A DNA stretch of 64,000 nucleotides, taken from Eledone cirrhosa (lineage: Eukaryota). Of this stretch, positions 1-64,000 are shown piece by piece. The notes below the pieces were generated by a model. It ran no database searches. It saw only the letters and a list, made by a program, of their open reading frames with translations, and was not told where the DNA came from. Position numbers and translations under genes: made by a program. Positions within the stretch are counted from its first letter, which is position 1; the number at the start of each line of letters is the position of its first letter. Location: positions 200,198,001-200,262,000 of the forward strand of contig OZ024741.1 in NCBI GenBank assembly GCA_964016885.1, given 5' to 3'.

Positions 1-753
1 ATATAATATATCTTAAAACTAGTTAATTAATTTACTTATTAAAATAACTTATACACACATAAATATATTTAACATTATCATATTTTCAACTTAATATCTA
101 TCCATATATTTAACAATTCTCAAAAACTATTCTCAATAATCTTAACTTGTTTAAATATTCTTCGTACATTTTTACTTCTTTTACATATTTATTTATTTAT
201 TTTCATCTTCACTTTTCACATATACCATTTTATATTATATTAGATGTAATTTGTTTATTTATTTATCTATTTATTTATTTATTTATTTATCTATCAATTT
301 TTTATATATTGTTTATATATTTTTTCATTTATTTCCTCATATATTTCTATATATTTATCTTTATTTTTATTTACATTTATTCGTATATTAACGTTTATTC
401 ATCTACCCCCCCCCCCCCACCTTCTTCTCTCTATCCTATTTCTACTTGTGTTTGTCTATCATATTCATCTATTTGTCCCTCCACATTCTTCTCTCTATCC
501 TACGTTATCTCTACTTGTGTTTGTCTATCATATTCTATACATCTTAATTTTAGTTGTAATAATATCTCCTTTTTCCTCTTCTTTCTCTATTTCTTTTTTC
601 TTTTTCCTTCTTCTTTCTTCTTCCTTTCCCTTCTCTCTTTACTATATCTATCTCCCTTCTTTTTTTCTTCTCTCTCTATATCTTTATTATTAATATTATT
701 ATTGATGTCGTAATTTGAATTTGTAAATTTGCCGGTTACATATATATTTTTTA

Positions 754-864
754 ACAGTTTCTGAAGATATGATGGAGCCAATATGTATTCTAAATTGAGT
801 GGCATTACTTTCAGTGTTTAGCAATTTTAAGACAACTCTATCAGTGAAACAATTGTTAGACTGT
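754..864 (+). ncRNA. Type I hammerhead ribozyme with long stem II insert (PLE pLTR-type)
   Basis: Stem I ACAGTTT/AGACTGT; core CTGAAGA 761-767; stem II TGATGGAG/CTCTATCA; GAAA 846-849; palindromic stem III CAATTG; GUU cleavage triplet. Confidence 0.75.
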
Positions 865-1251
865 AACTAAATCTCCTTTTTTGTACAGTTGACCATGTTA
901 TTCTCCACTTTTTCAATTTTATTACTCCAAGATAAACTTACATAGGAATACAAGTGAAATCATAAACTCATCGACGTAAACCTCTTGTTGAGTCATTCAA
1001 TGCCGTACGCTAAAACTATCCATAATAATAAGTATTCACAACCTCTAATTGGATTACCTATAACGATATCTTGTTATCCTTTATAATTTTAAATATATAT
1101 ATATATATATATATGAATGTATATATAGTGTATTTTGCAATACACTGTATGCTTAATTAAAAGAATTTTGAAGACCTTACGCTATTGTTTTAGAGTAGTG
1201 ACAGTCTCACTTACTTTACATTTTCAGCAAACGGGGGGGGGGGGGAGATAA

Positions 1252-1296
1252 AGCTGACAGAGCTCTGTTTCGTACTATTTGGTACTTATCAAAGCT
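1252..1296 (-). ncRNA. Hammerhead ribozyme, U3-A8 variant core
   Basis: Minus strand reads AGCT-TTGATAA-GTAC..GTAC-GAAA-CAGAGCTCTG-TC-AGCT. Confidence 0.7.
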
Positions 1297-1688
1297 AAGT
1301 ACTCCAGCTGTCTGCTGAAAATCATGAATGTTTGATTCTTATAGAATTCTAGTAATAATCAGGAACTGATTATGCAGAGCGGTTGCCGGTCAAGCAGAAA
1401 TTGAAAATTAGAATTGGTGCTCTGAAATAGCGATATATATATGAATGTATATATAGTGTATTTTGCAATACACTGTATGCTTAATTAAAAGCATTTTGAA
1501 GACATTACGCTATTGTTTTAGAGTAGTGACAGTTTCACTTACTTTAATAAATCGCTATTTCAGAACACCAATTCTAATTTTCAATTTCTGCTTGACCGGC
1601 AACCGCTCTGTATAATCAGTTCCTGATTATTACTAGAATTCTATAAGAATCAAACATTCATGATTTTCAGCAGACAGGTGGAGTACTT

Positions 1689-1733
1689 AGCTTTGATAAG
1701 TACCAAAAAGTACGAAACAGAGTTCTGTCAGCT
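1689..1733 (+). ncRNA. Hammerhead ribozyme, U3-A8 variant core (inverted copy)
   Basis: AGCT-TTGATAA-GTAC caaaaa GTAC-GAAA-CAG agtt CTG-TC-AGCT. Confidence 0.7.
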
Positions 1734-1833
1734 TTATCTCCCCCTGTTTGCTGAAAATTTAAAGTAAGTGAGACTGTCACTACTCTAAAACAATAGCGTA
1801 AGGTTTTCAAAATGCTTTTAATGAAGCATACAG

Positions 1834-4333
<2,500 letters not shown>

Positions 4334-4335
4334 GC

Positions 4336-4435
4336 AAAGTGTCTTGCTCAAGGACAACGCATCACCAGGTCTGAGAATCGAACACACAACAACCATTCAA
4401 TTGCAAGCCATATGCTCTAACTACTAAGCTATGCA
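4336..4435 (-). mobile_element. tRNA-derived SINE fragment (second family)
   Basis: Reverse complement contains GTTCGATTC B-box and TCCTTGAGCAAGACACTT, shared with 28105-28320. Confidence 0.65.
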
Positions 4436-4449
4436 CATTTATAGACACG

Positions 4450-4481
<32 letters not shown>

Positions 4482-4529
4482 AACATATATGTATATATAC
4501 ATATATATGTGTATGTGTATATATATATA

Positions 4530-4581
<52 letters not shown>

Positions 4582-4623
4582 TGTATATATACATATATAT
4601 GTGTGTGTGTATATATATATATA

Positions 4624-4677
<54 letters not shown>

Positions 4678-4689
4678 ATATATATATAG

Positions 4690-5528
4690 TGGTAGAACAC
4701 TGGAAGGTAATATCCGTAGTGGTAGAGCACTCAGTCCATGGGACAAGTTAAGTAGAAGTGGTTACACAACAGTTAGTTCACCATACCGAGAACAATGCTC
4801 ATAATGGACATGGTTATACGGAACAGGAAGGACACCCGTATGCGCAGAAACGGTCACTTCACTCAGGCAATACTAAATTGCATGCGAGAGGTGTAAGGGA
4901 GATAACTGCGAAAGTCCGAAAGTTTCTAGTTGATAAGAAAATTAGGATGTTGTTGTAATTCAATCCGGAGCTTTATAGATATGTAAGAGGCGTTTCCAGA
5001 CGTGTGGACAACGTGTGAAGAATTCATTTCTTGAGTTTAGGCAATCGCTATTGCGTAATCTCTTTAGAATATTTATTCGTTCATTAATACATAGTCCACA
5101 CGACGGATTTCCCCTTGCGTATGGCTTGGACTTAGTGATGTCTTTCCATTGAATGGAGTAGTCTATACTTGAGTCCTTGAAGGACCATACGTGGCTCGCG
5201 AGTTTCGTGGATGAACGTCTGTCCGGGTACCTAAAGGTCGACTGGTGGTTCAGGAAGCGTTCTTTAAATCGGCCCTCCACCATACCCACATAGGATTTGA
5301 CCTTCTGGGGTTGATTTGGTCGGTTGGAAGTGACCACAGCTTCATAAACTACAGCGGGTGTGTTGCATTGCTGTTGAAGGGGACAAGCTTTGGGCTTACG
5401 GCAAGAGCACCCTGGTGGGGGTGTTGCTCTTAGCGCTGTTGGTGATGTGGGCCTTCATGTTCTTAGCGCAGGAGTATCCTAGTTTTACTTTGTGTTGGTT
5501 AAAGATGGAGCGGTATTTATGACCTATA
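4690..5528 (-). mobile_element. Naiad-like PLE 3' fragment (GIY-YIG)
   Basis: Translation gives CSCRKPKACPLQQQC linker, VVY..YVG..FKERFLNH, CGLC..LN..CPH. Confidence 0.85.
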
Positions 5529-5529
5529 G

Positions 5530-8500
5530 TTGCTGTGCTGATTGCTGTGCTCGCTTGACAGAGGACTGTGAGCGCCTGAGCACATTCAATGTGCCAGGCG
5601 CCCATTTTCTTCCGTCTCCGCTTGACCCAGGACTGCAGCTCCGCCAGCGAGGCAAGTTGCGGGAAGGCCTGTCTCACAAACGGAGCCCACACCGGTTGGT
5701 CGGTAAGGAATACCTGGAGATGCCGTAGCCTCAGAGCGTGTTTGCGCATCATCAGCCACGGAATTCCCAGCCCTCCGTTGGAAGGGTGCTGGCAGCAGAC
5801 GGTTCTCTTCACCAGTTGAGCCTGCTTCTTCCAAAGGAATTGGAAGAGCATGCGTTCCATCTTGGTGAAGTATTCACGGGGACAAGGCATGACGGTCAAG
5901 CGGTAGTAGATGACGGACGCTATGAAAGTGTTCGCCACCTTCGCTCGACCTTTCAAGGATAGTTTGCACTCTGCCCACTTCTGGGTGAGCGCAAATACCT
6001 TGGCCGTGACCTCGTTCCAGTTTTTCTCCACCTGGAGGTCCGGACCGAACTAGACCCCGAGCAATTCACCGGTCCTTCCGTCCAGCGTCCGACCACGCTG
6101 TCGGACGGCATCGGTTTGCCTCTCCACGTTCCGAGTTGCAAACCGACAGATTTGTCCGGGTTGAATTTTGCTCTTGTGGGCCTTTCGTATTCCTGCAGTA
6201 AGTTGCCGATCGCCCCGATTTCGAGGTTTTCGACACCATTACTGTGACGTCGTCGGCGTAAGCCGACGCCGCTTTCCGCAGTCCCGATTTCAACGGAATG
6301 CCCTGCAAAAGCTCCAACTTCCACAGTAGTGGCTCTAGAGTCAATACGTACAGAATAGAAGTGCGAGGGCATCCTTGTCGAATGGAACGCGTGATTGCGA
6401 ACGGCTCCGATAGGTAGACGTTCACCTTGACTGTCGAGTAGATGTTGATGTGCATGGCTGTGATCCAGCCTCTAAAGACGGGTTCGAAACCGTCCGCCTT
6501 GAGAACCGCTTCCAAGTATCGATGGTCGACCCTATCGAACGCCTTAGACTGATCTAAATTGATCAGAGCTCCACCGAAGCCGGGTTTACACTCCACCCTC
6601 TCTATGATGTATAGCATAAGGTGGAGGCTGTCGTGTATGGACCTGGTTGGAATTGCACACATTTGAGCTTTTCCCACCACGTTCTCGACGAAAGCGCCAG
6701 CCGCGTTGCTAACACCTTGGCCAAAAACCTTTAACTCTGTATTTAGGAGAGTTTTGGGCCTAAAGTTGCTTATTTCACACCCTTGTTCTCGTCTTTCCTG
6801 ATCAGCGTTACTACGCCCCTGCCTGCAGAACCGGGAATTCTCCCGTTCTGCTGCCAGTTGCAGTAGACGGCTTCGAGGAGCCCAGAGAACAAGTCCGGCA
6901 TGCCTATGTAAAATTCATAGGCTAGACCATCTACACCGGGTGATTTGCGTTTCCCGCAGCGACCCAGAGCGTCCCGTATCTCGGTGGCTGTGAGCGGTCT
7001 TTCGCAGAACTCGGCGTCCATGCTCGAGAGACGCGGCAGGCCGTCGAGGTATGAACCGAAGTCCATTACCTGGTTTGGCGCACTGCTCTGCTAAAACAGT
7101 TGCTCAAAGTGCCGCTGAAATGCCGTGCACATCTGTCTGGAATCAAGTAGCACGCATCGTTCTGGTCTTTCAAAGACCGAATCCTGGACTTGTTGCCACT
7201 TTTCGCCTCTGCCACTCAGGCCCATCTAACAGCTTTTGCTCCCTCGTTTCCTAGAGCACGTGATCTACTCCAGACCACGCAGCCTTCGTGTTTCACATCA
7301 AAGAACTGGTTTACTGCCGTTCTCGTTGCTAGCACTCTAGCTGCGTTGCCACTCCTAAGCGCCTCCTCTACCTTGGCTACTAGTTCTTTTTCTGTTTTGT
7401 CTTTCTCTTTGCTAAAAGCTATGGACTATACTCTAATTGCTCTCTTGAGAGACTACCACTACCTATTGTTGATGATGGCTCCCGTCAACTGTTGCTTAAC
7501 TAAACTACTTATCCGTTTACTGTAGGCTTTACGCGTCGGTAAGGCCATATTCAGCTTCCAGTATCCGGGACCTTGTCTATGCCTTCTATCGTGGTTGACT
7601 ATGCAGGTGACTAGTTTGTGGTCTGAATAGGCAACCATGTACATTTGTGGACAGCTTAACATTTTCCTGTCTCTCTCTCTTATTAGAACCTATCTAAATA
7701 CGATCTAGATGTCCCGCTACGATTTGTCCACGTCCACTGTGCAGTCGGGAAATCTAGTCGATACCTATCGGCCTGTTGGAATTGGCTGATTTAAGTTTTG
7801 AGGCTGTTGCACTCCCCTCTACTTGGACATGTTCCTACATAGTCCCAACGTGCGTCTCGGATACCATTGCAGTCCCCCACTAAAAGCAAGGAGCGAGACG
7901 TTCCCAGAAAAGACTCTAGATGCTTACAGAAATCTGGCCGCGATGTCCCAGTCGGGATAAACGGCCATCAGTCTGAAGGCTCCACCTCCAACATTGTTCA
8001 CGTCTAGGACTACCTGTCTACCCTCCGGGTCCAAGTGTATTTGCTGTATTTGCAGGTCCAGGTTTTTCCGGAACATAACTGCCACTCCCCCTCCACCTCC
8101 TGGCTGACAGATAGATACGTAGATCTCAAAGTCATTAAAGATGGGGGTTAGTTGCTGCTTGTTGTGGATCCTGAACTCGGTGATGGCTATCAGATCCATA
8201 CCGTGTGACCTAAGGTCGTTTAAAAATTGGCCCTGTTTCTAGGGCATCCCTAGGCCACGCACATTCACACGTCCAACTCGTAGATTAGCCATGTTGGTGG
8301 AGAAGAATTGGCGAAAAAGGACGAAAAAATGCACTTACCGTTTCCTGGAGATCGGGTTGTTCAATATCCATTTGGGTGCTGGTGGGGGTGTTGGGTGGGT
8401 GGGGAAACATTTTAATAGGACGCAGTTTATGGGTTTTTGGCAGAGGTTTCCGACGTCCTGCGAAAATTCATTTTTCAGTTTGTTATAAGTTTCCATTGGA

Positions 8501-9240
8501 ACTCTTATCATTTTCAGGTGTGGTGCTGATCCTGATTTCACGAAATTTTCTGCTTGGTCTCCACTTTGGTGTCTTTGGAGATGACCCCCATCAGGTTTTT
8601 GTTGTTGGTGTTGATGTATGCGTACTGTTGTTTGTGTTTTTGTTGTGTTGTTTTTGTTTGTTGTTCATCTGGGAGTTTTCTTTTTATAGTGGGTGTTTGT
8701 GTTTAGGGTGGTGTTGGTGTTTGTTTTGCTGGTAGGGGGAGGTTTGATTGTGGTGTTGTTTGTGTTGTTGTTTGTATCGGTGGTTGTGTGTTTGTGTTGG
8801 TGATTGGTGTTTTGTGGCTTTGCGGTGTTTCTTTCTTTGTTTTTTTTTTATTTCCGAGGCTCTCCTTCATCATCACTTGGGGCTGGAGATGAATCGTCAT
8901 CAGGGGTGTGTGGGAGGGGTATGTTGTGTGGTGATGGTGTTTTGTGTGTGTGTGGTTGTGGTAGTGTTGGGTGGAGTGGGATGGGGCGGGACTGTGTTCT
9001 TCAGGGGAGTTTTCTGTGTTTTTTCTGTTGTTTGTGGTTGAGATGTTTGTTTTTGTGTGTTTTCTTGTTTTGTGTATTGTTGTTGTTGTTGTTGTTGTGG
9101 TAGTGGTTTTGGTGTTGGTGTTGGTAAGAGTACTTTTTTTTCTATGTTTAAAAGTGTGTCTGTAAGGGTGGGGTGGGGGGGGGGGGGCTTTAAATGTGAT
9201 GTACTGGAACATCGAAAGCAGTGCGGCCGCCCCATTCAGT
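5530..9240 (-). mobile_element. Degenerate L1/Tx1-clade LINE (ORF1 end, APE, RT)
   Basis: RPHCFRC..HL knuckle; APE pieces (AITE, SDHK, PGYWKLN); RT pieces KSPGVDG, DQSKAFDRVDH, RQGCP, AYADD, GGLG; homologous to 46062-51972. Confidence 0.9.
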
Positions 9241-9352
9241 AGAAATGTTAGTTAGGTAGCGAGTTGGCGAGAATTCCCATGCTGGTTATTCTTGGAGTAA
9301 TAGTAGTGCTATTCTTCACTCTTTCACTATATATATAAATATATATATACTT

Positions 9353-9403
<51 letters not shown>

Positions 9404-9690
9404 ATATATGATATATATGTATGTATATATATATGTATATATATATGTATATATATATATATATATGTTCTTGGGCAAGACATTTTGTTTCACGTTGGTG
9501 CTTCTATCTGGAGTTGCAACCGATAGATAGTATTAGCTATTGGAAAGGCCACTGGAATCGTTTCCTCGGTTCGATTTGACGATATTCGATCGACTGCCGA
9601 TATATATATATATATATACACACACATACACACATACATACATACATACATACATACATACATACATACATACATACATACATACATACA

Positions 9691-9721
<31 letters not shown>

Positions 9722-9789
9722 GTATGTGTGTGTGTCTGTATATATATATATATATATAATAAATATAATCCGAGTTTTTCGAATATTAA

Positions 9790-9979
9790 CAATTGTTTCT
9801 ACTTTTGGCACAAGGCCAGCAATTATCCCAGTACATTACTGTTACTTTATTTTATCGACCACGTAAGGATGAAAGGCAAAGTTAACCTCGGCGGGATTTG
9901 AGCTCAGTTCGTAAAGGGACGTAACTATGCTGGAAAGGATGTCGTCGAACCCTCTACCGATACTGCCAATCCACCGCCC
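9790..9979 (-). mobile_element. tRNA-headed SINE (major family) with TSD
   Basis: A-box TGGCAGTATCGGTAG and degenerate B-box on minus strand; TSD CGAATATTAA at 9780-9789 and 9981-9990. Confidence 0.9.
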
Positions 9980-10094
9980 TCGAATATTAATAACAACATT
10001 CGATTCGTTTGCAATTATGCAAACAAGCCTCATTTTTAAAGCCATGTCAGTAGAATGAGCCCCTCATTCTTGCTCTTGTGTTGGCATGCAAACA

Positions 10095-10144
10095 GAACTG
10101 CAGACACTAATGTTTCTGGGTATCACCCTTCATCAGTACAGTTC
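10095..10144 (-). ncRNA. Type I hammerhead ribozyme, canonical core
   Basis: GAACTGTA-CTGATGA-a-GGGT gat ACCC-a-GAAA-CA ttag TG-TC-TGCAGTTC; 8-bp stem I; GUC site. Confidence 0.88.
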
Positions 10145-10528
10145 ACTGTTCACCTGCCAACTGTCAGAACTGGTGAAAATATATATTTTCTAAATATACA
10201 GTGACTGATCGGCCAGATTTGTATATTAGCAGACCAGCTGATCAGTCAGATCTGCATATTAGTAGATCCATTGATCAGCTAGATTTGCATATCAGTAGAC
10301 TGGCCAGTCAGTTTCCTGTATACGAGCGATTAAAGGCCGGCTTTGCCATCTTCAAATGGAAAAAATACTTTCGCTCTACATGGCTGAATACAATAAATAT
10401 AATCTGAGTTTTTTCGAATATTAATAATAATATTTGATTCGTTTGCAATTATGCAAACAAGCCTCATTTTTAAAGCCATGTTAGTAGAATGGGCCCCTCA
10501 TTCTTGCTCTTGTGTTGGCATGTAAATA

Positions 10529-10578
10529 GAACTGCAGACACTAATGTTTCTGTGTATTACCTTTCATCAGTACAGTTC
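10529..10578 (-). ncRNA. Type I hammerhead ribozyme, second copy (weakened stem II)
   Basis: Same stems I/III and core as 10095-10144; stem II AGGTAATACAC has two mismatches. Confidence 0.7.
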
Positions 10579-10836
10579 ACTGTTCACCTGCCAACTGAAT
10601 TTGGAAAATAAACTTGAATAGTAAATTAAAATGAGAAGAAATAAAAACGTGTTTATATGTTTGAATGAAGAAAACGGGGAGGAATAACAGAAATACAAGA
10701 TATTTAAAAAAGGATTGGTTGCGGACCAAAGAAAAAACGCCACTGCCATATTCCACTGACGAATATGGAATTGACGAACATGGAACCAGCCAGGAGCAAA
10801 TGACCATGCAAATACACTCATAATTACACACACACA

Positions 10837-11007
<171 letters not shown>

Positions 11008-11026
11008 GTATATATATGTATGTATG

Positions 11027-11057
<31 letters not shown>

Positions 11058-11109
11058 CTGTGTGTGTGTGTATATACATATATGTGTATATATATATATA
11101 TTATATGTG

Positions 11110-11149
<40 letters not shown>

Positions 11150-11152
<3 letters not shown>

Positions 11153-13044
11153 GATAACAAGTTATCGTTTTAGGTAATCCAGTTAGAGGTTGTGAGTACT
11201 CTGTACTATGGATAGTTTTAATGTATGGCGTTGTTTGACTCAACAAGAGGTTTCCTTAGTTAGGTGGCGAGCTTGCGAGAATTCCCATGTAGGTTATTCT
11301 TGGAGTAATAGTAGTGAAAGAGTGAAGAATAACATAGTCGGCTGTACAAAAAGGGTTTTATTTACAATATTAACAATTGTTTCACTGATCAGGTGAGTCT
11401 AAAGGCCGCTAATCACTCGAGATTGCGTCACTCGACCTTAAATACAGTGTGTCTCTGATCAAATCATCGGAATACTGGAGGGTGTAACAAATGGCATTGG
11501 TATTTATAGATACATCGGAGAATCAAGTGAATGAAAACAATAACATCAATAATAAAAGATAATAATAAAGAAGTTAGAATGAAAATGATAAAGATATAAA
11601 AAATAAGTAAAAAATAAGTACAGAATACGATTGCTGATAATAGTAGTGGTGGTGGTGGTGGTAGTTGAAGTTATAATGGTGAGTAAGTGGATGTGTAAAA
11701 TAGTGATGACGATAAAGATAACAATAAAATTAAAAGAAATACTAAATACATGATATGTAGTATAAATGCAAGAGGTATTATCAAATCTCAGAGGATTAAA
11801 ATAAAAAATGAAAAAATTAAAAAATAACAGATAAAAGATGAAAAATAATAAATAAAAAATAAGTAAGAGAGGAAGAGATAAGGGGCAGTTGGTCAGTTGA
11901 CAGCTAATAACAGTGGGGATGTGTGGAGCTAGTACATTAAAACCCGGGTGGTTCTGCTTGAATTCTGAGATTGCTGGATCGAATCATGCCGGTTTGAAAT
12001 TAGAGAACTTGGTAGCTGCTTTGTGCCTACAGAAAATTGATCGTTCTATTCTGTTGTTAAGCAGCATTTTATCATACTTTAAAATATAGAGCAACTCCAT
12101 ATTGCAGAGTCCGCAGTGGGACATTCCATTATTGTAGGCCCTTGCACTCGATAACTTCGACCAGCTAATTCCATATTCCTGGTTGGTGTCCTTAAGCTGC
12201 CAGATCTTATTGGCCAGCGTCGTTGAGTTCTCTAGTCTACGTTTTTTTTATAGAATGTCTATGTACATACCATCTTTTTTTGAATTCCACAGCAGTAGAA
12301 CCTATGTAGTGCCATGCTAAGTTTCCTGATTTGATAGTACACAGGTACACTATACTTGATTCCATGCATCTATTTTGTAGTGGGCATTTATCCGGCAGGT
12401 GGCAGTTATACTTGGAGGCCTTCCTGTGTGCAGGTTCTCCGTTGCAGTTTTGTATGTTGTTAGGGATGGGCTGAGATTTAGGTTTATTGATGTTTTGTTG
12501 CGATGTATCCTGACGTGTGTGTGGTTGTGATGTTGTTATGTGTTTGCGTTTTGTATTTGGTGCTATGATGTATGTTGGTAGGTTATTTTCCTTAGAGATT
12601 CTTCTATAGTTTTTTTTATGTTTGTGTGATTCTATGTTGGCTGCAATAGAGTAAGAGAGTTTGATAGTTTTTCTGTTAAAGATTCTATGGTATTTGTGTA
12701 GTTTAGGGAAGTGTTTGTCAATTAGCTTAAAGTTGTAGAAGGTAGTTTTGTTTTTATAGAGGAGTTGAATATTGGATTGAACCATAAGTATTTCCTGTCT
12801 CTGAATTTTCTGTAGTTCTTAAGGGTCCTTATATTAGTGTTCGGTTCGGTTATTTCTGGTGGTCGTTGCCTATTTCCATGTTTAGTTCTATATTTGTTAT
12901 TCCTATAGGTACGGGTAGTGTAGTTGTCGTTAGGTTTGTAGTTGCTGCCTCTATCTGGTATGTATTTGAGCCCCTCCTTGTGGCCTGCTTATGTAAAGCT
13001 ATGTTATAGTAGTTTGCGTGTTCGTTAAAAATCTCTAGGTTAGA

Positions 13045-13047
<3 letters not shown>
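11150..13047 (-). mobile_element. Naiad-like PLE 3' half with long 3' UTR/pLTR
   Basis: HFP..HKYHRIFNR.TIKLSYS, YNC..CPL..C, IVY..YIG..FKKRWYVH, then CGLC..LLN..CRH near 12020; bounded by (TA)n on both sides. Confidence 0.85.
11365..11477 (-). ncRNA. Hammerhead ribozyme, U4C core, long stem II
   Basis: CAGTATT-CCGATGA-tt-TGATCAG...CTGATCA-gt-GAAA-CAATTG-TT-AATATTG. Confidence 0.65.
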
Positions 13048-13084
<37 letters not shown>

Positions 13085-13226
13085 TTTGAGTATATGTTGG
13101 TTGTTTACCGACACCTCAGTATGCAGATTGGAGCACTCGACGAAGTACGCAGGTTGGTTTGTTTACTCCAGAGTAATGTAGTCAAATATATAAAATTTGG
13201 CTTCGTTTATTATAAATTATAAATAT

Positions 13227-13281
13227 ACTGCTATATATATTTCGGTGACAGCCATCATTGGCTGTGACCTCTTCAGGCAGT
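13227..13281 (-). ncRNA. Hammerhead ribozyme
   Basis: ACTGC-CTGAAGA-GGT..ACAGCC aatgat GGCTGT..ACC-GAAA-TATATA-TA-GCAGT. Confidence 0.85.
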
Positions 13282-13536
13282 CCGAATTTGTGTGGGAAAG
13301 ACAGGTACACATGTTGTTGAAGTGTGTTTTACTCCGTCAATACATCGATATGTCCAACTCCTGGTTGTGTTGTTATTTCTCTGAGGAACTGGAATCATGA
13401 TTCCAATTCCGAATTGGTGTGGGAAAGCAGTCTGAATTGGTGTGGGAAAGACAGGTACACATGTTGTTGAAGTGTGTTTTACTCCGTCAATACATCAATA
13501 TGTCCAGCTCCTGGTTGTGTTGTTATTACTCTGAGG

Positions 13537-13591
13537 ACTGCCTGAAGAGGTCACAGCCAATGATGGCTGTCACCGAAATATATATAGCAGT
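13537..13591 (+). ncRNA. Hammerhead ribozyme (inverted copy)
   Basis: Same motif as 13227-13281 on the plus strand. Confidence 0.85.
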
Positions 13592-13638
13592 ATATCTATA
13601 ATTTATAATAAACGAAGCCAAATTTTACGTATTTGACT

Positions 13639-13818
13639 TGGCAGTATCAGTAGAGGGTCGGACGCCATGCTTTCCAGCATAGTTACGTCCCTTTACGATC
13701 TGAGTTCAAATCCCGCCGAGGTTGACTTTGCCTTTCATCCTTACGAGGTTGATAAAATAAAGTACCAGTAATGCACTGGGTAATTGCTGGCCTTGTGCCT
13801 AAAGTAGAAACAATTATT
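13639..13818 (+). mobile_element. tRNA-headed SINE (major family)
   Basis: TGGCAGTATC..GAGTTCAAATCCC..GATAAAATAAAGTACCAGT..AAACAATTATT. Confidence 0.9.
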
Positions 13819-14199
13819 CTAAATATATATATATATATATATATATTGTTATACATACACAAACACACATTGTACATTTGTTTTCTTCCTCTTTTCTTCA
13901 AAAATAAAGGGGAGGGGAATTAATTCCCAGCTCTCTCGTTTCTCCTAATGTTTCATCTATCTTATTGTTGTTCTTTCTTTTCCATTGAATTTGCTAACTT
14001 TAAGTGCCTTCTCTCCCGGTTTTCAAATCAAATTTGTATACAAGCATGACTTACCTACATACTCCATCTATTCTTCTCCCCCTCTATCCCTCCTCACTCC
14101 AATCCTCCCATTCATACCACATTACCCCTTTCTACTTTTCCCTCACTCCAACCCCATACACACCTACACGCTCTCCCTATTTTCAATTTTCTGCCTCGA

Positions 14200-15235
14200 C
14201 CTCCAGCACGTTTGAATTAAATGCTCAGTTTTCAACCTCATGGGGTCGATCAGAGCCACTTATGCGCCAGGCACAACAGACGCACGAAAGGAAGGAACTG
14301 CTTCAACTGTAACAGCATCTTCCACCTCTCTTGCGTCAAACTCCTCCGACGCGCATCGTAATCCTGCGTCGGTGGCACTTCCTGCCATGCCTATCCACCT
14401 CGACACCACAGGCGGTCACGGGCGCCCGATACAACGAGGACCCGAACCTGCTCGACTCGGTCGAGGCTCATGCAGTCGTGGAGAGTCATCACCAGGATCC
14501 CCATAGCTACCCGCACTCCCATGGCCAAAGCTCTAGCGACGTCAATCGACCGAGCACTTGACTCGAGCGACCCGCAAGATTGGACCAAACTGTTCATTTT
14601 TGTGACCTTCATACGCCGGATCCCGGTGGTAGGAACCCGACGGCGGGAGAGAGATCGGGCTCCTCCCTCATTTTGAGGTTCAAGGGCAATATCGTTTCTT
14701 TCTGAGACCCTTCTCCCGCAAGCCTGTTGGCCCTCTCGTGCTGCTAACTAGTGCCGAGACAGTAACCACAGTTCACTTCCGATAACATGAAACGTCTCCG
14801 GGAAAGAGTCAACCTCAAACTAATTGAGGGCGACGTTTCGGCGGCGGTACGTGTGCTGGCCTCGAGCGACACTTTACTCCAGTCTGCACCGGGCATCTTA
14901 TCAGCGCTTGTTCGCACCGCTCACCATTGAGACCTCAGGTGTACTTGGACCCGAAACTGTCGACCACATTCGCAAGATCGAAACGTCAACAGCCCGTCTG
15001 AGGAAGCAGCTCCGCGAGATGGGGTGGCTGTTGTTGATGTCGCTGGCCATTGTCTGCAGGAATGCTGTTGCAGTCTTGTCAGCGGGGCGATGCCCCAACA
15101 CCGCCGCACCCTAGGCCTAGAGCCCACCACCCTCCTCCTTCCCCTCCCATTCTTCTGTGGCACTAGAGCCCTTGTTTTTCCTTTCATTTTCCGATTTTAA
15201 ATATCTGTAGTGTTGTTGTTATTTGAAATAGATTT
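14200..15235 (+). mobile_element. CRE-like RLE non-LTR retrotransposon, internally deleted
   Basis: C-terminal RLE motif FAPLTIETSGVLGP..SLAIV..NA; 3' UTR shared with 60250-60366. Confidence 0.7.
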
Positions 15236-15593
15236 GTTTACGATTTATTTTTATTTTTATTAATAAAACATATTTAACTGATAGATAAAAACGAAAAGAA
15301 AAAGGTTTTCAAAATGCAGCCCAATCTTATATTAATTTCGTATATGTTGTAAAAAAGTCAAAAGGATGGTTAAAAATAAAAATTAAAAATATTCCATTCA
15401 TGTACACCTGGTATTTCAATTTTAAATCTCATGTGTATCACTGTGAATATTTTTAACTCCATAATTAGAAACATGAAATATATTTTACCTGATGTAGAGC
15501 TACGTTTTAACTTTTCTTGATAGCTTTTTATGAAATTTACGAAACCTATTCACTCAACCTAGAATTTAAATCTCAGAGAGTTTTTCTTTAGAC

Positions 15594-15851
15594 CAGTCAT
15601 GGGCAACCTGCGGCACGCCTAAGTGAAATCTTTCTGATTTTTTTACCCCAACTTTTCAGTTGTAATTTATCTTTGTATCATTTTTACGATCGAGGAAAAT
15701 AACGTGTACGAATTCTGAAGAAACAAATCAAAACAACCTGAGTTACCGACCCTTTTTAATGTGGGCACGAATTTAAATAGCGCTTGAGGTCCGCCTGATG
15801 ATGAGCCATATCTCATGCGGCCCGCTTCACGAAAAAGGTTTCCCATGCCTG
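15594..15851. mobile_element. hAT-type MITE
   Basis: TIRs CAGTCATGGGCAACCT / AGGTTTCCCATGCCTG; 8-bp TSD CTTTAGAC / CATTAGAC. Confidence 0.8.
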
Positions 15852-16699
15852 CATTAGACATTCTACCCACCCTAAAGCCAAACTGCCCTTCTTGATCTTC
15901 ACAAACAATGCTTATCAACATTTCCTATCATTATTGGTGGCGCACTGGGGTAATTGCTGGCCTTGTGCCCAAAGTAGGAACAATTATTGTAATTACCGTA
16001 TTTAACTGCTTATAAGTGGCACTTTTTTTTTAAATATCCCAGAAAATCACCCTGAAATTTATAAGGTCATGGGCCTGTTAGATTTACTGGCTATTGGAGT
16101 TCTAGTACTGCAGTGGCCTTTGTGACCATGATTTTATAGGATTTGGACATGAATCATAAAAGCTAAAATGTTAATAAATTTCATGATGAATAAAATAAAT
16201 ATATTTTAAATTTCTTTTGTTTTAAGACTGCACTAAATATTTCAACAATATTTCAACAATATTTCAACAATATTTCTCTTGTATCTTTGACAACTGTTGG
16301 TATAATTTCAGCTAAATTCTTAATTTCAGAGTGTATATGTTCAGTTATAAGTTTTCCGTCTGTAGATTGTTTTTCTATTTCCTTTAAAATAGAGGATTGT
16401 GTGTCCATCATCGTGATAAGTGTTGATAATTTCGATGATATCTCCTTTAGAATTCTTTCTGATTCTGTTGGTTTCATTTGGTGCTTTCCAGACATGTTGG
16501 CATATACACAATAGGAATATATATATAGATATAGATAGGTAAATATACACGGGTGTGTATGATTGTGTATAGAAGATTATATTAATAAGAGGAATTCCAA
16601 CTTTGTCTGATTTACTCGTTTTATTTACAATCCTTTAAAATATATATAATGGTATTATAATGAAATAGTATGATAGAATATTAAATTCTAAGTGTTAAT

Positions 16700-16738
16700 T
16701 GAACAAGTACTTTCATGCTTTCGCAATCTTCAGGTTCA
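16700..16738 (-). ncRNA. Minimal hammerhead ribozyme (pLTR)
   Basis: TGAAC-CTGAAGA-t-TGC gaaa GCA-t-GAAA-GTAC-TT-GTTCA. Confidence 0.82.
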
Positions 16739-16962
16739 TGATATGTGGTGACAGTCGAGTTTGCAATTTTCAACTGTAATGAGATGGGTAAATTTCCTAC
16801 CTTTTATACATTTTATACAGAGAAAAGTGGCTCCAGAATGCAAAGCCCTGTAAACTGTATTTCGACCAATCAGTGTGTAGTTTCACTGAATTACTACAGC
16901 TGATTGGTTTAAGCGTCACGGCTGGTTGAGCATGCTAACGACCAATAGTCATATCCAACGTA

Positions 16963-18969
16963 TCAATTGTTTTGCTTTTTGAAATGATGAAAATAGCATT
17001 TTCTATTAATCATCACCATCAACATCACTTTAGATACAGTGCATTTAGATACAGTGAATGGTTGGTCTTTGTTGTTAAGGTCAAACTTTGCTTTTGTTAG
17101 CAATTGCTTCAAATTTTTTGGCTGTCTTTTACTAAGAGTCAAAGGTCGATCTGTGATTAAGCCTTTTAATTCATTACTTTGAGCAATGATCGGTAGGTTT
17201 GCTTTGGCAGTGTTGAAGATATTCTGCTGACATGGGTTGTGTGTCATTATAAATGGTATGACCAGTTCTTGGTTTCTTCTTCCTTGGGTTGTTCTAAGTT
17301 GTTGTATAGGTATTTTTATAGCCCGCTGTATGCCATTTTCTATAAGTAGAGATGGGTATTTTTGTTTGAGCAAAAATTCTCTTAGTTCTGTTAGGCGTTT
17401 GTACCTGGTATTCGTATCTTCTACAATGGTACAAATTCTTCTGGCTAGGCAGTATGGGATGTTGCGTTTTGTATGAGGTGGGTGGCACGACTTAAAATTC
17501 AGATATTGATGGGTGTCTGTGTGTTTATAATATATATCCGTGGTAATGGTGGTGTTGTTTTTGATTATCATTATATCTAAGAATGGTAATTTGGTCCTAC
17601 TCATCTCTTTTGTGAATTGGAGAGATGGGTATAGGTTATTCAGGAGGATATTGAACTCATCCAGAGTATCTAGAGATTCTGTCCAGATGATGAAACAGTC
17701 GTCAAGGTATCTCTTCCAAGATTTTTCAATGTACTTTCTAAAGTCAGTATTATATTTTTCCTCTATTTCTTGGTAGAGTTGTTGTTCTAAGTATCCCATT
17801 ACAGAGTTCGCGTAAACGGGAGCAAACTTCGTTCCCATCGCTGTGCCTCTAATTTGGATGTAATTCTTTCCATTGAAGAAGAAAGTGTTGTTTTCCAGAA
17901 TAAGTTTAACTGCGTCTAATATAAATGGCGCTGTGAATCTAATGGGAATCACTTCTCTATGTTTTTCCACCCAGTATTTAACCGCCTTTATTCCTAAATC
18001 ATGTGTAATGTTGGTGTAAAGGCTTACCACATCAAAACTGAGTAGAAGTGAATTCGTTTCCGTGGTTTTGGGAAGATGGGACAGGAAGTCGATATCATCC
18101 CGGATGAAACTGGGTATGTGAATACATAGTGGTTTCAAAATAATGTCAACAAAATTGCTTAGACGGTGAGTGGGGCATGTTGGACCAGCTATAATAGGTC
18201 TAAGTTTTAAGTCTTTTGGGTGTAGTAATTTAATGTACTCACTGTTTTGTTCTCTTACTGCCAGTTGTATTTCTTTTGACTTGTGAACTTTCGGTAGGCC
18301 ATACAGGTTGCTGGGTTTCGGCTCAAAATTGGTGATGTAGTCTCTTTCCTTATCAGTAAATGAGTTGTGGTATTTTGAAGCCAGGTTGTTGATCTTCTTC
18401 ATGATGTTGTGGTCTATATTTGACGGTATTTCATGATAGAATGTTGTGTCTTTCAGTTGTTCCTCAACCAAATCCTTGTAGTATTCAGTATCCATTATAA
18501 CAACTGCACCCCCTTTATCTGCTTGTTTAATTATTATTGTTTTATCATTTTGTATACGTTTAAGTGCAGACATTTCTGATTTGTTAATGTTTGGCCTAAC
18601 ATTAGTATTATGTCTAAGAGGAAATTTAGACAGGATGTCAATGTATTGGTCGAGATAGATATTTCTTCCTTTTGGCGGAGTGAAATTTGATTTATTCTTT
18701 ACTAGTGATTCATCACTCTCATTATTTTTATCAGCGAAGAATTCTACAAGACGTAATTTTCGACAGAATTCTTGGGTATCCTCCTTCAGTTCTTGGTGGT
18801 TGACTGTTGGAGTCGGTGTGAATTTCAGTCCTTTTGACAGAATTTGCATTTCATCATTGTCGAGATCTCTTTTAGATAAATTAATTATTTTAGGATCTAC
18901 GTGTACAGCTGTTTTGGGTATGTTTCCTCCTGGAGTTTTTCTTTTTCCGGTTTTTGTTGTCCTGACGTT
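16963..18969 (-). CDS. PLE reverse transcriptase (ORF2); GIY-YIG endonuclease missing
   Basis: LSKGLKF, ADKGG, YGLPKVHK, LRPII, FDVVSLYTNI, GTAMG, RYLDD, FLD, HP thumb; frame open from a stop at 18991-18993; ends at FTVSKC where the Zn-linker/EN should start. Confidence 0.88.
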   Translation of the reverse strand, partial: NVRTTKTGKRKTPGGNIPKTAVHVDPKIINLSKRDLDNDEMQILSKGLKFTPTPTVNHQELKEDTQEFCRKLRLVEFFADKNNESDESLVKNKSNFTPPKGRNIYLDQYIDILSKFPLRHNTNVRPNINKSEMSALKRIQNDKTIIIKQADKGGAVVIMDTEYYKDLVEEQLKDTTFYHEIPSNIDHNIMKKINNLASKYHNSFTDKERDYITNFEPKPSNLYGLPKVHKSKEIQLAVREQNSEYIKLLHPKDLKLRPIIAGPTCPTHRLSNFVDIILKPLCIHIPSFIRDDIDFLSHLPKTTETNSLLLSFDVVSLYTNITHDLGIKAVKYWVEKHREVIPIRFTAPFILDAVKLILENNTFFFNGKNYIQIRGTAMGTKFAPVYANSVMGYLEQQLYQEIEEKYNTDFRKYIEKSWKRYLDDCFIIWTESLDTLDEFNILLNNLYPSLQFTKEMSRTKLPFLDIMIIKNNTTITTDIYYKHTDTHQYLNFKSCHPPHTKRNIPYCLARRICTIVEDTNTRYKRLTELREFLLKQKYPSLLIENGIQRAIKIPIQQLRTTQGRRNQELVIPFIMTHNPCQQNIFNTAKANLPIIAQSNELKGLITDRPLTLSKRQPKNLKQLLTKAKFDLNNKDQPFTVSKCTVSKVMLMVMINRKCYFHHFKKQNN

Positions 18970-20243
18970 AAAAAATGGATTTTTCTCTGTTCAGGATTTA
19001 TATTCCTGTTGGTGTTCGCTTGATGAACTTTTGGTCGTGATATTATATTTGGTTTCGTTATGTATTTTGTCCTATTTTTGGTATTCTGTATATTATTTTT
19101 CTTCCTGTTAGCATTATTTTTAACAATCTGGGAAAATGACCTAGGTTTGCTTTCAGGTTTAGATCGTTTTTTCGTCCAGTTTCTTGTGGGCAATCTCTGT
19201 TGAGATCTTGAGAGTGATCTGGTTATTCTACGTTTTGTTTCCACATTCCTTGTTGGTAGTCTCTGTTGAGATCTTGAGAATGATCTCCTGGTTTTACTAC
19301 TTCTCATGGTCTGGTCAAAGGAATACCTATCGTGTTTGTGCTTTTTGTTCATGTGTGCGATAGGGTGTTTTTGTAGAAAAAGCGAAGAGTTATTGCCGTA
19401 GTTCTTCTTTGATTCAAGGTAAGGTGAGTGTTTGTGTTGGCACGTGTTCTCGCGTATGTTGTGTTGATGAGATTGTCCACTTTTAATGCTTTTTCTCAGG
19501 GTTCCAGAGTCTTTACCGTAATTTTCAGCATATTCATCGAGAAATAATTGTTTCTGCTGCCATACCTTTCTTGATTTGTTTTCTTCTTTTGAGATATCTC
19601 CGATCCATAGTTCTCGTAGTTTTTCAGCTATAATACCAGTCGTTAGCTTTGAAATTTCAACTTCAATTTGGTCATCAATAGCTTCATATTTGGCTTTGTA
19701 GCGGGATTGTTTACATTCAGAAATGGAGATGTCGGTCCTGAATTTTGTCAATGTAAGTTCCCATCGGAGTTTTGTTTCTTCTTCTGGTTCTCCTGCAATT
19801 TCTGTAATTAGGTATTTACGAGGGAGTATGGGTGCCGTTAGAGAGAGCCATTTCGAATGTGTTTCGACATATTTTTCGCATCTGTATGCTTTCCAGAAAT
19901 TTTGTTTTCTTATGTTAAGGAATTTTTTCCATGTCTTCCACATTTCTTTTCTTATTCGATGTGTTTTGTTTTCCAAATTTCTTTCGTTTATTTCTGACAT
20001 CCAAGGGGGTTGTGGTAGGCTTTCTCTTGTATCTTTGATAACTGTTGGTATAATTTCAGCTAAATTCTTAATTTCAGAGTTTATATGTTCAGTTATAAGT
20101 TTTCCGTCTGTAGATTGTTTTTCTATTTCCTTTAAAATAGAGGATTGTGTGTCCATCATCGTGATAAGTGTTGATAATTTCGATGATATCTCCTTTAGAA
20201 TTCTTTCTGATTCTGTTGGTTTCATTTGGTGCTTTCCAGACAT
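18897..20243 (-). CDS. PLE ORF1, 448 aa: helical/coiled-coil-like N-terminus and basic RS-rich C-terminus
   Basis: Uninterrupted ORF starting inside the pLTR downstream of the HHR; overlaps the RT frame in -1; contains a duplicated SRSQQRLPTRN repeat. Confidence 0.75.
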   Translation of the reverse strand: MSGKHQMKPTESERILKEISSKLSTLITMMDTQSSILKEIEKQSTDGKLITEHINSEIKNLAEIIPTVIKDTRESLPQPPWMSEINERNLENKTHRIRKEMWKTWKKFLNIRKQNFWKAYRCEKYVETHSKWLSLTAPILPRKYLITEIAGEPEEETKLRWELTLTKFRTDISISECKQSRYKAKYEAIDDQIEVEISKLTTGIIAEKLRELWIGDISKEENKSRKVWQQKQLFLDEYAENYGKDSGTLRKSIKSGQSHQHNIRENTCQHKHSPYLESKKNYGNNSSLFLQKHPIAHMNKKHKHDRYSFDQTMRSSKTRRSFSRSQQRLPTRNVETKRRITRSLSRSQQRLPTRNWTKKRSKPESKPRSFSQIVKNNANRKKNNIQNTKNRTKYITKPNIISRPKVHQANTNRNINPEQRKIHFLTSGQQKPEKEKLQEETYPKQLYT

Positions 20244-20447
20244 GTTGGCATATACACAATAGGAATATATATATAGATATAGATAGGTAAATATACACGG
20301 GTGTGTATGATTGTGTATAGAAGATTATATTAATAAGAGGAATTCCAACTTTGTCTGATTTACTCGTTTTATTTACAATCCTTTAAAATATATATAATGG
20401 TATTATAATGAAATAGTATGATAGAATATTAAATTCTAAGTGTTAAT

Positions 20448-20486
20448 TGAACAAGTACTTTCATGCTTTCGCAATCTTCAGGTTCA
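20448..20486 (-). ncRNA. Minimal hammerhead ribozyme (pLTR copy 2)
   Basis: Identical to 16700-16738. Confidence 0.82.
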
Positions 20487-20759
20487 TGATATGTGGTGAC
20501 AGTCGAGTTTGCAATTTTCAACTGTAATGAGATGGGTAAATTTCCTACCTTTTATACATTTTATACAGAGAAAAGTGGCTCCAGAATGCAAAGCCCTGTA
20601 AACTGTATTTCGACCAATCAGTGTGTAGTTTCACTGAATTACTACAGCTGATTGGTTTAAGCGTCACGGCTGGTTGAGCATGCTAACGACCAATAGTCAT
20701 ATCCAACGTATCAATTGTTTTGCTTTTTGAAATGATGAAAATAGCATGAAAATAGCATT

Positions 20760-20870
20760 TAAACCAATCAGCTGTAGTAATTCAGTGAAACTACACACTG
20801 ATTGGTCGAAATACAGTTTACAGGGCTTTGCATTCTGGAGCCACTTTTCTCTGTATAAAATGTATAAAAG
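20760..20870 (+). promoter_or_regulatory. Putative PLE pLTR promoter (CCAAT boxes + TATA-like motifs)
   Basis: CCAATCA 20764, TGATTGG 20799, TATAAAA 20854 and 20863, all upstream of the HHR and ORF1; function inferred. Confidence 0.4.
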
Positions 20871-20932
20871 GTAGGAAATTTACCCATCTCATTACAGTTG
20901 AAAATTGCAAACTCGACTGTCACCACATATCA

Positions 20933-20971
20933 TGAACCTGAAGATTGCGAAAGCATGAAAGTACTTGTTCA
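20933..20971 (+). ncRNA. Minimal hammerhead ribozyme (inverted pLTR)
   Basis: Same motif as 16700-16738 on the plus strand. Confidence 0.82.
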
Positions 20972-21409
20972 ATTAACACTTAGAATTTAATATTCTATCA
21001 TACTATTTCATTATAATACCATTATATATATTTTAAAGGATTGTAAATAAAACGAGTAAATCAGACAAAGTTGGAATTCCTCTTATTAATATAATCTTCT
21101 ATACACAATCATACACACCCGTGTATATTTACCTATCTATATCTATATATATATTCCTATTGTGTATATGCCAACATGTCTGGAAAGCACCAAATGAAAC
21201 CAACAGAATCAGAAAGAATTCTAAAGGAGATATCATCGAAATTATCAACACTTATCACGATGATGGACACACAATCCTCTATTTTAAAGGAAATAGAAAA
21301 ACAATCTACAGACGGAAAACTTATAATTGAACATATAAACTCTGAAATTAAGAATTTAGCTGAAATTATACCAACAGTTGTCAAAGATACAAGAGAAAGC
21401 CCGTTCCAT

Positions 21410-23240
21410 CTATCTGTGTGATAGATGGAACGGGTGGACCAGAGCCATACGGACACCCGAAAACCACGATGAACTGAAGAAAATGATTGCACATGCGGTA
21501 GGGGCCAGCATAAAATTAACCCTTAAGGAACATATGTTCAAATTTAATGGAAAAACATATGCCCAAGAGGAAGGAGCAGCCATTGGTGTTTGCATTGCAG
21601 GCGACATAGCTAACTTATTCATGGTATGGTGGGACAGTAGACTTAAACTTAAACTTAAAGAACAATTAGAAGACAGCTTAACCCTGATAATGTACTCCCG
21701 CTACGTAGATGATATAAACATCGTAGTTAAGACACCCCCACTAGAGAACAGTCAGGAACTAGAGAAAAACACAATGGAAAGCATCCAGCAAATAGCAAAC
21801 TCCATCCACCAGAGCATTAGAGTTACTATAGACTACCCAAGTAGACACCCCAACCATTGATTACCTGTACTAGACACAGAGCTCTGGTTAGATACCATTA
21901 ACAACCAAAAACAAATCCTCCATTCCCATTATGCCAAACCCATGACTTCCAAACATCTGATCCACCGAAACTCGGCCATTTCGGACCATACCAAAATCAA
22001 CATACTGATTGCGGATTTGGTACGGGTGATGAGAAATGTGTCCCGCATGTGCAACCCCGAAGAACTAGAGAGACACATACAACACTTCATCCACCGTATG
22101 CAGTTCTCTGGCTACAATCAGAGAGATAGAATCAGAGTGTATAGAGGAGCCAGAACCAAATGGGAAAAAATGGTAAATAATGACATAAATGGGACCTGCC
22201 CCTTGTATAGGAGCAAATTTTGGAATAGAATAGAAAGAACTAGGAACAAGGCCAATAGAATAAACTCATGGTATGATAGCAATAAATACCAGAGTGTAAT
22301 GTTCATCAATACATCCCCTAGAGGCGAACTAGCCTACAAATTTAGAAGGGCCCTAAATAAACATAAACTCAATATTAAGATAGTAGAAAGACCAGGTACC
22401 TCCGTAAAAACACTTATTAGCAAGACATACCCGTTCCAAAGACCCTCATGTATAGATAAGAAATGTATAACCTGTAAAATAAGCCCCCATATTAACTGTA
22501 AAACTAGAAATGTAGTGTATAGCATAAGATGTACTGAAGGACAATGTAGAAACAAAAATATAGTGTACATAGGTGAGACAGCTCGTAGTATAGGGGAACG
22601 GATAAATGAACACTGGCGAGACCTTCAAGATAATAAAGAATCATCTGTACTCTACCAACATGCTAAGATAGAACACAAGGGTAAATTAGAGAACATAGAA
22701 ATAAAAATAGAATCCACACACAGAAAAGATGCAATGTTTAGGCAAATTACAGAGGCAGTAAGCATAAAAGAATTACAACCAAAATTAAATAGAAAATATG
22801 AGTGGAACAGCAACATCACAACTTACAATTAAGGACAAAATGAAAATACACACACACATAGAACAAACAACCAACCAACAACATGTAAATAAATAAACAA
22901 ATAGATAAATGAACACAAACACACACAGACACCCGGATGTGGCGCATGCGCAAACTGAGCACACAACACACACAGAAACAAAATGGCGTAGGACAGAAGA
23001 AAGGAAAGGCACAGAAACAAAGAAAGGAATCCCCAGTCACTGAAGAGGTCACAGAGTATGTGACGAAAGGACTATGACTATATATAAACAACTATCTGGT
23101 TGTGGAACCAACCAACCAACCAGAAATTTATAAGTTTGTAGATTTGTAAATTTATAAATATATAATAAATTGAAGTGAAAGCAACTGGTGCGTGTGTTTC
23201 TTATTGGCAACATGACCCTCCCAAAGTATAACAATATATA
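21410..23240 (+). mobile_element. Penelope-like element, 5'-truncated (same family as 2162-4333)
   Basis: RYVDD RT part, one in-frame TGA (CGA in the sister copy), then 296-aa thumb + GIY-YIG 21942-22832 and HHR tail. Confidence 0.92.
23035..23079 (+). ncRNA. Minimal hammerhead ribozyme
   Basis: AGTCA-CTGAAGA-g-GTCACA gagta TGTGAC-GAAA-GGAC-TA-TGACT. Confidence 0.75.
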
Positions 23241-23314
23241 TATATACTTATATATATATATTGTTATACTTTGGGAGGGTCATGTTGCCAATATATATAC
23301 ACAATTCAGAAACG

Positions 23315-23361
<47 letters not shown>

Positions 23362-23392
23362 TATACACATACACACACACATATACACACAC

Positions 23393-23512
<120 letters not shown>

Positions 23513-23918
23513 GCATATATACATACATACATATATACATATACACACATACACACTTACATATACATATAATTATTGGGGGGTGGGGATTACATTTATT
23601 AACCTGAAGTTAAAGCATTATATATGTTTACTTAATGGTATCAGTTTTAGGAAATGATAGTTTCACCGAAAGTAGTTTTTGAATACATCTTCTCTTTTCA
23701 TGATATCCGGATTACATTGAGTTCTTCATACGAATTGGACACTACCGTAAACTTTTGGTAGATTTATCTACATACTTTGCTCCTATTTTCATGGGGATAT
23801 TCTTATTTTAATATTGTATGTGTATATATATTTATATATATATACATATATGTGTATAACTTTATAACTCCATATACAAATAGTTGAGCTCTTTTTCTTG
23901 TCCATTATCCATATCACA

Positions 23919-26360
23919 ATGGAAAAACAATACTTGGGAACTTCTTTAAAGAATATACCATTACCTTCTAAGGATGATTTCTTACTTCTTATGATACAAA
24001 AAACCAACCAATTTATCAGAAGAGTCAGATGGAGGGCCTACCACTTCGATAAAAAAACAAAATGTACTGATAGGAAATATTTGTATGATTTCACTACATA
24101 TAAAAATCCACCACACAACTCCTTACTTGAAAACTTTGAGAAAGACCTTTTTAATTTAATCAAACACCTCAAATTTAAGAGGTATAAATCTAATTTTCAA
24201 AAGGACCTTGATTCTACCCTATTTAACCTAAAAAAATCTAAAAAAATCCATGTCCACTCGGACAAAACTGGAAATCTATATCACATGGATATTGAAAATT
24301 ACAATGAGTTCATATATAAAGAACTCAGGAAAAATTATAGAAAAACAAACAATGTGTCACTTACCAACATCAACAACAAAACACACAGCATAGTGAATAG
24401 ACTTAATATTGAAGATAGAACTGAACCTTTGGCATTGAAAAGACCACACTTCAACCTGAAAGATCATAAATCTAACTTTAACTCTAATCCTTCTATAAGG
24501 CTTATATGCCCTTCCAAATCTGATATTGGAATAATTAGTAAAACATTTTTAGATAGAGTCATCCCACAACTAAGAAAACATGTTAATTTACCACTCTGGG
24601 AAAACACATCCCAGGTAATTAACTGGTTTAATAATATTAGAAATAAATCCTCTGCTTCATTTCTACAATTTGATATAGAGAATTATTATTCTTCTATATC
24701 ACCTATACTCCTGAACAAAGCCTTGATATTTTCTAAAAATAGATCTAACTTAACTTTGGATGAAATTAATATTATTACACATGCTAGACTAATACTATTG
24801 GAATTTCAGAATGAATACTGGACCAGAAACACATATAGTAATCTATTCGATATTACTATGGGCTCATTTGATTCTGCCCAAATTACTGATCTTGTGGGCC
24901 TCTTTCTTCTTTTTAACATAAATGCTTCCTTTCCCCACCTTAAAGGTGGTTTATATCGTGACGACTGTCTTCTTCTTTCCAATAACCTTAGCCTCTCAGA
25001 GATAGAAAAAAATAAAAATCTTATTAGAACTTTCCTTAAAGACTATTATAGTCTAGATATTACATTTGAAAACACAAGTAAAGTAGTTAATTTCCTAGAT
25101 ATAACATTAGACTTATCTACGGGTATCTACCAACCTTACCATAAACCCAACCAAAATTTACACTACATACACTCACAGTCTAATCACCCTAAATCTATCC
25201 TTAAAAACCTTGCATATAATATATCACTTAGAATTTCTAACCTTTCGTCTAACCAAGATGTATTTGATAAAAATGCGACCTTTTATAACGAAGCTCTAGC
25301 TAGAAGTGGCCACAAAAATAGATTAGTATATATACCTTCTACCAATAACACTACAAGCATACAACCTAATATTACCAACAAACACCAAATGAAACATACA
25401 CACCTAAATGCCACTCACACTATACCCCAAAACACCAACATAAAACCAAATTTCTCTAACTCTTCTAATATACAGTATAGTAACTCTCAAAAAACTACTC
25501 TTCCTACAACTCTAATAAATGTTAATAATAAAACTCCTAATAAACAAGCTAAAACACCTAAATCTAAAATTGTGTGTGGTGAGGTCATTAACAATAATTC
25601 TCCTAATAAACATCAGGATGCATCCTATAAAAACAATAAACAACATCGAAACCGTAATAGACGAGTTACATGGTATAATGCTCCATTTAATTTACAAATT
25701 AAGGATAATATACCTAAAAAATTCTTTAATATCCTAGAGAAAAACTTCCCGCCAAACCACAAATACCATCAAATCTTAAATAGATCAACGGTTAAATTCT
25801 CCTACTCAACAACCAAAAACATAAAACAAAATATAAGTGCCTATAATGCATATAAATGTAAAAAAAACATGAGTAAACCACCAGTACATCAAACTAACCA
25901 TAATATCTCCTCAGATACAGGATTCACGAAAAGTTGTAACTGTAGAAACAAGGCAAATTGTCCATTAAAAGGAAATTGCCTTGTTAATAACATAGTATAT
26001 AAATGTAAAGTTAACACTAAGGACTCAATTTATTCATATATAGGAGCTACCTCTAACAAATTTAAGGTAAGATTTAATACCCACAAACATAGTTTTAAAA
26101 ATGCCGCACTAGCTAATACAACATCTCTAGCTGAAATAATTAATAGTTATAGAAAAAGGAATATAGATTATGACCTGACCTGGAGTGTGCTCAAAAGGGC
26201 CACCCCTTATCAAAATAGTAGATATGAATGTAGATTATGTTCCCAAGAACTTTTTGAAATAATGAAATCTAAGGATATCCTATTAAATAAGTGACAGGAA
26301 TTAATAATATCGTGTAATCATAAACTGAGAAAAACCTTTAAATATTACAAACCTAATTAA
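23919..26360 (+). CDS. Naiad-like PLE RT-GIY-YIG polyprotein (one in-frame TGA at 26292-26294)
   Basis: SLKNIP N-terminus, SDKTGN, LKDHK, FDIENYY, MGS, GLYRDD, CNC-x5-C-x5-C, IVY..YIG, CRLC; the frame continues past TGA to SCNH..KPN*. Confidence 0.9.
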
Positions 26361-26772
26361 TATACACTTTAGAAATTAATATATAAACTATTTTTAATTT
26401 AGTTAACCTATAATTAATATTCTACTACTGATGAACTACATAATTCTACTTTAAATATTATAAACCTAATTAATATACACTTTAGAAATTAATATATAAA
26501 CTATTTTTAATTTAGTTAACCTATAATTAATATTCTACTACTGATGAACTACATAATTTTGCTTTCCTTCTTACAACTATCATTTCCTAAAACTGATACC
26601 ATTAAGTAAACATATATAATGCTTTAACTTCAGGTTATGACTCTATGTTCCTTGAAAACTATATATATTTATTATTTCTCACTAATAAATTTAATTCCCC
26701 CCCCCAATAATTATATGTATATGTAAGTGTGTATGTGTGTATATATATATATGTATGTATGTATATATAATG

Positions 26773-26853
<81 letters not shown>

Positions 26854-27583
26854 ATATATATATATATATATGTGTGTGTATATGTGTGTGTGTGTATGTG
26901 TATATATGTATATATATATATATATATATATAAGTATATATATATATTATTTTTATATTCTTTTAATTTCCCCTCATCTTTAACAGCACTTTTCAACTGC
27001 ATCTTACTCTTATTTATCATACCTATATGTATTAGTACAATTTTATCAATATAAATATACCCATCAATTAAATTAATTTATATTCTTTTCATAGATGTAT
27101 TTTTTTCACTAACATTCTTATCGTAAAACTTTAGTCACCTTAGATATTTGTATTGGCATTACTATTTTATAACAGCAACTGCTTGTATACCTTTTACTGA
27201 CCACCTGACCTATTTTCACCCCTAAAATAAGCTTCAATTACTACTATTTTACCATTTGGCCAATTATTAACTTTCTATTGGTTAATTCTAAACCTCTTAC
27301 CAAACAGACAGAATATATTAGATCTTTGTTGGTTTTATTCAATGAACAAATAAAATTATTTCTGAGGTCAGCATAAGACCTATTTCTTCCCTAAAATAAT
27401 CCTTCATTCATAATATTCTTTTCCATCCAAAACTGAAATCTACCTTCCTCTACCCATAATTTAAGGTTCTTCTACTACTATATTACTATCTTGACCCTCA
27501 CTATCTCTCTATTGGTCAATTCAAAACCTGTTCTCAAACAGACCTATTGTATTGAATCTTTGTTTTTTTTCAATAAACAAATA

Positions 27584-27725
27584 TCATTATTTCTGAAGAC
27601 AGCATATATATGTGTAGGTATGTATATTCCCTCTGATAGTTTGTATAAATATTGTACATAGATCTATAGAATATGCATACCAACTCTAACACATATATAT
27701 CCTAGAAACGATCGTAAAATGATGA
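27584..27725 (+). ncRNA. Hammerhead ribozyme with ~105-nt stem II region
   Basis: TCATTATTT-CTGAAGA..ATATATGTGT...ACACATATAT..GAAA-CGATCG-TA-AAATGATGA. Confidence 0.75.
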
Positions 27726-27774
27726 ATTTTTTTAATATAAGGAACTGTTTCTTTGTTTATTCATTATTTTATTA

Positions 27775-27823
<49 letters not shown>

Positions 27824-27899
27824 TGCTACTGGTAGTGCCTTTGCTCACTATAAAAGCTTCACGGCACAGGCATTGCTTTATATCTGGAGATCTCTCTGC

Positions 27900-28090
27900 A
27901 CTTGTCGTCACATGGTACCATGGGCCCAGCACTATGTGTCAATAATTGTCACAAGTGTAGTGTTTGTACCAGAGTTTTCAAGTCGCTGGCTGGACTAAGA
28001 AGTCACATTCGTTCAGCGCATCGGTAGGGGTTCTCCTACATGGATATAAAGTAGTGGCCGTACTCGAAAACGAGTTGGCAGCCACCATAT
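27900..28090 (+). mobile_element. RTE-type LINE 3' end
   Basis: C2H2-like CSVCTRVFKSLAGLRSHIRSAH*, then short hairpin CTCGaaaaCGAG and a repeat tail. Confidence 0.6.
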
Positions 28091-28104
28091 ATATATATAT
28101 ATGA

Positions 28105-28320
28105 AGGCGTGTGGCAGAGTGGCTAGAGAATTGGATTCACAATCTTGAGGTTGTGAGTTCGATTCCTGAACGGGGCGATGCGTTATGTCCTTGAGCAAGA
28201 CACTTTATTTCACGTTGCTCCTTCTACCTGGAGTTGCGACCGATAGATAGTAATAGCAATTGGAAAGACCAACGGAAACATTGTTTCCTAGGTCCGATTT
28301 GACGAAAGTCGATCGATCCC
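28105..28320 (+). mobile_element. tRNA-derived SINE (second family)
   Basis: A-box TGGCAGAGTGG, B-box GTTCGATTCC; body shared with 9467-9600 and 4336-4435. Confidence 0.8.
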
Positions 28321-28326
28321 CCAAAA

Positions 28327-28379
<53 letters not shown>

Positions 28380-28563
28380 AATTTTTCTCGCGAGTCAGTT
28401 CTTTCGTTGCTACGGTCCCTGCGGCTGAATTACCGGTCGCTATATTCAATTTGCAAACCCCTTTAAACGTAATGTTATTACCTTAAGGTTTTATACCTTA
28501 TCGAGTGCTTGGCTGCTCTTTCTGATTGCATTCGTTGGCTTAGCTGCGGCTCGAGCTGTACTT

Positions 28564-28637
<74 letters not shown>

Positions 28638-28716
28638 CTATCCAGACAGCCTCCAAAAGTAATGGTTGTATTTTAAAAGGGTACGTCAAACCTATTTGTA
28701 AAACTGTTATACATTG

Positions 28717-28781
28717 TATTTTGTCTGATGAAGGCATACCATAATTTATTGTGATGTCCCTGAAATATGTATAATGAAATA
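28717..28781 (+). ncRNA. Hammerhead ribozyme
   Basis: TATTTTGT-CTGATGA-AGG..CAT...ATG..CCT-GAAA-TATGTA-TA-ATGAAATA; stem I has G.U pairs. Confidence 0.65.
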
Positions 28782-29013
28782 AATATGGTTTTATAAATAT
28801 AGTTTCCATTTATTAATATCGTATATATATATATATACGATATTAATAAATGGAAACTATATTTATAAACCATATTTATTTCATTGTCTGCATATTTATT
28901 GATTGTCTGCATAACTAATACTTTGTAGATAGCAGCTGTTTTCAGGTTATGTAACTGTTATAGAAACACGTGTCAATAAATTCCTTTCAACTAAACTGTA
29001 TCCATTCAAATCT

Positions 29014-29048
<35 letters not shown>

Positions 29049-29496
29049 AGCATTTTAACCACTTATACTCTCATTTCCATGCAGTTTATCTTCCTCGTAT
29101 ATTTTTTCTTATATTTTTTCTCATTTTGCATATATATACTTTTTGTTTTGATTCATGTGATAGAAGAAGATATTAGCGGCTGATGGCCAATTCTATTGTC
29201 CAAGCGGTCAACCGCCACTGGCAGGGCAACTAGCAGTAAACTATAGCCGTCTCATATTACAGACCTGGATGGGTGTGATTGTTTCGTTAGGGTATGAGGG
29301 GACCTGCCTAGGCGAGTTTCATAGAGTTTGCGGTAGTGGATGGTCAACTTCCTCCGGACTTGCGCCTGCGCAAACCGGTGGGGGTGAATTGGGGCTCACA
29401 AGGGAACGAACGAAGGATTCAAGAACACCTGCTTTGTCCGTTGCCTTGTCAATTCAGTTTGGATAACCTCGGGAACATAACATTATTATGTAAGAA

Positions 29497-29571
29497 GCTG
29501 TCTGATGATGTCACGGCACTGGGTACACCGAAGAGTGTGGCCACTGTCATCATTGAAATATGTATCACAGC
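29497..29571 (+). ncRNA. Hammerhead ribozyme
   Basis: GCTGT-CTGATGA-(46-nt stem II region)-GAAA-TATGTA-TC-ACAGC. Confidence 0.72.
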
Positions 29572-29631
29572 ATTATCATTAAAGGACTTTAACATCTGAA
29601 ACTACTTTGTATTTTCTTATTATATATATAC

Positions 29632-29668
<37 letters not shown>

Positions 29669-30144
29669 TAAAAAAATAGAGGTGTGACACACGAGTTGTG
29701 ATATATTAGTAAAAAGGAAAAGAAAATGCTGACAAATTTTTCCCAGTGAAAAATAGTTTAATTAGGAATAAGTATAAATTAGTAATAAGTATTGGTTAGT
29801 ATTCAGTTTTAGTTTTAAGTTTTTACCGGTTGCACATTTCTAATGCGTTTCAAAAATAATTTTGAGATAGAGCGGGCGTGATGTTTGCTCTAATCTGATC
29901 AGTTTTGGAAATTCTTCCTGTTTTATGTGAAAAAAGTGGCTCCAGAGGTATTAAGATTTGGTTGGTTGTTGAATGTCACTTGAATAAGTACTTAAATTTC
30001 GCGCCAATACGTGTTACAAAAATTCTTGTAGTCAAAACAATTTTGATTGGTCGGTAGAAGTCACGTGAATGTTAAAATTGATTTTAGCGCGAACTGGTTT
30101 GGCGCCAAATGTAGGTTTGTCGAAGAGTGTCCTTTTCCGCTTGA

Positions 30145-30662
<518 letters not shown>

Positions 30663-30793
30663 AGCAGAGTGGTTCGTGGTAGAGGGAATGAATCGGTCAG
30701 TAGGAATGTGTGTGTATGTATGTGTGTGTGTGGGGGGGGGGGTTATTTTAACATGTTGAAACATATTTTTCAGCTCTTGTCTTATACGTAGAA

Positions 30794-30880
<87 letters not shown>

Positions 30881-31342
30881 TGTGTGTGGATGGACCAGTA
30901 TTTTTGTTGTACTGGTAAAAATGGTGTGCATTATTCGATATTTTCAGTAATTTGCAAAAACGATTCTCTCAAAAGAACATCAATAACATCAATAATAAAA
31001 GAGGTGAAATGATGTATAGTATTTTCATAACAACAAGGTGTGTGTGAGTCCAGATTATATGTACTGCAAGGGGAATCCATTAGGCCCTGTCGCATGGGAT
31101 ACTTGTGTACAAATATGTATGTGCCCATCAATGTGCAATACATGTGTGTGTATGTGTATGTGTGCACGTCGGCACGTGTATATCTATAAACATCAAAAGG
31201 TATGCAAATTTGTGTATATTTGTGTTGCACCATAGGACATGTGTGTTTACGTATGTCATTGTGTTTAAAAGTGGATATAAATGTATGTAGGATGTATGCT
31301 GATGTAGGTATTATGTCAACGAGTGTATGTTGTGGGTTCGTC

Positions 31343-32125
31343 TTAGGGACAAGTGTTTAGACGGGGTCCGTATTTGTTAATAAAGTGAGATTCCTTGCTG
31401 ATGCGCTGGGTGTGGGTGGCATTATCTTTAAATTTGTAGAGGGGAAAGATTCTAAAGTTGGGATGATTTTGGGTGGCACAGGTATCATTGTGTTCACTCA
31501 GTGCTATTTTTCTGTATTCCCGTATTTTGATTTGGGATCTATGGACAGTCATGCGTTGGCGGAGGATGTTTTTAGTCTGGCCTATGTATTGTTCTCGACA
31601 ACCTGAGCAAGTTAATACATATATTGGATTTTCTGATGCACATGTGAAATTGTGTTTTACTATAAAACGTTGTCCTTGTTTAAAATAGAATTCCGAACCA
31701 TCTATTAGGTTGATGCATTTGCCACAGTTGCGTCTATCGCATTTTTTTTACTGTAGGTTTCGTTGTTGTGGTTGGCAGTACTTTGGCATGTGTTAGGATG
31801 TTTTTCATTGACTTAGATTGTCTTTTGCTCTTTATGATATCGTGTGTTTGGTTCATTCTATGGTCCTTTTTTAACACAGGGATGTCCTGGAGGATGGTGT
31901 CAAAGGCCTCATTGCTGAGGGGTTGTGTGTGGAGATGTATGGAAGAGCTTTTAGTTTCGGTTGATTTACTTTAGAGTGTCTAAGGTCCTGGGTACTGAGT
32001 TTTATGGCACGTTGGATTCCATTGTCAATTAGTGATGCAGAGAAGTCCCTGCTTATGAGTGTGTCCTTTAGTTCTTGTAACAGGTGTTTTTATTGGAGAC
32101 TATAATAGAGATTCTCTTGGCTATC
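31343..32125 (-). mobile_element. PLE 3' fragment (thumb, Zn-linker, GIY-YIG)
   Basis: RRNCGKC..FTCASENPIYVLTCSGCREQYIGQT..RQRMTVH..E..FI....P.LN. Confidence 0.85.
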
Positions 32126-32605
32126 ACGTACTTGCACGTACAGATAAACATTTCACCATTGACTTTAATGGACATAAAGACAGTCTCTATTGACAGACTA
32201 AAGCGTGCGTACACAGATGCTCTCACACCGGAGCCTCATACTCCCCCTCCTACAATGTGTCAATACAAGCACCACCGCAAACACTACAATCACATACAAA
32301 CACTCCTTTACCTTCAACATACATCACGACAACTAGCAGTGGTCGTCAGGTCCATTGGCCCAAGAAACTTTCTTACATATGAACTATTCTTTTTTTTTTC
32401 TTTTTTTCTTCATTTTTGTATTTTCTTTGCATGACTTATGTTACCTTTGCAGACATTTTCTCCTCATTTTTATCGACTGCTTTCCAGTCTAAGCAGAGGG
32501 TGATGTAGTGGAACTATGTCGCACCTCGCAATAACAACATTTTAATATGCAATAAGGTCAAAATCGACTTCCTCTCCCCTCAATCTGTTGGCCGCATGCC
32601 TTGGG

Positions 32606-32788
32606 TTGGCAGTATCGGTAGAGAGTCGGATGCCATGCTGTGACGCATAGAGTTACGGCCCTTGCCATTCTGAGTTCAAATCCCGCCGAGGTTAACTTTG
32701 CTTTCATACTTACGGGGTCGATAAAATAAAGTACCAGTAATGCACTGGGATAATTGCTGGCCTTGTGTCAAAAGTAGAAACAATTATT
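32606..32788 (+). mobile_element. tRNA-headed SINE (major family)
   Basis: Same A/B boxes and tail as 13639-13818. Confidence 0.9.
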
Positions 32789-33695
32789 AACAAATAGTTT
32801 TTATCATAACTTATTCTTTTAAAATTAGATGATATTTTTTTAAATCTAAATTTTGATTACAATTCGTTCCTAATATATCACAGCTTAAGAAATTTCCCTT
32901 CGTTTAATTGTTCAATAATTATTTACTAAAGAAAGACATTGCCTCCTAATTTCAGAACATTTTCCTTATTCCTCTTCTCTATTCGCTAACCTAAAATTCT
33001 CAATCTAAAATCTAATTCACTAAATATATTTCTCTACAAAATGCTATTACATTTTCTTTTCATTCCACGAACTTCCCTCCTAAAAAGATCACTACATCTA
33101 TCCGCCACTGACATGGGCGCTGACGATTTACTCGGTCCATTTCACTTTTACAACACTATACTACCTCTCTATCTGTATATTTTTTTATCCTTTACCCTCA
33201 AGTTAAACATTTTTTTTTTCTATTCATTAACTTTCAGACTCTCTGGGTATATGTTTCCTTAATTATTAACTAACAATGTTTTTTTCGATTTTTTTCCAGC
33301 TGGCCAAAAACGTTATTTCCCATTTAATTGGCTAATAATTACTAAAGAAGGTTATTCATTGTTTAATTGTTTATTAATCTAAAGTGTTCTTCGTCATTTT
33401 ATGGTTCAGTAATTATTTACTTCAGAACATCTTCATCTATTTACGTATTAACTTAAAGATTCTATCTGCTAATTACAATGATATATTTTCTTGAGTTTAA
33501 TTCTTTCCTTGTTTATGAATTAAAAAATTTGTCGTCTTTTCTCAGCTAGCCAGATCATTATATCTATAAACCACACACTGTCCTATTTTACACTAGAACG
33601 ATTGTCTTCTTCCTAAAACATTAAAGGGTCGTCTCTACTCTACACTGTCTCTGTTATTTTAATACAAACGTGACGGAGAGTTTGAATAGCAATAT

Positions 33696-33880
33696 AATTG
33701 TTTCTACTTTTGGCACAAGGCCACCAATTACCCAGTGTATTACTGGTACTTTATTTTATCGACCCCATAAGGATGAAAGGCAAAGTTAACCTCGGCTGGA
33801 TTTGAACTCAGAATGGCAAGGGATGTAACTCTATGCGTCAAAGCATGGCGTCCGACCCTCTACCGAAACTGCCAATCCAC
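33696..33880 (-). mobile_element. tRNA-headed SINE (major family)
   Basis: Reverse complement of the family sequence. Confidence 0.9.
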
Positions 33881-34364
33881 CAATGATAACTTAGAGAATG
33901 AAGGTGGGAAAGTAAAACGACGAGCGTGATGGGAAGAATAGAGTGATAGCATGGTAAAAGAAAGAAAGAAAGAAAGACGGCAAAATATACATGCTAGTCA
34001 CTGGTAGTCAGTAAGGAGATTGAATAGAAAACGTCCGTATCATCTCCTGGTCAGCTCGGTCTGTCTGGTCTCTCGAGTGCTGTCTGAGGTTTTTCACCAG
34101 AGAGCGAGAGTGAAATTGACCATGTATTCATACGCAACTTCCCATTGGTCAGTTTGATCTTATTGCATATGAAAATGTTGCTATTGCGAGGTGCGACGTA
34201 GTTCCACTACAACTATAATAAATAAGGTTGGTGAAACTCTGTGTGTGAGTTAAATTTGTTGCTGAACTTATTGTTAACTTTCACCTTGCTTACTGTACTT
34301 CTGTATATAGCTTGTACGTGTCATTCATCTATCCTTAGCTTTCTAAGCAACAACTATACTACAA

Positions 34365-35050
34365 AGCAGGGAACCCTGTCAAAAGCCTTCTCCATGCAAG
34401 GGTAAGTTAAGTATAGATGCTTTCTCCTAACTAAGTAATTATCTTGTAATTGTTTCACTATGAAGATGACATCGATAGTACCACTTTCTGGTACAAAGCA
34501 AAACTACATCTCATCTACGATAATTCTTATCCCGCTTAATTACACAATAACTCTTTCCATAACTTTTGTAAACAGGTCCAGCAATTTGTTTCCAGCAATT
34601 TGTCTCAGTGACAATCCATTCGCTTCTGCAGCGACTAACAATGATACAGTGGGTATGACTCCTTCCTTAGTACCTGATTGACTATGCGAATGACAAGCAA
34701 CCGATCCACTTCACAAGATGTTATAAATATCTCGGAAAGTATCACTGCCTTCAGATCAGTAATTTCATTTGAACGCGTGCTGCTATCAGTTTCAATGGCT
34801 GGTCTTTCTGTTGAGTCTACTTATTGACATGCTCTCTCATGCGTTCTTCCCATTCATCAATCTCTCATAATAGCATTCCATGGCTCTTACTTTTCGGCGT
34901 CATCAATAGGAAATATTTTGTTACTCTTCCTTACAATGATTCGATTTTCTTTGGTATACTGCTTTACAATCCGGAACACTTCACACCACCGATTCTTACA
35001 TTGCTAAAAATGTATAAATCTTTTACTTTCTGTTTCTTCCTTTGCTAACT
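34365..35050 (-). pseudogene. Degenerate RTE-clade RT fragment
   Basis: Manual translation: KVMERVI..F.FVP..GTIDVIFIVKQLQD.YL...MEKAFDRVP, with stops. Confidence 0.7.
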
Positions 35051-35149
35051 ATATCTGGTGTTAAGCTTCTCTTTTTTAGATATATACAATTTTATGTAAA
35101 ATGTACAATGTTAAAATATATCATGTAAATACAATTTAATAGAAAACAA

Positions 35150-36120
35150 AGGAAAAAAAATTATATTGAGAAGAAAGAATGGAATGTAAAATAAGAAAAT
35201 ATAAAGAAAACGGGAAAGGAAAGGAAAGGCAAGGGCTCTAGTGTCATAGAAGAATGAGGAGGGGGAGGGGCATTTGGCTCTGGGCCTTGAGTGAGGTGGT
35301 TATGGGGCTGTGCCGCGCGGCCAATGGCCAGCGACACCTGCTGCAACAGCCATCCCACCTCGCGGGGCTCCTTATTCTGACAGGCAGCCGACATTCCGAC
35401 CTTGCGGAGGAGCTCAGCAGTACGGGGTCCAAGTACACCGGAGGTTTCGATGGTGACTGGTGCGAAGAGGAAGTGGCCGGACAATCCTCAGTATCTTCTT
35501 GCGGGCCGCAGTACCGGGGTTTGTGGCCGAAGCAACTAAGTTGGAAGCGGAGAACGCCACACAGCATGTGGCTTCCCAGATGAGGGATCGACCTCCTTCG
35601 AATAGGATCTTGCCGTCTCCGCAATCGAGGCCTGCTGGCTCCAGTTGTGATGGGAAGCCAGCTACATCCAGGCTACTTCTCAATATGTCGTTTAGAGCTG
35701 CATGTCGGGGGAACCGGCCCGCGCTCTAGCGGCAAGACTTAGTTTAGGCCGAACTTGTCAACGAGCATTTATGTGGCTCACACCCGCGGAGGCTGAGGCG
35801 TTGGGCTACTCCGATACGTGTGCACTCAGCATAAAAAAAGGGTATCGGTTGACGAGGAGGGCACCGAATTGAGCCATGCACCACTGTATGGCTGTAAAGC
35901 AGATCGGAGGCAGGCAAGGCGGTGTTGGTCCAAGCCAGACTCGATCCGTCTGAGAGAAGACCTGCATTTGATTTCGTCCCAGTTACGTTGCACATTAGTA
36001 TATGGGGGGACAAAGAGGCCCTCACCTGTCCAGTCGGCCAGAGCCTGTTCAAGCTCTGAGGCCATCTGGCTGAGAACCTCGCTGACGAGAACGCGACTGG
36101 AGGAGATTGAAGAAATGTTA
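35150..36120 (-). mobile_element. CRE-like RLE non-LTR 3' fragment
   Basis: SGAWLNSVP, LEPAGL, LIWEAT, FAPVTIETSGVLGP, QQVSLAI. Confidence 0.8.
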
Positions 36121-36185
36121 TTTGAAATTCCTCTTTAATGCACCTCCCTCATTATTTCTTACCTTTTATGGCTCAATCTACAATA

Positions 36186-36370
36186 GTGGATTGGCAGTAT
36201 CGGTAGAGGGTCGGACGCCATGCTTTCCAGCATAGTTACGTCCCTTTACGATCTGAGTTCAAATCCCGCCGAGGTTGACTTTGCCTTTCATCCTTACGGG
36301 GTCGATAAAATAAAGTACCAGTAATGCACTGGGTAATTGCTGGCCTTGTGCCTAAGGTAGAAACAATTAT
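36186..36370 (+). mobile_element. tRNA-headed SINE (major family)
   Basis: Family sequence match. Confidence 0.9.
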
Positions 36371-36755
36371 TTCATCACTACGTCCCCTTGCGTGTAGCTG
36401 GAACCATGCAACGGCCATAGATCTGGTCAGTAGCACTAAACAGGCTGTCCCATGGGAAATCTCAGTCGTCCTCTATATTGCATATTTCTATTTCCACCTT
36501 TCTTGGAAGTTGTTAAAATGTCGGATGCAGTATCTGTTCCGACACGGTACGTTCTGAGTTCAAACCCCGTCTTCTGTCACCAGAACTGTGGTGACGCTTC
36601 TACCAGACGGTGTCAGCAATGGAAAGACTAATGGAAATATAGTTTTTTGGGTTCGATTTAAAGTTACTCCCCTGAAATTAAAACTAGTCATTGGCTCTTT
36701 AAGCTGAAGCCTCATAAACGTTTACACTGAGTTTTACTTTTGCCCTTTTCAGACG

Positions 36756-38100
<1,345 letters not shown>

Positions 38101-38115
38101 TCAAAAACCTCGCAA

Positions 38116-38177
<62 letters not shown>

Positions 38178-38505
38178 TGATCAATAACGCGCGTCACCAA
38201 TCAATGAACGTGATGAAGGGATAACTGGAACACACGTCGTCGTAAATGACTGACTGAGTGCCAGTATATATAGGTTTTTACATTCATTTAAATTATTGAT
38301 TTATTGATATTTTATTTGAGTGACCCGAATCTTCCTGGTCGTTCTTTTTCGGCTGCATGGGTGATTTTAGGCATAATCTTTGTGTGTTGGTATTTTAACG
38401 ATAGTTATAGCTCTGATTTATCTGAATTATTGAGCCCTCTGTCACTCATGTCGGATTTGTTTATCGTTAATTCGTGAGCTGATTTTCCGATACTCGATTA
38501 TTCTA

Positions 38506-38536
<31 letters not shown>

Positions 38537-38588
38537 AGATGAATATAAAATGAAAGTGCTTTTTTTTAAAAAAAGGAATTTATTAGGT

Positions 38589-38706
38589 ATTAACATATGT
38601 TTCTGTAACAGACGGAATACCTATGTATCGCTGCTTGCGTAATCATATAATGTTAGCAAGTATTCGATAGCAAATGTATAATCAGTTGTCACTTCTTCAG
38701 AGATTT
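38589..38706 (-). ncRNA. Hammerhead-like motif, long stem II, degraded stem I
   Basis: CTGAAGA-a-GTGACA...TGTTAC-a-GAAA-CATATG-TT. Confidence 0.5.
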
Positions 38707-39123
38707 TGGATAAATTGGAAAAAATCAGAAAAATTGAAGTATTTATATTAGTTGTAATAGAGGAAGAAGAGAGGGGATAGTATATGACAGATGGTAATTC
38801 AATTTACTGCTAAACAAGTATATAAAGGGTTTCTAATGAGAATACAATGAGTAAATGGTTTATTTTATCTAAATAAGAATTTTTGGGAGTGCCTATTTTA
38901 ATCTATACTTGACCAATTGAACAATGGACAGGGCTGGTCATTTGGTGTAGTAGTAATAATTATAAAGTGTCAATTAAGGAAGGGGGAGATTTCGATTGCT
39001 ACTGAATAACATCAATGCTAGTAGCCAGCTGGTATATGCATTAGGGAATTGAATTAAGAAATCTCATTTTATCTATAGCAGTTTATATTAAATGGTAAAT
39101 AATCACTACATTATTGATAACCA

Positions 39124-39313
39124 GGGCGGTGGATTGGCAGTATCGGTAGAGGATCGGACGCCATGCTTTCCAGCATAGTTACGTCCCTTTACGATCTGAG
39201 TTCAAATCCCGCCGAGGTTGACTTTGCCTTTCATCCTTACGGGGTCGATAAAATAAAGTACCAGTAATGCACTGGGTAATTACTGGCCTTGTGCCTAAAG
39301 TAGAAACAATTAT
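39124..39313 (+). mobile_element. tRNA-headed SINE (major family)
   Basis: Family sequence match. Confidence 0.9.
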
Positions 39314-39324
39314 TGATAACCTGA

Positions 39325-39413
<89 letters not shown>

Positions 39414-39769
39414 TACATATATGTTTACAGATGCATATGTGAGGATGTACGCAGGCACGTGCACACGTATACTATTTTTCTGGTTTCAGTCTTTTTAGCT
39501 CTAGTCATGTGGAGGCATCACCATTATGCATATTGCACCTTGGTGTTTGGTATTTGCTGAATGTGGGAATGTGAGGTCTCTGTGATTAGTAGCATTTCCC
39601 GATTTTGACATTCCAGATTTTGACACATTAGGCAAATGTCTTCTATAATAAACTTCTTTAGACAAAAACCTGGTGAGTATAATTTTAGAAAACATCAGAC
39701 GGAAATATTGTTGCATTGAATAAAAATACCTTATGACATTCTGTCCTGTTCCAGTTACATTATTTTACA

Positions 39770-40153
39770 TGGCAGTATCGGTAGAGGGTCGGACGCCATG
39801 CTTTCCAGCATAGTTACGTCCCTTTACGATCTGAGTTCAAATCCCGCCGAGGTTGACTTTGCCTTTCATCCTTACGGGATCGACAAAATAAAGTACCAGT
39901 AATGCACTGAGTAATTTGCTGGCCTTGTGCCTAAAGTAGAAACAATTATTTTACATCCAAGGGCGGTGGATTGGCTGTATCGGTAGAGGGTCTGACGCCA
40001 TGCTTTGGCGCATCGAGTTACGGTCCTTGCCATTCTGAGTTCAAATCCCGCCGAGGTTAACTTTGCCTTTCATCCTTACGGGGTCGATAAAATAAAGTAC
40101 CAGTAATGCACTGGGTAATTGCTGGCCTTGTGCCAAAAGTAGAAACAATTATT
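39770..40153 (+). mobile_element. Two adjacent SINE copies (39770-39950, 39961-40153)
   Basis: Two variants of the family head-to-tail. Confidence 0.9.
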
Positions 40154-40337
40154 TTTACATTCATTTTGATTTTGTTTTTCTCACCTTATAATGCCTGCAA
40201 TATAAGTCTAGTGCAAAATACTATGGTTAATATAATTGACTAAAATCTTGTAGATGGTGTCCAGCATGGCTGCTTTCCATTGACTGAAACCAGTAAAAGA
40301 TAAAAGTGGGTCAGCATTCCCTTTTATTGCAGGTTAC

Positions 40338-40413
<76 letters not shown>

Positions 40414-40784
40414 CTCTCTCTCTCTATCTCTCTCTTTTCGCAATGGCAAGTAATTATATATCCTTTAGCTTCTCACAGTAGTCAGCTAGTGTATGGAAGC
40501 AATCTACTTTCCATTTCGTTGTTATCCCGACATCATGGGGTGATTTTAGCATTGAGAAATAATCCAAACAACTGAAAAAAAAATATCTCATCTAGAATCA
40601 TGTTTTTCTTTTGTGTTGTAATAAATATTATCGAGATCTATCATGTCAGTTGAATGCACGTTGTTGCCATTTTAGTTACATTTACAGTTATTGTTGTTAT
40701 TTCTGTTTACTTTATATATATATATATATATATATATGATGAATATAAGTCAATAGAGCGCTCAACCGAGGGAGCAAAATAGTA

Positions 40785-40853
<69 letters not shown>

Positions 40854-41564
40854 GGAGCAGGCCCTCAAAACGAAGTGGTTGAAGCACCATATCTACAAGG
40901 AGGAGGCTAGCCCACTGTGCAGGATCTGTGGAGAGAGAGAGGAGACTGTGGCTCACATTGTGTCCGAGTGTAAACACCTAGCCCAGACCCACTATAAGGG
41001 CTGGAGACACGATGTGATGGGCAGGGTGATCCACTGGCACCTGTGCAAAGTAAACAATCTACCACATTCTGAGAAATGGTATGAGCATAGGCCAGAGGCG
41101 GTGATGGAGAACAGTCAGGTGAAGGTGCTGTGGGATTTTAGGATACAGACGGACAAAAAACTGGAACACAATAGACCTGACCTGGTGGTTATGGACAAAG
41201 AAAAAAGATCGTGCCTGATTGTGGATGTGGCCTGCCCGTTCGACACGAGAGTGCAAGAGAAGGAGAGGGAGAAAATTAACCGATACCAGGACCTAAAGTG
41301 GGAGGTGAAAAGGATTTGGAACTGCCATGAAGTCAAAGTGATCCCGATTGTCATAGGCGCACTGGGGACTATCTCCAAAGGTTTCCAGGGATGGTTAAAG
41401 AAAATCGGCCCCTTCACGCTTTTTGGAACGCTTCAAAAGGCATGCTTGCTTGGAACAGCAAGAACCCTCCGATACGTCCTGAATATCTGAGGCTGCAGGT
41501 AGTGGCTTGATATTCAATCCAACGGACTTTCCAGTTAACCAACATCAATGACTGAGATTCAAGG
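40854..41564 (+). mobile_element. R4/Dong-like non-LTR element, 3' part (CCHC + RLE)
   Basis: CRICGEREETVAHIVSEC, RHD, WDFRIQTD, RPD, D..CP, EK..RY..L; flanked by (TAA)n on both sides. Confidence 0.9.
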
Positions 41565-41595
41565 AATAATAATAATAATAATAATGATGATGATG

Positions 41596-41636
<41 letters not shown>

Positions 41637-43601
41637 GTTCTTTGAGTCTCAGTCATTGATGTTAGTTAACTGGAAAGTTTGTTGAAATGAATATCAAGCC
41701 ACTACTTGCAGCCTCAGATATTCAGGACATATCGGGGGGTTCTTGCTGTTCCCACCAAGCATGCCTTTTGAAGTGTTCCAAAAAGCGGGACGGGGCCAAT
41801 TTTCTTTAACCATCCCTGGAAACTTTTTGAGATAGTACCTAGTGCGCCTATGACAATCGGGACCACTTTGACTTCATGGCAGTTCCAAATCCTTTTTACC
41901 TCCCACTTTAAGTCCTGGTATCGGTTAATTTTCTCCCTCTCCTTCTCTTGCACTCTCGTGTCGAATGGGCAGGCCACATCCACAATCAGGCACGATCTTT
42001 TTTCCTTGTCCAAAACCACCAGGTCATGTCTATTGCGTTCCAGTTTCTTGTCCATCTGTATCCTAAAATCCCACAGCACCTTCACCTGATCGTTTTCTAT
42101 CACCGACTCTGGCTTATGCTCATACCACTTCTCAGATTGTTGTAAATTGTTTACTTTGCATAGGTGTCAGTGGATCACCCTGCCCATCATGTCTCCAGCC
42201 TTTATAGTGAGCCACAGTCTCCTCTCTCTCTCCACAGATCCTGCACAGTGGGCTAGCCTCCTCCTTGTAAATATGGTGTTTCAGCCACTTCGTTTTGACG
42301 GCCTGCTCTTACGCAGCCATTAGCATTCCTTCTCTAGCATTTTTAAGGTCTCCTCTTGTCAACCAGTTCCATGTCTGTGGATCTCTGAATTCCGTTTTCT
42401 CAAAGAAGGTACTATGAAGGGATTTTTCATGAAGGTTGCTCTTTCTCCTCGTTGTTATTTCCTCCTTGGACATCCTCTGGTCTATTGTCCTCTCCTTCAG
42501 TACAGTTCTGAGCATTGGCTCCTTACTATCAGTCACGTATTTGTGTAGGTTGTTTTTCTCCATCTGAACACAGACCTCTATGCTGATAAGACCTCTTCCA
42601 CCTTCAGATCTCCTTAAGTAGAGTCTATCGACATCACTCCTCTTGTGGAACATGTAGATAGTCAATAGCTTCCTAGTCTTCCTATCCATTTCTTTTTGTT
42701 CAGCAACATTCCATCTCAGAATTCCCGCACTGTACCTCATAATAGACACAGCTCGGGAATTTACTGCACTTATGGCATTCCTACTGTTCAGATGTGACTT
42801 TAATACGCTCCTTACTCTCCGAATGTATTCAGATCTTATCAATTCCTTCATTTTTTTGTTCTTGATGTCATCAGCCTCCAGAATACCCAAATACTTGTAT
42901 CCTTCTTCAGTGTCAATTTCCTTTATCATCTCACCTGTTGGTACCTGGATTCCGTTGCTTCTGCTCAATTTACCTCTCTTCATCACTAGGACTCCACACT
43001 TACTAATACCAAATTGCATACATATATCATTGCTGAAAATACGGACAGTGTCAACAAGCACATCCAACTCCTTCTCACTCCTCCCGAAGAGCTTAAGATC
43101 GTCCATGAAGAGGAGGTGATTGATGGTAAGCTCTCCCTTTCCCAACTTGTATCCTGCTCTCACTTTTCGCAGTATAATGGTCAGGGGCATCAGGGCAAGG
43201 ACAAACAACAGAGGGGACAGACTATCTCCCTGGAAGACACCTCTCTTGATCTTCACGCCTCCCAAGGATTCTCCAGCTGATGTTAACTCTGTTTTCCAGG
43301 ACTTCATACTTTTGCTCAACAACTGTCTGATGTTATCTGCCACCTTGAAGATCTCTAGGCTTTTGGTGATCCAAGAATGAGGCACCATGTCAAATGCCTT
43401 TTTGTAGTCTTTCCATCCCATGGCAAGACTAGTGTGTCTCCTCTTGCAATTCCTTTTTACCATCTTATCAATAAGTAACTGGTCCTTTGTACCACGGGAC
43501 TTCTTTCGGCATCCTTTCTGTTCGTCCGGTAACAAGTTGTTTGTGTGGAGGTGATGGTAGATTTCCTCAGACACAACGCTTGTCAACAGTTTCTACATTA
43601 C
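41637..43601 (-). mobile_element. R4/Dong-like element, 5'-truncated in RT
   Basis: [42 protein letters not shown]; flanked by (TTA)n. Confidence 0.92.
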
Positions 43602-43616
43602 ACAATGCTTATCAAC

Positions 43617-45756
<2,140 letters not shown>

Positions 45757-45774
45757 ATTATTGTTATTGTTATT

Positions 45775-46000
45775 CCTTGAATCTCAGTCATTGATGTTGG
45801 TTAACTGGAAAGTCCGTTGGATTGAATATCAAGCCACTACCTGCAGCCTCAGATATTCAGGACGTATCGGAGGGTTCTTGCCGTTCCAAGCAAGCATGCC
45901 TTTTGAAGCGTTCCAAAAAGCGTGAAGGGGCCGATTTTCTTTAACCATCCCTGGAAACCTTTGGAGATAGTCCCCAGTGCGCCTATGACAATCGGGATCA

Positions 46001-46002
<2 letters not shown>
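45775..46002 (-). mobile_element. R4/Dong-like 3' end fragment
   Basis: Almost exact reverse complement of 41338-41564. Confidence 0.88.
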
Positions 46003-46061
<59 letters not shown>

Positions 46062-46269
46062 GGCGACCTACGTAGTAAATCGTATCATCGTGAGCTCCGC
46101 AAAGGTTTGTTATTTCCGTTTGTTAAAAATTGCCATTTATGGAAAATTTTTATTGTTAACTATATATAAGCGCACATACATTGTTTTCCGAAAAGGACAC
46201 CCAAAAAGATTGGGGCCTTGTGCCCAAAATTTAAACTTTTATGATTATCAAAAAATTTCTTTGAAAAAA

Positions 46270-48273
46270 ATGGCTAATTCACCTCTGCACCAAGCAGCTG
46301 AAAGCCTTCCTCACAAATTAACACCTCACACCGACACCACCATTGTAAATGTTACTACGTTTGCCAACACTAAAAAAAATATAAGCAGTAGCAATATTTT
46401 AAATTTGTCTCAGGCAGACATTCATTTCCCGCCATTACCAATGACTGCAGGTGTTAAAGCCTCCACCACGACCACCACCACCGCGACAACCACCACCCCC
46501 ACCACCACCGCGACAACAGTAACAAAAGAAGAAAAAAATAAATTAACTCGTGATGTCGAAATGAAATCAAGCAAAATGGACTCTTCCCCACCAAAGACGA
46601 CTGACGTCACCACCACCACAACTGAAACTAAAATTAATAATAACAAAAATAACGATAGCAACAACAACAACAATGACATTAAAAAAACCACCCTGAGTTT
46701 TGCCAGAGTAGCAAATCAGTTCGAAGCATTTACGGTAATTCAGGAGGATTTAGAAAATGCTAAACAAATGGTAAAGAAAGATGGGTACAGGGTCAGCCCC
46801 CCCCCAACCCCACCCCACCTAATAAAATGGAGCATCGGCGCCTATGCACCGTGTCGTATCGAACAATAAATGTAAAATCGCGCCGAGAGGAACGGGCATC
46901 CGAGTCCCAAATCCAAAAAGCTTTGGGACATGTGTGGGCAAGAAAAACCCACATCAGACGTGGGCAGAAGTATGGAACCGTGGACGTGTTCTTTGAAACA
47001 CCAGAGGAGGCTAGAGAACACTCCATGGCCCCATTAAGAAGTGACGACTTCACACTCGTCCCAAGCTATTGTGGCCAGAGACTCGTAAAGATCAGGGTGA
47101 CCCACGTTCCACCGGCCATCGAAATTCCCTGGCTAATAGCGGCCGTCCTCGCCGGCATCGAAGCCAACACAAAAATAATAGCAATAGCAAAAGAAAAGCA
47201 GGAGAACTGGTCCGGATCTGGGATGGAGCTCCTGATCCAAGCGGACCAAAAAAGCATTGAGGAGAGAGATCCCAGAGGTAATAGACATCACTGACGGCAG
47301 CCACCTCACCGTAATTGTCGAGGGCAGAAGGCCTAGGTGTGTCGTTTGTGGTGAAGGAACCCACCTAAGGGCTTTCTGCCCTCAGGCTAAAAGGTTGAGG
47401 CCACCTCTCCTACCCACCCCAGTGACACAACCATCAACACCACCAGTAGCAGAGATGGCAGCAACAACTGTAGCAGCAACAACAGAAGCAACTATAACAG
47501 CAACAACCCCAGAAACAGTAGCAAAATCAACACCACCACCACCAGCAAAACCAACACCACCACCACCCAACGCTTCAGAACTAGCACCAGCGCCTACACC
47601 ATCCACCACGCCACAACCAAAACTAACGCCTGTGGACGATTTTCCACTCCCCGGCCTATCACAACTGGAGACAGATTGTGACGACGAGGAGTGGGAAACG
47701 GTATCAGGAAAAAAAAAGAAACCAAAAAAGAAAAAATTCTCTTCCTTCCCCCTCCAAAAACAAAATACAGCGGGAAACAAATAAATTAACAAACAAAAAG
47801 TTAGGACAGATATGCCACCATCCACACCAGCATCACCAACCCCATCAACCCAAACACCAACACCATCACCACCATTAACCCCAACACCACCATCACCTAC
47901 ACCACAAAAGTCACCAAAATGCGAAACAGAAATAAACCCACAACAAACGCAAACAAAACAAAACAACCAAAACGATACACACTACACAGCATTAAATTTG
48001 AACAACAAGCAATTATTACACTACATCCAACACAACACCAGAATCACAGAAAAAGACTACACAACAACCCAAAAATTCACACCACCTCCACACATACAAA
48101 TCACTCGCATCACACAGAAAACGTACATGACACTAAAACAAAAATTCCCCAAAGACATCGGAGACTTCCGACAAGCACTCTCCAGGGGGATTTATAAGGA
48201 CATCCTTCCTGGGGAGGCCACAAGCAGTGAAAAGGATGGAAAAACCGTCCTTCCCCTACGAGACGTAAGGTAA
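46270..48273 (+). pseudogene. Tx1-like ORF1 (RRM-like region, CxxC-x4-H-x4-C knuckle, P/T-rich tail), frameshifted
   Basis: Pieces 46270-46869, 46827-47294, 47257-47784, 47812-48273; CVVCGEGTHLRAFC. Confidence 0.75.
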
Positions 48274-48307
48274 GTGGTCTTTCCCATCTTTTCCACTCCT
48301 TTTCAAC

Positions 48308-51300
48308 ATGACCTCACTCAGAATAGGCAGCATAAATGCGCGTGGCTTGGGGTCGTCATGGAAGCAGGGCCACCTGCTCAACGACTTCAGGTCACTAAAC
48401 ATAGATGTAGTGGCCATCAGCGAGACCAGAATCTCCGAAGCACGGGCCTTCGCACCGATCTTCGGCGGCTACGATGTGTACGCATCTCCCAGCCGTCCGG
48501 GATCGGGGGGGGGAGGAGTTGCTGTGCTTTTTCGGAGAGGTTTGGATCTTGCCATACGGGCCATCTTCCTGGACCTAGAAGGTAAGTTGGTGGTGCTGGA
48601 CGTGACCAGCGGAGACGGGCAAGCTTTCAGGTTAGTGGCCGTCTATGCCCCGACAGGAGCAGGGCGGCCTGATTTCTTCCGGCGTCTGGAGACCTTTCTT
48701 GGAACGTCCCGCTCTTTAGTGTTAGTGGGCGACTGGAACGGGATCTTAGATGCACGCTGGGATTGTGTGGGATTAGTGGATAGGGAAGGAGGGTGCAAGA
48801 GTCACACCAACCTGCTCAGGCGTTTTGAACTGTCTGACAGGTACCGAATGGATTTCCCAAATGTACCAATGTGGACTTGTACAAATCGTATTGGGTCATC
48901 CAGATCATATCTAGATAGAGTATTTTTGTAGGGAAATAGATAGGTCTAGCATAGGCTGTCCACAATTCAAGATAGTCAGCTACACGGACCACAAATTCGT
49001 GATCTGTGTGCTTGACTTAGATAGGCTTCATAGACGAGGACCCGGCTACTGGAAGCTAAACGCGTCCTTACCAGCGCGCAAGGCCTACAGAGACCGGATT
49101 AGCGAACTAGTTAAGCGGGCGTTAACGGGGGCCATCGTCAACAACAAGTGCTGGTTTGCTCTGAAAAGAGCAATTAGAATAGAGTCCATTAGGTTTAGTA
49201 AGGCTTTAGCAATAGAGAAAAATAGAGCAGAGGGAGAATTAGTTAGAAAATTAGACGAGGCGCTTAGCAAAGGCATCGCGACCGACGTACTTGCGGCGAA
49301 ATTGGCCCTTGACCAATTCTTCAATGCAAAGCACGAAGGCTGCGTTGTCAGAGCTAGGGTGCGTGCTCTCAGACACGAGGGGACGAAAGCCGTTCAATGG
49401 GCCTGAGTGGCGGAGGCGCGTCGTGGCAACAAAGCCACGATCCGGTCTTTGGTGGACCACGACGGGCGCATGCTACTCGATCCCGGGAAAATGTGTGAAG
49501 CTTTTCAGCGACACTTCGCTCAACTGTTCGAGGGCAGTGGTGGGCCGGTTCGAGGGATGGACTTTAGTGTCTACCTCGACGGACTGCCGCGGCTTTCGGC
49601 CACTGAGGCGGAGTGTTGCGAAAAGCCGATAACAACCGCTGAAGTACGGGAGGCAATGACTGGCTGCACAAGGGGTAAATCGCCTGGTTTGGATGGTCTG
49701 CCCTATGAACTTTACGTACAAATACCAGACTTGTTCGGAGGCCTCTTGGCGGACGTCTACTGCAACTGGCAACAGAACGGGAGAATTCCCAGCTCTGTGA
49801 GCCGAGTAGCGGTGGCGCTGCTGAGAAAGGATCCGAACAAGGGGAATAACATAGATAATTTTAGGCCCATAATTCTGCTAAACACAGAGTTCAAGATTTT
49901 GGCCAAGGTGCTAGCAAAGAGGTTGGCGCTTGTCGTTGGTGGTCTGGTGGGAGAGGCACAGACATGCGCCATTCCCGACAGATCCATCCACGACAACCTC
50001 CACCTCATGCGATACATCGTAGAGAGGGTAGCTAGGGAACCTGGCACGGGTGGATCTTTGATCAATTTAGATCAGTCGAAAGCCTTCGATAGGGTCGACC
50101 ATCGTTACCTAGCGGCAGTCCTGAGGGCGGCTGGCTTTGGGCCCGTCTTCAGAGGCTGGATCGCTGCCATGCACAGCGACATCTGCTCTGTAGTGAGAGT
50201 GAACGGTCACCTTTCGGAACCGTTCAACATCATGCGCTCTGTCCGCCAAGGATGTCCCCTCTCGTCCCTATTGTACGTATTGACTCTCGAGCCATTACTG
50301 CACAAACTGGAGACGTTGAGGGGGGTCCCGCGCGAACTAGGATGCGGAAGATCCGTGTCAGCATATGCGGACGATGTCACCGTAGTGGTGTCGAACGCCA
50401 AACACATCGAGGCGATCGGCACTACACTAAGAGAATACGAAGCGGTGACAGGAGCAATGATCAACCAAGAAAAGTCAGTGGGCCTGCAGCTCGGCACCTG
50501 GAGAGGCAGGTCCATGCCGTCCAACAGCGTCGTCGGGCGCTGGACGGACGGACCGGTTAAATTGCTAGGGGTCTGGTTCGGTCCAGACTTCCAGACGGAC
50601 AAAAACTGGGACGAGGTGACGAGCAGGGTGGCTTCTCTCACCCAGAAATGGGCCGAGAGGAAGCTATCCCTGAAAGGTCGAGCGGAGGTGGCTAACGCGT
50701 ACATCGCGTCCGTCATCTACTACCGCCTGACCGTCGTACCTTGTCCTAAGCCCCGCCTGACTGCGCTGGAGCGTTTGCTCTTTCGCTTCTTGTGGAAGGG
50801 ACGCGCTCCGATGGTCAGGCGGTCCATATGCTGTCAACACCCGCTACGTGGAGGGCTGGGAATGCCGTGGCTGATGATGCGCAGACACGCGCTCAGGCTA
50901 CGACATCTCCACCTCTTCCTCGACGGTGATCAGGTGTGGTCGCCGTTTGCTAGACACGTTTTTCCCCAGCTCGTCTCCTTGACGGAGCTGCAGTCCTGGG
51001 TCAAGCGAAGACCGAGAGGGAGCGCTTGGAGACTGGAATGTCTTCAGGCGCTCACAGCCCTCGACCAATCGGGAATGTGATCGGTGGAAACTCCACCTTG
51101 GCGTTCTATAGGGGATTAGTGGAGGGTAAGAGCGACGACGTACTTGGAGAAACTCTAGGCGTCGACGAAAATCAACTAGCCAATCTCTTCGGAAGGACTT
51201 TCGGGCCGGGGCCTATGGACAACTTCCAGAAATCCCTCGCCTGGCAGTGCTACCGGGGTGCTTTGCCAGTTCGGGATAAACTCTACAGGCATGGAGGTGC

Positions 51301-51730
51301 CGTCAGCCGGGCATGTCCGAGATGCGCACAGGGCGACGAAACCGTCCTGCACGCACTCGTCCAGTGTCTGAGCATTGCTGACTTGTGGGTTTATTTCGAA
51401 CACCTGCTGTCACGTGTAGGGCGGATCCAGCTATTAGCTGAGTCCATCGTGAGGATTGCCCCGCCCTCTTCCTTTAGCCGGGAAGGGCAGGCAGTTTTTA
51501 TCTGTCTGGTGGCCATGGCGAAAGAGATAGTATGGTGAACACGTTTGAAAGGGCTGAAGACGAGCACTTACCTCTTCGGTGATGCCCTGATTAACTTTTT
51601 CAAATTTCATTTGAAAAGGAAAATCAGGGTAGAGAGGGAAGTGCTCTCTTCCCAGCATTTTGTTGAAAGATGGGTGAGAGAAGCAAGTATGGCCCGAATG
51701 AATGGGCCTTCTCTGAGTATGTGTCTGTAA
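48308..51730 (+). pseudogene. Tx1-like ORF2 APE-RT-Zn knuckle, with two frameshifts and two stops
   Basis: NARGL, ISET, YAP, GDWN, SYLDR, TDH; KSPGLDG, DQSKAFD, RQGCPLS, YADD; CPRC..ET..H...C. Confidence 0.9.
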
Positions 51731-51971
51731 ATTAAAGGTGGAAAACTGGGAGAGGGCACTTGCCCTGGTGGTCAGGATCACTGTGGTCTTTTAATGGGCT
51801 TTCTCCACAAATGTTCCTCGGAAGTCTCCCCCCTATTGGGGAATTTTTCTTTGTTATTTTATTACATCCTCTGTTTTTTACACGCAGAAATGCCCATTTG
51901 TACCGTCCTGTATTGTCCTGTACTGTCCTTAATGTCTACTTTATGTAAACCCTTGTGGTTAATAAAGAAAA

Positions 51972-52018
<47 letters not shown>

Positions 52019-52019
<1 letters not shown>

Positions 52020-54136
52020 AGTTGCATTTATCTTGCTTTATGTTCATACGAGTTATCACCAAGTCACAACCAGTGACCTCAAGAGACAACAAGGTCCGCC
52101 ATGTTCAAGAAAGAACATACATACTCACACATGCATCTTTAGTGTTTAGACTTGTGATGTACTTATATTGACAGAATCTTCCTTAGTATATGGGCAGTTC
52201 CCATTAGTACTATCTTTTGTATTTCTCCTATACGCGGGTTTCCTGGGATTTGCGATAAGTAATCATTAGACCCCTTAGGTATCATTCCCAGAGCGCCCAC
52301 AACCACTGGTATTGTTTTAGTTCTCAATTTCCACATTTTTCCAATTTCTATCTCCAGGTCCTTATACTTGCTCAATTTTTCAAATGTTTTTATAGATACA
52401 TTCTTGTCTATTGGAACGGACATATCAATTAGCAGGCATACCCTCTTTTTAAAGTCCTTCAATATTATATCAGGTCTATTTGCATCTATTTTTCGGTCTG
52501 TTTGGATGCTAAAGTTCCACAAGATTGAGATGTGATCTTTTTCAAGTATGGGAGGTGGTTGATGCTCCCACCAATTCTTTTGATGGGGCAGGTCAAAATG
52601 CTTACACATTATCCAATGTATGTATTGTGCAGCTCTGTCATGCCTGTTTAGGTATTAGGTTGGAGCTATACGACTGCACATTGAAATTATATGGTCTCTG
52701 GTTGTTTTTTGCATACACAGCATAATGGGCTGCATCCATTTTTTATTATGTTGGCTTGGTAATTTTTTGTTGGCAGACACTGATCTTGTGCTGATATAAT
52801 CAGTCCTTCAGTCTCCGATTTCAGTCCAGAGGATGCCAACCACTGATGGGTTAAAGTTTTGTCAACATCAGGATTGTTAGCTCGTTCTGGGTATTTTCCA
52901 TACAGAGGCTTTTCTTGCCATTTCTTAGCCAGTTTCTGTAGCAGTTCTTTCTTTGCAGTTACTTTTACCTGCTTTGCTTTTTCTGTGTTTTCCATTTCAG
53001 CAGTAAATGGGACTTCTGAAATTTGTAGTCCATTACTGTATCTTTGTGCATCTTTTGTAATGGAATATGATCTTTTGATGCTTTCGTGTTTCAAAACGAG
53101 TTTGATCATCCAATCATGTGATTCCCTTAGATATGTAGATAATCCAATTGTTGCAGTTTTCAACGCAATGTCTAACTGGACTAACCCACGTCCTCCTTCT
53201 TTCCTAGGGAGATATATTCTATCTATATCTGCCTTAGGGTGATGCATTCTGTGCATGGTTAAGAATTTTCGAATTTTTGTATCGAGCCTACAGATCTCTG
53301 TGCTTGACCAGTTGATGACATTGTAACTGTAGGTTACTACTGGTATGGCAAGCGTGTTTATGACATCGATCCTATTCCTTGCATTCAGTTCCGTTCTTAT
53401 GATTGCTCTTACTCTGCGGTAACATTCCTTCCTTATCCTTTCCCTCATTGTCGAGTGCTTGATTCCGTCTCCTTCACAAACACCTAGATATTTGTAAGTT
53501 TTTTCTTTATCAAGTTCTCTTATCACGTTCCTCCGATCAAGATTAATGTCTGAACTCTTCAGCAGCTTTCCTCTGGTGAACGTTGCTTTGGCGCATTTAT
53601 CTAGTCCAAACTCCATTTTAATGTCATCACTGAACTGCTCCACAGTGGATAATAGCCCTTGCAATTGTTCATCATTTTTTGCAAATAGTTTCAGGTCATC
53701 CATGTAGAACAAGTGATTAATGGTTTTGTCATAGACTCTATATCCATGTTTTGTTTCATTGAGCATTTTACTTAATAGTATAATTGCGATGCAGAATAAA
53801 AGCGGTGATAAAGAGTCACCCTGAAAAATTCCACAATTAATATTAACTTCTCCAGCTTCCAGTGATTTTGTTTCACTATTCAAAAGGAGTGTCGTTTTCC
53901 ATGTCTTCATACTGAATGACAAAAACCTCCTGACAACGGGGTATATTTTGAAAATCTCTAAACATTTTTCAATCCAACTGTGTGGCAAACTATCGAATGC
54001 TTTTTTATAATCTATCCAAGAAATTGATAGATTTTTGTGTCTATTATGACAATCTTCCAGTATAATTTTGTTAACCTGACAATCTTCCAGTATCATTTTG
54101 TTAACCTGACAATCTTCCAGTATAATTTTGTTAACC

Positions 54137-54137
<1 letters not shown>
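52019..54137 (-). mobile_element. R4/Dong-like element, second family, 5'-truncated
   Basis: [43 protein letters not shown]; flanked by (TTA)n. Confidence 0.92.
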
Positions 54138-54205
<68 letters not shown>

Positions 54206-54206
<1 letters not shown>

Positions 54207-54626
54207 AGCTGCATTTATCTTGCTTTATGTTCATACGAGTTATCACCAAGTCACAACCAGTGACCTCAAGAGACAACAAGGTCCGCCATGTTCAAGAAAG
54301 AACATACATACTCACACATGCATCTTTAGTGTTTAGACTTGTGATGTACTTATATTGACAGAATCTTCCTTAGTATATGGGCAGTTCCCATTAGTACTAT
54401 CTTTTGTATTTCTCCTATACGCGGGTTTCCTGGGATTTGCGATAAGTAATCATTAGACCCCTTAGGTATCATTCCTAGAGCGCCTACAACCACTGGTATT
54501 GTTTTAGTTCTCAATTTCCACATTTTTCCAATTTCTATCTCCAGGTCCTTATACTTGCTCAATTTTTCAAATGTTTTTATAGATACATTCTTGTCTATTG
54601 GAACGGACATATCAATTAGCAGGCAT
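54206..54626 (-). mobile_element. R4/Dong-like second family 3' end duplicate
   Basis: Near-identical to 52019-52438; flanked by (TTA)n. Confidence 0.9.
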
Positions 54627-57257
54627 ATTATTATTATTATTATCATCATTAGTATTATTATTATTATTATTACTATTTGGCTCCCTCGGTTGAGCACGCT
54701 ATTGACTTATATTCATCATGCAGAAACAACATCTGAATATTTCTACAAAGAACATACCCGTACCAAGCAGGAAGACATACCTAAAACTCCTGATACAGAA
54801 AACAGACTCGTTCATTAAAAGGTTGCGTTGGCGTGCCTTTTATTTCGATAATCAGGAAAAAGGTGGACAATAAACAGGATAAATTTGGGTTTAAAACTTA
54901 TAATAACCCTCCGAGTAACCCAGCATTGCTACCCTTCGAAAATGATGTTTTGGAACTCATACGGAGTATCAAATTTCGGAATAGGAGCTATTTCTTCCAG
55001 CAGTACCTGAAGAATAGAATTCGTTCTATTAAGGATTCTAACGCCATGCACCTCCACTCCGACAAAACTGGCAATCTATATCAAGTGGAGCGCAGTGCTT
55101 ACCATCAACTGCTACATAATGTTGTAATTAAGGATTACCGTAAAACTAATCGGAGTGTCATTAATGACATCAACGATGCTGGGTTTAAAATCACCTCTGA
55201 TCTCAACATCCAGGACCGGACTGAACCACTGGACCCTATTTCTCCCCACTTTACCCTAAAGGATCACAAATCCAATTTCCCCAACAGCCCCTCTATTCGG
55301 ATTATTAACCCTACGAAGTCCGATTTAAGTAGACTTAGTAAAAGGATTTTAGATAGAATTATACCTGAAATTAGAAGCTTGGCCCCTCTTGCACTGTGGA
55401 ACAATTCTTTCGCGGTGATTGATTGTTTCAACGGCATATGCAACAAGGAACATTGCCGTTTTATCCAATTCGACATCAATAATTACTACTCCTCCATCAC
55501 TTTACCACTTCTTCTTAGAGTTATCAATTTCGCTAAAACACTCACAGTGGTTAAGGATTTCGAAGTTGATGTCATCCTCAATGCCCGTAAGTCGGTGATT
55601 AATTCCGACGACTCTATTTGGATTAAAAAATCTAATAGTACTCCATTCGACGTGAGTATTGGCTCCAGCGATTGTGCGGAGGTTACTGATCTTATCGGCC
55701 TTTTCCTTCTTTTCTCTATCAAGGAAGAATTCCCCAACGTGGGCGGTGGTTTGACCCGTGATGACGGTCTTTTGACCATGACAAAGTGCGGCCCACGTGC
55801 TTGCGACAGGTTCAGAAAAGAACTCACAGCCTTCTTTAAAGGCTTCAACCTCTCCATACAGGTTTAGGCCAACCTCTCGGTCGTTAATTACCTCGACGTT
55901 ACCCTAAATGTATCCAATGGCTTGCACTACCCGTAGAGAAAACCGAATGATACGCTTAATTACATAAGTAAGCATTCTAACCAACCATCCTGCCAGCATA
56001 ACCAAGAACCTGGTAAGAAACGTTTCTTTGTGGCTTCGCCGTCTATCTACAAACGAGCATATTTTCACCGACCATTCCACATATTACAATGAAGCTCTTG
56101 CTCGGAGTGGATTTGTCGATAAGGTAGCATATACAGAGTATGAGAATAGACCCAGGAAAAATAGATCCCGACGCATTATATGGTATAACCCACCATATAA
56201 TATGGAGGTGGCCACACCATTAGCTAAGATATTTCTCTCCCTTATTAAGAAGCATTTCCCCCCAGCACATAAATATAATAACATTTTTAATAGAAATACC
56301 ATTAAAATTTCTTACTCTACGACTCCTAACCTTGCACATAACATCACTGCTTCAAATTTAGCTAAATTACCTAGCCGTAGGAACACGTGCAAGCCTGTAG
56401 CTAGTACTAACTGTAATTGTAGGAATCGGGTAGACTGCCCCCTATCCGGGAAATGCCTCTCCAGTAACATTGTCTACAAATGTAAGGTTGAAACACCCAC
56501 GCCCTGTAAGGCCTACATAGGGTTAACCGCCAATAGATTCAAGCAGCTTCTTTGCATGCATGCCCATTCTTTTCTTAACCCTTTAAGAAGGAATATGACG
56601 TCACATTCAGCTTATATCTGGAGTCTAAAAGACAACCACACCCAATATAGGATACACTGGGAGATCCTAGCTAAAGCTAGATCGTATAACGGAAATAAAA
56701 GACCATGCGACCTCTGCGCCGCTGAAGCTCTGGAAACACTCTACGCCAATGATCACATCTTAAACAAAAAATCTGAGGCAATTTCGGCTTGTAAACATAA
56801 ATTGCATAAAACTTTCCTGTATTACAGCCACACATTATATCCTAACGGATAGTACGAAAAACACGCGGATAATTTACCTCTTGATGTGGTAGCTAAGTAT
56901 ATTTTATGTTTATATCATTACTTATTTTTATAGGTAAGTATATATTACCTGTATGTTCTGTGAAGGTACGTATACTTTCTCGTACGTATATTTGCTTCTA
57001 TTTGTTATAGGTGTATATATTATATTATATAAACTGGTACATGTGTATATGGTTATGTGTATACGTGTATTTTGCGTTTGTGTGGGTATACGGGTTTGCA
57101 CGTATATAGGTGTGTATATGTGTACTTTGTGTTTTTGTTGACGTACGTTTAGCGAACATATGTGTATTTCCCTATAGGTATGTGTGTGCGTGCGTGCTTT
57201 ATATACGTATTTATGTGTGTATATTTATATACGTTTATATAATTATATGTAAACACG

Positions 57258-57294
<37 letters not shown>

Positions 57295-57756
57295 TCTTTT
57301 TTATATATATATTTTGTGTATTTGGTGTATACGTCCGTATGTGTGCGGGTACAGGTGTTGCGCGGGTCTTTCTATGTGTGCGCGTGTTTTTGTGTACATG
57401 CTTGTATATGCATACCATGGCGGGTGTTTTCGCGTACGCATGTGTATGTACGTATATGGATGCGTGTATGTATATATTTAATTATTGTTGATATCAATGA
57501 CCTCTGTAATTTATTTACATTATTCTTAACTCTGAAGCCGAGAATCATTCGGTTTACTAAATAGAATATTAGTCTACGACTTCATTTATACCATAAACGT
57601 GGCATATACGTGTAATTGTTCTTACAGCTCCACATAATGTCGTATTATCTTCGCTTTTTTCTGTTCATTTCCAGGGAACGTCTCCACGAACCAAAGTATT
57701 GTCTTCCTGTTTTCCTTTGGTTGCAACGTTTTTCTAAATATTTACCTCTGCATTCA

Positions 57757-57830
57757 CAGATTGATTTTTTTAGTTTCAGAAGATCCCGTTAAGGGTGAAA
57801 GCAGCAATTCTTTGCTTAAACTTTAATCTG
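57757..57830 (+). ncRNA. Hammerhead ribozyme, extended stem I, U4A core
   Basis: CAGATTGA-(T)n-AGTTT-CAGAAGA-t-CCC gttaa GGG-t-GAAA-GCA..TGC-TT-AAACT-TTAATCTG. Confidence 0.7.
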
Positions 57831-59233
57831 TTATTTTAATAAATATTTGCTCTAGGGTTCTTATATATTTGATATATATTTATCCTTATCGAGCCCTCTT
57901 TGGATTTTAGTCTTCAAATTTATTATTATTACTATTTGGCTCCCTCGGTTGAGCACGCTATTGACTTATATTCATCATGCAGAAACAACATCTGAATATT
58001 TCTACAAAGAACATACCCGTACCAAGCAGGAAGACATACCTAAAACTCCTGATACAGAAAACAGACTCGTTCATTAAAAGGTTGCGTTGGCGTGCCTTTT
58101 ATTTCGATAATCAGCAAAAAAGCGGACAATAAACAGGATAAATTTGGGTTTAAAACTTATATTAACCCTCCGAGTAACCCAGCATTGCTACCCTTCGAAA
58201 ATGGTGTTTTGGAACTCATACGGAGTATCAAATTTCGGAATAGGAGCTATTTCTTCCAGCAGGACCTGAAGAATAGAATTCGTTCTATTAAGGATTCTAA
58301 TGTCGTGCACGTCCATTCCGACAAAACTGGCAATCTATATCAAGTGAAGCGCAGTACTTACCATCAACTGCTACATAATGCTGTAACTAAGGATTACCGT
58401 AAAACTAATCGGAGTGTCATTAATGACATCAACGATGCTGGGTCTAAAATCACCTCTGATCTCAACATCCAGGACCCGACTTGTATTTGTTATAGGTGTA
58501 TATATTATATTATATAAACTGGTACATGTGCATATGGTTATGTGTATAAGTGTATTTTGCGTTTGTGTGTGTATGCGGGTTTGCACGTATGTAGGGTGTG
58601 TATATGCGTACTTTGTGGTTTGGTTGACGTACGTTTAGCGAACATATATGTACTTACCTGTAAGTATGTGTGTGCGTTTGTTATATACGTATTTATGTGT
58701 GTATATTTATATACGTTTATATAATTATATGTATACACGCACACATATATATATTTTTTTCTTTCTTTTTTATATATATATATATTTGGTGTATTTGGTG
58801 TATACGTTCGTATGTGTGCGGGTACAGGTGTTGCGCGGGTTTCTGTATGAGTGCGCGTGTTTTTGTGTACTTACTTGTATATGCATACCATGGCGGGTGT
58901 TTTCGTGTATGCATGTGTATGTACGTATATGGATGCGTGTATGTATATATTTAATTATTGTTGTTTTCCAAAACCTCTGTAATTTATTTACATTATTCTT
59001 AATTCTGAAGCCGAGAATCATTCGGTTTCCTAATAGAATATTAGTCTACGACTTCATTTATACCATAAACGTGGTTTTGTCTTTGCGTGTAATTGTTCTC
59101 ACCGCTCCACATAATGACGTATTATTTTCGCTTTTTTCCGTTCTTTGCCAGGTAACGTCTCCACGAACCAAAGTATCGTCTTCCTTTTTTCCTTTGGTTG
59201 CAACGTTTTTTGAAATATTTACTTCTGCGTTTA

Positions 59234-59309
59234 CAGATTGATTTTTTTTTAGTTTCAGAAGATCCCGTTAAGGGTGAAAGCAGCGATTCTTTGCTCAAAC
59301 TTTAATCTG
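59234..59309 (+). ncRNA. Hammerhead ribozyme, U4A core (tandem copy)
   Basis: Same motif as 57757-57830 with a CUC triplet. Confidence 0.7.
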
Positions 59310-59312
59310 TTA

Positions 59313-59412
<100 letters not shown>

Positions 59413-59419
59413 GACATTA

Positions 59420-59965
59420 TGTTACTCGCATTGGTAGGCCTGATCTTCTGGTACAATTTCTAAGACGATTTCTGTCTATTCTCCTTGGCATAATTGATCA
59501 ATATAGACCCAAGTTTTATCTTTGTTCTCTTGGTTCTTTTTCTCCTTTTCTTTCGACAACTTTTCTTACAAATCCTTGTTCATAGCCTCTCTTTAACAGC
59601 TGTTTCCAAAAGTTGTTTACCAACTGGTCACGTGGAGTTTTAGGCTTTGTGGATATGCTGAGTCTGGGTGGAAGAAGACATCTCTCTTGGCTGGTGTTGG
59701 CCTTTCCCGAAGCTTAGGATGTGGCAAAGTCGGGCAGACGTAGGGAACAATTGATTGTTGGGTGTTGGATGTCGAACTTGATGGTGTTGAGTAGTTCATT
59801 AAATATTTTACATATTTTCACCAACAAGGAGAAAGAAAAGGAGAGAAAGAAACGAAAAGACAAAGATAAAACCTGGGTCAACATTGATCCGCCATGCCAA
59901 GGAGAACAGAGAGAAAATCATCTTATAAACTGTACCAGAAGATCAGGCCTACCAGTGCGAGTAAC
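59420..59965. mobile_element. Degenerate inverted pair, probably PLE-derived
   Basis: About 59420-59560 is a diverged reverse complement of about 59830-59965; weak thumb-like translation (HPKL.., KTWV.I..CQG..CTRRSGLP). Confidence 0.45.
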
Positions 59966-60019
59966 AAGGCGTAGAATGACGTTGAGACAACATCTCACGC
60001 AAAGCATTGAACAAGACGC

Positions 60020-60370
60020 TCGCTACATTCGGAGATGCCCTATCAGACAATACACTACCACGGGACGAAACAACTACAACAATACAAAACCGCAAGACCG
60101 GAACGTCAACAGCCCGTCTGAAGAGTGAGCCCCGCGATGTGGGGGTGGGGGTGGGGGCTGTTGCAGCGGGTGGTGCTGGATATTGTCCGCGGGAATGCTT
60201 TTACGGTCTTGTCCATGGAGTGCAGCCCCAATACCGCCACGCCCTACGCCTAGAGCCCATCACCCTCCACCCTCACCTTCCCATTCTTCTGTGACCCTAA
60301 AGCCTTTGTTTTTCCCTTCATTTTCTGATTTTAAATATCTGTAGTGTTGTTGTTATTTGAAATAGACACT
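60020..60370 (+). mobile_element. CRE-like 3' end fragment
   Basis: Matches 14980-15235 including the 3' UTR. Confidence 0.7.
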
Positions 60371-60835
60371 TGTATTTTTTACAATAAACCCATACAAAAT
60401 CAATATGCCCGAGAAACCATGTAGTGTATGAGCTGAACTGCGCATGCGTAGCCAACCACATCGGTTCCACTAAACGTCAGCTACATCGGTTCCACGAAAC
60501 TCCAACTGCGTATTCGAACATTTAAAAAAAAAGCGACGCTCCGAGTGGAGTGTTTCAACACAAAGAAATATGTGGAAGAAGATTAACCACAAAATACTTG
60601 CGGAGCAAAGAAATACAGCCAACCTAAGAATAACGGAGACATATTTCAATGGGAAGCGGGTGCCTACCCTAAACCGTCGGAGTGACTTGGACACCTACTC
60701 CAACACATACTCCAACAGGTAATAGATTTACAATGCCAGGAATAATCATAATATAATAAAAGGAGGAATACGGGACTGCGTCCTGAATATATTTTTTTAT
60801 CCCGTTAGTAAAATAAGTTGGATTACTTTCAATAA

Positions 60836-61142
60836 ATAATTGTTTCTACTTTTGGCACAAGGCTAGCAATTACCCAGTGTATTACTGGTACTTTATTTTA
60901 TCAACCCCGTAAGGATGAAAGGCAAAGTTAACCTCGGCGGGATTTGAACTTCAATAAATAATTGTTTCTACTTTAGGCACAAGGCCAGTAATTACCCAGT
61001 GCATTACTGATACTTTATTTCATCGACCCCGTAAGGATGAAAGGCAAAGTCAACCTCGGTGGGATTTGAACTCAGATCGTAAAAGGACGTAACTCTATGC
61101 TTCAAAGCATGGCGTCCGACCCTCTACCGATACTGCCAATCC
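60836..61142 (-). mobile_element. Two SINE copies (partial 60836-60950, near-full 60958-61142)
   Basis: Reverse complement of the family sequence. Confidence 0.9.
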
Positions 61143-61984
61143 ATAATGAATGAATACTACATAATTTATGTACTAAGTTTCGTAACTCTTGATTAAATAT
61201 AAATGATTCTATTGCCTATTTCAAGATTCGCTTCTTTTAAAATTTCCAAATGTCAATACTTCCGGTTATGATATAATGGACTCAATATTATAGCGTTCAT
61301 ATATCTGCATCGTTATATAACGTTTATATTTCCGTCAATAAATTTTCCTTTTTCGTTTTCATAATATTTTACCGTAATACAGTTTATATATAATATCGTC
61401 TTTTTTAAATGTATCATGGATTACTTTACTGATTACAGAAGAGGGTGTAACACAGTCTCTCTTCAATTTATGCGCATATTTTCAATTACAATTTTATTTG
61501 ATGTATCATATATACATGCATATATATTTGCGTATAATATCAATATGCACACTACACATGCTAGCAGAAAACTACCCGAAGGGTGGTTTTTCTGCTAGTA
61601 TAGAATAGTGTAGTCTGCTGAAGGATTATAATCCGAAAGCGTTCATTATCAAGTGAACAATACTAACCTAGTAACAAACCGTGTAAACAGTAGCCACGTT
61701 ACCCTGACTATACTAACATTAATCCTATAGCGAGTTTTCATTAGAAACATGGGAATTATAAGTGCAAAGTTACTACCTCCTTGCGAACAACTGACGCTGC
61801 ACACCAGATCCGAACACAGAAGAGTCGAACTCCCACCGTCATCACCTCCATCTCTCTCTATTATGAGCAAATTGGGTCGCACGTGCTGGCCGCCCCATGG
61901 TCCTGATGGACAGAATGGAGAAGGCATTTCACTGGAGGATGGAAAGGGAGATGTTCTGGAAGAGCCATTCCATCTCGCAAGGCT

Positions 61985-62575
61985 CACCTGCGGTTAGCTA
62001 ACTCAGCGCCTATGGTGCTAAGTAGGGAGGTAGCCCTAGGGCCAAGGACACCAGAAGTCTCCACTGCTAGGGGCTCAACGGCAAACCTGTCGGAGAGCGA
62101 CCTATACTTGGAGAGTTTACTCTCCTCAGCGCGAAGTGCAGTAGAACCTGGGTTAGTCGCTGACTGCACCGGGTTGCCACTGGAGAATGTGTCGCTGCAT
62201 GTGGCATCCCAGACAAGGGGTTTAACACCGCGGAACGGGAAGATGATCATACCGACTGGCCTTTTGCCGTCCCCTCGGTGAAGCCCCACCAGCTCGAGTT
62301 GGGAGGGGAAGCCTGCAGCATCCAAGCCATGCTTTATGACCTCGTTGAGGGCAGCATGGCACTATAGCGACAGGAAAGTGGATGGAGGCCGAAAGAGTCT
62401 ACGGTGGATCGGCACGACATGTGTGTGGCTCGCAGATCCAGACGCCAAGCCTCAGGGAAACCCTGATGCGCACGCAGGCTATCATTGTCCGGCGTTGCCT
62501 GGCTCCATGCCTTCTCCAGTGCAAAGTTGTCAACCTCGATACACACTTGTCGAAAGAAACCGCTACCCTTAGCTT
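61985..62575 (-). mobile_element. CRE-like RLE fragment
   Basis: GLHPLSC, DGKRP.G...PF..KPLVWDATCSDT, AEESKLSKY, PLAVETSGVLGP. Confidence 0.82.
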
Positions 62576-63510
62576 TACAGCCTGCAATCTTGATATAGAT
62601 GCGTATTGTTTTCGTTCGTTTGCACGTTACACTTTAGTTAGTTAGAGAGAGAGAGGGAGGTGCAGTGAGTGAGAGGTGGAGTATTTTTCTCCCTCCACAT
62701 AGATAACGTGACGGACGAACAGACAGACAGCGTTCATAGTTTAGTATAGATTATTATTATCTGGAATGCGTTACACCACCGATAGACCGCCTAGCTGTCT
62801 TCTGAGTACCTGCTGGACGCCAGGATTTAGTCCTCTACCTGGAGTGCTTGGAATAAACTGAACATAATGTTCGAGAAATGTTTCCTTTTTTGCAATATAT
62901 GGATATACTCGGTGACATAAACTCTTTCCCGATTTCTGCAGAACTCAAGAGAACTGTTACGTCAGTTTCGTTGGAAGGTCATACCATCACAAACACACAC
63001 ATTGTTACTAACCCTTTAATTAATTAAGTATTTACTTTTAACTAATCATTTACATTAGAATTAGAATCATCTACTTTTCCTAACTTTATACCTTTGATAC
63101 CTTTCACAATTCTTTATAATCTTTATTTTTTTATTATTTTTTACTATTTTTTTTTTTCACTTTACTTAATTTATTTATCGTTATAATAATTTACCTCTGG
63201 TTTCTCATTTTTACAATCCTTTAAATTGTTATATCCTCTGTCCCCTTTAAGCGATTTACCGTTACGCAACGCTGGGTTTCAGTCGGAGCCTGCAGCCACA
63301 AAATATTTAGCATCACTGACTTGTTTGAACGGCAGACAAATGGTTTTGATTAATAGCGTAGCGTTATCTGAGGACAGCATCATTTCTGTCACCACCAGGC
63401 AACCCCCATCCTCTTGGTCATGATAGTAACACTGAATGGCATGTCGTCCCGAATCTAGTCTATTCTCTGTTTATGTTCGCCATACTCCTGTAATTGATTA
63501 CTTAATCTTT

Positions 63511-63599
63511 GTAATTTACACCTGATGACGTCGGTAAAGTCTTATGCCATGATCTGATGATGTAAGCAGGCCATAGAAATACGTATTGTGGTTTTTTAC
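63511..63599 (+). ncRNA. Hammerhead-like motif
   Basis: CAC-CTGATGA-(47 nt incl. CTTATG/TGTAAG)-GAAA-TACGTA-TT-GTG; outer GTAA/TTAC. Confidence 0.55.
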
Positions 63600-63829
63600 A
63601 ATATTCAAAGAATATTTGGAATGCGGCCTTCTGTTGTCTTTGGACTACACACACACACACACACACACACGTACATATATATATATATATATAAAGATAG
63701 ATAGAAAGAGAGTGAGAGTGAGAGGGAGTGAGAAAAATTGACATCGGGTTTATACTTTTCTCTACACCCACTGTGTATCTTCACATGCATTGAGTACTCC
63801 CACTGTTTGTTGTCTCCCTGGTCTCAATT

Positions 63830-63886
<57 letters not shown>

Positions 63887-64000
63887 TCTCTCCATCTCTC
63901 TCTCTCACTCACTCACTCTCTCTCTCTCATTCACTCACTCTCTCACTCTCACTCTCTCTCACTCTCTCTCTCTCTCTCTCTTTATATATATATAATATAT

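Follow-up and report, generated by a model that had tools for sequence, protein, structure and literature searches.

A dispersed non-coding hammerhead repeat in Eledone cirrhosa with the insertion anatomy of Penelope-like elements

Given the presence of two hammerhead ribozymes (HHRs) within a single minus-strand insertion (9757..10597) of a 64,000-nt stretch of Eledone cirrhosa DNA (contig OZ024741.1; hereafter, the window), we asked what kind of element this locus represents: a retrozyme that yields a circular RNA, as the original prediction held, or a different type of mobile repeat. We conclude, with a probability of roughly 0.8, that the locus is an aged copy of a dispersed, non-coding HHR repeat, and that the RNA of this repeat was likely written into AT-rich DNA with enzymes (reverse transcriptase and endonuclease) supplied by an autonomous Penelope-like element (PLE).

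We numbered the repeat unit from the first base past the HHR cut (position 1 = window 10536). Under this numbering, the insertion comprises unit 374-434, 1-434 and 1-149, i.e., ~1.5 units; it is 5'-truncated, without a tail, and ends in (AT)n, and no TSD of its own was seen at the window copy. The predicted arrangement of two ~205-bp direct repeats around a non-coding ~225-bp core was recovered. The upstream repeat, or pseudo-LTR (10388..10597, minus strand), has its 5' end at unit 374, and the downstream repeat (9757..10163, minus strand), which is interrupted by a SINE, ends at unit ~144-149 in an (AT)n tract. When the SINE and one copy of its TSD are subtracted, the repeats measure 206 and 210 nt and are identical at 194 of 210 columns (92%); direct alignment of 9980-10163 with 10414-10597 gives a spacing of 434 nt and 95% identity. 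The repeats are real, but their 5' limit is not fixed: it varies across the family and is simply the 5' truncation point, which in the window copy falls inside a zone (365-388) preferred by the 5' ends of two-HHR copies. The core (unit 150-373; 10164..10387, minus strand) is made of a T-rich tract, a long hairpin of three ~33-nt repeats and an AT-rich hairpin. Three motifs within it (ATGCAAAT, ATGCAGAT and ATACAAAT; 10217..10290, minus strand), spaced by 33 nt and which we take to be octamer-like, constitute a candidate promoter. Finally, unit 145-177 (10360..10392, minus strand) is a 33-nt segment that serves other copies as an optional 3' 'tail', and which we infer to be the interval between two reverse-transcription start sites.

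Scanning the whole window for the HHR motif produced three matches, i.e., a poor one at 28725 and the two predicted minus-strand type-I HHRs, one per repeat, each with an 8-bp stem I, CTGATGA (at 10570 and 10136) and GUC. Cuts recomputed from these motif positions fall at 10537/10536 and 10103/10102, delimiting the same 434-nt monomer (10103..10536, minus strand) as originally proposed. The monomer is non-coding (its longest ATG-started frame is 49 aa, and no ORF >83 aa was present in the two copies examined) and highly self-paired, with an extended stem I joining its ends. The downstream HHR (10095..10144, minus strand) is typical of the family: its core consists of CUGAUGA, an extra A, a 4-bp stem II (G10.1-C11.1), an extra A, GAAA and a 3-bp stem III, and its stem I extends from 8 bp to ~30 bp with bulges. 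The unpaired A on either side of stem II is present in both window HHRs and also family-wide. Stem III of this HHR lies inside a 10-nt self-complementary stretch (-8.8 kcal/mol), and the ribozyme could therefore work as a dimer. In the upstream HHR (10529..10578, minus strand), stem II is weakened, as first noted, with three departures from the family's common letters and 2 of 4 pairs kept. The window copy is old and probably inert, and probably too decayed to make the predicted circular RNA; its age and broken upstream stem II count against reading it as a circle-making retrozyme.

The SINE-like repeat (190 bp; 9790..9979, minus strand) carries A/B-box-like motifs on the minus strand and is flanked by a clean 11-bp TSD (TCGAATATTAA; 9779..9789 and 9980..9990, plus strand), in agreement with a later insertion into the left repeat, outside the monomer. 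This SINE is far more abundant than the HHR element, and ARAGORN found no tRNA in it. Unit ~103-128 is a hot spot for its insertion: of 164 copies of the SINE across the fetched loci, 58 lie here with the same orientation and 2 are reversed; since the junctions there vary, the insertions look independent. Both the SINE and the microsatellites presumably resemble those of octopus genomes.

Comparing the 434-nt monomer to the 3.0-Gb assembly returned 3975 candidates, the best other copies being 88-91% identical. Exact motif counts genome-wide amounted to 1104 HHR cores, 3802 3' ends and 322 core motifs (reversed-pattern controls: 0), which, scaled by exact-match rates of 45/215, 115/364 and 19/98, respectively, yield family estimates of ~5,300, ~12,000 and ~1,700. 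As the original prediction anticipated, the period recurs: a spacing of 434-438 nt was observed directly in hundreds of copies of the family, and cut-to-cut monomers were 431-442 nt long in 15 of 16 cases, the remaining one being 470 nt. Across 24 monomers, the mean deviation from the column majority was 5.1%, with the window copy the most diverged (7.2%), and two linked subfamily haplotypes were found with intermediates present; this divergence and subfamily structure suggest that the burst that made the family is old. One artefactual chain of 113 and one duplicate row (L012) were removed, loci L061-L090 were excluded from the chain statistics, and L211-L240 were kept apart in the junction test. 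Copy lengths from a triple-unit HMM proved unreliable and this approach was abandoned, and what looked like a hard length limit around unit 230 came from the length of the query; longer copies are present. The literature on cephalopod or octopus retrozymes and on Penelope hammerheads yielded no description of the family, which supplements or Repbase/Dfam may hold.

How copies of the family are inserted is evident from their ends. Across ~300 fetched loci, 3' ends lay at ~144 or ~168-177, and 5' ends were scattered, i.e., the family has two fixed 3' ends 33 nt apart and a variable 5' truncation. An inverted, truncated partner arm was common (68 inverted pairs among 254 terminal chains), and the tail was on exactly one end in 65 of these 68 pairs, on neither end in 3 and on both ends in 0; with 111 of 254 ends tailed, about half of the pairs would be single-tailed by chance. 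Untailed ends ran into (AT)3+ in 122 of 143 cases. The two passes of an insertion, and likewise its two arms, had subfamily letters in common (68/399 and 48/353 differences, respectively, versus 50% in random pairs) and shared rare variants at rates of 8.7% and 7.3% (versus 1.6%), indicating that they derive from the same source lineage. In L012 / L241, an inverted arm runs through 115-434 and 1-273, then jumps to the tail segment (145-177). The anatomy observed here, i.e., a fixed 3' end, variable 5' truncation, partial tandem, an inverted 5'-truncated copy at the 5' end, a 30-40-bp tail on one end only and an AT-rich target, is that of PLE-mobilised sequences; the accessible text of 10.1101/2021.04.23.441226 describes such tails, inverted copies and insertion pattern. 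The pseudo-LTR HHR, too, has an extra base between 9 and 10.1, a G10.1-C11.1 pair and a palindromic helix III, which are PLE-type features according to PMC4209133. In lizard Poseidon, reverse transcription starts at two internal sites downstream of the HHR, and the tail is what lies between them (PMC11167929). The use of PLE machinery, originally put forward as a general idea for animal retrozymes, is thus well supported for this family by its tails, inverted arms, (AT)n targets and fixed 3' ends.

PLE-like ends and targets would also be expected if the repeats were the 5'-truncated ends of an autonomous PLE, with the core as no more than a long promoter or 3' untranslated region of that PLE, and other families of this genome indeed carry this HHR core behind a PLE-like reverse transcriptase (RT) frame that has decayed. 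However, 75 of 96 core-anchored chains extend beyond unit 166, all of them seamlessly into the preceding unit and none into an ORF, and the PLE ORF pieces near copies are at unrelated ORF positions. Since no ORF is entered by any sampled copy, these are not truncated remains of an autonomous PLE; the core belongs to the element itself and is no ORF remnant, and no ORF with RT and GIY-YIG, the mark of an autonomous PLE, was found in the element. The stump explanation is largely refuted, and we consider it highly improbable. With the period recurring as well, the outcome named in advance as fatal to the original prediction did not occur.

If the element is a passenger, its partner might be expected to share its ends. 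Among 30 GIY-YIG loci and the window's five PLE fragments, no autonomous partner with the terminal repeat on the sense strand was found, nor did neighbouring ORFs and contig loose ends reveal one. A single GIY-YIG locus (L071) was considered as a partner and rejected, as the copy there lies antisense and was taken as a chance insertion. Similarity to other families is confined to the HHR core. When this core was sought with another stem III, 19 matches were obtained: 10 mutated family copies, ~7 from other families and 2 chance-like. Other families with the same extra-A HHR core were seen at L334:1452-1564, L339:1453-1565, L340:1463-1575, L338, L342, L344 and L348 (~1500). Of these, the L348 family is abundant, and L334 and L340, whose stem I is long as in the 434-nt element, may form a second family of mini-elements. 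In L351, the family of L338, L342 and L344 is found downstream of a PLE-like RT frame; this frame is decayed and matches the window's PLE by tblastn (E 1e-18), and Pfam recognised none of the L351 frames. The family is a relative in HHR design, not an established partner.

Other PLEs were observed in the window. One, with a long N-terminal frame, occupies 16963-21360 (minus strand); its terminal repeat contains two CCAAT-like boxes, a TATA-like box and an HHR, and an inverted copy lies upstream. Two copies of another PLE family, with a C-terminal GIY-YIG-like region, are located at 2528-4347 (minus strand) and 21360-23291 (plus strand); this family has an HHR-like motif ~200 nt past the stop and (AT)n ends, and includes a short perfect palindrome at 23204-23291. 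PLE-like frames were also present at 23868-26294 (plus strand; open over 808 aa), 54794-56852 (plus strand) and 12237-12818 (minus strand), two of them with a DKT motif as in the Hydra clade.

The 5' ends of the family also bear on ribozyme activity. Exact junctions at which the unit sequence begins at position 1, 5 or 431 numbered 51, 33 and 13, respectively. Inspection of 45, 31 and 13 distinct junctions (six position-1 matches lay outside this set) identified 38, 25 and 9 true 5' ends by script, and ~37, 23 and 7 by eye, amounting to a pile-up at the predicted cut of ~37 versus 7 four bases upstream. Similarly, two anchored samples contained 9 breaks in the 6-nt cut window versus 3.4 expected (p=0.008), with the break rate raised over positions 4-17 and falling upstream of the cut. 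This genomic pile-up suggests HHR cleavage in vivo, run-off at a cleaved RNA end being its simplest reading. Of note, position 1 contrasts only weakly with position 5 (51 vs 33, p=0.06) and the excess reaches ~15 nt downstream, such that part of it could be due to stalling in stem I or to microhomology at the junctions.

Taken to its extreme, this caveat would mean that the HHR is catalytically dead family-wide, with polymerase stalling in stem I, together with microhomology, accounting for the surplus of 5' ends. The core is indeed atypical: it has a 3-nt loop and an additional A flanking stem II on each side, of which the one before G12 may affect catalysis, it is not a canonical HHR with loop 1-loop 2 tertiary contacts (most of which the mussel retrozyme lacks as well; PMC7229834), no Rfam hammerhead matched the locus, even up to E 10, and the predicted minimum-energy fold is inactive, the active fold being less stable in both copies examined (-10.2 vs -16.4 and -3.5 vs -12.0 kcal/mol). 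(An Rfam HH9 match at 1676-1751, with 24 bits and E 0.12, lacked the core motif and was discarded.) In a lizard PLE, moreover, cleavage was dispensable in vitro and RNA ends at the cut site were not seen, according to the available part of PMC11167929, and 1 of 9 Xenopus dimers was cleaved in that of 10.64898/2026.07.22.740005. However, the step in break rate is located at the predicted cut and not at the entry to stem I (0.004/nt over 41-18 versus 0.027/nt over 3-432 in the core-anchored sample), and sister families have an identical core, their stem I sequences differing yet remaining paired. We thus regard a dead ribozyme as unlikely. The alignment fold had no net covariation term (+0.79), with any double change in 6 of 122 pairs. 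Support for the predicted structure from subfamily variants is weak: of 14 variable columns, 6 fall outside pairs, while pairing is preserved in 6 (with one compensatory pair, 40/44) and lost in 2.

Granting cleavage, the main intermediate could be a retrozyme circle, in which double cleavage frees a 434-438-nt monomer, a host ligase closes it, and the PLE RT primes internally and rolls round. Several observations agree with this. Passage through the cut site is free of scars, which were looked for in the passes and genome-wide (169 of 192 passes were of modal length with no substitution peak, and clean deletions of the cleavage-site base numbered 0 in the genome). There are multi-unit copies of 2.2 (L308), 2.3 (L251) and 2.7 (L266) units, the break rate is somewhat higher beyond one full turn, and the monomer is far better folded than its shuffles (z -8.6 and -7.8), with stem I holding the ends together. 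Circles are also known from coral, mussel and axolotl repeats of similar size (PMC7229834, in the text available). However, the fold z-score is partly due to internal repeats, more than two units were found in just 3 of 96 core-anchored chains (two HHRs in ~20 of 96), only one exact core-core pair exists genome-wide, and no tandem arrays were seen among the sampled chains. Furthermore, a turn-limited circle would shift the 166-190 pile-up between tailed and untailed chains, and the pile-up was unmoved (7/33 vs 9/40). Chains composed of 1-434 followed by 1-144/177 require an RNA cut at the first HHR only, i.e., a linear RNA cut once. These genomic footprints show that some templates, at least, were linear; the data allow a circular monomer and do not require one, and we would bet, if not heavily, against it as the main intermediate. 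The same tentative standing applies to the full scenario, in which PLE enzymes reverse-transcribed a ribozyme-cut, host-ligated 434-438-nt circle ~12,000 times, starting at two internal sites. If true, the genome would record both in vivo hammerhead cleavage and PLE mobilisation of a non-coding circle, with a core variant, its stem II flanked by an extra A on each side, common to several families here. The longest copy seen (L266; G000:C1:193148894-193151926) also has a tailed inverted arm, and its earliest pass has a deletion spanning the HHR cut site.

Second-pass 5' ends cluster at 365-388 (7/16, versus 5/51 on the first pass), a zone that was delimited post hoc and does not appear on the first pass. 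Located just downstream of the octamer-like repeats and the AT-rich box, this cluster possibly resembles a transcription start, and with that limit it counts against a circle as the main template.

Taken together, we favour a model in which a partner PLE protein would nick (AT)n DNA, and reverse transcription would begin within the RNA, with one start site 144 nt and the other ~177 nt downstream of the HHR cut, much as in lizard Poseidon. Copying would then continue across the cut site and on into the unit before it, and stop at random, at the HHR cut (where the RNA was cleaved), or near unit 370 (a possible transcription start). Often, the other DNA end may also act as primer, with the other start site giving rise to a second arm in inverted orientation. 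Most of the templates were probably linear multi-unit RNAs that had been partly cleaved.

Until now, the case for what mobilises animal retrozymes has been built on co-occurrence and the similarity of terminal repeats; in this family, a unit with an HHR and no coding sequence bears the full footprint of PLE insertion. Its thousands of fossil 5' ends form a readable record in which cut RNA was probably used as a template, and the 0.44-kb unit is a minimal candidate substrate for PLE reverse-transcriptase assays; the age of the family and the missing partner limit its value. A PLE origin of animal retrozymes has already been proposed; what is new here is the direct insertion-footprint evidence and the unusual hammerhead core.

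With respect to known systems, animal retrozymes are tandem HHR repeats that yield circles, and it was suggested that PLEs mobilise them (PMC7229834); PMC4209133 already presents a circle model for PLEs; and a 2026 preprint makes the case, on co-occurrence and terminal-repeat similarity in vertebrates, for a PLE origin of retrozymes (10.64898/2026.07.22.740005). The family resembles animal non-LTR retrozymes, as characterised in the available parts of PMC7229834 and the preprint, in its non-coding unit within 150-450 bp, type-I HHR, low GC, self-paired monomer, and proposed mobilisation by PLEs, which are present in the same genome. It differs in that its copies are dispersed partial tandems and not arrays, its circle is predicted only, and its HHR is PLE-type (extra base between 9 and 10.1) with a further extra A; in addition, the available parts of these two sources do not report the full tail and inversion footprint seen here. 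Of the original claim of a retrozyme family, a non-autonomous family of HHR elements stands, and its dispersed 5'-truncated partial tandems with inverted arms take the place of retrozyme arrays. As a canonical HHR is lacking, no arrays were seen among the sampled chains and the circle is predicted only, we do not class it as a retrozyme. Plant LTR retrozymes, with a type-III HHR, fixed LTRs and a 4-bp TSD, differ from it as well, given its type-I HHR, variable 5' limit and a window copy at which no TSD was seen.

The family is also close to canonical EN+ Poseidon/Neptune PLEs, which, in the accessible portions of PMC11167929, PMC4209133 and 10.1101/2021.04.23.441226, likewise feature a partial tandem, a pseudo-LTR with HHR, an inverted 5'-truncated copy, a 30-40-bp tail on one end, AT-rich targets and a palindromic helix III; it departs from them in having no ORF, a 0.44-kb unit, a long stem I (~30 bp with bulges) and starts 144/177 nt from the cut. 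Non-autonomous PLEs are themselves known, e.g., Chlamys MRC1, a non-coding PLE passenger that forms pseudo-LTRs as the present element does; according to the part of 10.1101/2021.04.23.441226 available, the Chlamys elements are mostly without HHR and their 3' end resembles that of the partner, whereas no such partner was found here. The family works like a retrozyme-type PLE passenger.
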